From NCBI GenBank assembly GCA_023384025.1, contig JAHDXX010000001.1, positions 1-53,048 on the forward strand: a stretch of 53,048 nucleotides of DNA. The letters run 5' to 3'. This DNA comes from Sphingomonadaceae bacterium. Its GTDB lineage: Bacteria > Pseudomonadota > Alphaproteobacteria > Sphingomonadales > Sphingomonadaceae. Made by a program: the position numbers and the translations under genes. Below, in pieces: positions 1 through 53,048 of this stretch (position 1 is the first letter of the stretch; every line of letters starts with the position of its first letter). The notes under the pieces are model-generated. The model made no database searches. It worked only from the letters and a program-made list of their open reading frames with translations, and was not told the origin of the DNA.

Positions 1-440
1 GTCACGAGATGCTTCTTGTGGCCTGCGATGTCGCCTTTGCGGGCGGTGTCCATCACCTTCCACGCTGCGTGGAAGGTCAGCGGCACGAACAGGTGGATCC
101 AGCTGAAACCGCCGGTCGTCTGGATGAAGATCGCGCTGGTCGCGGTCACCAGCATCAGCATGAGCCAGACCTTGCCCAGCATGCGGTGGCGCGGCGTGCC
201 CTTCGGCGCAAGCAGCAGGTAACCACCCAGCGGGATGGTCGGCAGCACGCTGGCGACATGGATCATCACAGGCAGTTTCGTATAGTGGTGCAGGTCGGGC
301 ACCAGCCCCAGCGCCGCGCGGCCCAGTGCCAGCACGATGAAGAAGCACATGGTGAAGCAGGCCAGGCTGACAAGGGTGCGGGCAACGGGTCCGATGTCGA
401 ACGAGGCTGGGCGGGGGGCGGCAAGGGCGAGAGCGGTCAT
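1..440 (-). CDS. DUF2306-like predicted membrane protein (3' end outside window)
   Basis: Not in the ORF track. Manual translation from ATG at 440 gives MTALALAAP...MIHVASVLPTIPLGGYLLLAPKGTPRHRMLGKVW...FSWIHLFVPL, with hydrophobic helices and the KGTxxHRxLGxxW motif. Divergent from the LytTR gene. Confidence 0.75.
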   Translation of the reverse strand, partial: MTALALAAPRPASFDIGPVARTLVSLACFTMCFFIVLALGRAALGLVPDLHHYTKLPVMIHVASVLPTIPLGGYLLLAPKGTPRHRMLGKVWLMLMLVTATSAIFIQTTGGFSWIHLFVPLTFHAAWKVMDTARKGDIAGHKKHLV

Positions 441-598
441 CTGAGGAAACTCCGGTTCGTGGTTGCCCGCCCTTCCTGCCGTCGGGCCGTTCACGCGCCA
501 GCGCATCTGCGTGAGTGGGCGCTCCGGTGCGCGAATGGTGCGCAAATTCCGGGGCCTGCCACTTTACGAAGCGCGAACGGGCGCTAGGTTCCTGTCCG

Positions 599-1411
599 AT
601 GGAGCAGGCCCTTCCGAACCCGCGCAGGCAATTCTGGCGCAAGCTCGTGATCGACCTCGCGGTGATGATCGCAATCGGCGTGGTGCTGGCGCTGATCGGC
701 CCGTTCGGCACGTTCCAGACGAGCTTCCCGACCCGGCTGGCCTACTGGGTCGGCCTCGGGCTGGCCGGCTATGCCTGCTATCGCCCTATGGGGTGGGCGG
801 TGGAGCGGGTCGGACAGGGGCTGGACTTGCCGGTGTGGTTGCTGTGGGTGTTCGCCTGCCTGAGCGCGACAGTGCCGATGACGCTGGTGGTTGCCGGGAT
901 CGACCGGCTGCCGCGCGGTTTGCCCTTGCCGGGCTTCAATACGCTGGCGACGACCTACGGTTATGTGCTGGTGGTTGGCGATATGGTCACGGTGGTCTTC
1001 TTCCTGATCGAGCGCGCCAAAACCGCACCCGCACCGGGCGCAGCGCCGCGCCCCAGGGGCGCGCCGCCAGCCACCGCTGCCCCGGCGCCTGCGGCGAGCC
1101 AGCCGCGCTTCCTCGACCGCCTGCCGCCGCATCTCGGCACGGACCTGATCGCGCTGGAAATGGAGGACCACTATGTCCGCGCGCATACCGTGCTCGGCAG
1201 CGAGCTGGTCCTGATGCGGTTGCGCGATGCCATGGCCGAACTGGACGGGATCGAGGGCCAGCAGGTCCACCGCAGCTGGTGGGTCGCCCGCCACGCGGTG
1301 GAGGACGTGCGCCGCGACGGGCGCAACCTGCGGCTGGTCCTGCCCGGCGGGCTGGAAGCGCCGGTTGCCCGCGCCAATGCGGCTGTGCTGAAGGAGCTGG
1401 GCTGGATCTGA
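599..1411 (+). CDS. LytTR-family DNA-binding protein with N-terminal membrane segments
   Basis: C-terminal ALEMEDHYVRAHT...QVHRSWWVA LytTR motifs; four hydrophobic N-terminal segments; ATG at 599 chosen as start. Confidence 0.88.
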   Translation: MEQALPNPRRQFWRKLVIDLAVMIAIGVVLALIGPFGTFQTSFPTRLAYWVGLGLAGYACYRPMGWAVERVGQGLDLPVWLLWVFACLSATVPMTLVVAGIDRLPRGLPLPGFNTLATTYGYVLVVGDMVTVVFFLIERAKTAPAPGAAPRPRGAPPATAAPAPAASQPRFLDRLPPHLGTDLIALEMEDHYVRAHTVLGSELVLMRLRDAMAELDGIEGQQVHRSWWVARHAVEDVRRDGRNLRLVLPGGLEAPVARANAAVLKELGWI

Positions 1412-1417
1412 AAGCAA

Positions 1418-1460
1418 GAAGACCGGCCGCTCCGGGAGGGGGGAGGAGCGACCGGTCTTC
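1418..1460 (-). terminator. GC-rich hairpin downstream of katG, between convergent genes
   Basis: GAAGACCGG(c)CGCTCC / GGAGCG(a)CCGGTCTTC inverted repeat, followed by TTGCTTT on the minus strand. Confidence 0.6.
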
Positions 1461-1509
1461 CGCGACCCGAAGGGCTCTTGGCGCTTCGGTCAGGTGTCAG
1501 CCTTGCGGC

Positions 1510-3726
<2,217 letters not shown>

Positions 3727-3769
3727 TCAAGTGTGGTCAGGGTAGGGGTGTCATGGTGCAATGGCGCGA

Positions 3770-3815
3770 ACCGTTTGATTAGTCCAATCGATTAATTGCC
3801 AGATAGTAATCGGGT
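3770..3815 (-). promoter_or_regulatory. AT-rich possible OxyR/LysR-type site upstream of katG
   Basis: Isolated AT-rich tract (minus strand GATTACTATCTGGCAATTAATCGATTGGACTAATCAAA) in GC-rich DNA upstream of katG, a typical OxyR target. Match to consensus is loose. Confidence 0.3.
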
Positions 3816-3892
3816 TGTCCGTTCAAAGAGCGCGCCTGTGACGTAGCGTCAGGGGCTTGCAGGAGCCGGTTCAGGCTCCTAACGCGCCGCGG

Positions 3893-4903
3893 ATGACAAA
3901 GTTCCCCCATTCCGCCCGCCTGATGCAGCGCGGCACTGCCTTCCTCGGTTGCGAGACCGCGATCCTGTGCGGTGCGATGAGCTGGGTGTCGGAGCGCCAT
4001 CTGGTCTCGGCGATATCCAACGCGGGCGGATTTGGCGTGATCGCCTGCGGGGCGATGACGCCCGAGCTGCTCGACGCAGAAATCGCGGCGACCAGGGCGC
4101 TGACCGGCAAGCCCTTTGGCGTGAACCTCATCACCATGCACCCGCTGCTGTTCGACCTGATCGCGGTGTGCGGCAGGCACGGGGTCGGCCACGTGGTGCT
4201 GGCAGGCGGCATCCCGCCCAAGGGCAGCGTCGAGGCGATCGCCGCCATCGGGGCCAAGGTGATCTGCTTTGCCCCCACGCTGGCGCTGGCGAAGAAGCTG
4301 CTGCGGAGCGGTGCCGATGCACTGGTGATCGAGGGGATGGAGGCCGGCGGCCACATCGGCCCGGTCGCGACCAGCGTGCTGGCGCAGGAGATCCTGCCGG
4401 AACTGGCGGAAGAGCACCTGGTGTTCGTCGCCGGGGGGATCGGCAAGGGGCAGGCGATGGCCAGCTATCTCGAGATGGGCGCCGCCGGGGTCCAGCTCGG
4501 CACCCGGTTTGCCTGCGCCACCGAAAGCATTGCCCACCCCGAGTTCAAGAAAGCGTTCTTCCGCGCCAGTGCCCGCGATGCTGTGGCCAGCGTTCAGGTC
4601 GATCCGCGCCTGCCGGTGATCCCGGTCCGTGCGCTGAAGAACAAGGGCACCGAGGAATTCACCGCCAAGCAGATCGAAGTCGCCGCCCGGCTCGACCGGG
4701 GTGAAGTCGGCATGGAAGAGGCCCAGTTGCAGATCGAGCAGTACTGGGCCGGTGCGCTGCGCCGCGCGGTGATCGACGGCGATGTCGAAGGCGGCAGCCT
4801 GATGGCGGGGCAAAGCGTCGGCATGGTCAAGGCCGAGGAACCGGTGGCTGACATTATCGCCCAGCTGATGGCCGAATGCGAAGAAGCGCTGGAGCGGCGC
4901 TAG
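3893..4903 (+). CDS. nitronate monooxygenase / FabK-like FMN-dependent oxidoreductase
   Basis: EGMEAGGHIG, VAGGIG, GVQLGTRF and MAGQSVG motifs. Confidence 0.88.
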   Translation: MTKFPHSARLMQRGTAFLGCETAILCGAMSWVSERHLVSAISNAGGFGVIACGAMTPELLDAEIAATRALTGKPFGVNLITMHPLLFDLIAVCGRHGVGHVVLAGGIPPKGSVEAIAAIGAKVICFAPTLALAKKLLRSGADALVIEGMEAGGHIGPVATSVLAQEILPELAEEHLVFVAGGIGKGQAMASYLEMGAAGVQLGTRFACATESIAHPEFKKAFFRASARDAVASVQVDPRLPVIPVRALKNKGTEEFTAKQIEVAARLDRGEVGMEEAQLQIEQYWAGALRRAVIDGDVEGGSLMAGQSVGMVKAEEPVADIIAQLMAECEEALERR

Positions 4904-5391
4904 CCGTATTTCTGCCAGAACCGCTCGTCATCCATGGTGATGTAGACCAGGCCTTCGATGAAGGCGATGAGCGCCGGGATGAAGGTCCAGCAGAAGACCA
5001 GGTACAGCAGCCCCTGCCCGACGCGGTTGAGGTAGAACTTGTGTCCGCCAATGCCGCCCAGAAGCCAGGCGAGCAGGAAGGCGGCAAGTTTGCTCTTGGT
5101 CCTGGTATAGGGCACGGCGGCTGCGTGGCCACCCATCAGCGGGCTGGCCTGCCGTTCGGCGGCGCGACGGGCTTCTTCCGCAGCACGCAACGACAGATCC
5201 AGCGTCTCGCCGCAATGGCGACATTTCTTCGCGCGGGCGGAAATGTCCTCGTCGCACATCGGGCACCGCACGCGGTCTGTCCCGGCGGGAACCAGAGCGC
5301 CGTCCTGCTTCAGGTCGGACGTGTCGCCGACCTGCCCAAGCAAGCCGGACTTCTGGCGTAACCTGCGGATTTCATCCACGCGCGAAACCAT
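4900..5391 (-). CDS. zinc-ribbon plus TM2 (NINE) domain membrane protein
   Basis: CPMC...CRHC zinc ribbon, then KSKLAAFLLAWLLGGIGGHKFYL TM2 signature. Start uncertain (5391 or 5412). Confidence 0.8.
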   Translation of the reverse strand: MVSRVDEIRRLRQKSGLLGQVGDTSDLKQDGALVPAGTDRVRCPMCDEDISARAKKCRHCGETLDLSLRAAEEARRAAERQASPLMGGHAAAVPYTRTKSKLAAFLLAWLLGGIGGHKFYLNRVGQGLLYLVFCWTFIPALIAFIEGLVYITMDDERFWQKYG

Positions 5392-5549
5392 TGCCAACCC
5401 TCTCGAAACCACTTCTTGCTATGCCGACCGGCGTACCCGCGTAATACAGTTCATCAGGCCATCGATGGCAAGCGAAACGATTGGATTCCCGCGCACGGAT
5501 GGGGCCTTGCGGGTTTTCGGTACCAGGCCCCCAGCTGGAGAATGTGCAA

Positions 5550-6404
5550 GTGCCCGCCCCCCTTGTCCTTACCCTTGCCTGTCCAGACCGGCCCGGCATC
5601 ACTGCGCGGGTCACCTCGTTCCTGTTCGAACGCGGCGGCAATGTGCTGGAAGCGCAGCAGTTCAACGATGCAGCGAGCGGGCGGTTCTTCATGCGGGTCG
5701 AGTTCGACCCCGGCACAGTGGCGCGCGAGGTGCTGCGGGCCGAGTTTGCCCCGCTGGCAGGCGAATTTGCGATGGAGTGGAAGCTCGCCCTGCGTGACCG
5801 GCCGCGCCGGGTCATGCTGCTGGTGAGCAAGTTCGACCATTGCCTTGCCGACCTGCTCTACCGCTGGCGCATCGGCGAGCTGGCGATGGAGCCGGTCGCA
5901 GTCGTGTGCAACCATCCGCGCGGGGTGCTGACGCACACCAATATCGGCGATGTGCCCTTCCACCATCTCCCCGTCACCCCTGGAGCGAAGGAGGCGCAGG
6001 AAGCGCAGGTCCGTGCGCTCGCCGAGGATACCGGAGCCGAGCTGGTGGTGCTGGCGCGCTACATGCAGATCCTGTCAGACGAGCAGGCCGCGCATTTCAG
6101 CGGGCGCTGCATCAATATCCACCACAGCTTCCTGCCCGGGTTCAAGGGCGCCAAGCCCTATCATCAGGCGCACGCGCGCGGGGTCAAAATGATCGGCGCG
6201 ACCGCGCACTACGTCACCCGCGATCTCGATGAAGGGCCGATCATCCACCAGGATGTCGAGGCGATCAGCCACGCCGACACGCCCGAAGAGCTGGTGCGCA
6301 AAGGCCGCGATATCGAACGACGGGTGCTCGCCGAAGCGGTGCGGCTCCATCTGGAGGAGCGCGTTCTGCTGAACGGATCGCGCACGGTCGTGTTCAAGGG
6401 CTAG
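5550..6404 (+). CDS. purU: formyltetrahydrofolate deformylase
   Basis: ACT domain CPDRPGITA; [40 protein letters not shown] start after GGAG. Confidence 0.96.
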
Positions 6405-6437
6405 AAATTGGACCGGGGCAGGCCTAGTGGCCGCGCC

Positions 6438-6839
6438 ATGGTCGCGTTGCGCACCCGCCTGTTCCGCAATCCGGCCGCATGGCTTGTGCTGGTCGTGCTG
6501 GCGCTGGGCCTGCGCGCGCTGGTGCCGCAGGGGTTCATGGTGAGTCAGGCCGATGACCTCTCCCTGACCGTGTCGATCTGCCGTGATGCCGGGGTTGGCC
6601 CGGCCACGATGACACTGGAAATCCCGCGCAAGACCCCCGCGCCCGGCCACGCCGACGAAGCTGGCAAGCACTGCGCCTTCGGGTCGCTGGGCCAGGCGGC
6701 AACATTGCCGCCGGTCGATGTGCTGGCCGCGATGCTGGCGTTCGTCATGGCGCTGGCCCTGCTGCCCGCGCCACGCATCGTGCTCACCCGGCTGGCGCGG
6801 TTGCGCCCGCCGTTAAGGGGGCCACCGGTCCTTTCCTGA
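6438..6839 (+). CDS. DUF2946-family leader protein (CruR/CutF-like)
   Basis: Signal-like N-terminus with LVPQGFM, Cys residues in SIC and HCAF, Pro-rich tail ending RPPLRGPPVLS; directly upstream of a TonB receptor. Confidence 0.78.
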   Translation: MVALRTRLFRNPAAWLVLVVLALGLRALVPQGFMVSQADDLSLTVSICRDAGVGPATMTLEIPRKTPAPGHADEAGKHCAFGSLGQAATLPPVDVLAAMLAFVMALALLPAPRIVLTRLARLRPPLRGPPVLS

Positions 6840-6896
6840 ACCCTCCAACCGGGCCGCCCGTGGCGGCTCATGTTCCCTCAAGTTCAGGAATTTCCG

Positions 6897-9017
6897 ATGT
6901 CCGATATCTCCCGCCGCCTGCGCGGCCTGCTGCTGTGCGCGCCTGCAATGCTGGCCGCCGTCCCGCTCCATGCCGAGCATTCCGACCAGACCTCGCGCGA
7001 TCCGGTGCTGACCGACGTGATTGTGGTCACCGCCGCGCGCGATTCGACTGCCTCAACCGATGCGCTCGACCCGCCCGCAACGATTGCCCTGCCACCCGAT
7101 GCCGCCGCGATTGCTGCGCGCACCGCTGGCGGTGCGCTGGTCGGGAACGGCGCGCTCTCGGGCCAGCTGTCCTATCGCGGGCTTTCGGGCGAACGTGTGC
7201 TCGGCCGGATCAACGGCCAGCGCTTCGCCACCGGCGGCCCCAACGCGATGGACCCGCCGCTGCATTATGCTCCCGCTGTGCTGCTCGAGCGGATCGAGAT
7301 CGCGCGCGGGGTTGCGCCCGTCTCGCAAGGGCCGGGGCTGGCCGGCGCGCTCAACGCCGTGCTCCTGCAACCTGCCTTCGGCACCGGCCCCGCGCTGGCT
7401 CCGACCGGCACGGCCCGCGCGCACTACCGCAGTGTGGATGACAGCTATGCCGTGGGCGGCATGGCCGGGCTCGCCAGCGACCGCTGGCGGCTTGGCCTGC
7501 TCGCCAGCCGCGAGGAAGGCGATGACTACGCTATTCCGGGCGGCACGGCTGGCAGCACTTCGTTCGAGCGCAATCTCTATGGCGCGGTCGCCGGTTTCCG
7601 GACCGGTGCGGGCGAACTGTTTGTCGAATATCGCCGCAGCGAAACCGATCCGAGCGGTAACCCCCCGTTCGCGCTCGACATCGTCTATTTCAACACCGAT
7701 TTCGTGCAGGGCGGGTTTACCGGCTCTATCGCGCGCGATGTCACACTCGATGTGCGGTTGGGCCACGTCGCGGTGCGTCACCTGATGGACAACCAGACCG
7801 TGCGCCGCCCCGCCGCGCCTGCCGCCATGGCGCGGGCGACGTTCGCTGACGCCAATACCATGACGGCGGAAACCTCGATCCGCTTAGGTGGCGAGCGGCG
7901 CCATATCAAATTGGGGGTGGATGCGGAGCTGACCGACAAGTTCGTGCGGATCACCAACCCGTTCAACGCCGGGTTCTTCATCGACGCACAGCCGCAGCTC
8001 CGGTCCGAGCGAGTGGGTGCCTTTGCCGAATGGCGCGGTGGGGCAGGCTTGGTCGAACTGGAAGCCGGGGCGCGGCTCGACCGGGTCAGCGAGAGCGCCG
8101 GTCTGCCGCAGCTTGGCGCGGCGGTGCCTGCCGGGCCGCGCACGCTGGCGGCGCAATTTGTCGCCAGCGACCGCGTGCGGCGCGACACCGTGGTTGATGC
8201 GGTAATCCGCGCGTGGGCGCCGGGCGAGGTGCTGACCCCGCGCCTCACGCTGGCGCGCAAGACCCGCGTGCCCAGCCTGCTGGAGCGGTTCGCATGGCTG
8301 CCGACGGAGGCCAGCTATGGTCTTGCTGACGGCAACATCTACGTCGGGAACCGCGCGCTGGAGCCGGAAGTCGCGTGGATTGCCGAAGCCGGGTTCGACC
8401 TCGAGACGGGCGGGCTGACCTTGCGCCCGACGCTGTTCTACCGCCGGGTCGACGATTACATCCAGGGCACGCCGTTCGATGCCACGCCGGGGGTCATCAA
8501 CAGCCCGGTGGAGATGGTCGCCAACATGGGCGGCGATGCGACCCCGCTGATGTTCCGCAATGTCGACGCCGAACTCTACGGTGTCGATGTGGATTTCGAC
8601 ATGGCGATTGCCGCGACCGTGCGGGTCGAAGGGACCGCCAGTTATGTGCGGGCCAAGCGGCGCGACATCGCGGACAACCTCTACCGCGTGGCCCCCGCCA
8701 GCGGGCGGCTGGCCTTCCTGTGGCAACCGGGCGCCTTCACGCTCGGCGCGGAGGTCAATGCCGCGGCACGGCAGGGCAAGGTCTCTGCCACCAACAGCGA
8801 AGCGCCAAGCAAGGGCTATGCCGTGGTCGGGCTGTTCGGCGAAGCGCGGCTTGGTGACCGGCTCACTCTGGCAGCAGGGGTCGAGAACCTGTTCGACACC
8901 CTCTACCGCCCGCACCTGTCGGGCTTCAGCCGGGTCGGCGCTTCCGACGTGCCGGTCGGGACCAAGCAGCCGGGTGCCGGACGCGGCGTCTGGGCGCGGA
9001 TCGGGTTCGACTTCTGA
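6897..9017 (+). CDS. TonB-dependent receptor, OprC-like (copper-type)
   Basis: Signal peptide, TonB box IVVTA, plug motif GGPNAMDPP, HLMDN, terminal aromatic FDF. Confidence 0.85.
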   Translation: MSDISRRLRGLLLCAPAMLAAVPLHAEHSDQTSRDPVLTDVIVVTAARDSTASTDALDPPATIALPPDAAAIAARTAGGALVGNGALSGQLSYRGLSGERVLGRINGQRFATGGPNAMDPPLHYAPAVLLERIEIARGVAPVSQGPGLAGALNAVLLQPAFGTGPALAPTGTARAHYRSVDDSYAVGGMAGLASDRWRLGLLASREEGDDYAIPGGTAGSTSFERNLYGAVAGFRTGAGELFVEYRRSETDPSGNPPFALDIVYFNTDFVQGGFTGSIARDVTLDVRLGHVAVRHLMDNQTVRRPAAPAAMARATFADANTMTAETSIRLGGERRHIKLGVDAELTDKFVRITNPFNAGFFIDAQPQLRSERVGAFAEWRGGAGLVELEAGARLDRVSESAGLPQLGAAVPAGPRTLAAQFVASDRVRRDTVVDAVIRAWAPGEVLTPRLTLARKTRVPSLLERFAWLPTEASYGLADGNIYVGNRALEPEVAWIAEAGFDLETGGLTLRPTLFYRRVDDYIQGTPFDATPGVINSPVEMVANMGGDATPLMFRNVDAELYGVDVDFDMAIAATVRVEGTASYVRAKRRDIADNLYRVAPASGRLAFLWQPGAFTLGAEVNAAARQGKVSATNSEAPSKGYAVVGLFGEARLGDRLTLAAGVENLFDTLYRPHLSGFSRVGASDVPVGTKQPGAGRGVWARIGFDF

Positions 9018-9118
9018 ACCCGAGCCGATTGCGCCGGGGGCGTGCTCGCTCTTTTGAGCGATTGCGTCCTCGGCGCCGGCCTGCTTGAACGGCGGGCGAA
9101 CCAAGGAGAGGGAACACG

Positions 9119-9913
9119 ATGCCGGACTATCCACTGCCCAACAATTCGACCGACCTGTCAGGCCGGGTCGCGCTGGTCACCGGGGCCTCGTCCGGATTTG
9201 GCGAGCGGTTTGCCCGGGTGCTGGCGAGCCAGGGCGCGGCAGTGGCAATCGCGGCGCGGCGGATCGACCGCCTGGAGGCGCTTGCGGCCGAGATCGAGGC
9301 TGCCGGCGGGCGCGCGCTTCCGGTGCAGATGGACGCAACCGATGCCGATGCGCTGGTCGCGGCAGTCGCGGCAGCGGAGGCGGCCTTCGGCACGGTCGAC
9401 ATCCTCGTCAACAATGCCGGCATTCCCGATGCCCAGCGCGCGCACAAGATGCCGCTCGACCTGGTCGACCGGGTGCTGGGGGTTAATCTGCGCGCGCCGT
9501 GGATTTTGGCCTGCGAAGTCGCGCGGCGGCTGATGGCGGCGGGCAAGCCGGGCAATATCGTCAACATCGCCTCCGTCGCCCACTACAGCTACAACGGCGG
9601 CGGCGCGGCGCTCTACGCGGTGACCAAGACCGCGCTGGTCCGGATGACCGAAGCGCTGAGCGTCGAATGGGCCTATGCCGGGATCAACGTCAACGCAATC
9701 GCCCCGGGCATGTTCGTGACCGAGATGACCGACGGCATGTTCGCCCGCATCGGCGATCCGACCGAAATGGTCGCGCGCCGCCGCGTGCCGGTGCCCGCGC
9801 AGCTTGATTCAACTCTGCTCTACCTTGTCAGCGCCGCGAGCGAATGCGTGACCGGCGCGACGATCCGGGTCGACGACGGGCAGAGCGCGCAGATGGCGAT
9901 GCGCAAAGCCTAG
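9119..9913 (+). CDS. short-chain dehydrogenase/reductase
   Basis: TGASSGFG, NNAG and YAVTK (YxxxK) motifs. Confidence 0.93.
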   Translation: MPDYPLPNNSTDLSGRVALVTGASSGFGERFARVLASQGAAVAIAARRIDRLEALAAEIEAAGGRALPVQMDATDADALVAAVAAAEAAFGTVDILVNNAGIPDAQRAHKMPLDLVDRVLGVNLRAPWILACEVARRLMAAGKPGNIVNIASVAHYSYNGGGAALYAVTKTALVRMTEALSVEWAYAGINVNAIAPGMFVTEMTDGMFARIGDPTEMVARRRVPVPAQLDSTLLYLVSAASECVTGATIRVDDGQSAQMAMRKA

Positions 9914-10371
9914 CTCTGCCGCTCCAGCAATTCCCGCCAAGGGGCCACGCGGGGATCGTCCGAGCTCAACGGATCCCACTGCTGCGCCATCAGCGCGCGG
10001 GCCTCGGCTTCGGGCATGCCCTGTTCGCGGTGCAGGAGGTAGAAGAACGCCGAAACGCGCCAGTTCATGATGCAGTGGACATGGACCGGGGCATCGCCCG
10101 CCAGCGCCTCCTTGAATGCCGCGTAGTGGTCCGCATGCGGCGCATCGAACGGCACCGGTATATGGGTATAGGTGATGCCGGTCGCCGCCATCGCCTCGGC
10201 TTCGCGGGGCAGGGCCTCGGGATGGTCGGCGAGCGCCAAGTTTACCACTTGGCGCACACCAAGGCTCGCCAGCCGTGCCGGATCGCCCGGATCAAGCTTG
10301 CCGGAGGTGGTGATCCGGGACGACAGCCGTTGCCAGCCGCGGATGTCGTCCGGATCGCCTGGTACGCTCAC
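9910..10371 (-). CDS. protein tyrosine phosphatase-fold / DUF442-like protein
   Basis: HCIMNWR (CX5R-type loop) in a 153-aa protein; GTGA overlap with the upstream ADH gene. Confidence 0.75.
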   Translation of the reverse strand: MSVPGDPDDIRGWQRLSSRITTSGKLDPGDPARLASLGVRQVVNLALADHPEALPREAEAMAATGITYTHIPVPFDAPHADHYAAFKEALAGDAPVHVHCIMNWRVSAFFYLLHREQGMPEAEARALMAQQWDPLSSDDPRVAPWRELLERQS

Positions 10372-12500
10372 TTCACTCCGCCATCCTTGTCCTGATTGGC
10401 GCGGAAGATCACGTATTCACGGATCGAGTCCATCTGCTCCTTGGTCAGCGACCCGGCGAAGCTCGCCATGCCGTTGTCCTTGAGCAGTCCGTCGTTGACC
10501 ACGGCAAGGAAGGCACCCTTGTCGGCCAGCGTCGCGCTGCGGCGCAGGTCCGGCAGCACGGTCGAGCCGACCGCTGCGGGCGCATGGCACACCGCGCAAT
10601 AGCGGGCATAGAGCTTGCCACCCGCTGCGATCACCTCGGCCTTGGCCCGGCTGGGCGGGGGGTCGAGCGGCAGCTTGGCCAGCGCTGGCATGTCCGGAAG
10701 CTTGGCCTTGCCGCCCAGCTTGAACACCAGCAGGCGGCTGATGTTCTGGACCGGCTTCATTCGGTCGATGATCTCGCCATCGACAGTGATGGCATAGGCG
10801 CCGCCCCAACCGGCCAGCACCGCGACATATTGCTCGCCATTGACGGTGTAGGTGATCGGCGGGGCGACCACCCCGGTCTGGGCGGGGAAGCTCCACAGCT
10901 TCTTGCCGTCCTTGGCGCTGTAGGCGTTGAACTCGCTGCCGGCCGTGCCCTGGAACACCAGCCCACCTCCGGTCGCCAGCAGGCCGCCGTTCCACGGGCC
11001 GGGGTGCGGCACAGTCCAGCGCGCCTTCTGCGCGACCGGATCCCACGCCACCAGCATGCCCTTGAGCGTGCCGGCGATTTGCTTGCGAATGCCGAGATCG
11101 GGCGGCAGGTCGCCTGCGCCCAGATCGAACCCGACGTTGAAGCCGCGCTTGCGATCGGGCTTCCAGTTCGCTTCCGGGGCATAGGCCATCGCCGCCTCGA
11201 AAGCGGGGATGTAGACCAGATTCTCGCCCGGGTGATAGGCCATCGGATGCCAGTTGTGCCCGCCCAGCGCGCCCGGGGTGACGAGCGCTGGCTTGCCGGT
11301 CTTGTCGACGCGTGCTTCGGGATTCTCGATCGGGCGCCCGGTCTTGGGATCGATCCCGCTGGCCCAGTTGACCGTGACATAGGGCTGGGCGCTGATGAAC
11401 TTGCCGGTTTCGCGGTCGATCACGTAGAAAAAGCCGTTCTTCGGCGCCTGCATCAGCACCTTGCGCGGCTTCCCGTCGATTTCCATGTCGGCCAGCATGA
11501 TGTGCTGGGTGGCGGTGTAGTCCCAGGTCTCGCCCGGCGTCGTCTGGTAATGCCACACATATTCGCCGGTCTTGGGCCGGATCGCGACGATGCTGGAGAG
11601 ATAGAGGTTGTCGCCTTCGCCGGTGCCGTCAGCACCCGGGCTGCGATAGGCCCGGTTCCACGGGGACCCGTTGCCGACCCCGATGTAGAGCAGGTCCAGC
11701 TCCGGGTCGTAGGCCATCGAATCCCACACCGTGCCCCCGCCACCGAGGTTCCAGTATTCACCGCTCCACGTTTCCGCCGCCTTCTTGAGGTACTCCGGAT
11801 CATCGTCCGACGGCTCGTCCGGCACGGTGTAGAAGCGCCACAGTTCCTCGCCGTCGGCCGCGTCATAGGCGGCGACATAGCCGCGCACGCCGAATTCCGC
11901 CCCGCCGTTGCCGATGATGACCTTGCCGTCGATCACCCGCGGCGCACCGGTGATGGTGTAGCTCTGGCTCTGGTCGACGGTGACCTTTTCCCATTCGACC
12001 GCGCCGGTTTCACGGTCGAGCGCGATCAGCCGCCCGTCAAGCGTGCCCAGGAACAGGCGGTCGCCCCAGATGGCAAGCCCGCGGTTGACCACGTCGCAGC
12101 ACGCCTTGACCGCAGTCTCGCCCGGCACCTTCGGGTCGTATTCCCACAAGAGCTTGCCGGTGGTCGCATCGAAGGCCTTCACCTTGCTCCATGCGGTGGT
12201 GAGATAGAGCTTGCCGTCGATCACCAGCGGGGTCGCTTCCTGCCCGCGCGCGGTGTCCATGTCGGCCGACCAGGCGAGGCCCAGCTCGCCGACGTTCCCG
12301 GTGTTGATGGAGTCGAGCGGCGCATAGCGCTGCTCCGAATAGGTCCGCCCGTAAGTGAGCCAGTTGGCGGTATCGGCATCGGCGGCGAGCAGCTTCGCCG
12401 CGTCGATCCCGCCTTCGGGCATGGCGTTGTCCTTGCAGCTGCCAAGCGCGAGCGTTGAAGCAGCCAGTGCGAGCGCAGTCGCCCATGCGATCCGTGTCAT
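10368..12500 (-). CDS. PQQ-dependent quinohemoprotein alcohol dehydrogenase (type II), predicted lipoprotein
   Basis: CCDVVNRG vicinal disulfide, NGGAEFGVRG, WDYTAT (no second Asp, so Ca- rather than lanthanide-type), C-terminal CAVCH heme c, lipobox LGSC. ATG at 12500 after GGAG. Confidence 0.95.
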   Translation of the reverse strand: MTRIAWATALALAASTLALGSCKDNAMPEGGIDAAKLLAADADTANWLTYGRTYSEQRYAPLDSINTGNVGELGLAWSADMDTARGQEATPLVIDGKLYLTTAWSKVKAFDATTGKLLWEYDPKVPGETAVKACCDVVNRGLAIWGDRLFLGTLDGRLIALDRETGAVEWEKVTVDQSQSYTITGAPRVIDGKVIIGNGGAEFGVRGYVAAYDAADGEELWRFYTVPDEPSDDDPEYLKKAAETWSGEYWNLGGGGTVWDSMAYDPELDLLYIGVGNGSPWNRAYRSPGADGTGEGDNLYLSSIVAIRPKTGEYVWHYQTTPGETWDYTATQHIMLADMEIDGKPRKVLMQAPKNGFFYVIDRETGKFISAQPYVTVNWASGIDPKTGRPIENPEARVDKTGKPALVTPGALGGHNWHPMAYHPGENLVYIPAFEAAMAYAPEANWKPDRKRGFNVGFDLGAGDLPPDLGIRKQIAGTLKGMLVAWDPVAQKARWTVPHPGPWNGGLLATGGGLVFQGTAGSEFNAYSAKDGKKLWSFPAQTGVVAPPITYTVNGEQYVAVLAGWGGAYAITVDGEIIDRMKPVQNISRLLVFKLGGKAKLPDMPALAKLPLDPPPSRAKAEVIAAGGKLYARYCAVCHAPAAVGSTVLPDLRRSATLADKGAFLAVVNDGLLKDNGMASFAGSLTKEQMDSIREYVIFRANQDKDGGVK

Positions 12501-12651
12501 TGTCTTCTCCCCATCCCCGGCGCGACTCTGCCGGTCGCGCTTTGCAACCTTTCTTGCCTGCTTGGCGAAGACTTGTCCATTGCCCGGTAATGGTGGAACC
12601 TGTGCGCAGGCGTGCCGTTGAGCTGGCACCATAAACGCGGGAGCCGTGACG

Positions 12652-13536
12652 ATGTGCGATGAAGAACAACTGGCGAAGTGGGCGCGCGAAGGCCTCAACC
12701 GGCGACAGTTCGGGGCGCTTGGCGCGATGGCGGTCGCGGGGGCCGCGGCGGCCTGTGCACCGGTCGGTGCCGAGGATGGCCCTGTTACCTTGCCTGCGAT
12801 GGGCGAGAAGGCCGTTTCCTTCCCCACCTCGGCCGGGACAATGGATGCATGGTACGTCTACCCGATGACCAATCCGGCCCCGGCGGTGATCCTGTGGCCC
12901 GACATTGCCGGACTGCGCGAAACCAAGAAGGATATCGCCCGCCGTCTTGCCGGGCGGGGCTATGCAACGCTGGTGCTCAACCAGTATTACCGCGACACGC
13001 CGGCACCGGTCTGGACCGATTTTGCCGACTTTGCCGGAAACGGCGGGTGGGACCGGGCGCGGGCGATGCGCGGCAAGCTTGGCGCGACCGACATCATGGC
13101 CGATGCAAGGGCGGCAGTTGCGTGGCTGGATGCGCAACCGGAAGTCGACTCCAAGCGCGGGATCGGCACGCAGGGCTATTGCATGGGTGGGCCGTTCGCG
13201 GTGTGGACGGCGGCCGCTGAGCCGACCAGGGTCCGGGCTGCCGCGAGCTTCCATGGCGGCGGACTGGTGCGTGATAACGACCGGCTCAGCCCGCATGTGC
13301 AGATGAGCAGCGCCAATGCGGGTTTCCTGATCGCAGTCGCACGGAACGATCACGAGAAGTCGCCCGGCGATACGGCGACATTGGAAAAGCTCGCCCCGAC
13401 GCTCAAGCGCGCGTCAACGGTGAAGGTCCACGATGGCGATCACGGCTGGACCGTGCCGGACAGCCCGGCATATGCGCCCGCAGCCGAAGCTGAGGCGTGG
13501 GACGACCTGATGCAGCTATACGGTGCCAATCTCTAG
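12652..13536 (+). CDS. dienelactone hydrolase family protein with Tat lipoprotein signal
   Basis: GYCMGG nucleophile elbow, ASFHG, DHGW; N-terminal NRRQF...AAAC. Confidence 0.88.
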   Translation: MCDEEQLAKWAREGLNRRQFGALGAMAVAGAAAACAPVGAEDGPVTLPAMGEKAVSFPTSAGTMDAWYVYPMTNPAPAVILWPDIAGLRETKKDIARRLAGRGYATLVLNQYYRDTPAPVWTDFADFAGNGGWDRARAMRGKLGATDIMADARAAVAWLDAQPEVDSKRGIGTQGYCMGGPFAVWTAAAEPTRVRAAASFHGGGLVRDNDRLSPHVQMSSANAGFLIAVARNDHEKSPGDTATLEKLAPTLKRASTVKVHDGDHGWTVPDSPAYAPAAEAEAWDDLMQLYGANL

Positions 13537-13539
13537 GAT

Positions 13540-14085
13540 TCAGACAAACCCGAGTGCGGCGAGCTTGCCGGTGAGGGTGGCTTCGTCGAACGGCTTGACG
13601 ATCCAGTCGTCCGCGCCCGCGCCGATTCCGTGATGGATGTCCTGCGCGGCCGATTTGGAGGTGCAGAACACTACCCGGGTATCGGCGGAGCCCGGCAGTT
13701 CGCGCAGCGCGGCGACGAATTCCGGCCCGGTCATCACCGGCATGTCCCAATCGGTCAGGACCAGGTCGGGCATGGCCGCGCGGCACCGGGCAATCGCTTC
13801 GGCGCCGTCTTCCGCTTCGGTCACGGCGAAGCCATTCTGTTCCATGATTCGGCGGGCAATTTTGCGGATCATGCGCGAATCGTCGACCAGCAGGCAAGTG
13901 GGGGCCGCCGGTTGCGGGGCCGCGCCTGAAGAAGCTGCCTTGGCGGCAGCGACGATCGCGGCCAGATGCTCGTCGGCGCCACTGGCAGCCCGGGATGCGG
14001 GAGCGGGGGATGCCATTTCCGGTGCCGCTGCTGCCGGGGCGTTCTCGACCAGCCGCAGTTCACGCTTGATCAGGTTGTGCATCAT
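13540..14085 (-). CDS. CheY-like response regulator with Ala/Pro-rich N-terminal extension
   Basis: LLVDD, TDWDMP, FCTS and VKPF receiver motifs; ATGA overlap with the upstream ORF. Confidence 0.87.
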   Translation of the reverse strand: MMHNLIKRELRLVENAPAAAAPEMASPAPASRAASGADEHLAAIVAAAKAASSGAAPQPAAPTCLLVDDSRMIRKIARRIMEQNGFAVTEAEDGAEAIARCRAAMPDLVLTDWDMPVMTGPEFVAALRELPGSADTRVVFCTSKSAAQDIHHGIGAGADDWIVKPFDEATLTGKLAALGFV

Positions 14086-14420
14086 GCATTCTCCCGCCGG
14101 GCGACAAGGCTCGCATAGGCGACATGCTGGACGGACGGCGCGGGGCGCGGGGCTGACCGCTGTGCTGCCGGGCGTGCGGGTTCGATCCGCGGCTCCGGTG
14201 GCGGGGCGGCGGCTTCCCCTGCGGTCAGACAGACGTGCAGATAGGGAATCCACACATCCCCGAATTCGGCCTTCTGGTACCACACATCGAGCACATCGTA
14301 GCTCGCCCAGCAGCCATCCGGCTCGCGCAAGCGCAGGCCTTCGCCAATCCGCGGAACTGTCGCAAAGCGCAGCCGCTCCTGCGTCTGGTGGGTCTCGTTC
14401 TGGACTTCGATCTCGATCAC
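14082..14420 (-). CDS. hypothetical protein (112 aa)
   Basis: 3' part of ORF 14082..15842, from GTG (VIEIEVQNETH...YDVLDVWYQKAEFGDVWIPYLHV); its stop overlaps the regulator start (ATGA). Confidence 0.65.
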   Translation of the reverse strand: MIEIEVQNETHQTQERLRFATVPRIGEGLRLREPDGCWASYDVLDVWYQKAEFGDVWIPYLHVCLTAGEAAAPPPEPRIEPARPAAQRSAPRPAPSVQHVAYASLVARRENA

Positions 14421-14534
14421 GGCACCGCCCCGATTGTCTGACCGTGCAGGGCTAGCGGCAAATCCTTGCCGAATTGCAAAGCCCGCCGCGTACGCTAGGA
14501 TGCAGCGACTGATTGCATGGGAGGGCCAGCGGCC

Positions 14535-15530
14535 ATGTTCGAATTGCTCGTCGCCATCGTATTCCTGACGGTGGTGTTCATGATCATGGGCGTGCGCGTC
14601 GTCCGCCAGGGCTTCGTCTACACGATCGAGCGGCTCGGGCGGTTCCACCTCGCCGCACAACCGGGGCTGCATGTGATCATCCCGTTCGTTGACCGGGTGG
14701 GCCAGAAGGTCAACATGATGGAGCAGGTGCTCGACATCCCGGGCCAGGAAATCATCACCCGCGACAACGCGATGGTCGGGGTCGATGCCGTGGTGTTCTT
14801 CCAGGTGCTCGACGCTGGCAAGGCGGCCTATGAAGTCGCCAACCTCTACACCGCGATCATGGCGCTCACCACGACCAACCTGCGTACCGTGATGGGCAGC
14901 ATGGACCTCGACGAGACGCTGTCGAAGCGCGACGAGATCAACGCCCGGTTGCTGAGCGTGGTCGACCATGCGACCTCGCCCTGGGGGGTCAAGATCACCC
15001 GCGTCGAGATCAAGGATATCCGCCCGCCGATGGATATCTCCGAGGCGATGGCACGGCAGATGAAGGCCGAACGCCTCAAGCGTGCAGAAATCCTCGAAGC
15101 CGAGGGTGCCCGCGCCAGCCAGATACTGCGCGCAGAAGGCGAAAAACAGTCTGCGATCCTCGAAGCCGAAGGCCGCCGTGAAGCCGCCTTCCGCGACGCC
15201 GAAGCCCGCGAACGCGAAGCCGAGGCCGAAGCCAAGGCAACCCAGATGGTCAGCGATGCGATCGCCACGTCCGGGGTGCAGGCGATCAACTACTTCGTGG
15301 CGCAGGAATACACCAAGGCGATCGGCAAGTTTGCCGACAGCAAGAACGCCAAGACCATCCTGTTCCCGGTCGAGGCAACCCAGCTGATCGGCTCGCTCGG
15401 CGGGATCGGTGAGCTGGTCAAGGAAGCGGTCAACCCGTCGTCCCCGCCGCAAGTTCCGCCGCCGGCCCGTCCGCCGCAGCAGCGCCCACCGGCGCGTCCC
15501 GGCGTGCCGCCTGCCGGGGGTGAACGCTGA
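14535..15530 (+). CDS. SPFH/band 7 (QmcA-like) membrane protein
   Basis: ERLGRF, QEIITRDNA, LRTVMGSMDLDETLSKRDEIN, WGVKITRVEIKDI, coiled coil; adjacent to NfeD. Confidence 0.93.
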   Translation: MFELLVAIVFLTVVFMIMGVRVVRQGFVYTIERLGRFHLAAQPGLHVIIPFVDRVGQKVNMMEQVLDIPGQEIITRDNAMVGVDAVVFFQVLDAGKAAYEVANLYTAIMALTTTNLRTVMGSMDLDETLSKRDEINARLLSVVDHATSPWGVKITRVEIKDIRPPMDISEAMARQMKAERLKRAEILEAEGARASQILRAEGEKQSAILEAEGRREAAFRDAEAREREAEAEAKATQMVSDAIATSGVQAINYFVAQEYTKAIGKFADSKNAKTILFPVEATQLIGSLGGIGELVKEAVNPSSPPQVPPPARPPQQRPPARPGVPPAGGER

Positions 15531-15976
15531 TGGACTGGCTTGGCGATGTGCAGCCGCACTGGCTGTGGCTGGCGCTGGGCCTGTTCCTCGCCGGCGCAGA
15601 GATCCTGGTCCCGGGCTTTTTCCTGATCTGGCTGGCGGGTGCGGCACTGCTGACCGGGCTGCTGGTATGGCTGGTCCCTGTCGGGATGCCATTGCAGGTG
15701 CTGTTCTTTGCGGTGGTCGCCTTTGCCGCCGTGCTGGCCGGGCGGCGGATGCTGCGCGATCACCCGATGGAGGAACTCGACCCCAAGATGAACCGCCGCG
15801 GCGAACGGCTCGCAGGAGAAACCGCGGTTGTCGTGCAGGCAATCGAGGCCGGGCAGGGCCGGGTGCGGCACGGCGACAGCGAATGGCTCGCGCGCGGCAC
15901 CGATGCAGCGGTGGGCGCGCGGGTGCGGATCACCGGCAGTGACGGGGCGGTCTTGCTCGTGGAGCCTATCGGCTGA
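15530..15976 (+). CDS. NfeD-family protein
   Basis: AEILVPGFFLIW, GRVRHGDSEWLARG OB-fold; TGATG coupling to the SPFH gene. Confidence 0.9.
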   Translation: MDWLGDVQPHWLWLALGLFLAGAEILVPGFFLIWLAGAALLTGLLVWLVPVGMPLQVLFFAVVAFAAVLAGRRMLRDHPMEELDPKMNRRGERLAGETAVVVQAIEAGQGRVRHGDSEWLARGTDAAVGARVRITGSDGAVLLVEPIG

Positions 15977-18020
15977 AGCCGGTGCGGTCCGGCTCCAGCA
16001 CCTCCAGCAGGACAGGCTCGACCACTTTGACGAAATGCTGCGCGCCCGCCACGCTCAGGTGATGGGCATCGCGATAGAGCAGCTGGCCGAACGGTGCGGG
16101 ATCGCAATGGCTGCTGTTGCACATGACCTGCTCTGCGTGGAACACGCTTATCGCCGGGTTGGCCGCCATCACCCGATCCTGCAAACGGTGAAACCGCGCC
16201 CGTTCGGGTGAAGTGATGTCATCGCGTTCACGGCAGCTGCCTTCTCCCCTGTCGAACATCCGGGCGCGCGCCACGCAATTGCGCGGTGACAGGTGGAACT
16301 CGCCAACCTGATCGAACAGGATCACCGGGATGCCCCTGCCGGTCGGTCCGGCGGCGGCGCGCAGGATCCCCTCGGCCATGAGGTCGTCCGACTGCGGAGC
16401 GTCGGCCTTGCGGCCGTCAGGCATGCTGAGCCAGCGGTCCTCTGCATCCTTCCACTGCGGCGACAGGAAAGATGTCCAGCGGCCTGCCAGGATCACCAGC
16501 TTCAGATCGTCGATTTGCGCCAGGCGATGAGGCATGGCCTGGTTGAATTCCATGCAGGCCTGGCCAATCGGGCCGCCTTCGAGCAGGATCGAAAGCCTGA
16601 TGCCGGGAAGCGGCGGGCAGGATCTCGCGCTCGCCAGAACCACGTCGTAACCGCGCGCAGTCATGGCTACGGCGACTGCCGGCGCGAAATGCCCTGCGTG
16701 GGAATCGCCCCACAGCACGATTGTGCCTTTCGCATTGCCGCTTGCGCTGTACCGGCAGTCACCGGGACCGTGCTTGACACACTCCAGCAGGTCGGCCGCG
16801 GCCCCCCCTTCACGGTCGGTGCGCAGGACCGCATCGCCAACCCGCCCGGGCAAGCCGTTGCTCCACACAAACAGCTGTCCGATGGCGATCACGGGCATGC
16901 AGGCCAGCAAGGCAAATGCCAGCCTCCGACCAACTCTTGCGCGGGGTCCGCGCCGCCGAAGCGGTTGCTCGACCAGGCGCCAGCTCAGTGCTGCAAGAGC
17001 GATGGAGAGGGTGGCGAGCCCGGCGGCCTCCACCAGTTCCAGCGGTCGCCCCACCCACAGGCGGGCGAATGCCAGAACCGGCCAGTGCCACAGGTAGAGC
17101 GAATAGCTGATCAGCCCGATCCCCACCATCGGCCTGATGGACAGCATCCTGCTGACAAGGTTGTCCGGAGCGACCGTGCCCGCCCAGATCAGCATCGCGG
17201 CGCCCAGCACCGGGGGCACTGCCGTGAGGCCGGGAAAGACCGTGCCTTTGCCATACGTCATTGTCGGCCAGACGATCAGCGCCAGAGCCAGCACGGCAAT
17301 GACGCTGGCCATGGCGGCGGAGTGGCTTGGCCGGATGAGGCCGCGTGCAGCGAGCAGGGCAAGCAGGGCGCCCGTGCCGAGTTCCCACATGCGCGGCGGC
17401 AACAGATAGAAGGCTGCCGACGAGGGCCAGTTGACCAGAAACTGCTGTAGCCACAGCGAACCCGCCACCATCATGGCAACCGCTGCGAGGATCAGCCCGC
17501 GCGCGTGCGCCTGCCCGAACCGGCGCAAGGCAACCCAGGCGAGCCACAGGCCTGCCGGGAAGACGAGGTAGAACTGTTCCTCCACCCCGAGTGACCATGC
17601 GTGCAGAAGCACGCGGGTAGAGGCTTCCTGCCCGAAGTATCCGGCGGTGGCCCACCCCTGGAAATTCATCCCGAACAGGGCGGTGGCAGTCAGATCCTCG
17701 CCCAGCAGCACCAGTTCGCGGGGTGTCAGCATGACAAAGCCGATACCTGCTACAGTCATCAGCATGACAACAAGTGCTGGCAGAAGCCGGCTGGCGCGGC
17801 GTTCGAAGAAATCGACCAGCGAGAAGCTGCCGGCTTCGATCCGGCCCATGACCAGACCAGTGATCAGGAATCCGGAGATAACGAAGAAAACGTCGACCCC
17901 GACAAATCCCCCCTGGAATCCGGGAATTTCCGCATGGGCCAGCAGCACGGCCAGAATGGCAACAGCGCGCAGGCCGTCGATGTCGCAGCGGTAGGGGATG
18001 GTGGGTCCGGGTGCGCTCAT
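15966..18020 (-). CDS. acyltransferase-3 plus SGNH domain O-acyltransferase (OafA-like)
   Basis: DIDGLRAVA, GVDVFFVISGFLIT, HAWSLGVEEQFY, SYSLYLWHWP; SGNH motifs WGDSHA and YRDAHHL. Confidence 0.92.
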   Translation of the reverse strand: MSAPGPTIPYRCDIDGLRAVAILAVLLAHAEIPGFQGGFVGVDVFFVISGFLITGLVMGRIEAGSFSLVDFFERRASRLLPALVVMLMTVAGIGFVMLTPRELVLLGEDLTATALFGMNFQGWATAGYFGQEASTRVLLHAWSLGVEEQFYLVFPAGLWLAWVALRRFGQAHARGLILAAVAMMVAGSLWLQQFLVNWPSSAAFYLLPPRMWELGTGALLALLAARGLIRPSHSAAMASVIAVLALALIVWPTMTYGKGTVFPGLTAVPPVLGAAMLIWAGTVAPDNLVSRMLSIRPMVGIGLISYSLYLWHWPVLAFARLWVGRPLELVEAAGLATLSIALAALSWRLVEQPLRRRGPRARVGRRLAFALLACMPVIAIGQLFVWSNGLPGRVGDAVLRTDREGGAAADLLECVKHGPGDCRYSASGNAKGTIVLWGDSHAGHFAPAVAVAMTARGYDVVLASARSCPPLPGIRLSILLEGGPIGQACMEFNQAMPHRLAQIDDLKLVILAGRWTSFLSPQWKDAEDRWLSMPDGRKADAPQSDDLMAEGILRAAAGPTGRGIPVILFDQVGEFHLSPRNCVARARMFDRGEGSCRERDDITSPERARFHRLQDRVMAANPAISVFHAEQVMCNSSHCDPAPFGQLLYRDAHHLSVAGAQHFVKVVEPVLLEVLEPDRTGFSR

Positions 18021-18084
18021 GGCTGTCGGTGCGGCGCACGGCCGGGCGGGCAGGGCGCGGGCCCGGCTCGTGGCGCGGTGCGCG

Positions 18085-19032
18085 TCAGGCCAGTTTGGCC
18101 CGGTTGGTAAAGCGCCCGTACTTGCGATAGCGCTCCATCCACCGGTCAAGGTAAAGGCCGAGTGGACGAGGTTCGATCCCGAAGGCCGCAAAGCCGGGCT
18201 GGGTGCCGCCGGGGACACTTCCTTCCTTCAGCATGATCCACTGATCGCGCCCCATCGGTGTGCCAGGCAGGGCAGCGAACACGGCCGACGCCGCGTCAGG
18301 CATCGGGATGAACAGCCGCTGGCGCCCCTGCGCTGCGGCGATGCGCTGGTTGAGCGCGAGCATGGTCACCACTTCCGGGCCACCGAGTTCGTACGTCCTG
18401 CCGCCATGCTTCGCCGGGTTTTCCAGTGCCAGGGCAACAGCATCGGCGAGGTCGTCGACGAGCAAGGGTTGCAGCCGGGCCTCAGGGCCAAACACCGGCA
18501 GGGCCGGTGCAAGGCGGATCATTCCGGCAAACATGTTGATGAACGTGTCGTCCTCGCCGAACACAACCGATGGGCGCAGGATGGTCGCAGTCGGAAAAGC
18601 GTCGAGCACCAGCTTTTCGCCCAGCGCCTTGGCCCGGGCATAGCCTGATTCGCTCTCCGCGTCGGCGCCGATCGCGCTGACATGGACCATGGCCCGGGCT
18701 CCTCCGGCGGCAGCTAGGCGGGCGATCCGTCCAGCGGCCTCGCCCATCAGTGCGCGCAAGTCGCCGTTGAATGCGCCAACCAGATTGACCGCGGCATCGG
18801 CCTGGTAGAGCGCGCCCGCCACGGCGGCCTCGTCGCGGATGTCGCAGCGCAGGAACTGGATCTGGCCGAGGTTGGCCAGCGGCTTGAGCTTGAGCGCGCG
18901 CTCGGGATTGCGGCTGGCTATCCGCACCCGCGCCCCGCGCGCGAGCAGCGCCTGGGCGACATGTGCGCCAAGAAATCCACTGCCGCCGAAAATGGTGATT
19001 ACGCGATCCTGCAGGGAGCCTGTCTGTGCCAT
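18085..19032 (-). CDS. complex I NDUFA9-like NAD(P)-binding protein
   Basis: FGGSGFLG, HVSAIGAD, YARAK, ILRPSVVFG. Confidence 0.88.
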   Translation of the reverse strand: MAQTGSLQDRVITIFGGSGFLGAHVAQALLARGARVRIASRNPERALKLKPLANLGQIQFLRCDIRDEAAVAGALYQADAAVNLVGAFNGDLRALMGEAAGRIARLAAAGGARAMVHVSAIGADAESESGYARAKALGEKLVLDAFPTATILRPSVVFGEDDTFINMFAGMIRLAPALPVFGPEARLQPLLVDDLADAVALALENPAKHGGRTYELGGPEVVTMLALNQRIAAAQGRQRLFIPMPDAASAVFAALPGTPMGRDQWIMLKEGSVPGGTQPGFAAFGIEPRPLGLYLDRWMERYRKYGRFTNRAKLA

Positions 19033-19150
19033 AAGTCGCCCGGATTTAAGTTTGCCGTTCACCGGGGCCGCGCAGCGCGACCCCGCATGCCGCGCCCATG
19101 CCTCAAGCGGGGCATACGCGCAACCGGTGCGATAGTTGCGCGAAACCGCA

Positions 19151-19180
19151 TTGACAGCCCCGCCCCCGCTTCGCTAGTGG
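19151..19180 (+). promoter_or_regulatory. sigma70-type promoter for tRNA-Leu
   Basis: Perfect TTGACA at 19151 with a GCTAGT -10-like element about 17 nt downstream, 50 nt before the tRNA. Confidence 0.5.
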
Positions 19181-19229
19181 CGCGCTCCTACCCGCGGCCC
19201 GGACTTAGACGACCGGTTCCCGCATGTGT

Positions 19230-19316
19230 GCCCAGATGGCGGAATTGGTAGACGCACCGTCTTCAGGTGGCGGCGCTCGCAAGGGCGTGGAGGTTCGAGT
19301 CCTCTTCTGGGCACCA
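19230..19316 (+). tRNA. tRNA-Leu(CAG)
   Basis: GCCCAGA/TCTGGGC acceptor stem, D-arm GGCGGAATTGGTAGACGC, anticodon arm CCGTC-TTCAGGT-GGCGG, long variable arm, GGTTCGAGTCC T-arm, encoded CCA. Confidence 0.97.
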
Positions 19317-19369
19317 GTCAACCACTTTATCGTGCTGGTTCTGCACGATAAAGTGGGATTTCTGAAAAT

Positions 19370-19394
19370 ATGATCCCACATTCGTTCCCACAAA
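19370..19394 (+). repeat. 25-bp direct repeat copy 1 (putative integrase arm sites)
   Basis: ATGATCCCACATTCGTTCCCACAAA, identical at 36434-36458; contains tandem TCCCACA. Confidence 0.8.
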
Positions 19395-19486
19395 GTGGGT
19401 GGGTTCGCATGAGAAGTCGTGATTTGTAGAGAGATGAATCTCGATCCTGATTGGGGCTTCGATTACGTCCACGCGTTGAGGGCCTA

Positions 19487-20047
19487 TCAACCGCGTAGGA
19501 GTCTCTTCTCTAGCTTATTGGCCTCATCGGCAACTCGCCGCTCTAGAGCGTCGACGAATATTCCTTCTAAGTTTCTCAAAAAACCAAGAGTTTGGAAATC
19601 CGGGTAATGCTCAACAAGACCGGCTAGCGGCGAGAAATCTTCCTCATCCATCGCCATAACTTTGAAATACCATGATGTACGAGACAGATCATCAATTCTG
19701 CTATCGGTGAAGGTTTTGAATACGTTACTCGAAATTTGCCTGCGCTTACGCACGGGCTTTTCCAGCTCCTCCAATATATCAATGATTTGACGTCTCTCGA
19801 GATCAGTCAGCGATATGATTCCAGAAAGGGTCGAAAAAATCGATTCGGCCATAAACCTTAGACCGTAGAGGTTTTTGCGATCTCTCTCTAATTGGGCTTC
19901 AATGTTTTCGACCCTCTTAAGTCCGCGCCAAAACTGTATGGCAACGAGGAGCCCAATGAGAGTCAGCACTAACGTAGCGACCGTTCCAACGATCCCGGTG
20001 ACAACCGCGATGCTGTCTGCGAGGCTGCTATCTCCATTCGGCTGCAT
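19487..20047 (-). CDS. hypothetical protein with N-terminal transmembrane helix
   Basis: 186-aa ORF in AT-rich DNA; IAVVTGIVGTVATLVLTLIGLLVAIQFW followed by a charged helical region; starts 11 nt after the receiver gene. Confidence 0.75.
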   Translation of the reverse strand: MQPNGDSSLADSIAVVTGIVGTVATLVLTLIGLLVAIQFWRGLKRVENIEAQLERDRKNLYGLRFMAESIFSTLSGIISLTDLERRQIIDILEELEKPVRKRRQISSNVFKTFTDSRIDDLSRTSWYFKVMAMDEEDFSPLAGLVEHYPDFQTLGFLRNLEGIFVDALERRVADEANKLEKRLLRG

Positions 20048-20058
20048 TTCGGTTCCCG

Positions 20059-20508
20059 CTACTCGATGGTCAAAATCTCGTTCTTGATAAGTTCAATTGC
20101 GACCCTTGATGATGCTGTTTTAGGGTAGAAGCGCACTCCATGTGTCGCTGCAAACTTTTTTGCCGATTCGGCGGCAATGCTGGTCTGTGGAAGGCGTGTG
20201 TAGAGTATCACTTTGTTCTTTATGGTATCCCATAAAGCAATGTCTTCTCGGAGACATTCGCAGAATTTGACACCGACAGGCACACCTTCCGAGCTTGTGA
20301 ATCTTGTGTCACCTCGGGAAGGCAGTTGCACGTCAACAACGATGCCAGGGAGCTGATTCAGCAATGCTCGATTTTCAGTCAACCACGTCAGAGCGTCGCC
20401 TACCCACTGGAATGATTGATACTCAAACCTGTGGTTTTCTAGATCGAATAGTTCCGCGTCCATCAGGGCAGGTTCGTCATCGATCCAAACTACTGTACGA
20501 TTTAGCAT
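20059..20508 (-). CDS. stand-alone response regulator receiver protein
   Basis: VVWIDDE, VVDVQLP (phospho-Asp), LYT, YPK; TAATG overlap with the kinase gene. Confidence 0.8.
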   Translation of the reverse strand: MLNRTVVWIDDEPALMDAELFDLENHRFEYQSFQWVGDALTWLTENRALLNQLPGIVVDVQLPSRGDTRFTSSEGVPVGVKFCECLREDIALWDTIKNKVILYTRLPQTSIAAESAKKFAATHGVRFYPKTASSRVAIELIKNEILTIE

Positions 20509-22220
20509 TAAGTCACCTTCTCGAGGGAAACCACTACTTCGAGGCCATCAGTCAGCCGGACCGCCTTGATGCTTCCACCAAAGGTCTTCAGAACGCTCTC
20601 GCTCCAGCTAAGCCCTAGACCGCTGCCTCTTGGTGCAAACTGAGCGTTCTTCCCACGCCAGCCGCGATTGAATATCTTTTCGAGCTCAGCCCCTTCGACC
20701 CCAACACCCTTGTCCCGTACGTGAACGTGTATGAATTTGCCAACATCTTCAACCTCAACGGTTATGTTAACTCGTTCGCCTGGCTTTCGATATTTCACCG
20801 AGTTTTCGAAGATGTTTGCAAAAACTGAAACTAGGGCCTCTGGCGCCCCGCGAACGGGCGGAGGATATTGATCGTTGGAGGGGATGATGTCGCCAAAGGT
20901 TGGAATGCGTAGCCCATCCACCGCAGAATGGGCGGTACACATGTCTGGCACCAGCTCAATGGCCCGAATAAGCACGTCTCGCAATAGTGAATCAGTTACA
21001 TCTCCTGGATCGTAAGGTATCTCATCGTTCGCACGGGCGATTTGAAAGCCGATGTCCTTAGCTGATGCATAAGCAGTCCTTAGAAGCCTCAATATCCTTT
21101 CGGCTGGTATATGCTTATTATCAGCGAGCGGCTCTAGCTTGAATCGTCGAGGCCTGTCCTTGTTGGCTTCGCGCATTGGATCATGAATGGAATCGCTAAA
21201 GCTTTCTATATTTCTTACAATGGTGTCTACAACACTCATGGAGTTGTGAAATGCCTCATCCTTCTTAAAGCTAGCTTCGTCTGCCGATGAGAAAGCATCA
21301 ACAATTATAAACAATGTTTCACTAAAGAATTCCAAAGCTGAAAGGTGAAGCCACGTGAATGGTATTTTTGACAGATTGTGCGAAGTGCAATTTGTAAGTC
21401 TAATAACTCCATCATTGGTTCGATCTGGCTTGTGACTTAAGGTGCTCTCCGTCTCTTGTGTTAGTCGTATAGGCCAGTACATCCGCGACCAAGTTCCGTT
21501 TGAAGTCTCTTCATGGCTCTGCCCATTTTGCATGAGGTTAGAGTTTTTGGAAAATTCAAAAATTGGTTCGCCTAAAAGATGGCAATTAACCAGTTTCTTC
21601 GTTTTATCAGTCGCATGGAATTTTATGTCTGATTTTTTCTGTTCGTTCTGAAGTTTTGCATTTGTCCCCCTAAGTTGGAGGATTTCACCTATCCAATCTC
21701 TCACAAATATTGAAATATAATCGCATGAGAAATAACTATTTATCTTTTCTTCATTTATTAATCTATGCATGAATGAACCGAGGTCATTAGATTTGACTTT
21801 TGAATGAACTACAGCTCTGCGGAGGGATTTGTTTATATTGGCAAGAGTTGATCTCACATAGGCAGTTGCTATGGATTGTGCGTCTATTCGATCTGATTGG
21901 TTCATAGCTTCGTTTGCCAGAAGCACGATCGCTGGTTTACAAGGCGTGCTCAGGTCCAAATCAGAGAACAAAATCTCTAATACGTCGTCGCGACCTGAAA
22001 TGGATAGCATGTCAATTCTGGTGATATGGTAAGATTCATCGGAAGGATCGAAAATCAGGTATTCACAGCCATCATCGGTTTTCCACGGTATCGACAGGCC
22101 AATGCGAAAGTCAGTATTGTAAAAATCGCGCAATATAGCGGAAAGGTTTTTCTGAAGAAGAGCGATCGATTCCGAACCATTGCCAATCGCATCGAAGATT
22201 TTTGCCAGATCATGCTTCAT
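20508..22220 (-). CDS. soluble sensor histidine kinase (divergent)
   Basis: Putative H-box EAFHNS, N-box NIFENSVKY, G1 DKGVG, IFNRG, G2 GSGLGL; no obvious TM helix. Confidence 0.82.
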   Translation of the reverse strand: MKHDLAKIFDAIGNGSESIALLQKNLSAILRDFYNTDFRIGLSIPWKTDDGCEYLIFDPSDESYHITRIDMLSISGRDDVLEILFSDLDLSTPCKPAIVLLANEAMNQSDRIDAQSIATAYVRSTLANINKSLRRAVVHSKVKSNDLGSFMHRLINEEKINSYFSCDYISIFVRDWIGEILQLRGTNAKLQNEQKKSDIKFHATDKTKKLVNCHLLGEPIFEFSKNSNLMQNGQSHEETSNGTWSRMYWPIRLTQETESTLSHKPDRTNDGVIRLTNCTSHNLSKIPFTWLHLSALEFFSETLFIIVDAFSSADEASFKKDEAFHNSMSVVDTIVRNIESFSDSIHDPMREANKDRPRRFKLEPLADNKHIPAERILRLLRTAYASAKDIGFQIARANDEIPYDPGDVTDSLLRDVLIRAIELVPDMCTAHSAVDGLRIPTFGDIIPSNDQYPPPVRGAPEALVSVFANIFENSVKYRKPGERVNITVEVEDVGKFIHVHVRDKGVGVEGAELEKIFNRGWRGKNAQFAPRGSGLGLSWSESVLKTFGGSIKAVRLTDGLEVVVSLEKVT

Positions 22221-22353
22221 GGTAATCCAAACCCACCGTCATCCATGCCTTACCCATCTTCACAAAGAGTGCCGATGGGTTTGTTCGTCGTCAATCTTCG
22301 TTGCCAAGGAAACTTGGAGGGGCAGCGCTTTTAATGTGAAGGTTTGTTGCCTA

Positions 22354-23136
22354 TCACGGCCGAATTTGCTTGGAGGATGAGCTGCGAATGCGGATATTGC
22401 AGTCGACGGTCGTTTTGGCCTGCTGGGCGCTCAGTTCGCAACTTTCTATTTCATCGCGATTTTCACTTAGAACACGCTGCGTAGCCGCCAACTGCTCCCA
22501 CGCTTCGGGATTCTGTGACCGAATCAACCGTATTCCGGCATCCACAATAGACGGCTCACCAACGGCCTTGCGGGCCATCCGTTCTGGCCAATGCCAGCTT
22601 TCCGGCACGGCGCGGGCGATGGTGCCGGGCAGGATCGACCAGAGCAGGATACCGGCAGCCAGCCCCATGGCTGCAAAGCGCCAAGTCTGGCGCTTCTGCT
22701 CGTTCCCGGTGCGGACTTGCCTAATCATCGCACTCAATTGCGCGGTGGCGTTGTCGAGGTCTTTGCGTCCGTGCCGAAAAAGGTCGCTGCTGTCGCGCAG
22801 CATGTCGAGCGAGGCGCGCTTGATTTGCACTGCAATGTCTTCCGCCGTCAGCTCGATGGCGGGCTTGTCGCCAATTGCGGCCAACGTCCTGGAGACGCGT
22901 TCCAGCTGATCGGCCATCTGGCCGAGTGTCGCCGTGTAGTCCGGAATTACGATGTCGGCTCGCTCCCTGGCCATGTTCTGGACCGTATGGCGCACCATTG
23001 CTATTTCACCTTCGAGACGGGCGAAGGCTTCCGTTGCCGGATCGGTCTCCGTCTCGGCCTCCGGTTCCGGTTCCGGGGCGGGTGGTTCCTCGACTGCGAG
23101 GTCCAGTTGCACTTCTTCGATGTGGTCGTCTTCCAT
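22354..23136 (-). CDS. DUF6118-like TraA-associated protein
   Basis: PDYTATLG motif, coiled coil, TM segment followed by PESWHWPERMA; starts 10 nt after traA. Confidence 0.72.
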   Translation of the reverse strand: MEDDHIEEVQLDLAVEEPPAPEPEPEAETETDPATEAFARLEGEIAMVRHTVQNMARERADIVIPDYTATLGQMADQLERVSRTLAAIGDKPAIELTAEDIAVQIKRASLDMLRDSSDLFRHGRKDLDNATAQLSAMIRQVRTGNEQKRQTWRFAAMGLAAGILLWSILPGTIARAVPESWHWPERMARKAVGEPSIVDAGIRLIRSQNPEAWEQLAATQRVLSENRDEIESCELSAQQAKTTVDCNIRIRSSSSKQIRP

Positions 23137-23146
23137 GTCGGTACTC

Positions 23147-26032
23147 CTAAATGCCGATGTCGAAAGCGCGGGTGCGCTCGCGGGTGAGAGTTGCGGTGAG
23201 TTCGTTTGCGATGCTGCGTTCGGGCTTTGGATCGATGCCCAGTTCGCGGGACTTGCCGCGCAACAGGCCTTCGACCTGCGGATCGCGTTCAAGCCCCTTC
23301 GCCAGCTCGGTCAGCTTGGCCGAGACGCGGGCAGCGCCTGCACGATCGCCCTGCTGCTCAAGCTGCTTTCGCGCCGTGCTCAACCCCTGCCAGTCTCTGA
23401 CAAAGCGCTCGGATCGCAGCGCAGGATCGGTGCGCACTGCGGCCTCTTGGCTCATGGCCCGCATGGCCTCCTGGCTACGCCCGCCAGCGGCCTCTGGGAT
23501 CAGCTCAGGACGCCGCTCCAGCGCCTTGGCGAGATCGGTGACGGCATGGGGGCGGATCGCGTCGAGCGCTTTTTCTGCCTTCTCCAGCGCTTCCTTCTGA
23601 TGCGGGAGAACGGGCAAGCCCTGGGCCTGCATCGTGCCGATATCGCCAAGCGCGCGGGCATAGCGTTCGACCGCGCGGCGCTGATCGTTCTGCGTGTTTG
23701 CCTGTGCTGGAAGCGGCTCAAGCTGGCGGGCCTGCGGACGGAAGTTTCCGAAGATGGACTTGGCCTTCTCGGGCACCAGCCGAACCATCTCCACTAACCG
23801 CTCGCGGAAGCTGATACCGCGCAATTCGGCGAAGGCCTGCTCCGGCTTGTAATCGCCAGCCATGTCCTTCCCGCGCTCGCGGCTCAGCAACCCGACAAGC
23901 TTGGACTGGTCGGCAAAATCATCGCGGCCATAGTGCAGCGCCAGCCCGTCGCGGTGACGTGACATGGCGACATAGGCCGAATGGCTATCCATGCCCGGCG
24001 TGGCGAGCACATGGACGCGGTCCACAGTCATGCCCTGCGCTTTATGGATCGTGGCCGCGTAGCCATGATCGACGTGGGCATAGTCCTTGGTGTCGAAGGT
24101 AACCGCGCGCCCATCGTCCGTGCGCACGGCCATGCTTTGCGCGCTGGCCATTGTAACTCTGCCCAGCGTTCCGTTCTTCACTCCAAGTCCGCGCTCATTG
24201 CGTAGGAAGATGATGCGGTCGTCCGATGCAAACTGGCGTTCGCCACGTGCAGCCTTGATGGTGGCACCGGCCCCAAGCAGCCCAGCCACGCGCATCTTTT
24301 CGCGCGCCATCTGGTTCAGCTCGCGCACCTCGTCATTGGTGTGGGTGAGAATGATCCGACTGTCGCCGGAGCCATCCCGGCGTTCCCGATCCCAGCGCTC
24401 GATCAGCTCTGTCCGCGCGACCTCGCGCGTGTCGGCGGCATGAACCATGCCGCGTTCTTCGTAGCTCCGGATTGCTTCTCCCGTGCGGCCCGTCGCAAGA
24501 TGCCGGGTGGCATCCTGCTGCCATGCCGAAAGCTGGCGGCGAACCTCGCTGATCTCGACGCCGCCGTGGCGTTCGTGGATCGCCCGGAATGCCGCTCCTG
24601 CTTCGATTGCCTGGAGCTGCTGCTGGTCGCCCACCAGGACGACCTTCGCGCCGGCCTTGGCGGCATGGGACAGCACGCGCTCCATCTGGCGCGTGCCGAC
24701 CATACCCGCTTCGTCGATGACGAGCACATCCTTGGCAGTCAGATTCTCGCGCCCCTTGCCCCATTGGTGCTCAAGGCTGGCGATGGTGTGCGATGCAATA
24801 CCGGAGCCGTTCTCCAGACCTTCGGCGGCGATGCCGGAAAGGGCTACGCCACGCACATTGTAGCCTGCGCTTTCCCATGCCTCGCGCGCCACGCCCAGCA
24901 TCGCACTTTTGCCGGTCCCGGCATAGCCGACCACAACGGCAAGTCCCTTGCTGTTGGTGACATGCTCGAAGGCGGATTTCTGCTCGCCGGACAGCACCAG
25001 GCCGCGCTTCGTTGCGCTAGCGAATGCAGCGTTCCGCTCCTCGTTTTCGACGCCATGCCGTGCGCCCTGTGCCAATGCGTCTGCGGCGCGATGCAGGCGC
25101 AGCTCGGTCTCAATCATCGCGCGCGAAGTGAAGCGGTCTTGCCCGCGTCCGTCCTTGCCCAGAGAGATCAAATCGGGCGATGCGCGCGCGGCATTGTAGG
25201 CGGCGTCAAACTGCTCCTTCCCATCGCTGTGCCGGTGGATGAACGCGGCGAGCTCACGTCGCGTAAAGGTGGCTTGCTGGTGCGTGATGGCATCCAGTGC
25301 CAGCGCAGGATTTGCAATGATCCTTGTCCCATTGCGCTGGGCGATTGCGCGGTGTTCTTCGATCCGCTCGGCTTCAAGTCCGCGCCCGCCAATGCGCGAG
25401 GCGGCGGGGCCGATCTTGTCTTGCGGCTCCAGCGCAATGCCCTGTGCTTCCAGGCTGCGGTGGTCGATCCGCGCGTCGATGTCGCGTTCCGCCAGCGCGC
25501 GGTTCACATGATCGGCCCAGCGCTCGCGCCATTGCTCGATCAGTGCAGTCTTGTTCCAGTCGCGAACCTTTGCGCCAAAGCCGTCCTTGGTCACCTGGCG
25601 CATCGTCAGCATGACATGCGCGTGGGGCTTGGCCTTGCCGTCTTCGCCGATGTCCCAATGCACATTGAGATCGGCGATCATGCCCTTTTCGACAAATTCG
25701 GCCTTCACGAACTCGCGCGCCAGCTTGATGTTGTCTTTCTTCGCCAGCTCGCGGGGCAGGGCGAACTCGACCTCGCGGGCGAGCTGGGCGTCCTTGCGCT
25801 TCTCGGCGGCTTCGACCGCGTTCCACAAGGTGGCGCGATCGGCGAAGGCTTCGGGTGCGTCTTTGGGCAGCATCACTTCGGAATGAAGGACGCCCGCCTT
25901 GTTGGTGAAATCATGGGTTCTATCGATGCGTTCATCGTGCAGCCGTTCGCCCGCACGATAGGCTGCCGCAGCAACGGCACTGCGTCCGCTCGACCTTCCG
26001 ATGACCTTTGCGCTGAAGTGAAAGATTGCCAT
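23147..26032 (-). CDS. traA: Ti-type conjugative relaxase-helicase (MOBQ)
   Basis: MAIFHFSAKVIGRSSGRSAVAAAAYR, AREVEFALP, PHAHVMLT; helicase motifs GYAGTGKS, DEAGM, YAATIHKAQG. Confidence 0.95.
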   Translation of the reverse strand: MAIFHFSAKVIGRSSGRSAVAAAAYRAGERLHDERIDRTHDFTNKAGVLHSEVMLPKDAPEAFADRATLWNAVEAAEKRKDAQLAREVEFALPRELAKKDNIKLAREFVKAEFVEKGMIADLNVHWDIGEDGKAKPHAHVMLTMRQVTKDGFGAKVRDWNKTALIEQWRERWADHVNRALAERDIDARIDHRSLEAQGIALEPQDKIGPAASRIGGRGLEAERIEEHRAIAQRNGTRIIANPALALDAITHQQATFTRRELAAFIHRHSDGKEQFDAAYNAARASPDLISLGKDGRGQDRFTSRAMIETELRLHRAADALAQGARHGVENEERNAAFASATKRGLVLSGEQKSAFEHVTNSKGLAVVVGYAGTGKSAMLGVAREAWESAGYNVRGVALSGIAAEGLENGSGIASHTIASLEHQWGKGRENLTAKDVLVIDEAGMVGTRQMERVLSHAAKAGAKVVLVGDQQQLQAIEAGAAFRAIHERHGGVEISEVRRQLSAWQQDATRHLATGRTGEAIRSYEERGMVHAADTREVARTELIERWDRERRDGSGDSRIILTHTNDEVRELNQMAREKMRVAGLLGAGATIKAARGERQFASDDRIIFLRNERGLGVKNGTLGRVTMASAQSMAVRTDDGRAVTFDTKDYAHVDHGYAATIHKAQGMTVDRVHVLATPGMDSHSAYVAMSRHRDGLALHYGRDDFADQSKLVGLLSRERGKDMAGDYKPEQAFAELRGISFRERLVEMVRLVPEKAKSIFGNFRPQARQLEPLPAQANTQNDQRRAVERYARALGDIGTMQAQGLPVLPHQKEALEKAEKALDAIRPHAVTDLAKALERRPELIPEAAGGRSQEAMRAMSQEAAVRTDPALRSERFVRDWQGLSTARKQLEQQGDRAGAARVSAKLTELAKGLERDPQVEGLLRGKSRELGIDPKPERSIANELTATLTRERTRAFDIGI

Positions 26033-26062
26033 GGCGGCAATCCAGTTACACCGCGAAGCCTG

Positions 26063-26089
26063 CGTCGGCACGACGTATAAGCGCGCCCT
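26063..26089 (+). other. oriT (MOBQ/Ti-type nic region)
   Basis: Inverted repeat CGTCG-gca-CGACG followed by TATAAGCGCGCCCT, matching the RSF1010/pTi TAAxxGCGCCCT core; lies between divergent traA and traC. Confidence 0.85.
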
Positions 26090-26205
26090 CTCATGATAAA
26101 ATCCTGATCGGGACTAGGCGGTATCACACTGTCCCGGCGACCTTACTGCATTGGATTTCGGTCCCGATTATCATGGCTCCATCACACCAACGATGGAGAC
26201 AACAC

Positions 26206-26511
26206 ATGCGCAAACCCCGCGACTTTGATTCGGAACTGAAGGCACTGGCCGACAAGGCGAAGCAGTTGAAGGAACGCCGCGTGCGCGACCTCGGCGCGCT
26301 GGTCACTGCTACCGGAGCCGATGCGCTCGATGCCGATGTGCTGGCGGGCGTGCTGCTCGACGCTGCAGCCAATACCGACATGGCAACCGGGGAGGGCTGG
26401 CGCAAGCGCGGCGCGGCCTTCTTTCAGGGCAAAGGGCGCGACACTGCAAGCGGACCTCGCCAGCAGCCGGAAGGCACTCTCCCGCTCGACGGCGGCGCGG
26501 CATCGGCTTGA
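26206..26511 (+). CDS. TraC-like relaxosome accessory protein
   Basis: MRKPRDFDSELKAL...LGALVTATGA...WRKRGAAFF; GGAG RBS; position next to oriT. Confidence 0.75.
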   Translation: MRKPRDFDSELKALADKAKQLKERRVRDLGALVTATGADALDADVLAGVLLDAAANTDMATGEGWRKRGAAFFQGKGRDTASGPRQQPEGTLPLDGGAASA

Positions 26512-26533
26512 GGCGGCAAAGGCACGAACCGAC

Positions 26534-26761
26534 ATGCGCGAATGGCAGGTCAAACGTCGTGAACGGACCCGGCAACTGATCGAGTTGGGCGGCCTGGTTA
26601 CCAAGGCCGACCTGGTCGAGCTGACCGACGATGATCGCGCCGCTCTTTACGGTGCGTTCCTCACCGTTGCCGCCAAGCTGCGCGGGCCAGACGGCGCACA
26701 GGCGCTGGTGTTGTTCCGGCGCAAGGGGAAGCGGGCTTTCAAGGCTGAGCAGGACTATTGA
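26534..26761 (+). CDS. traD: conjugal transfer protein TraD
   Basis: RRERTRQLIELGGLVTKADL...DDRAALYGA signature. Confidence 0.85.
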   Translation: MREWQVKRRERTRQLIELGGLVTKADLVELTDDDRAALYGAFLTVAAKLRGPDGAQALVLFRRKGKRAFKAEQDY

Positions 26762-26867
26762 ACCTAGGGTGTTTCCGCCCTCGAAGTGGCCCAATCGGCT
26801 CAAGCCTCGCCAATCGCGCTTGCTTCGTTTGTAACTGCGCTATAACCAGAGCAAGAGAGGGGGAGCC

Positions 26868-27059
26868 GTGGGGCAGGCTAAGTCGCAAATTTCAAACCAA
26901 AAAATGGTTCACGTGAGGCTTGAACCGGAGTTGCACCGGCGGCTCCGCATAGTCGTCGCTTCGGAAGATACCTCAATTCAAGACTGGCTATCTGATGCGG
27001 TCGAACGTGCCGTTGAAAAGGCATGGCCTACCATCACGCAAGGGACGAACAAAAAATGA
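26868..27059 (+). CDS. small ribbon-helix-helix (Arc/HicB-C-like) regulator
   Basis: VHVRLEPELHRRLRIVVASEDTSIQDWL RHH pattern; ATGA coupling to the methyltransferase gene. Confidence 0.72.
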   Translation: MGQAKSQISNQKMVHVRLEPELHRRLRIVVASEDTSIQDWLSDAVERAVEKAWPTITQGTNKK

Positions 27060-29026
27060 GTACGGCTGCCTTGCGCGCTCCCAGTAGCGCCCAGATTCCG
27101 GTCATCGTTCAGCAGGGCAAAATCCTCGATTTCATCGATGGCCTGACCCAACGGAATGAGACCCCAGAGGAGTATGTCAGGCAGGAAATAGCCAAGTCTC
27201 TTGTCCGCGAATATGATTACGCGAAAGCCGACATTTCCGTCGAATTCACGCTTCGCCTCGGTTCACGAAAGCCGCGCGCCGATCTCGTGATTTTCGATGA
27301 AGGTGACGACCACAAGCAAGACCGTGCAAGGGTCATCATCGAATGCAAATCGCAAAAGGTGAAATCAAGCGATCGCAAGGAAGGTGTCGGCCAGCTTCAC
27401 GCCTACATGTCAGCTTGCCCGAATGTTCAGTATGGAATGTGGACCAACGGTCTGGAACGATACTGCTACCGGCGTGTCGAGAAAGATGGCTCAATATCTT
27501 TCGACGAAATTCCGGATATACCTGGCAAGGGATGCAGTGAGGAAGATGTTGAGCGCCCTAGGTTCGACCAACTCAAGGCGGCGTCGTCGGACGCGCTGCT
27601 GTTCGCATTTCGGCGCTGTCACAACTATATTGCGGGCAATCAGGGGCTCCAGAAGCCAGATGCGTTCTGGGAACTCCTGAAGATCATTTTCTGCAAGATT
27701 CATGACGAGCGCAGCTCCGATGAAGTTGAATTCTACGCCACCTCGAAAGAGCGTCACAATCTGAATGGACGCCTCAAGGTCAAGTCGCGGATCGACGCTC
27801 TCTATGCTGCGGTGAAAGCCGAATACGACACGATCTTCCGTGAAAATGAAGAGATCGAGCTTGAGCCTGCGGTACTGGCCTATATCGTAAGTCAGCTTCA
27901 AATGTACTCGCTCCTAGAGAGCGATATCGACGTGAAAGGACGCGCCTACGAGGAAATCGTTGGCTCGAACCTTCGCGGTGACCGTGGCGAATTTTTCACT
28001 CCGCGCAATATCTGCCAGATGGCGGTCACCATGCTCGATCCAAACGAGCGCCAGCTGATAATGGATCCTGCATGCGGGACTGGGGGCTTCCTCATTACCG
28101 CGATGAACTATGTCATTGAGAAGATACGCGCCGCAGAGATTGCCAAATGGGGTGAAATCGCACGCGCAGAAGATGCCATTCGTGCACGTGTCCAGCGCTT
28201 CGCCGAGAAATTCATCATTGGAATGGACCTGAATCCGAGCCTCGTGAAGGCATCGAAGATGAATATGGTCATGAACAACGATGGGGCTGGCGGGCTATTC
28301 CAGGGTAACTCCCTGAAGGCTCCTGCGACATGGGATGACGTGCTTCGCGCGCGAAATGTCATGGGCACTGTCGATCTGCTGTTCACGAATCCGCCGTTCG
28401 GTTCGAAAATTCCTATCGATGATCCCGCCATACTCGAGAAGTACGAACTCGGGCATGCATGGTCATACGACTCAGACACCGATGAGTGGTCGATGCGGTC
28501 AGACATTCAGAAGTCCCAGCCGCCGGAAATTCTTTTCATCGAACGATGCGTTCGGTTGCTGAAGCCGGGTACAGGCCGTTGTGCCATTGTTTTGCCTGAC
28601 GGGATACTTGGTTCACCGGGTGCCGGTTATGTTCGTGAGTGGCTTCTGCGAAATACTCGAATCCTCGCCAGCATCGACCTTCACCCAGACACTTTCCAGC
28701 CACATGTGAGCGTTCAGACAAGCGTTCTCGTTCTTCAGCGTAAGACCGACGAAGAGATGGCCGTCGAGAAGGCTGCTGGCCGGTTCAATGACTATCAAGT
28801 GTTTATGGCTGTAGCCAACCACATCGGCCACGATAAACGCGGCAACGTGACTTATGTTCGGGACCGCTCAGGCAATGAGATCGTTGAAGAATTCGAGGAG
28901 CAGACGAAGGACTACGAGGACGGTAAACCAGTCTACAAACGTCAATTGACCCAGCGAAAAGTAGTCGATGACAATACCCTCCAGATTGCTCAGGCGTTTC
29001 GCACGTGGCTATCAGAGCAAGACTGA
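27056..29026 (+). CDS. fused HsdR_N-type endonuclease plus N6-adenine DNA methyltransferase
   Basis: N-terminal PEEYVRQ...RADLVIF...IIECK (PD-(D/E)xK); GEFFTPR, DPACGTGGF, NPPF. Confidence 0.92.
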   Translation: MSTAALRAPSSAQIPVIVQQGKILDFIDGLTQRNETPEEYVRQEIAKSLVREYDYAKADISVEFTLRLGSRKPRADLVIFDEGDDHKQDRARVIIECKSQKVKSSDRKEGVGQLHAYMSACPNVQYGMWTNGLERYCYRRVEKDGSISFDEIPDIPGKGCSEEDVERPRFDQLKAASSDALLFAFRRCHNYIAGNQGLQKPDAFWELLKIIFCKIHDERSSDEVEFYATSKERHNLNGRLKVKSRIDALYAAVKAEYDTIFRENEEIELEPAVLAYIVSQLQMYSLLESDIDVKGRAYEEIVGSNLRGDRGEFFTPRNICQMAVTMLDPNERQLIMDPACGTGGFLITAMNYVIEKIRAAEIAKWGEIARAEDAIRARVQRFAEKFIIGMDLNPSLVKASKMNMVMNNDGAGGLFQGNSLKAPATWDDVLRARNVMGTVDLLFTNPPFGSKIPIDDPAILEKYELGHAWSYDSDTDEWSMRSDIQKSQPPEILFIERCVRLLKPGTGRCAIVLPDGILGSPGAGYVREWLLRNTRILASIDLHPDTFQPHVSVQTSVLVLQRKTDEEMAVEKAAGRFNDYQVFMAVANHIGHDKRGNVTYVRDRSGNEIVEEFEEQTKDYEDGKPVYKRQLTQRKVVDDNTLQIAQAFRTWLSEQD

Positions 29027-30456
29027 CCGCCCCTCGCGAGGTTCGCGAACAATGGCCCTGGCATGAGGTTAAGTCACTCTCGCTTGCTGCTTCAACGATC
29101 TTTGTTGGCGACCGCCGAATGGAGGCTGAGAACTTTCTGGCGCCTGGCTTCGCGATACGACATGCGATACATTCGAAGTCGGTAGGCTGGCGACTTCTTG
29201 CCGACGTAGCAAAGACATGGCAGCCTTCTCGACTTAAAGGTATCCAAGTGTCCCAAGACGCTGGAACTCCCTTTTTAGCAGCCACTCAAGTCTTTGACTT
29301 CCAACCTCAGCCTCGAAAATGGCTCGCACTGGCGAGAACTGACAATCATGCCCAACGCTTCGTCCAATCCGGCACAATCTTGCTCACTTGCTCGGGAAGC
29401 GTGGGGCGCGCCACTCTTGCGGACCAAAGCCTCGCAAATACTCTAATCTCCCACGATTTGCTGCGGATTGAGGCGATCAACTCTGCTCAACGAGGATGGC
29501 TCTATGCATATCTTAGAGCACCAACCGTTCGAGCTATGATGACTTCGGCTCAATACGGGCACATGATCAAACACCTTGAAGTCGGGCATCTTGATAACCT
29601 GCCATTTATCGAACCTCCAGCGGATGCATATGAGCATTTTGAAGCCTTAGTTCTCAAGATCATTGGCTCTCGAGACGAGGCGCTTGGCTTAACCAACCGT
29701 GCATTGGCTCTGTATGGTAGTGCGATAGGTGAACCGCCTGAACTTGGGAATGGAACAGGCGGTTTTACCTCGCAAGCCAGTGCCATGTTTGGCGGACAGA
29801 GAAGGCTAGAGGGCCATTTTCACAATCCAGTCGCGAGATCGGCTGAAAAGGCAATCGAGAATTCTGGTCGGCCAACACAGAGTCTAGTTGAACTGGTGGA
29901 AGATGTGTTCATTCCAGGCAGATTCAAGCATGTCTATGGGCCGGACGGGTTTCCATACCTCGACAGTGCTCAGATATTGGAAGTCGCTCCAGACGTTGAA
30001 AAATTTGTTCTTTCATTGGAGAACGAAAAGAAGGCCGGATATCTCGTGGAATCCGGCACATTGCTTTTGCCATGCTCCGGGCAGTTGCATGGGATAATTG
30101 GCAGTGTTGTTCTCGCTGACCACTGGCATGAGAATAAGGTGCTAACCAATCATATCCTTCGGATTGTTCCGAAGGTGAAACGCCGGATACGGATTGGATA
30201 TCTTCAAGCGGTTTTGGCTCATCCGAGTTTGGGAAGGCCCCGTGTCCTTCGTGGTGCGTACGGATCAAGTGTTCCCGAACTTTCTGTCGATGACATAAAA
30301 GATATGGCGATTCCGAGGCTCACAGAAGCTGAAGAAGCACGGATAGGTGATGGCATGGAGAGGGCCGCAAAGCTGTTTTCCGAAGCAAACGAGTTGGAGG
30401 AGCAAATCTCAGGAGAAGCGGACTCAATCGTTCGTTCGTTTCTTCGGACCAATTGA
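29005..30456 (+). CDS. HsdS-like specificity subunit
   Basis: Two repeated TRD-like halves (GTILLTCSGSVG / GTLLLPCSGQLHG) each followed by a helical spacer; overlaps the MTase stop. Confidence 0.8.
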   Translation: MAIRARLTAPREVREQWPWHEVKSLSLAASTIFVGDRRMEAENFLAPGFAIRHAIHSKSVGWRLLADVAKTWQPSRLKGIQVSQDAGTPFLAATQVFDFQPQPRKWLALARTDNHAQRFVQSGTILLTCSGSVGRATLADQSLANTLISHDLLRIEAINSAQRGWLYAYLRAPTVRAMMTSAQYGHMIKHLEVGHLDNLPFIEPPADAYEHFEALVLKIIGSRDEALGLTNRALALYGSAIGEPPELGNGTGGFTSQASAMFGGQRRLEGHFHNPVARSAEKAIENSGRPTQSLVELVEDVFIPGRFKHVYGPDGFPYLDSAQILEVAPDVEKFVLSLENEKKAGYLVESGTLLLPCSGQLHGIIGSVVLADHWHENKVLTNHILRIVPKVKRRIRIGYLQAVLAHPSLGRPRVLRGAYGSSVPELSVDDIKDMAIPRLTEAEEARIGDGMERAAKLFSEANELEEQISGEADSIVRSFLRTN

Positions 30457-30490
30457 CAGCATAGATTGATCGGCAAGGGGCAATTCTTCG

Positions 30491-32734
30491 ATGGCGATTT
30501 TTACTACCAGCAATGTTCCGATCTCATCTCTGATCGAAGATATCGATATGGGCAAGATCGGCCTGCCGGAATTGCAGCGCCCGTTCGTGTGGCCGAACGT
30601 CAACGTCCGCGATCTCTTCGACTCCCTCTATCGAGGCTACCCTGCCGGTTTCCTGCTGTTCTGGAAAACCGGTGCTGAAGGCGGCCTGAAGAGCATCGGA
30701 ACTGGACCCAAGCAGTCCGTCCCTGAACTCGCAATCGTCGATGGCCAGCAGCGCCTCACCTCGCTTTATGCTGTTGTGAAGGGGATGGAAGTCCTCCGCT
30801 CCAACTTCAAGAAAGAGCGCATCCAGATTGCCTTCAACCCGCTGTCTGGCCGGTTCGATGTCGCCGATGCTGCGATCAAAAAGGACCGTGCCTTCATCCC
30901 TGATATTTCGGTGCTTTGGACGCCGGACTTCAAGGCCGGTGCTTTCCGCAAGGCCTTTCTCTCGCAGCTCAAGGAAATTCGGGAAATCTCGGACGACGAA
31001 GAGGCGGCTATCGAGGATGCCATCGATCACCTTCGCAATCTGCCCAACTACAACTTCGTCGCCCTGACCCTCGCGTCATCGGTCGATGAAGAAACCATCG
31101 CCGAAGTTTTCGTGCGCATCAACGGAAAGGGCAAGGCGCTCAACCAGGCAGACTTCATAATGACGTTGATGTCGGTATTCTGGGACGAAGGTCGGGTCGA
31201 GCTGGAGAATTTCTCGCTTCAGGCCACGGTGCCCAGCGAAGGGCAGGCATCGCCGTTCAACCATTTCATCAAGCCGTCGCCAGACCAGATGCTGCGCGCG
31301 ACTGTGGGATTGGCGCTCAAACGGGCGCGGCTGGCTAATGTCTATGGCGCGCTACGGGGGAAGGATGCCGCGACCGGCGTGGACAACCCTGACAAGCGCG
31401 AGGGTCAATTTGCACTTATGCGCGAAGCCCAGTCGGCGGTTCTCAACCTGGCCAACTGGCATCACTTCCTCGATGCCTTAAAACTGGCGGGCTACCGTGG
31501 GCAGAAGATGGTCAGCTCGGAAGCAGCGATCATTTTCAGCTACGTCCTCTACCTGATCGGCATTCGTGACTACGGCATTGATCGCACTCGGATGCGACAG
31601 GCGATTGCCGAGTTTTATTTCATGTCGGCGATGACAGGGCGCTACACCAGCTCGCCGGAAACTCGTTTCGAAGCCGATCTTGCTCAGGTCCGTGATCTCG
31701 GCATCGAGTCATTCATCGCCAAGCTTCGCGAGATGTGCGACACGACGCTGACAAACGACTACTGGGAAATCACGCTGCCCAGTCAGCTCGCAACTTCGGC
31801 TTCGCGCAGCCCGACGCTCTTCGCCTACCAGGCCTCGCTCATCATGCTGGACGCGCCCGCGCTTTTCAGCCCCCTGAAACTGGCCGCAATGATTGACCCC
31901 GCGATCAAGGGATCGAAGGCGTCGCTGGAACAACACCATCTGTTCCCCCGCGCCTATCTCGAAGGGCAGGGGATTACCGATCTCAAGCAAATCAACCAGA
32001 TTGCCAACTTTGCTCCGGTCGAATGGCCGGAGAATATCAAGATCGGAAAACAGCCCCCGGCAGAATATGTCCCTGCGCTCGACGCGCAGATGACCGCGTC
32101 AGAGCGCGAACGGGTTTATAGCCTTCACGCTCTTCCGCACCTCTGGTGGGAATTGCCCTATGATCAGTTCTTGGTCGAGCGGCGGCTCCGCATGGCACAA
32201 GTCGTTAGGCGGGCATGGGAGCAATTGCGCGGTGATGCTGCCATTGATGCAGTTGCGCCGCCTTCGGTGGCTGAATTGATCGCTGGCGGCGAAACCGGCG
32301 CGGTGGAGTTTAAGTCAACTCTTCGCATCAATCTCCACACCGGTCAGCCGGATGAGAAGATGCATCTGTCCGCGCTCAAGACTATTGCCGGATTTCTCAA
32401 TGCCAAGGGCGGCACACTGCTTATTGGCGTGGCCGATGATGGCGAAGTCCTGGGCATCGGTGCCGATGGCTTCCCCAACGAAGACAAGATGGGGCTGCAT
32501 CTTGTCAACCTCATCAAAGACAGGATCGGCGAGGTTTTCTTGCCTTACGTCCATCCGCATTTCGAAGATCAGGAAGATGAGCGGGTTCTTATGGTCCGTT
32601 GCGAGCCGGGGCCAAAGGCCGCATTTCTGAAGGATGGGAAGGAACAGCGATTCTTCGTCCGTGGCGGTAATGCAACGACAGAGCTGAGCGGTGCGGGCAC
32701 AACCGACTACATCAATCACCGTTTTAAACCATAA
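30491..32734 (+). CDS. GmrSD-like DUF262 plus HNH protein with C-terminal AlbA_2/Schlafen domain
   Basis: LPELQRPFVW, IVDGQQRLTSL, VFVRIN (DUF262); EQHHLFP...NQIANF (DUF1524-like HNH); GETGAVEFKST...AGFLNAKGGTLLIGVADDG (AlbA_2). Confidence 0.85.
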   Translation: MAIFTTSNVPISSLIEDIDMGKIGLPELQRPFVWPNVNVRDLFDSLYRGYPAGFLLFWKTGAEGGLKSIGTGPKQSVPELAIVDGQQRLTSLYAVVKGMEVLRSNFKKERIQIAFNPLSGRFDVADAAIKKDRAFIPDISVLWTPDFKAGAFRKAFLSQLKEIREISDDEEAAIEDAIDHLRNLPNYNFVALTLASSVDEETIAEVFVRINGKGKALNQADFIMTLMSVFWDEGRVELENFSLQATVPSEGQASPFNHFIKPSPDQMLRATVGLALKRARLANVYGALRGKDAATGVDNPDKREGQFALMREAQSAVLNLANWHHFLDALKLAGYRGQKMVSSEAAIIFSYVLYLIGIRDYGIDRTRMRQAIAEFYFMSAMTGRYTSSPETRFEADLAQVRDLGIESFIAKLREMCDTTLTNDYWEITLPSQLATSASRSPTLFAYQASLIMLDAPALFSPLKLAAMIDPAIKGSKASLEQHHLFPRAYLEGQGITDLKQINQIANFAPVEWPENIKIGKQPPAEYVPALDAQMTASERERVYSLHALPHLWWELPYDQFLVERRLRMAQVVRRAWEQLRGDAAIDAVAPPSVAELIAGGETGAVEFKSTLRINLHTGQPDEKMHLSALKTIAGFLNAKGGTLLIGVADDGEVLGIGADGFPNEDKMGLHLVNLIKDRIGEVFLPYVHPHFEDQEDERVLMVRCEPGPKAAFLKDGKEQRFFVRGGNATTELSGAGTTDYINHRFKP

Positions 32735-32785
32735 CGCGCACGCCTACGAAGCGAACGATCTCAGGTCATCGTTCAAATGCATCGC

Positions 32786-34054
32786 TCACGCTGGGATGGC
32801 GCAAGCCTCTTCGATGCGCTCGCTATTCTCGATCTGGTGCTCAATGGTCATCGACGAAACGCCAAGCTCAGAGGCTATTGAGTAGATATCGCGTTCGTCA
32901 TCCCGCATGGATCGAATTTCGTCAATTGGAGCAAGAAATTCAGCCGCAAATGCTCGTCCCGCTGCTTGGCGGTAGGCGTTGTGAAGCCGATTGATGGGCG
33001 CAGTTGAAGGGCTAGGAAAGCACGCGGCATCACCGATCGCACGAGCGAGAGCAAATCGGTTCGTCACATTTGCTTCTTCGGATTCACCGTGATTCCGGAC
33101 GTGAATGTCGATCCCATTCTCTGCTTCACGCCGCAGCGCGTTGATCCCATCCACCTTGGGAGCAAGATTGTAATTTTTTGGTGCGCCAAATTTCCGTGCA
33201 ATTTCAAACATCGAACGGAACCTGTCGGATTGCGCGATTCCCAATTGCTTCCTGATTGCTCTGGCGCGACGATATCCAACCGCCCAAGCGGGTTCATTAA
33301 GCCGCTTCGGGTCTTCCTTTTGAGCTACGTCCACGATCGTTCGAAGATCAGAGAGGCGGTAACGGAAGCCTTTCATCCCAACCATGCGGTCAACCCACTT
33401 TAGGAGACGCTCTTGGTCAACTTCCGCAGCACCTGATACAAACTCGATTAGCGCTTCGTCGTCGAAAACGTTCTCTGCACCTTCGATAAATTTGGCTGCA
33501 TCGTCCGCAATTTGATACGGGTCTAGGCCTAAGCCGCCGGCAGCTTCGCAGAACTCACGTTCTTGCGATTGACGCGAACGTTTCACTCGTTGCCAGCGAA
33601 GTGCTGCACCTGTTTTGTCCAAACCACGATCGTCCAGTCGCTCCAAGACCTCTTCGATCAGTTCACTAAGAAATGCCTCGGCATCATCGCGACTTAGAGA
33701 TTCGCTGTTTCCTCCCCAAAATCGCAAATCTGGGTCGGAATATGCGACTTGGTAAGCGGCTATATCGAAAATTGCGCCATCAAAGCTGAAGCGAAGGTCA
33801 GGGAGAAGGTAACCTGTCCGGTATTTTCTAAATGAGAAAACTCGGTCGCGCGCGCCGAATATGCTCCACCAATCGTGAGCCAAACCTGATGCAATGCCGT
33901 AAAGCGCAACGGTCACACTCTCGCCAAGCACGTTGTCAATGAGGTGCTTTGTGACGTTTTGGCCGCTCAACTCTAGCGTGAAATCAGCAACAGTCGCGCG
34001 CTCCTCTGGCGCCGCATTCTCTGCCTGATCCAGCCATTTAATCGAACATTTCAC
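32786..34054 (-). CDS. ImmA/IrrE-fold protein with degenerate zinc motif
   Basis: C-terminal RFALARAIGD (HExxH position), RAFAAEFLAP, IASELGVS; unknown N-terminal domain. GTG start at 34054 inferred. Confidence 0.7.
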   Translation of the reverse strand: MKCSIKWLDQAENAAPEERATVADFTLELSGQNVTKHLIDNVLGESVTVALYGIASGLAHDWWSIFGARDRVFSFRKYRTGYLLPDLRFSFDGAIFDIAAYQVAYSDPDLRFWGGNSESLSRDDAEAFLSELIEEVLERLDDRGLDKTGAALRWQRVKRSRQSQEREFCEAAGGLGLDPYQIADDAAKFIEGAENVFDDEALIEFVSGAAEVDQERLLKWVDRMVGMKGFRYRLSDLRTIVDVAQKEDPKRLNEPAWAVGYRRARAIRKQLGIAQSDRFRSMFEIARKFGAPKNYNLAPKVDGINALRREAENGIDIHVRNHGESEEANVTNRFALARAIGDAACFPSPSTAPINRLHNAYRQAAGRAFAAEFLAPIDEIRSMRDDERDIYSIASELGVSSMTIEHQIENSERIEEACAIPA

Positions 34055-34442
34055 GCTTTTCCGCCTCGTCAATTGGCCAACCTTTGTAGGTGCCAGCAAT
34101 CTGGTTCACCGCGAATCCGAACCAATGCTGCCCTTCAGTATCCTTGTACCATATGTGCTTTGGATAAGTCTTATCACCTTCAAAATAGCGAAATTGCCCC
34201 TGCCTCAACGCAATTCTTACCCATTCCGTCGCCTTCTCGCGGTCCTTCTTGCTAACCATCCTGCAAATCGATGTATGCTGCTTTTTTGGTCGGCTTGCTC
34301 GCCCCTTAGCATCTTCCCATGCTTGTGGAAGCCCACCCCACCAACGTTTGACCTTGTGTTCTGGGCTTCCGACATAGCTCGCCTCACCGATCTGGGTTTC
34401 TGTCAGCGTTGGTCTGGCAGGCAATTGGGTCGGGCGTGGCAT
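34038..34442 (-). CDS. small basic hypothetical protein, putative toxin
   Basis: 134 aa, Lys/Arg/Trp-rich, YVGSPEHK and YKGWP motifs; overlaps the downstream ImmA-like gene. Confidence 0.65.
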   Translation of the reverse strand: MPRPTQLPARPTLTETQIGEASYVGSPEHKVKRWWGGLPQAWEDAKGRASRPKKQHTSICRMVSKKDREKATEWVRIALRQGQFRYFEGDKTYPKHIWYKDTEGQHWFGFAVNQIAGTYKGWPIDEAEKREMFD

Positions 34443-34799
34443 GACAGGTGACTGGACGGAAAAATTCGCTGCGGCAAGCTTGAGGCAGTGCGCAACTTAT
34501 CTCGCCCTAAGAAGCCCTCCCATGGAGGGCAGAAAGTTTGCCCCTCCCTCATGATACTGGGTCGGGAGCGATTCGCGCGCATATCTCGGTATCGCAGGTG
34601 CAGAATCTGGTTTGTGAGAGCGTTATTTTGCGCCGATGCCACCGAAGGGCGCTCGACAGAAAAATATTTCGATTGCGTCGAAATTTTGTTTCAGATGTCT
34701 ACACATGTCTCGGTGCATCCATAGCCTTCCCAATTTCAGCAATCTCAGCTTGACCTGCGGAAGAGCTGACTCCGACTGACCCTTGAGCTAAGCAATAAT

Positions 34800-34814
34800 G
34801 TTCTCATTATGTTC
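34800..34814 (+). promoter_or_regulatory. alphaproteobacterial LexA (SOS) box
   Basis: GTTC-TCATTAT-GTTC, an exact GTTC-N7-GTTC, 39 nt upstream of the AlpA start. Confidence 0.75.
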
Positions 34815-34853
34815 CGAAGAGGGGCTGCCAATGTCAATGTGTGAGAACGCCCA

Positions 34854-35060
34854 ATGTCCAATACCGAACGGATCATCCGACTGAAAACTGTGCTCGACCG
34901 TACAGGTCTCTCTCGCTCCACCATCTATCGCAAGATTGCCGAGGGGACTTTCCCTTCACAGGTGAAGATAAGCGTCCACGGCGCAGGCTGGCATGAATCT
35001 GCAATCAATCGCTGGATTGCCAATCCTGCGCACTATCGTGAAGAGGAACCGGCTGAATGA
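34854..35060 (+). CDS. alpA: AlpA-family regulator / recombination directionality factor
   Basis: IIRLKTVLDRTGLSRSTIYRKIAEGTFP...GWHESAINRWI. Confidence 0.9.
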   Translation: MSNTERIIRLKTVLDRTGLSRSTIYRKIAEGTFPSQVKISVHGAGWHESAINRWIANPAHYREEEPAE

Positions 35061-35245
35061 GTGCGCAGCAACCTGTCGAGCCGATCTGTGTCAAGGTCAA
35101 TGACGCTGCCCGCATGATCGGTGTCGGGCGCACGAAACTTTATGAGTTGATCTCCAGTGGCCAACTCGAAACTGTCAAGATCGGCAAGGCAACGCGGATT
35201 ACGACCGCCAGCTTGCACGCACTGGTCAATCGGAAGCGCTTTTAG
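35057..35245 (+). CDS. excisionase-like HTH protein
   Basis: VNDAARMIGVGRTKLYELISSGQLETVKIG; ATGA overlap with alpA. Confidence 0.85.
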   Translation: MSAQQPVEPICVKVNDAARMIGVGRTKLYELISSGQLETVKIGKATRITTASLHALVNRKRF

Positions 35246-36413
35246 GGGAAGTATTCGTCTCGATGGTGGCAGGTGGGCTATCCAGGTGCTTTGCCCACCG
35301 TGCCATCAATTCACGCCGCTTGTCGAAGAAGTCTGTGCGGCGATAGGCGGCTTCAACTTGATTGGCCAGCTTGTGCGCCAAGGCCTTGTCCGCGACCTCC
35401 TTTGGGAAGTCGGTCCTTTCGGCTGCCCAGTCTGTAAAGGCGGAGCGGAAGCCGTGAACGGTAGCGCCTTTGATTCCGTCGTCGCGCATTAGCTTAGTCA
35501 TCGTCATGTCGCTGATGGGTTTCTCTCCGTCATTTGAAAATACCAGATCGTCGTCCGACACCCTTTCTTTCCAACGCCTGCGCAACAAGGTGATGGTCGA
35601 AGCGGACAACGGAACGACATGGGTCTCGCGCGCCTTCATCCGTTCACCGGGAATGGTCCAGATGCCCTCATCGAGATCGAACTCGGTCCAGACCGCTAGC
35701 CGCGTTTCATTGGAACGCACCGCATTGTAGATCGTGAAGCGCAGTGCATCGCGCCCGGTTGTCGGCGATGCAGCAGCGAGCCTCGCCATGAAGGCGGGCA
35801 CTTCGGCATAAGGCATGGCCTTCAAGTGCTCGGTCTTGGCGGTCTGGCGTGGCAAGCCTTTGCGAACCGACCGCAGCGACGCCTCTTCCTCAAGCCATCC
35901 CTTGATATGTGCAAAATCCAACACCGAACCGATGCGTTGCAGAATGCGGCGCGCGGTCTCGGGAATTTCAAGCCAGATAGGCGTCAGCACCTCAACGACC
36001 AAGGCGCTGTCAACCTGATCTACCGGCCTCGATCCGATCAATGGGAAGACGTGATTTTCGAAACTCGAAATCCAGTTGGCGTAGCGGCGATTTTTCCAGC
36101 CCTCCTTCAAAGCGTCATAGCATTCACGAGCTGCGCGTTCGAAGCTCGGCACAACCATGCGTGACTTGCGCCGTTCAGCCACTGGATCGACACCAAGGCG
36201 AACCTGACGGCGTAAAGCGGTGGCTGCCTCTCTTGCTTCGGTTAGGGAAACGTCCAACGCTGATCCAAGGCCATAGTCGCGCCGTCTTCCGTTGTGCTGC
36301 ATTCTCAACACCCAAGTGCGAGCGCCGCTCTCCTTCACGTATAGGCAAAGGCCACGCCCATCTACATGTCTACCGGGTTTCGCATTTTTCACTTTGAGTG
36401 CTGTAAGTGGCAT
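35226..36413 (-). CDS. int: P4-like tyrosine integrase (element 1)
   Basis: Arm-binding N-terminus (DGRGLCLYV...YGLGS); catalytic R (AVRSNE), HGFR, LAH, AAY. Confidence 0.95.
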   Translation of the reverse strand: MPLTALKVKNAKPGRHVDGRGLCLYVKESGARTWVLRMQHNGRRRDYGLGSALDVSLTEAREAATALRRQVRLGVDPVAERRKSRMVVPSFERAARECYDALKEGWKNRRYANWISSFENHVFPLIGSRPVDQVDSALVVEVLTPIWLEIPETARRILQRIGSVLDFAHIKGWLEEEASLRSVRKGLPRQTAKTEHLKAMPYAEVPAFMARLAAASPTTGRDALRFTIYNAVRSNETRLAVWTEFDLDEGIWTIPGERMKARETHVVPLSASTITLLRRRWKERVSDDDLVFSNDGEKPISDMTMTKLMRDDGIKGATVHGFRSAFTDWAAERTDFPKEVADKALAHKLANQVEAAYRRTDFFDKRRELMARWAKHLDSPPATIETNTSPKSASD

Positions 36414-36433
36414 TGGTTCGAGTCCCCGTCTAA

Positions 36434-36458
36434 ATGATCCCACATTCGTTCCCACAAA
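36434..36458 (+). repeat. 25-bp direct repeat copy 2 (putative arm sites)
   Basis: Identical to 19370-19394. Confidence 0.8.
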
Positions 36459-36574
36459 ATGTTGGGATTTCAGGCAAACCGGAACGACCGACTGCGAATA
36501 CATTACAAGACAAATCTCTGAAATTACAGTGTAGTTAGAGACGTCCCGGAATTGCTTGAGACAAAAGTTCTACG

Positions 36575-36590
36575 CCTCTTCTGGGCACCA
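36575..36590 (+). repeat. attR of element 1 / left boundary of element 2
   Basis: CCTCTTCTGGGCACCA equals the last 16 nt of tRNA-Leu. Confidence 0.92.
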
Positions 36591-36767
36591 TTTGTTCTCA
36601 TCAGAACGTTCCAAAACATTGCAGAAATGGCGGAATTCTGCCATTCTTGACCTCTTGCGCAGAAAGCGAGGTCGTGTTTTTTTCCGCTTTGTTCCAACGT
36701 CTCTGGGGGCCTCGGCTGGGGGCTCCAGCCTAAAAACCCCCAATTCGCACGAAAGTGAGGCCCCCAA

Positions 36768-37970
36768 ATGAGCCTCAATGTGCAGGAAATCAAAGGCTTC
36801 CGGGCTGCCGACAAGTCGTACAAGAAATACGATTCGCGGGGCCTATTGCTGCTGGTGAAGCCGAACGGCTCGAAGCTCTGGTATTTCAAGTACCGCTTTG
36901 GCGGTAAGGAGAAGAAGCTACCCATTGGCGCGTTCCCAGAGATCAGCTTGTCGCAAGCGCGACAGCTTCGCGACCGAGCACGGCTCAAGGTTTCCGATGG
37001 CATCGATCCGATGCTGGAGCGGAAGCGGAAGAAGGCCAGGATCAAGCTGGGTGCGGAAAACACCTTCGAGGTCATCGCCAACAAGTACATCGACGAGAAG
37101 ATGGTGCCCGAAGGCAGGGCGGAAGCCACGCTGCGCAAGGCGCGCTGGTTCCTCGAACTGCTCAAGCCCGCAATCGGCAATATGCTAATCAACGACGTCG
37201 ATCCGCAGCTAATGCTGGCGGCGCTCAAAAAGCTTGAAGCCAAAGGTAATCTCGAAACCGCGAAGAAGTGCCGATCCTTCGCAAGCCGAGTGTTCCGGTA
37301 TGGAGCCGCGCTTGGCCAGTGCCAAACCGATCCAACATCGATCCTAAAGGGCGCATTGGTCACGCCAAAGGCACGGCACTACGCGGCGATCCTCGATCCC
37401 GAGAAGTTGGGCGGGCTGCTCCGCGCTATCGATGATTTCGAATGCTACCCGGCGACGAAATTCGCGCTGAAGATCGCGCCCCATGTCTTTGTGCGACCCG
37501 GTGAGCTTCGCCACGGCGAGTGGAACGAGATTGATTGGGACAAGGCCACTTGGACAATTCCGGAAGGCAGGATGAAGGCGCGCCGGACCCATGTGGTGCC
37601 GCTATCACGTCAGGTGTTGGAACTGTTTCGAGAGCTGAGATCGATTACTGGCAGCAAGGGCTACATCTTCCCGGCGTTCCATACGCGCCAACGTCCCATG
37701 AGCGAGAACACGATCAACGCGGCGTTTCGGCGTATGGGGTTCACCAAAGATGAAGTGACCGCCCATGGGTTGCGCTCAACTGCCTCGACCTTGCTCAACG
37801 AGAGCGGGCTTTGGCATCCCGACGCGATCGAGCGCGCTTTGGCTCACGGCGATAGCAACGCAATTCGAGGGGTCTATAATCGCGGGAACTACTGGGATGA
37901 GCGTGTGAAAATGGCTCAGTGGTGGAGCGACTATCTGGATGAGCTCAAGGCTGCGATCTCATGCAATTAA
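36768..37970 (+). CDS. int: P4-like tyrosine integrase (element 2)
   Basis: DSRGLLLLVKPNGSKLWYFKYRFGGKEKKLPIGAFPEISL; FVRPGE, HGLR, LAH, GVY. Confidence 0.95.
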   Translation: MSLNVQEIKGFRAADKSYKKYDSRGLLLLVKPNGSKLWYFKYRFGGKEKKLPIGAFPEISLSQARQLRDRARLKVSDGIDPMLERKRKKARIKLGAENTFEVIANKYIDEKMVPEGRAEATLRKARWFLELLKPAIGNMLINDVDPQLMLAALKKLEAKGNLETAKKCRSFASRVFRYGAALGQCQTDPTSILKGALVTPKARHYAAILDPEKLGGLLRAIDDFECYPATKFALKIAPHVFVRPGELRHGEWNEIDWDKATWTIPEGRMKARRTHVVPLSRQVLELFRELRSITGSKGYIFPAFHTRQRPMSENTINAAFRRMGFTKDEVTAHGLRSTASTLLNESGLWHPDAIERALAHGDSNAIRGVYNRGNYWDERVKMAQWWSDYLDELKAAISCN

Positions 37971-38009
37971 GATGGCAGCTCTGAATGTCACGTTGATCGC
38001 TGGCATCGC

Positions 38010-38791
38010 CTAGGCCGTGTTGACAAAAGACTTCAGCCATAGGCGAGCGGCGGCGAGGTTGAGGAAGCTCTCGAACGACAGGATGGTCTTGTCGTAGCGG
38101 GTGGCGATGCGGCGCTGCTGCTTGAGCTTGCCGAACATGCGCTCGACGCGGTTGCGGTCCCGGTAGCGGCGATAGTCGGGATGCTCGGGCACCTTGCGGT
38201 TCGAGCGGGGCGGGATGATCGGCAGGATGCCCCGGATCAGCAAGCTCTCGCGGAAGCGATCACCGTCATACCCCTTGTCCGCCAGTAGCGCCTTGGGCGT
38301 GGTGACGGGGATCGCCATCAGCGGCTCGGCGGCGGTGTAATCGGAGGCCTCGCCGCCGGTCAGGATGAAGCCGAGAGGCAGTCCCTGATTGTCGCAGCGG
38401 GCGTGCATTTTGCTCGTAAAGCCGCCGCGTGATCGACCAAGAGCGTTCTTAACTGCCCCCCTTTTCCGCCCGCCGCCGAGACGTGGCCGCGAACCGAAGT
38501 GCTGTCGATCATGTGCTGCCAGTCGTCGGTTAGACCCAGATCGACCAGTGTTTGCAGAAGGGCATCCCAGACGCCCTGTTCGGCCCAGCGCCGGAACCGG
38601 ACATAGACCGAATTCCACTTGCCGTATCGTTCGTGCATGTCGCGCCAGGGGCAGCCGACCCTCAGCACGTGGAGCATACCATTGAGAAAGCGTCTGTTAT
38701 CGCCCGCTGGCCGCGCCCACCGACCCCGCTCAGGCGGCAACAGAGGCCCGATCAGTTCCCACTCCGCATCCGACAAGTCTCCACGACCCAT
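38010..38791 (-). CDS. IS5-family transposase in two overlapping frames (probable programmed frameshift)
   Basis: OrfA MGRGDLSDAEW...IDSTSVRGH; OrfB LGRSRGG...ADKGYD...RNRVERMFGKLK...ATRYDK; junction at AAAAGGGGGG (minus strand, about 38456-38465). Confidence 0.88.
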
Positions 38792-38861
38792 GACTGCTCC
38801 TCAAAAAGCAGTCTTGAATCAGAACTCGGGGCAAATGGGAATCCCTTTTGTCAACACGGCC
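38013..38861 (-). mobile_element. IS5-family insertion sequence (IS427-like), 849 bp
   Basis: 17-bp terminal inverted repeats GGCCGTGTTGACAAAAG / CTTTTGTCAACACGGCC, each flanked by TA. Confidence 0.92.
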
Positions 38862-38863
38862 TA

Positions 38864-39107
38864 GGCTATCGCACCAAGGAAAGAGTCGATCGTCTTGAAA
38901 TGCCACCGCCACTCGTTCTGGGCGGTCAATCACACCTGAGTGTGATCCGGGTGGCAACAAACCCATGATCGCATTCAAGATCGAGGTTTTTCCCACCCCA
39001 CTCTTTCCAATGATCGAAACAATTTCGCCGGGCGCGATGCGCATCGAGAAACTGGAAAACAATGATCGGTCGAATATGATTTCGAGCTCATCAATCTGCA
39101 ATGTCAC
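38864..39107 (-). pseudogene. N-terminal fragment of an ABC transporter ATP-binding protein
   Basis: GEIVSIIGKSGVGKTS Walker A and AFQDDRLFPW Q-loop; cut by the IS, with no signature motif or Walker B on the far side. Confidence 0.78.
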
Positions 39108-39297
39108 GTCGCTTGGCTTCAATGATCGCGTCTCTTGTTGAAAGCAGATGACCCAACGGAGAAGAGCATATTCCGCTGGTGCCGCAATTTCCACCCGGTC
39201 GCATTGGTTGCCCTGAACTCCCGCGCAAGTCCAACCCTGTTTCGAGCTGTTTGAAGATAACCGGTCATTGGTGGCTAGCGCCGTCCATGGCCGGGCG

Positions 39298-39522
39298 CTA
39301 AGCGCCCGGTTCCTTCTTCTCGTCGTCCAGCGGCGTACGCAGGACGATGCGGCCAATGATCGGCACCACTTCCAGCTGAAGTGAAAGCCCCTTGCGATCG
39401 CGGTGGAACCACGCGGCTCCGATGCGGGTCCAGAAACCTTTATCGCCCTTGTTGGCAACATGCCAAGCGAGGAAGTCCGGCGGATTGGTCTCCTGCGCGG
39501 GTGCGGTATTGCTGCGTGCCAT
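39298..39522 (-). CDS. small DUF736-like protein (putative ssDNA-binding fold)
   Basis: 74 aa with FWTRIGAAW...GLSLQL; GAAAGGA RBS. Confidence 0.62.
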   Translation of the reverse strand: MARSNTAPAQETNPPDFLAWHVANKGDKGFWTRIGAAWFHRDRKGLSLQLEVVPIIGRIVLRTPLDDEKKEPGA

Positions 39523-39771
39523 GATGAGTTCCTTTCGTGTCTGGTGGCTCGTTGCACCAAGAGAAAGGCCGCACGGCCAAGGGCAGGTTTCATGTCCAAC
39601 ACGGGTGACCCCAGCGGAGGCCGGGGGAAACCGGCGCGGGCAGGACATTGAAAGCTGACCGCGTGCGGCCAGTTGGGTGCTCAAGAACGATGCGGCCTGA
39701 TCGAAAGGCATCCAAACGCATGGCAAATCGCCAGACTTGCGCCCTGGGTCACTCTCGCCCAAACCTTCGCC

Positions 39772-40587
39772 ATGGCAATCGAGGACAATTCTCGGAAGCG
39801 CTGGAGCGAAGAGGAGACGGTGCTCGCGCTGTATCTCTACTTTCAGCTGCCGTTCGGGAAGCTGCACTCGGGCAATCCGGAAATCCAAGAGCTTGCCGCC
39901 GCGCTCGGACGCACGAACGGTTCGGTCGCGATGAAGCTGTGCAATTTCGCCAGCCTCGATCCAAAGATTACCGACAGCGGACGCAAAGGCCTGGACGGCG
40001 CATCCAAGCTGGATCGCGCCACCTATTCCGAGTTCGGCCAAGACTGGACCGGTCTCGTCTCGCGGGCGGAAGGCTTGTGGACTGCCCAGGTCCGGCAGTT
40101 CGAGCTGCCACCCCCGCCAGCGCGCCTGAACGAGAAGCGCAGTGAATTCCGGTTCGAACCCTACCAAGGCGAGTCCACTACACAGGCGCTTGTAAACCAG
40201 CGCGTCGGGCAGGATTTCTTCCGCCGCGCGGTGCTCGCCAATTACGAAGAGACCTGCTGCATGACCGGCATCGCCGATCCGCGCCTGCTCACGGCAAGCC
40301 ATATCAAGCCATGGGGCAAGGACAGCGACAACCGGCACAACCCCGCCAATGGCCTGCTGCTTTCAGCGACACTCGATCGCGCATTTGATCGCGGGCTCAT
40401 CACGGTCAATCGCCAACGGCGCATACGTGTTTCGCGGCAATTGCGCGAAAGCCAGAGCCGCGAGACGCGCGACTACTTCCAGCAATTCGAGAATGCGACC
40501 TTGCGCTCGGCAATCCGGTTCGATCCTGATCCTGCCTTCCTCGATTGGCACAACGAAAACTGCTTCATGGACCGTAGAGGAGCGTGA
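39772..40587 (+). CDS. HNH endonuclease (putative restriction/defence nuclease)
   Basis: CCMTG...LTASHIKPW...NPANGLLL...DRAFDRGLI; N-terminal WSEEETVLALYLY...AMKLCNFASLD helical domain. Confidence 0.87.
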   Translation: MAIEDNSRKRWSEEETVLALYLYFQLPFGKLHSGNPEIQELAAALGRTNGSVAMKLCNFASLDPKITDSGRKGLDGASKLDRATYSEFGQDWTGLVSRAEGLWTAQVRQFELPPPPARLNEKRSEFRFEPYQGESTTQALVNQRVGQDFFRRAVLANYEETCCMTGIADPRLLTASHIKPWGKDSDNRHNPANGLLLSATLDRAFDRGLITVNRQRRIRVSRQLRESQSRETRDYFQQFENATLRSAIRFDPDPAFLDWHNENCFMDRRGA

Positions 40588-40658
40588 CCTTGCGCGGCAC
40601 TTGTTCGATTTATCCCGCGTTTATTGAAAATTGTAAATTTGTGGGATAAATCGCGGCG

Positions 40659-41639
40659 ATGGCTGTGATCCAACCTTTCTCTGCCGAACAGGAGCGCGCG
40701 CTCATCAACATGCGCCAGCGCTATGACGCGTGGATCGAGACCGAGCGGGAACTCTATGCGATGCCATACGACCTGAGGCGCAAGAAGGTCGGCGATTACG
40801 AGTATCTCTATGAGATATTCGATCGCAGCGGGAACGGGAAAAGTCTCGGTGCCTGGGATGATGATAAGCAATCCCAGCTTGAGGAATACAAGGCTGCAAA
40901 GGCTGCTTTGAAGGAGCGCCGTGACGGGGCGCGGGATGCCCTCGGCGAGAGCAGCCGGATTGCCCGCGCGTTGCGCTTGCCGCTCCTTTCGGCGGACGCA
41001 GGCCCTATCCTTCGAGAGGCAGACAGGCGCTATCTTCTCGGCAGCCATCTGCTTGTGGTCGGGACAAACGCGATGGCCGCTTACGCGCTCGAAGCTGCGG
41101 GCACTTTCCGCGACGTGCCGGACGAAACAGAGGACTTCGATCTCGCCTGGGCGGCTGACGAACCTGAAGACGGAACTAAGCTTTGGGACATGCTCAAAGC
41201 GGTTGATCCGACGTTCACGATCAACACAGAACGAGAATTTCAGGCCCGCAACGCGAAAGCCTATGAGGTCGAAGTGCTGGTCGCACCATCGCGCGTTGCG
41301 ACGCTTGCCGGGAAGGATCGGCCACGACCTGTTCCGCTTCCCGAACAGGAATGGCTCCTGCCGGGTCGGCGGGTAGACCAGGTCGTCCCGTGTCGTGATG
41401 GCAGCCCGGCACGTATCGTCGCACCTGACCCCCGCTGGTTCGCGCTCCACAAACTCTGGTTGGGTGCTCAGGCAAAGCGGAACCCGCTCAAGCGGCGCAA
41501 GGACACGGTGCAGGGAGCGGCGCTGCTCGATGCGGTAGCCGAGGCGATGCCTCATTATTCATTGGGCCACGAGTTTGTGAACAGCCTGCCCGAGGAGCTA
41601 ATGCCCTATTGGAAAGAGTGGGCGAAGGCGCGCGGATAG
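40659..41639 (+). CDS. GSU2403-like nucleotidyltransferase-fold protein
   Basis: VVGTNAMAAY, TEDFD (DxD), PDPRWFALHKLWL, KRRKD. Confidence 0.75.
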   Translation: MAVIQPFSAEQERALINMRQRYDAWIETERELYAMPYDLRRKKVGDYEYLYEIFDRSGNGKSLGAWDDDKQSQLEEYKAAKAALKERRDGARDALGESSRIARALRLPLLSADAGPILREADRRYLLGSHLLVVGTNAMAAYALEAAGTFRDVPDETEDFDLAWAADEPEDGTKLWDMLKAVDPTFTINTEREFQARNAKAYEVEVLVAPSRVATLAGKDRPRPVPLPEQEWLLPGRRVDQVVPCRDGSPARIVAPDPRWFALHKLWLGAQAKRNPLKRRKDTVQGAALLDAVAEAMPHYSLGHEFVNSLPEELMPYWKEWAKARG

Positions 41640-41756
41640 GTCCTCAATTCAGTCACTCGGTTGGGGGCAGGATAATACATTTGGGGGCGCCAACGGGGGC
41701 CTTGCTCAATTAGCCAAGGTCAAGAATCTCGCAGTTTTGCGACGTTCCGAGAGGAA

Positions 41757-41775
41757 TTCGAGTCCACTGGCACCA
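41757..41775 (+). repeat. degenerate att site (tRNA-Leu 3' end remnant)
   Basis: TTCGAGTCC-a-CTGG-CACCA versus tRNA TTCGAGTCC-tctt-CTGG-g-CACCA. Confidence 0.65.
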
Positions 41776-41785
41776 TTCTTATATG

Positions 41786-42388
41786 TCAGCGAAGATGCCG
41801 TGAAGGACAGGCAAGTGCTGCGGCGTGTTCGGTTGGCACCCCCAGTCCGGTCAGGCCCAGCACCAGCATGTCGGACAGCCGCTGCGCGGCTTCTGCCGGG
41901 CCGGGCTGCTGCTCGACCAGGTTGATCACCAGGATCTGGCACAGGCCCAGCCAGTAGAGGACCTGCTCGCAGGCAGCATCGATATCCTGTTTCAGCCCCT
42001 TGTTGCGCGGGTGTGCGCGGGCCGTCGCCGGTGTCTGGCTGCGCAGCAGCACGACCGTGCGCCGGGGATGGTCGAGCGCAAACCGGGCTGCGACGCGCAT
42101 GCCGCCGGCGATCCGTTCGACAGGGTCTGCGATTCCGGCATTGGCGGCAGCAACCTCCATTTCGACGGCCATGCGCACTTCTTCGGCGACCGCGATGGCA
42201 AAGTCCTTCTTGTCCGCGAAGTGGTTGAAGAAGCTGCCCTTGGCTACGCCGGCCGCTGCCACGAAATCGTCAATCGGGATCGCGTCGATCGGCCGCTCGA
42301 CCATCAGGTCAAGCCCGGCTGTGAGCAGGGCCGCACGGGTGCGGGAGGTTCGGGCAGGGCGTGGTCGCGGGGCGGGTCGGGTTGCCAT
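41786..42388 (-). CDS. TetR-family transcriptional regulator
   Basis: RTRAALLTAG...IDDFVAAAGVAKGSFFNHFADK HTH. Confidence 0.9.
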   Translation of the reverse strand: MATRPAPRPRPARTSRTRAALLTAGLDLMVERPIDAIPIDDFVAAAGVAKGSFFNHFADKKDFAIAVAEEVRMAVEMEVAAANAGIADPVERIAGGMRVAARFALDHPRRTVVLLRSQTPATARAHPRNKGLKQDIDAACEQVLYWLGLCQILVINLVEQQPGPAEAAQRLSDMLVLGLTGLGVPTEHAAALACPSRHLR

Positions 42389-42401
42389 CCATCAAGCCTA
42401 C

Positions 42402-42443
42402 TTGACTAAACGGTCAATTGCAATCATTATGACCAAATAGTCA
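42402..42443. promoter_or_regulatory. twin TetR-type operators overlapping a sigma70 promoter
   Basis: Palindromes TTGACtaaacgGTCAA (42402-42417) and TGACcaaataGTCA (42430-42443); TTGACT-N17-CATTAT. Confidence 0.72.
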
Positions 42444-42467
42444 GATACGAATCGCAGGGAGAGCGCG

Positions 42468-43487
42468 ATGCCGGTCATCAGGGTGGAAGACATTGCCCAT
42501 GTGCGCTTTGCCGCGCCCGATCTGGCGGCAATGCGCGCATTTCTGGAGGATTTCGGATTGTCCTGCTTCGAGCAGGACGGGCGGCTTTATGGCCGGGGGA
42601 CCGATGGCCGCCCCTTTGTTCACGTGACCGAGCCGGGTGAGGCACGCTTTCTGGCGGTCGGCCTGCGGGCGGAGTCCGTCGCCGACCTTGAACGTTTGGC
42701 CACATCGGAAGGCGTACCGGTGGAAGATTTGGCGGAGCCGGGCGGCGGGCGGATCGTCCGGCTGACCGATCCCGACGGATACCGGGTCGAAGTAGTCGCG
42801 GGCCAGGCGTGCGAGGCGCCGACCGTGCCGTTCGCCGATCCACCACGCAACACGGCGGCAGAGCGCCCCCGGCAGCGGGCGAGCGTGCGCCTTGAGCCTG
42901 CCCCGGCCCACGTTCGCCGGATCGGCCATGCCGTGCTCAAGGTGCGCGACTTCCGCCGCAGCGAGGCATGGTACAAGGAACGGTTCGGGTTCCTGACGTC
43001 GGACGAGGTGGAAGCGGCGAAGGATGTGCCACTGGGCGCCTTCATGCGCTGCGACCGGGGTAACAAGCCGGCCGATCACCACACGCTGTTCCTCGCGCAG
43101 CTGCCGGGCGAACTCGGCCTGCTTCATGCCGCTTTCGAAGTCGCCAATCTCGATGACCTGATGCTGGGCCACCAGCACCTGAAAGCGCGCGACCGCGAAG
43201 CTGCCTGGGGTGTCGGGCGGCATATCATGGGTAGCCAGGTGTTCGATTACTGGAAGGACCCGTTCGGCAACGAACTGGAGCACTGGACCGATGGTGATCT
43301 GTTCACCGCCGCCGATCCGCCGCAGAAAATGCCGATGAGCGCGTTGCTCGCGGTCCAGTGGGGCAGCCCGCACCCGATGATGGCAGGCAAGCTCGCGCCG
43401 CCGCCCGGCCTGATCGCCTTCGTTACCGCAATGCAACTGCGCCTGAAGCGCCTCTTCCGCCGACAGCCCAAAGGAACCCCCGCATGA
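42468..43487 (+). CDS. VOC-family extradiol ring-cleavage dioxygenase
   Basis: IAHVRF, RIGHAVL, LLHAAFEV, WGVGRHIMGSQVFDYWKDPFGNELEH. Confidence 0.85.
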   Translation: MPVIRVEDIAHVRFAAPDLAAMRAFLEDFGLSCFEQDGRLYGRGTDGRPFVHVTEPGEARFLAVGLRAESVADLERLATSEGVPVEDLAEPGGGRIVRLTDPDGYRVEVVAGQACEAPTVPFADPPRNTAAERPRQRASVRLEPAPAHVRRIGHAVLKVRDFRRSEAWYKERFGFLTSDEVEAAKDVPLGAFMRCDRGNKPADHHTLFLAQLPGELGLLHAAFEVANLDDLMLGHQHLKARDREAAWGVGRHIMGSQVFDYWKDPFGNELEHWTDGDLFTAADPPQKMPMSALLAVQWGSPHPMMAGKLAPPPGLIAFVTAMQLRLKRLFRRQPKGTPA

Positions 43488-44323
43488 AACTCTGCACCTA
43501 CACCTCCGATGGACAGACCCGGACCGGGATCGTGGTAGGCGAGACTGTAATCGACACCGGCGTGCCCGGCACGATGATCGACCTGATCCGCGACTGGGAT
43601 GCGTTGAAGCCGCAGCTCGAAGCAAAGGCGGCGGCGGGGGTCGGGGTGCCGTTTGCATCCGTGAAGCTGGAGGCGCCGGTGCAACGGCCCGGCAAGATCT
43701 TTGCCATCGGGCTCAACTACGCCGACCATATCGAGGAATCGAAGATGGGCACGCCGGAACGGCAGGTGTGGTTCACCAAGGCCCAGACCAGCGTCAATGG
43801 CCCGTTCGACGAGATCGAAATCGCGAAAGGCACGATGACGGCCGATTATGAAGCGGAACTGGTCGCGGTGATCGGCAAGGGCGGCAAGCATGTCAGCGCC
43901 GCTGATGCCCCCGCTGCCGTGTTCGGCTATTGCGTCGGGAACGATGTGACTGAGCGGATGTGGCAGCATGCGGTGCCGCAATGGTCGCTCGGCAAGAGCT
44001 TCGACACGCATGCGCCGATGGGCCCGTGGATTGTGACTGCAGACGAGCTGGGCGACCCGCACGGTCTCGGCATCCGCTGCTTCGTCAACGGCGAAAAGCG
44101 GCAGGATTCGAACACGAAGCATCTGGTGTTCAATGTCAGGCAGCAGGTCGAGCACCTGTCAGTCGGGATGACGCTGGAGCCAGGCGACTGCCTGTTCACC
44201 GGCACCCCCGGCGGGATTGGCGCAGCGATGGACCCGCGCCAGTTCCTGCAACCGGGCGACGTGGTGCGGACCGAGATTGACGGCCTCGGCCATATCGAAG
44301 GCACGATGGTGGCGGAAGGCTGA
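43484..44323 (+). CDS. fumarylacetoacetate hydrolase family protein
   Basis: IGLNYADH, DYEAEL, GNDVTER, GKSFDT, TGTPGG. Confidence 0.93.
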   Translation: MKLCTYTSDGQTRTGIVVGETVIDTGVPGTMIDLIRDWDALKPQLEAKAAAGVGVPFASVKLEAPVQRPGKIFAIGLNYADHIEESKMGTPERQVWFTKAQTSVNGPFDEIEIAKGTMTADYEAELVAVIGKGGKHVSAADAPAAVFGYCVGNDVTERMWQHAVPQWSLGKSFDTHAPMGPWIVTADELGDPHGLGIRCFVNGEKRQDSNTKHLVFNVRQQVEHLSVGMTLEPGDCLFTGTPGGIGAAMDPRQFLQPGDVVRTEIDGLGHIEGTMVAEG

Positions 44324-44328
44324 TCGCG

Positions 44329-45366
44329 GTGGTGCGCAAGGTCCTGTTTGCGGCACTGGCGCTGCTGATTGCGGGTGGGTCACTCGCATGGTTCAACCGG
44401 GACAGGCTGGTGGACCGTGCGATCCAGGCGCGCCTGCAGCAGGAACCGGACACGAGCTTCCTTGACGACAAGGACAGGATCCGCGTGCTCGTATGTGGCA
44501 CCGGGTCGCCTGAAGTCAGCAGCGCGCGGGCGCAAGCGTGCACGCTGGTGGCGGCGGGCGGCAAGATGTTCCTGTTCGATGTCGGGGACGGCTCGGTGCA
44601 TTCCCTCGCGCAATCGCGCATTCCCGTCAACCGGCTGGAACGGGTGTTCATAACGCACTTCCATTCGGACCATTTCGGCGACCTTGCCCCGCTGATCAAC
44701 GCGGGCTGGATCTGGGGGCGCACCACTCCGCTGGAGGTGCAGGGGCCGATCGGGATGAAGCAGGTGCTGGATGGCATCGCGCAGGCCTATGCCCTCGACG
44801 AACAATATCGCAGCGCCAACATGCCGCATCTGGCCAGGAACCGCGCGGTCGCATTCGGTGTGCCGCTGGAAGTCGAGTTTGCAGAAGGCCAGCGCGCGGT
44901 GCGCGTTTACGACAAGGACGGCGTGACCATCGACGCGACGCTGGTGGCGCACGATCCGGTCAAGCCGGCGCTCGGTTATGTTTTGCGTTACAAGGGCCGC
45001 AAGGTGTTCGTCAGCGGCGACACCGAAGTCAGCCCGGTCAATTTCGAGGCGATGCGCGATGCCGACCTCGCGATTCACGAATCCTACGCAGCGCACATGG
45101 TCCGCCGTGCGATCCCGCAGATGAAGACGCTGGGCATGGACTTCGAGGCGGAAGTGGCGGAGCGCACCATTCCCTATCATGCCGACAACATCGCGCTGGC
45201 GAAGCAGGCAGAAGAAGCGGGGGTCAAGCACCTGCTGCTCACGCACCTGATTCCATACCCGGACAGTTTCGTGGTCCGCCGCATGTACACTGAAGGCATG
45301 GGCGAACACTTCAAGGGCAAGCTGACCGTGGCCGAGGACGGCATGGTGCTGGTGGTCGGCGAATAG
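44329..45366 (+). CDS. MBL-fold metallohydrolase (RNase Z/AtsA-like), N-terminally anchored
   Basis: CGTGSP, THFHSDH, SGDT, HES, LTHLIP; hydrophobic N-terminus. Confidence 0.87.
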   Translation: MVRKVLFAALALLIAGGSLAWFNRDRLVDRAIQARLQQEPDTSFLDDKDRIRVLVCGTGSPEVSSARAQACTLVAAGGKMFLFDVGDGSVHSLAQSRIPVNRLERVFITHFHSDHFGDLAPLINAGWIWGRTTPLEVQGPIGMKQVLDGIAQAYALDEQYRSANMPHLARNRAVAFGVPLEVEFAEGQRAVRVYDKDGVTIDATLVAHDPVKPALGYVLRYKGRKVFVSGDTEVSPVNFEAMRDADLAIHESYAAHMVRRAIPQMKTLGMDFEAEVAERTIPYHADNIALAKQAEEAGVKHLLLTHLIPYPDSFVVRRMYTEGMGEHFKGKLTVAEDGMVLVVGE

Positions 45367-45395
45367 GCTTGCGCGGTCTTAGGAAGGGGGGGGCC

Positions 45396-46472
45396 ATGAA
45401 AGTTGCGATCATCGGCGGCGGTTATGCCGGGTTCAATCTGGCCCGCCTGCTCGACACACTTCTCGACGTCACGCTGATCGAGGCGCGCGAGGCGTTCGTG
45501 CACAATGTCGCGGCGATCCGGGCGGCGGTGGAGCCTGCCTTGCTCGAACGGATCGTTCTTCCCTACGACCGTTTGCTCAAGCGTGGCCGTGTGGTGCAGG
45601 GGCGCGCAGTAGCGATCAAGGCAAACTGTGTGCAGTTGACGGACGGCACGGAGGTCGAAGCCGACGCGGTGGTAGTCGCGACCGGCTCTCATTACGCCGC
45701 CCCGTTCAAGCCGCAAGCCGACAGCGCGGCGGATTTCAGCGAGCAGATGCGGGCGGTATCAGCGCAAATTGCCGGTGCCGAACAGGTCGTGATCGTCGGC
45801 GCGGGCGCAGTCGGTGTCGAGCTGGCTGGCGAAATCAAGGCGGCATACCCCGCCAGACAGGTCGCACTGGTGTCAGACCAGCCGCAGCTGTTCCCGATGT
45901 ATCCTGTCAAGCTGCATGACCGGCTGGTCGAGCGGCTGGCCGCACTCGGTGTGGCGTTGCATCTGGGGCAGGCGGCAAGCGGTCTGGCGCAAGTCTCCGC
46001 GCCTTACGATGGCGCAGTCACGCTCGCTGACGGGACGCAGCTTGTTGGCCTGATCGTCCCCGCAACTGGTGGGCGGATCGCGGAATCCCCGGCTCATGTG
46101 CTGCCGGGCACTGTCCGCCAGCACAATGGACAGCTCGCGGTCGACGCATGGCTGCGTCCGTCCAGTCTGCCGCGGGTATTCGCGATCGGTGATCTGGCGG
46201 CAACCGGTGAGGGGATGACGGTGGTCTCGACCATGCGCCAGACCCCGTGGCTGGCGAAGACCCTGCGCAAGCTCGCCCAAGGGACCACGCTCGAGGATCT
46301 GCCGCCATATGCGCGCTGGAAAGTGCCACCGATCCTGCTCCCGCTCGGCCCTGCTCGCGGGGCAAGCGTCCTGCCGCTCGGGCAGGGGATGGTTGTGGGC
46401 GACTGGATGACGTCGATGATCAAGGGGCGGCACCTGTTCATTCCGCGCTACCACAAGGAGTTCGGGCGATGA
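45396..46472 (+). CDS. FAD/NAD(P)H oxidoreductase (AIFM2/NDH-2-like)
   Basis: IGGGYAG, VATGS, VGAGAVGVELAGEI, FAIGD. Confidence 0.87.
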   Translation: MKVAIIGGGYAGFNLARLLDTLLDVTLIEAREAFVHNVAAIRAAVEPALLERIVLPYDRLLKRGRVVQGRAVAIKANCVQLTDGTEVEADAVVVATGSHYAAPFKPQADSAADFSEQMRAVSAQIAGAEQVVIVGAGAVGVELAGEIKAAYPARQVALVSDQPQLFPMYPVKLHDRLVERLAALGVALHLGQAASGLAQVSAPYDGAVTLADGTQLVGLIVPATGGRIAESPAHVLPGTVRQHNGQLAVDAWLRPSSLPRVFAIGDLAATGEGMTVVSTMRQTPWLAKTLRKLAQGTTLEDLPPYARWKVPPILLPLGPARGASVLPLGQGMVVGDWMTSMIKGRHLFIPRYHKEFGR

Positions 46473-47920
46473 ATTTCGACTGCGACGTTCTCATCGCCGG
46501 GGGCGGGCCGACCGGGGTGACGCTGGCTGTCCTGCTCGCGCGGCGCGGGGTCAGGGTGATTGTCGCGGAGAAGGAAGCGGACATCTACCCGTTGCCGCGT
46601 GCAGCCCATATCGATCATGAATGCATGCGCATCCTGCAAGAGGCCGGGGTGGCGGGCGAGGTCATGGCGGGCAGCCGCCGCGCCTCGCGCTACGATTTCC
46701 TCAACGCCAAGGGCGACGTGCTCCTCCGGTTCGAAGGCGCGGAGCAGATCGGGGCGGGCGGATGGCCGGTCGCCAACATGATTCACCAGCCTTCGGTCGA
46801 AGCAGCATTGCGGCGAGTGCTGGCAGGTCACGACAATGCGGTACTGCACAGCCGGTGGGAACTCAACGGGTTCAGCGATGATGGCGAAGGCATCACCGCG
46901 CGGCTGGCCACGCCCGGTGGCGAGCAGGTCGTGCGCGCGCGTTACCTTGTCGGGGCCGACGGAGCCCGCTCGCCGGTGCGGGAGACCTCCGGTATCGTCT
47001 TCGACGACCTGAACTTCGAAGAGCCGTGGCTGGTGGTGGATGTGCTGGTCGATGACTACGCCCGCTTGCCAGCCGAGAACCTGCAGATCTGCGATCCCGA
47101 ACGCCCGACCACGTGCGTGCTGATGGGGGAAGGACGGCACCGGTGGGAGTTCATGATCAAGCCGGGCGAAACGGCAGAGCAGGTCAGCGAGGACGCCTTT
47201 ATCGAGATGCTGCTTGAACCCTGGAATGTGAAAGGGGCGGTGCGGATGGAGCGCAAGGCGGTCTACACGTTCCGCGCGCGGGTGGCGCAGAAATGGCGCA
47301 AGGGCCGGGTCCTGCTGGCGGGCGATGCGGCGCACCAGACGCCGCCCTTTGCCGGGCAGGGCATGTGCGCCGGTCTGCGCGATGCTGCCAATCTGGCGTG
47401 GAAGCTGGCGGCAAGGGTGAATGGCGGCGCGCCGGATGGCCTGCTCGACAGCTATCAGGTCGAGCGCGAACCCCATGTCCGCGCGACCATCGCGATGGCG
47501 ATCATGATGGGGCGGACCGTCTGCATCACGAGCAAGTGGGGTGCGTTCCTGCGCGACATGAAATTCCGCCTTGCCCGCGCTCTCGGCAAATTGCCGGACG
47601 GCCCGCCCGCCTATCCACCGATAACGCGCGGAGCGATCATGACGGATAGCGCCGGTGCAGGCGCCTATTTCCCGCAGACCGTGACCCAGGATGGCGCGCG
47701 GCTCGACGACATGTTGGGGCATGACGCCAGCCTGATCGAGCGGGCCCGGCTGGCAGAACTTGGGCCGTTTGCCGACGGAGTCCTGAACTGGCTGGATGCG
47801 GCGGGCACCGACGCCGTGCTGGTCCGACCGGACCGGGTCGTATTCGGCAGCGGAGACCCTGGGGCCTTGCGCACGAGCTGGCACAAAGCAACCGGGGGAT
47901 GCCCTGCGCAGGTTTGCTAG
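46469..47920 (+). CDS. MhpA-like FAD-dependent aromatic hydroxylase
   Basis: GGGPTG, LPRAAHIDHE, GADGARS, GDAAHQTPPFAGQGMCAGLRDAANLAWKL, VRPDR. Confidence 0.9.
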   Translation: MNFDCDVLIAGGGPTGVTLAVLLARRGVRVIVAEKEADIYPLPRAAHIDHECMRILQEAGVAGEVMAGSRRASRYDFLNAKGDVLLRFEGAEQIGAGGWPVANMIHQPSVEAALRRVLAGHDNAVLHSRWELNGFSDDGEGITARLATPGGEQVVRARYLVGADGARSPVRETSGIVFDDLNFEEPWLVVDVLVDDYARLPAENLQICDPERPTTCVLMGEGRHRWEFMIKPGETAEQVSEDAFIEMLLEPWNVKGAVRMERKAVYTFRARVAQKWRKGRVLLAGDAAHQTPPFAGQGMCAGLRDAANLAWKLAARVNGGAPDGLLDSYQVEREPHVRATIAMAIMMGRTVCITSKWGAFLRDMKFRLARALGKLPDGPPAYPPITRGAIMTDSAGAGAYFPQTVTQDGARLDDMLGHDASLIERARLAELGPFADGVLNWLDAAGTDAVLVRPDRVVFGSGDPGALRTSWHKATGGCPAQVC

Positions 47921-48006
47921 CGATTAAGCATAGCCTCTGTCCGCTGGTTCAATACCTTTCGCGCAATCAGATAAATGCAAGTTGTGACGCGACCAGGCCG
48001 GCCTTG

Positions 48007-48354
48007 CTAGCCAATTGGCAGGGTATCGTGCTCCTCCACCGTGCTCGCTGAATGATGCCACATTCGGCACAACTCGATTCGCCGGGTGATTCCAAGCTTT
48101 GCAAAGACCTGGCGCAGGTGGCTTGAAACAGTCCACGGGCTGATGTCCAGCGAGCGGGCGATTTCCTTGTTTGACAGGCCTTCGTAGACTCCAATCGCAA
48201 TCTGGCATTCCCGTGGTGTCAGGACGCGGTCAAGATGATGATCTTGCGCGAGAAAATCTCGATCAATCGGATTCTCGATCACTGCCGGTGCGGCCGGGTC
48301 CGAAGTTAACCCGGCAACCGATTCGTATCTCTTGATTTTCGCTCCGTTAATCAA
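48007..48354 (-). CDS. stand-alone LuxR-type HTH regulator
   Basis: LTPRECQI...GLSNKEIARSLDISPWTVSSHLRQVFAKL. Start uncertain. Confidence 0.82.
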   Translation of the reverse strand: MINGAKIKRYESVAGLTSDPAAPAVIENPIDRDFLAQDHHLDRVLTPRECQIAIGVYEGLSNKEIARSLDISPWTVSSHLRQVFAKLGITRRIELCRMWHHSASTVEEHDTLPIG

Positions 48355-48413
48355 TTTTATCCGTCCCGATTAATTGTTTCGTGAACGCGATCGGAAACTT
48401 TCGGTTATGTTTT

Positions 48414-49529
48414 TTACGCTCCCTTGCGCAAGGGAACTACGTTACTTTGCTTATGCTTATCGATGATTGCAAGGCCGACGGATTCGGCACTTGTCCGCCA
48501 GTCATCGCAGTCGTCAATGATTGCTTCGAGGAAGGCCTCGAAGTCGATCCTGACATTGGTGAGGAGGTGATCTTCCGCCAGCCATGACAGGATGTTGCGG
48601 CCCGAGGTCGCCAGTCGACTGCGCTGCGAGGCATTGGATGCTTCGCCCAGGTAACGCTTCTGGATTTCTTCCAGCACGTCCCATCCGTTGTCCGCGCCAA
48701 ACAGGCTGATGATGTCGCTCGCGCCGAGGATTTCGAAGGCCTCGCGCAGCAGGATCATCACCTCGCTTCGCAACACTGCGATATGGCCGTAGCTGACCTG
48801 CTTCAGGTTGTGTCGCAGATCGAGACCAGCCCGGCGGACCACGGCCATGCTGCCGAAGGTTTCGCGCGAGCCGTCAGGGCGCAGCACTTCCGACACCCGC
48901 TTGTCACCGAAATAGCGCGAGACGTGCTCGCAGAAGTTGCTCAGCAGGCCGTGGAAGGCTGCATTGGGCTGCGATCCCGGCGGTACACTGGCATCGGTAT
49001 AGCCGAACACCTTCCGGTAAGCGGCAAACCTGTCGCCCGCAGTGTAGCGCAGCACCCGCTTGCGATCGAACTGGTAGAGCGCCATTGCCCCTGGCCCGTC
49101 CGACAGCCTGACTTCACCCGAACGGAAGAGCTTCTGCAGTCGCAGTATCGCGCGGAAAACACCGGCCCGTTCGTGCTGGTAAATGTAGTAAAGGTCGCCA
49201 ACTGCGCGGACTCGCTCGCGGCGGACCGCGTTGTCGTAGTTGGGCAGCAGGCTGGGCGGAGGTGCTTCGCCGACAGTACCGGCGATATCCGGGCCGAGCC
49301 CGATCAGTCGCGCCAGCCCCCCGTCGGCATCGCCATTGCCCAGCGCACCAGCCTGCGTCAGCAGATCGCTGGCGCTGGCAATCCATTCGGCAATGATCTC
49401 GCTGTTCGGGCTGGCCGCAAGTTCGTCACGTGCATCGCGAACCAGCTGCGTCCGGACTTCTTCAAGCTTCGCCAGCAGTTCGTTGTACTCGGCCAGAGTG
49501 TGGATCGGGCCCTGTTCTTCGTTGCTCAT
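48414..49529 (-). CDS. hypothetical alpha-helical protein (371 aa)
   Basis: GAGGAG RBS before ATG 49529; globular composition; in operon. Confidence 0.8.
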   Translation of the reverse strand: MSNEEQGPIHTLAEYNELLAKLEEVRTQLVRDARDELAASPNSEIIAEWIASASDLLTQAGALGNGDADGGLARLIGLGPDIAGTVGEAPPPSLLPNYDNAVRRERVRAVGDLYYIYQHERAGVFRAILRLQKLFRSGEVRLSDGPGAMALYQFDRKRVLRYTAGDRFAAYRKVFGYTDASVPPGSQPNAAFHGLLSNFCEHVSRYFGDKRVSEVLRPDGSRETFGSMAVVRRAGLDLRHNLKQVSYGHIAVLRSEVMILLREAFEILGASDIISLFGADNGWDVLEEIQKRYLGEASNASQRSRLATSGRNILSWLAEDHLLTNVRIDFEAFLEAIIDDCDDWRTSAESVGLAIIDKHKQSNVVPLRKGA

Positions 49530-49560
49530 CGTCTTGGCTCCTCTTGGCTCTGGTGCGGGA

Positions 49561-51204
49561 TCAGGATCCCAGGCGATTGGCGAAACCGGCACACTTGCGG
49601 GCAATGACTGCAAGGCCGGCGGTATTTTCAGCGACGTCGCTGGCGGTGCCATCGAGCTCGAACTCGCGGAGCGTCTCGGCGCACGCGGCGAGCACACCGG
49701 CGATGGTCGTCAACTCGCTGGCCAGCCCGGCCATGGCCATGCGGCCATAATCCTGCGCTGCGCGATCGCGCTCTGCGAACGGGGTGGCGACATTGATCAG
49801 CCAGACCAGACTATCGGCAAGACCGTTCCCGAGGCTTTCAAGGCTTTCAGCGCTGTCCGGTACGCACAGATCGATGCTTTCCCACAGGTTGAGGGTATCG
49901 GCCATGTCGACACTGGCGAGCTTGTCGAGTGTGGCCCGGGCTGTCAGCACGGCCCGCTCGAGCGTGCGTTCGAGGCGGTAGCCGACTTCGGCGTCGCTGC
50001 GGAAGGTTGCGGCCCGACGCAGGCGATTGTGGATGGTGTGGACCAGTCGGCCGACTTCGACCACTTCGCTGCGGAGTTCCTCGCGCACGACACCGCTCTG
50101 GGACAGTGTGACGGCATCCGCGCCGAAGGGCTCGGCATCGTCGCCGCACAGCCGCTCGGCACTGGTGTCGATTTCCACACCGATAGCTGAAAGATACTCG
50201 ATTGCCTCGCGCGCCAGCTGTTCGGACTTGATGGTTGCCTGGCCGACCGGGATACCCTGCGGTGAAGCGGCAAGCGCGCGGATTTCGTCCAGCCGGCGCT
50301 CGACCAGCTGACGGGTTCGAGGGGCTCCGCCCGGCAATCCGGGGCGCTCGACGAACCGTAACTGGCTGTCGATCCCGTCGAGCGTCGCCGAGAGTTGCTC
50401 AGCGGCAAAGGCAATTGCCTGCGCGTCAACCGCAACCCGCCCCGCCAGAGCTGCGGACTGCGTGCGGAAGCCGCCAGTGGGTCGAATGCGGCGACGCACT
50501 GCGATGCCGGTCTCGGTGGGATAGGTTTCGTATCCGTCGCGCAGGGCGCGGATCAGCTGCTCGGTCAGCCGACCGTCGGTCTCATCTCCGGCATCGAGTG
50601 TGCCTTCGCGATGTGGCAGGCCCAGCCGGTCGAGACTGGCAATCAGCTGGCTGGCGACAGTGTTGGCGCGCACCTGCGGCACTTTGCCAGGGGCGGACCG
50701 GAACATGCCACCTGGACGCAGCGCAGGCGCCTTCATGCTAGCGGTATTGGCCATCGTCTCTTCTCCTTCATGATCTTCGAAGTCATCGCCGAATGCTTCG
50801 CATGCGCTCAGCAAGGCGTCGTTGGCGCGGGCGAGTTCCTGCAGGTCGGCGATAATCGTGCCGGCAGCGACGGCATTGCCGCTTTCCTCTTCCGCTTCGG
50901 AATGCATGTCGCCTGCGACGGGGCTTTCGACCACGGTCTGGCGGATATCGTTGGCGAGGCGGTAAGCACGGGCTACAGCGGCCGCAGTAACCTTCATTTC
51001 GCACAGTTCCTGCACCCGTTGCTGCAAGCCCGGCAGTACAGCATCGAGATCGTCGATGCTTGCCCGTGCGCCATGCGCATCGACGAAGGCCTTCTGACTC
51101 ATCGCCAGCCGGTCAAGGCTGCGCTTGCAGCGCGCCCTCGCGCGTCCAAAGCCGGCGGCCGCCTGCACGAAGTCATTGCCGGTCCGGTTGGTCTGAGCGG
51201 ACAT
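49561..51204 (-). CDS. hypothetical helical/coiled-coil protein (547 aa)
   Basis: Starts 3 nt after the upstream stop with AGGAG/GAGG RBS; Ala/Leu/Glu/Arg-rich. Confidence 0.75.
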   Translation of the reverse strand: MSAQTNRTGNDFVQAAAGFGRARARCKRSLDRLAMSQKAFVDAHGARASIDDLDAVLPGLQQRVQELCEMKVTAAAVARAYRLANDIRQTVVESPVAGDMHSEAEEESGNAVAAGTIIADLQELARANDALLSACEAFGDDFEDHEGEETMANTASMKAPALRPGGMFRSAPGKVPQVRANTVASQLIASLDRLGLPHREGTLDAGDETDGRLTEQLIRALRDGYETYPTETGIAVRRRIRPTGGFRTQSAALAGRVAVDAQAIAFAAEQLSATLDGIDSQLRFVERPGLPGGAPRTRQLVERRLDEIRALAASPQGIPVGQATIKSEQLAREAIEYLSAIGVEIDTSAERLCGDDAEPFGADAVTLSQSGVVREELRSEVVEVGRLVHTIHNRLRRAATFRSDAEVGYRLERTLERAVLTARATLDKLASVDMADTLNLWESIDLCVPDSAESLESLGNGLADSLVWLINVATPFAERDRAAQDYGRMAMAGLASELTTIAGVLAACAETLREFELDGTASDVAENTAGLAVIARKCAGFANRLGS

Positions 51205-51207
51205 GCC

Positions 51208-52545
51208 TCAACTCCTTTCCAGCGTGGCGTAGAAATTCCGGGTGATCGCCTCAGGCGAAGCCTTGCCCCGCGCCAGTGCCAGGCGTGCGGCGCCAATCAG
51301 GAACCGTTCCGGCAACACTCCGGTCGAGAGCCCGCTTTCGAGCCGCTCGGCCCCTTCGGCCGTCACCTGGGCGTGGCGGGGCTGGTAGTGGACGACATCG
51401 ATCATGGCCTTGTCACCCAGTTCCGGCATCGGGGTCAGCACCATGGCTTCCACGGCCGCTTCAATCTGCTTCGGCAGATCCTTGCGCAGGATTTCAGGCA
51501 GTGTTCGCCACACGCTGGGCGGATAGAGCGCATCCCACGCCGCCCGGAAAGACTTCGCATCTTCACCGAAGCCCATCCGCTCAAGCAGATGGAGGTTGAG
51601 GGGAACGCGGACCAGCGGGGTTGGATGGACAGCGTCCTCGGAAAAGGCCGAGGTCTGTGCAACCGAACGTCCGACAACGTCCATCAGTGCGCCGACGTAG
51701 GCCGGCCCGATCAGCAGGGTACCAACGAGATCGGCCCAGGATTCCTTGTGCCAGCGCATCCAGATCGAGGCGGCGGCCGGCGGCAGGCCCCGCTCAGCGA
51801 ATCTGCTCTGGATACGTCTTGGCATGACCTCCCACAATCCGAGGTCGCTCTGCATGTTGTGAGCGACTTCGTGCGGTACCGCGCCCAGTGACCATGGATT
51901 GATCAGCCGGTGGAAGGGGATCATCACCAGCGGGAACGGATTCTCGCGCCGCCCGAGCTTGCTCAGCCTGACCCCCCGGCGGAAGGTGGCCGGACCGAAG
52001 CCGGTTTCGACATAGGCGAACGGAGTGGGGCTGGGTATCGAGCGCGCCTTGCCAAGCTCGAGATAGACCGCGCGGTAGCAATCCAGGGCGATCCGGTCGA
52101 TCCCGGAAAGCATCTGGCCAAACGGACCGGTGCGCTGGTTGAACAGGTTCAGGTAGTACTCCCACACCTTCTCGCCCTGTTGCGCGATCCCGTGCAGGCG
52201 CTCCTTGTGAGTCAGCAAGGCCTGCGTTGCGGCTGCACCTGCGCCGGTGCGAACGGCCTGTGCCGCCGCAGCCAGTTTCCGCTCCTCGGACCTGACGAGG
52301 GAGTGCACGGCGCCGAGCAACTTGTTGACCGCGGCGATATGGGCCGGGCTGGGGCTGGCCGGACCAGTCCCGAACTGTCCGACCCGGAACTGTGCCATGC
52401 CGCGACCGTAGCGGTCGGCGTTGACCAGAGTGCGAAGGGCGAAAAAGCGGAGAGCAGGCGGAATGGCGGCCTGCGCAGCGCCTGTGGCCGGGCCGGGCTG
52501 TGAAGCCTCGGGCGGGGCGCGTTCGAGGAGTTTGGCGGGCATCAT
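51208..52545 (-). CDS. putative gluzincin zinc metalloprotease
   Basis: PHEVAHN (HExxH), ESWAD (third-ligand ExxAD), VHPTP..R. Confidence 0.75.
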   Translation of the reverse strand: MMPAKLLERAPPEASQPGPATGAAQAAIPPALRFFALRTLVNADRYGRGMAQFRVGQFGTGPASPSPAHIAAVNKLLGAVHSLVRSEERKLAAAAQAVRTGAGAAATQALLTHKERLHGIAQQGEKVWEYYLNLFNQRTGPFGQMLSGIDRIALDCYRAVYLELGKARSIPSPTPFAYVETGFGPATFRRGVRLSKLGRRENPFPLVMIPFHRLINPWSLGAVPHEVAHNMQSDLGLWEVMPRRIQSRFAERGLPPAAASIWMRWHKESWADLVGTLLIGPAYVGALMDVVGRSVAQTSAFSEDAVHPTPLVRVPLNLHLLERMGFGEDAKSFRAAWDALYPPSVWRTLPEILRKDLPKQIEAAVEAMVLTPMPELGDKAMIDVVHYQPRHAQVTAEGAERLESGLSTGVLPERFLIGAARLALARGKASPEAITRNFYATLERS

Positions 52546-53048
52546 GACGCGGCGAGCTCGAATGCTGCCAGCGCTTCTGCTTCAGCGGTTGCGAGTGATG
52601 GAGATCGCACGGGTTCTTGCGACACCATCGGAAGATTTTCGAATGATGCGTGTCGATCGCCTCGCGTGCTTTCGCCGAGCAGCGCCAGTGCGGCGACGGC
52701 GGCCACCAGGAATGGTTTGGGAAAGATCGGGGCAGACCATAGCTTGCCGAAGAAGTCAGCCCAAAGGGGCTTGGCAGACCGGTCGATGACAGCACGGCGG
52801 ACCAGCAGTTCAGTTGCGAAATGGCCAAAGAGGGCCGGCCCTGGATCACCGCTGGTCGACTTTGCCAGTGTAGAGCCGATCTCGCCGGCCAGGCGCGCGA
52901 CTTCGAACCAGCGCACCCACAGTACCGCGCGCACGCGATTGATAACGCTGGACTGGTTTCCCAATCCGGGCGGAAACGCAGGGAAGCGCGCGGTGAGCGT
53001 GCGGATCGTCTGCTGCGAGGGGCGGGCGGCAAGACGCAGGGCGCTGCG
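52542..53048 (-). CDS. hypothetical protein (5' end outside window)
   Basis: The frame of ORF 52542..52964 stays open to the window edge; ATGA overlap with the protease gene. Confidence 0.65.
   Translation of the reverse strand, partial: RSALRLAARPSQQTIRTLTARFPAFPPGLGNQSSVINRVRAVLWVRWFEVARLAGEIGSTLAKSTSGDPGPALFGHFATELLVRRAVIDRSAKPLWADFFGKLWSAPIFPKPFLVAAVAALALLGESTRGDRHASFENLPMVSQEPVRSPSLATAEAEALAAFELAAS

Follow-up and report, generated by a model that had tools for sequence, protein, structure and literature searches.

We identified a conserved and so far unannotated operon with a fixed core that comprises a LuxR-type regulator, one or two Glu-rich/amphipathic/basic proteins (ACID), a protein with the signature of a zinc protease (ZN), a scaffold protein (SCAF) and a helical protein of 371 residues (P371). 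The copy described here lies in a 53,048-nucleotide stretch of DNA (the window) that is the entire contig C42, and the contig end cuts the operon. An ORF check of the sequence verified all five minus-strand ORFs (Table 1), together with an ATGA overlap at 52542-52545, a 3-nt gap at 51205-51207 and a 31-nt gap with GAGGAG, in agreement with the original prediction of five co-oriented, tightly coupled genes. The operon had also been expected to extend beyond the window edge and, once the upstream flank was retrieved, its 5′ half was located at the end of contig C149, including an ACID gene outside the window. The last 13 bases of C149 are identical to those that begin the reverse-complemented C42, and the reading frame is kept, from which we infer that the contigs join and that the operon is continuous across both.

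Table 1 Features of the operon within the window
Feature	Position	Strand	Remarks
3′ part of a basic, Arg-rich ORF	52542..53048	-	Open at contig end; ~400-450 aa in full
ZN, predicted gluzincin-type zinc protease, 445 aa, soluble	51208..52545	-	HEVAH/ESWAD/HP motif; predicted N-terminal three-helix bundle
SCAF, 547-aa helical protein	49561..51204	-	Residues 151-547 are a divergent scaffold-core member
Internal in-frame start within the 547-aa ORF	50752..50768	-	AAGGAG 50768-50763, ATG 50754 (Met151)
Intergenic gap, 31 nt, before P371	49530..49560	-	GAGGAG ribosome-binding site, ATG at 49529
P371, 371 aa, all-helical conserved core protein, no known fold	48414..49529	-	Distant homologs in two further operon types
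Solo LuxR/GerE helix-turn-helix regulator, 115 aa	48007..48354	-	Pfam GerE; TTG start uncertain

The composition of the operon was followed in 77 distinct loci chosen by ZN, and each count refers to the loci with room for the gene in question. ACID lies upstream in 50/50 loci and P371 downstream in 34/34, the LuxR gene is present in 20/20, the canonical scaffold core in 30/34 and a 185-aa gene in 55/64; two ACID genes occur in 31 of 39. The arrangement is beyond chance, because dozens of loci repeat both gene order and gene content, and ZN and P371 are co-inherited, as shown by the correlation of their pairwise identities (Spearman 0.92 over 43 loci). The genes thus form one unit with syntenic homologues, as proposed beforehand. 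Its distribution is patchy: the operon type is found in 3/401 genomes of the family and 2/401 of the phylum, with its own genome in both counts, and a P371 match in 0/4 genomes of the same genus. Named hosts include Alphaproteobacteria, Paraburkholderia, Chloroflexi and Acidobacteria.

The operon matches no named secretion, defence or metabolic system by profile or structure, which was also the original view. The four non-LuxR proteins of the window have no Pfam, NCBIfam or PADLOC family beyond a DUF5902 trace (E 0.11) and no clear structural match, and a PDB sequence search gave no match for ZN, P371 or ACID. Homology of the core families to one another was undetected. None of the families has a signal-peptide-like N-terminus in a crude hydrophobicity screen that depends on the start calls, consistent with the earlier impression for the window genes. 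The literature searched holds no description of the operon, and neither the supplements of PMC8195603 (all but one file) nor those of PMC7159879 contain the accession and DUF terms. What is seen is a widespread multi-gene machine with core proteins that lack a family, a name or a fold.

ZN is a predicted zinc protease of the gluzincin type. HEVAH is found at residue 225, ESWAD 38 residues on and HP 34 residues further (H225-E226-x-x-H229, E268-x-x-A-D272 and H307-P308); the motif set on which the original prediction relied is intact. It is kept in 204/204 ZN homologs; the 80 metagenome loci were partly picked by the third-ligand ExxxD motif, and 120 other proteins were chosen independently of that motif. 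The HExxH is invariant in a 53-sequence alignment reaching down to 19% identity, and the third-ligand residues E268 and D272, on the helix formed by residues 256-279, are invariant in alignment A1. ZN constitutes its own family, with 2273 representatives at E ≤ 0.001 and 734 clusters among the candidates scored. The nearest named Atlas clusters are M48, M56 and U49, both by features (0.76-0.77) and by structure; Peptidase_U49 is the Lit abortive-infection protease. ZN shares with these gluzincins the HExxH, the third-ligand ExxAD helix and the downstream HP..R pattern, but differs from them in being soluble with an N-terminal three-helix bundle, in lacking a match to the Pfam M48, M56 and U49 profiles, and in TM-scores of only 0.27-0.34 to the Atlas M48/M56 models. 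The three families are also absent from the 25 families listed for 53 ZN members, where the best peptidase signal is Zn_peptidase (5/53, E 0.0046). Fold searches gave nothing clear among the matches listed; the Foldseek and VIA lists for full-length ZN are filled by matches to the N-terminal bundle. Distant ZN homologs neighbor CHAT, phospholipase D, patatin and ATP-binding genes.

The ACID proteins (220-400 aa) are built from Glu-rich spacers, a cationic amphipathic helix that carries a glycine zipper, and a conserved basic domain at the C-terminus. Charge is strongly segregated and some members are His-rich. The acidic spacers end in E-x-FF, with the junction before FF, ahead of the amphipathic helix; the helix FGKIWNGVKKVAKAVAPL has a net charge of +4 and a moment of 0.58 and is flanked by segments of net -7. 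The glycine zipper is present in 89/111 ACID proteins, and no ACID was found outside the operon in 400 other genomes of the class. These acidic spacer/FF-helix junctions make the ACID proteins the better candidate substrates of ZN, as judged from their sequences; nothing indicates that the 547-aa and 371-aa proteins, to which the original prediction assigned this role, are cleaved. The Arg-rich ORF, with its 5′ part at the C149 end, occupies the position of the second ACID paralog in most loci and is present in close relatives (L001 and L099). Its assignment as an ACID paralog was rejected on a homology comparison of 0.6%.

Residues 151-547 of SCAF relate to the scaffold-core family only through intermediates (78%, E 1.7e-5), the direct test having failed (0.4%). 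Among scaffold homologs, beta-sandwich domains of extracellular type are exchanged for one another (Ig-like, transthyretin-like, TIG or PASTA), and 11 of the 15 long homologs match SdrD_B, CarboxypepD_reg, Big_3_5, TIG, Qn_am_d_aIII or PASTA. Residues 1-150 stand where other loci encode the separate helical protein of 185 residues. Homology to that protein was undetected (hhalign 2%), and positional equivalence alone was kept. A second product of 397 aa is predicted to start at Met151 inside the 547-aa ORF: an SD-like site precedes the matching Met in the window and in L001, L099, L105, L002 and L005, though not in L004, compared to 1/57 control internal ATGs.

P371 forms 1961 clusters among the candidates scored. 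Its structure model has a pLDDT of 72.7, and the fold searches gave nothing clear among the matches listed (best Foldseek E 0.2; best VIA Z 7.5, with an rmsd of 6.5 over 152 residues), nor a structural match to a pore or shell fold; the best Atlas value, 0.85, is a lead only. Complex prediction for a dimer scored 0.01 against a mark of 0.42. A check for viral origin found no P371 relatives in IMG/VR or the phage set. Distant P371 homologs occur in two further protease-containing operon types. The second P371 operon type has a weak Trypco2 match, and it too combines a protease gene with genes for an amidase or for peptidoglycan binding. No homology was detected between ACID and the beta-hairpin proteins encoded by the subtilase operon.

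The regulator gene matches Pfam GerE PF00196 with 65.2 bits against a cut-off of 23.5 (E 4e-18). We assign it to the system as a member of the SxWTV subfamily because the SxWTV signature is found in 39/43 neighboring LuxR genes. Of the proposed LuxR control, this membership stands; control itself is putative. A promoter and terminator scan gave nothing above shuffles, and the RNA contigs hold only short, low-depth pieces of operon and neighbor alike, which are no evidence either way.

Variable downstream inserts (n = 18) come from only 12 loci. Those with a Pfam match carry mostly peptidoglycan-binding or -cleaving domains or proteases, the domains found being Amidase_2, PG_binding_1, OmpA, Beta-lactamase2, trypsin, Het-C, M35 and Extensin-like_C; 10/18 have no Pfam match. 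A Glu-rich tag is present in 8/18 inserts compared to 0/161 controls (0/38 M20/amidohydrolase and 0/123 flanking genes) by a score that leaves 10/18 inserts below threshold, and a tag regex matches 11/18 inserts compared to 21/1830 genes of the own genome, score and regex both having been picked after examples were seen. No further convincingly tagged genes occur elsewhere in the own genome, and tagged inserts are missing from the window operon as well as from several alphaproteobacterial copies. The peptidoglycan-directed inserts and the Ig-like/PASTA domains of scaffold homologs fit poorly with the purely cytoplasmic role first envisaged. An M20 dipeptidase (NF006053, above cut-off) or an amidohydrolase (Amidohydro_2) lies beside 23/28 loci and a glutamate decarboxylase, a label from reading of the sequence, beside 6/20; the window operon has no such catabolic genes.

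We tentatively propose that the operon encodes a lysis-released, protease-matured antibacterial assembly, with cleavage, assembly, release and toxicity all putative. LuxR would turn the operon on. The Glu-rich segments would neutralize the cationic helices and also serve as a sorting tag that recruits ACID and the enzymes carrying it to an assembly of scaffold and P371, the variable scaffold domains selecting the target surface. ZN would cut the acidic junctions and unmask membrane-active helices, in some loci perhaps assisted by a Glu-specific-looking trypsin, and the M20 dipeptidase, amidohydrolase and glutamate decarboxylase may clear or recycle the freed acidic peptides. The signal-peptide-free assembly, freed at lysis of the producer, would then attack the envelope of neighboring bacteria. 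The window would represent a minimal version without tagged enzymes, and therefore ACID itself would be the payload there. Acidic pro-regions mask a cationic amphipathic helix in animal antimicrobial-peptide precursors, and R-bodies are lysis-released protein machines without signal peptides; these are analogies only, as no sequence or structure link to the operon proteins was found. Several points count against the antibacterial reading: the few loci with inserts, a core without an immunity gene, holin or endolysin, the absence of a pore or shell match, and the M20/amidohydrolase and glutamate decarboxylase genes, which look catabolic and are unexpected in a weapon. Nor is the layout that of classical polymorphic toxins, in which a conserved trafficking domain bears a variable toxin domain at its C-terminal end and an immunity gene lies next to it: here the variable enzymes are separate genes with a short tag and no recurring immunity family. 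Zincin/FxSxx-COOH systems also place a zincin-like gene next to a precursor, and one of the precursor types is acidic (Kaur et al. 2020, PMC7159879, in the part available). According to the same part, however, the precursors there are small and go with VMAP/FtsH ternary systems and radical-SAM enzymes; ACID proteins have 220-400 aa and a conserved basic domain, and MoxR, vWA and radical-SAM families do not recur in the loci.

An intracellular programmed-death or anti-phage system, in which a trigger activates ZN and cleaved ACID frees membrane-disrupting helices in the producer, with scaffold domains as sensors and wall enzymes completing lysis, is in our view rather unlikely. A precedent is the established group of protease-unleashed membrane effectors Pepco/Trypco and EACC1, where, in the accessible part of the source, a protease gene likewise adjoins a non-enzymatic amphipathic-helix protein with helices that cleavage would unmask (bioRxiv 10.1101/2025.11.14.688446). 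The proximity of ZN to Peptidase_U49, the CHAT, phospholipase D, patatin and ATP-binding neighbors of its distant homologs, the Trypco2 trace and the lack of signal peptides in all parts agree with it. However, the proteases in the accessible part of that preprint are of the trypsin, caspase or subtilase type and fused to sensors, whereas the operon combines a metalloprotease with several structural genes and LuxR; its core has no NTPase or nucleotide sensor, and a dedicated transcription factor fits an induced programme better. PADLOC 2.0 moreover detects no anti-phage family in the four non-LuxR proteins and only the HTH part of CARF models in LuxR, and the loci lie outside defence islands, because PADLOC hits at 1e-20 are confined to 3 of 121 flanking ORFs (of 145 listed), namely two partial mad3 and one SoFic. 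That the genes are accessory or cargo genes of an eCIS encoded elsewhere in the genome is very improbable and largely refuted, in keeping with the initial judgement that they are not contractile-injection accessory genes. The insert repertoire overlaps PVC cargo, Tox-OmpA and Het-C being listed as toxin domains in the sections available of Zhang et al. 2012 (PMC3482391), where a zincin-type protease is also linked to variable OmpA-like/Het-C enzymes without signal peptides and immunity genes are usually absent. By comparison with those sections, the operon lacks genes for a tail, a sheath and a baseplate, its cargo has the Glu-rich tag in common, and ZN is a stand-alone protein of 445 aa instead of a fused DUF4157 domain. 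Pvc16_N and eCIS_core (DUF4157) occur in 1/5 carriers and are missing from the other four, including G000 and the single-contig, 100% complete G018, and the 83 loci share no recurring family of tail tube, sheath or baseplate genes.

Bacillus places its coat genes under solo GerE-type regulators. This, together with the unseen immunity gene and with Ig-like, PASTA and peptidoglycan-binding domains that suit a coat equally well as a weapon, would accord with a self-directed envelope programme: scaffold and ACID built and ZN-matured as a coat, cyst or biofilm layer, or for controlled autolysis or vesicle release. We regard this as unlikely, as the inserts differ between loci and include Het-C-like and M35-like enzymes, which fits conflict better than morphogenesis, and as the distribution is patchy even within the genus. 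It is quite improbable that Glu-rich and Arg/Lys-rich ACID condense into a storage granule, a store of nitrogen, glutamate or metal that is made on ribosomes and mobilized by ZN, dipeptidase, amidohydrolase and glutamate decarboxylase. The frequency of these enzymes beside the loci and the charge-segregated, partly His-rich ACID proteins speak for it, but it leaves the adhesion-type domains, the tagged wall enzymes and the conserved amphipathic helix with its glycine zipper unexplained, and the catabolic genes are missing from the window operon.

Even under a rival explanation, the operon provides a gluzincin family and a helical core fold that are both new, the fold being common to three operon types, as well as a predicted nested gene whose internal start is conserved. 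If the antibacterial reading is true, it offers a further way of delivering antibacterial enzymes, in which a short and portable tag does the loading and an acid-masked lytic helix is genetically encoded; tag and helix could be useful for protein delivery. A more far-reaching idea, possible though doubtful, is a new class of toxin-delivery particle without phage-tail parts, in which P371 and scaffold would form the body, swappable Ig-like domains would aim it, Glu-rich tags would load cell-wall enzymes and mask lytic helices, and the new gluzincin would arm it. P371 would then be the shared core of at least three protease-gated machines (zincin/ACID, subtilase/beta-hairpin and zincin/DUF4438).

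The original prediction placed at least five co-oriented genes with tight coupling at the end of the window, and five minus-strand ORFs are present there in its sequence, together with the ATGA overlap, the 3-nt gap and the 31-nt gap with GAGGAG. It also had the operon running on beyond the window edge, and the 5′ half was located at the end of C149, another contig of the same genome. The window is identical in extent to contig C42. The end of C149 is matched by proteins from a relative's locus, and its terminal 13 bases are the first 13 of reverse-complemented C42, with a continuous reading frame. The same genes lie on a single contig in relatives L001 and L099, and contigs from two public runs extend beyond the window end. 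The predicted C149–C42 join thus gives an operon that starts after a guanylate-kinase-like gene (a label given by reading of the sequence) and runs in the order ACID (a Glu-rich/amphipathic/basic protein), an Arg-rich ORF, the zinc protease ZN, the scaffold-family protein SCAF, the helical P371 and LuxR. The last of these is GerE (E 4e-18), the only one in the window part with a family; Pfam, NCBIfam and PADLOC gave no match for the other four window proteins, and the nearest named homologs are hypothetical proteins from Erythrobacter and Sphingomonas.

Synteny across homologous loci, on which the original prediction depended, is borne out. ORFs were clustered from 83 loci found through ZN (3 from genomes and the best 80 of 538 metagenome matches), of which 77 remained after removal of copies with an identical ZN end; ZN is therefore present by construction, and each count is limited to loci with room for the gene in question. 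The core genes recur in the same arrangement: upstream ACID in 50/50 loci (two ACID genes in 31/39), a 185-aa helical gene after ZN in 55/64, the canonical scaffold core in 30/34, P371 in 34/34 and LuxR in 20/20. M20 peptidase (17/28), amidohydrolase (19/28) and glutamate decarboxylase (6/20) genes also occur. Pairwise identities of ZN and P371 are correlated (Spearman 0.92, 43 loci), and the unit is therefore inherited whole. An SxWTV signature is common to 39 of 43 LuxR neighbours. Counting the own genome, P371 matches were found in 5/401 family genomes (this operon in 3) and in 3/401 phylum genomes (this operon in 2); no ACID turned up in 400 other genomes of the class. The distribution is rare and patchy, and the operon flanks vary between genomes.

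The HEVAH / ESWAD / HP set ascribed to the window's ZN is confirmed, and HExxH, ExxxD and HP are correctly spaced in 204/204 ZN sequences, 80 of which come from metagenome loci partly chosen on the ExxAD motif. Across a 53-sequence alignment that goes down to 19% identity, H225, E226, H229 and D272 never vary and E268 almost never does. In the confident model (pLDDT 87.6) a three-helix bundle comes first, followed in turn by two short strands, the helix with HExxH and the one with E268. Fold-search lists were filled by the N-terminal bundle, and their results speak to that bundle, not to the catalytic part; the nearest Atlas neighbours are M48, M56 and U49, at TM 0.27–0.34, below the Atlas bar. 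By motif, ZN is so assigned to the gluzincins as a putative protease of a new family. Distant homologs (26–27%) lie amid CHAT/caspase-like, phospholipase D, patatin, S8, C25 and ATP-binding genes on rhizobial plasmids, and there is a wider zincin family of ~460 aa without a name.

Downstream of the 185-aa gene, most loci encode a protein whose helical core is conserved and whose extensions vary (359–1273 aa); SdrD_B, CarboxypepD_reg, Big_3_5, TIG, Qn_am_d_aIII or PASTA matches occur in 11/15 long homologs. The window's 547-aa protein matches the scaffold core at 78% (E 1.7e-5, 339 columns) with intermediates and at 0.4% directly, and appears to belong to the family only through those intermediates. 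A Shine-Dalgarno site precedes Met151 of its ORF, and five relatives also have one ahead of the corresponding Met; L004 has none there, and L006 showed no Met in the range tested. Among control internal ATGs, 1/57 has a Shine-Dalgarno-like site. The ORF is probably a fusion of two genes from which the short core is predicted still to be made.

ACID proteins (220–400 aa) combine Glu-rich low-complexity spacers, at least one amphipathic segment and a conserved basic C-terminal domain, and 89/111 have a glycine zipper. In the own copy a helix starting at FFGKIW (net +4, moment 0.58) is flanked by stretches of net –7, and GEQ, GEE, TEQ or similar precede the helix in the 38 copies where the junction pattern matched. 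The sequence of ACID resembles that of a masked membrane-active peptide, and we infer that ACID is the natural substrate of ZN. Cys-rich tails (CxC/CxxC) terminate 43/111 ACID proteins and some spacers are His-rich; metal binding or cross-linking is possible.

In 12 loci, 18 variable genes, here called inserts, separate P371 from the last M20/amidohydrolase gene; the window operon has none. Many inserts share a Glu-rich tag with ACID. By measures that were both defined after examples had been seen, a tag score of 9 is reached by 8/18 inserts compared to 0/38 M20/amidohydrolase and 0/123 flanking genes, and a regex finds the tag in 11/18 inserts, 94/111 ACID proteins and 21/1830 genes of the own genome. 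Pfam matches in 8/18 inserts are Amidase_2, PG_binding_1, OmpA (two, weak), Beta-lactamase2 (two), trypsin and Het-C; the other 10 have no Pfam match. One trypsin, in L067, has Thr/His pocket residues (the same in L072) of the kind found in Glu-specific proteases. Among other downstream genes are M35, Extensin-like_C and OmpA, and M74 on the opposite strand. Three inserts that carry the tag but match nothing informative in Pfam have a restriction-endonuclease-fold look by eye, and some inserts of this kind are tagged at both ends.

The P371 model is all-helical (pLDDT 72.7) and gave no match in fold searches. Its conserved residues, mainly Gly, Trp, Leu, Phe and Arg, would suit a structural role. 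Distant P371 homologs mark two further operon types, and a protease accompanies P371 in every locus examined. On a cyanobacterial plasmid, S8 and peptidoglycan-binding genes precede a P371-like gene. The second type has two P371-like genes, S8 subtilase, a C70 papain or amidase protein, Trypco2-like and prenyltransferase-like genes, and four paralogous helix-plus-beta-hairpin proteins, beta-pore-former-like by eye; in Burkholderia pyrrocinia a sigma-54 regulator and DUF3467 lie upstream. The third has a ZN-like gene, 588-aa and 276-aa unknown proteins, a P371-like gene, a 278-aa unknown protein, DUF4438 and a 229-aa protein with a Cys-rich acidic start.

The observation that signal peptides are lacking holds for every family: in a crude screen, no N-terminus was signal-peptide-like or Tat-like. 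Binding domains of extracellular type and peptidoglycan enzymes that have no signal peptide would have to leave by a non-Sec route or through a breached membrane. The operon would be induced by LuxR; the short tag that interchangeable enzymes have in common with core proteins points to a shared carrier onto which they are loaded, and the acid-masked cationic helices adjoining a conserved protease point to cleavage as the arming step. Lysis of the producer would then free an assembly aimed at other bacteria. We regard this prediction as plausible but tentative: minimal copies lack cargo, the core has no immunity or lysis gene, and the catabolic neighbours require an extra assumption.

An intracellular death or defence system, against which the low number of PADLOC matches (3/121 flanking ORFs) counts, is unlikely though well worth keeping in mind. 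We consider a self-directed envelope programme rather doubtful and storage improbable. A role as accessory genes of contractile injection systems (eCIS) is very improbable, and the proteins do not map to such genes, as the original prediction required: eCIS markers occur in just 1/5 carriers. In its proposed working the lysis-released assembly is most like PVC cargo delivery and protease-activated membrane effectors, yet it lacks the defining features of either. The gene set is absent from the available passages of PMC7159879, PMC8195603, PMC3482391 and bioRxiv 10.1101/2025.11.14.688446, and five terms searched in the supplements of two papers (one file excepted) were not found. Literature searches, with subscription papers mostly outside their scope, found no description, and one may exist elsewhere. 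The system is real and conserved and contains several new protein families; it is undescribed and, as far as tested, new in kind.

Elsewhere in the window, a lower-GC mobile region is unrelated to the operon, and an aromatic-compound catabolism cluster is convergent with the LuxR gene.

Locations of the operon, related loci and neighbouring genes
Feature	Location	Details
ACID, own copy	C149:20635-21501	288 aa
ZN; SCAF	own operon, after Arg-rich ORF	445 aa; 547 aa
ACID with Cys-rich tail or His-rich spacer (examples)	L018:1426-2415, L022:8780-9922	
Tagged inserts, restriction-endonuclease-like by eye	L036:14510-15217, L059:14991-15662, L065:13313-13996	
Distant ZN homolog clusters	L086:6064-19318, L087:103-13960	
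Second operon type	L097 (G083:C8), L098 (G226:C16), L107; related L108	unannotated
Third operon type	L106:7157-15208 (G657:C5)	
Mobile region	window 20059-41639	histidine-kinase-like ATPase, MobA relaxase-helicase, N6 methylase with HSDR_N, GmrSD fused to Schlafen/AlbA_2, two tyrosine integrases, HNH nuclease, nucleotidyltransferase
Aromatic-compound catabolism	window 41786-47920	TetR-like regulator, glyoxalase/dioxygenase, hydrolase, FAD monooxygenase
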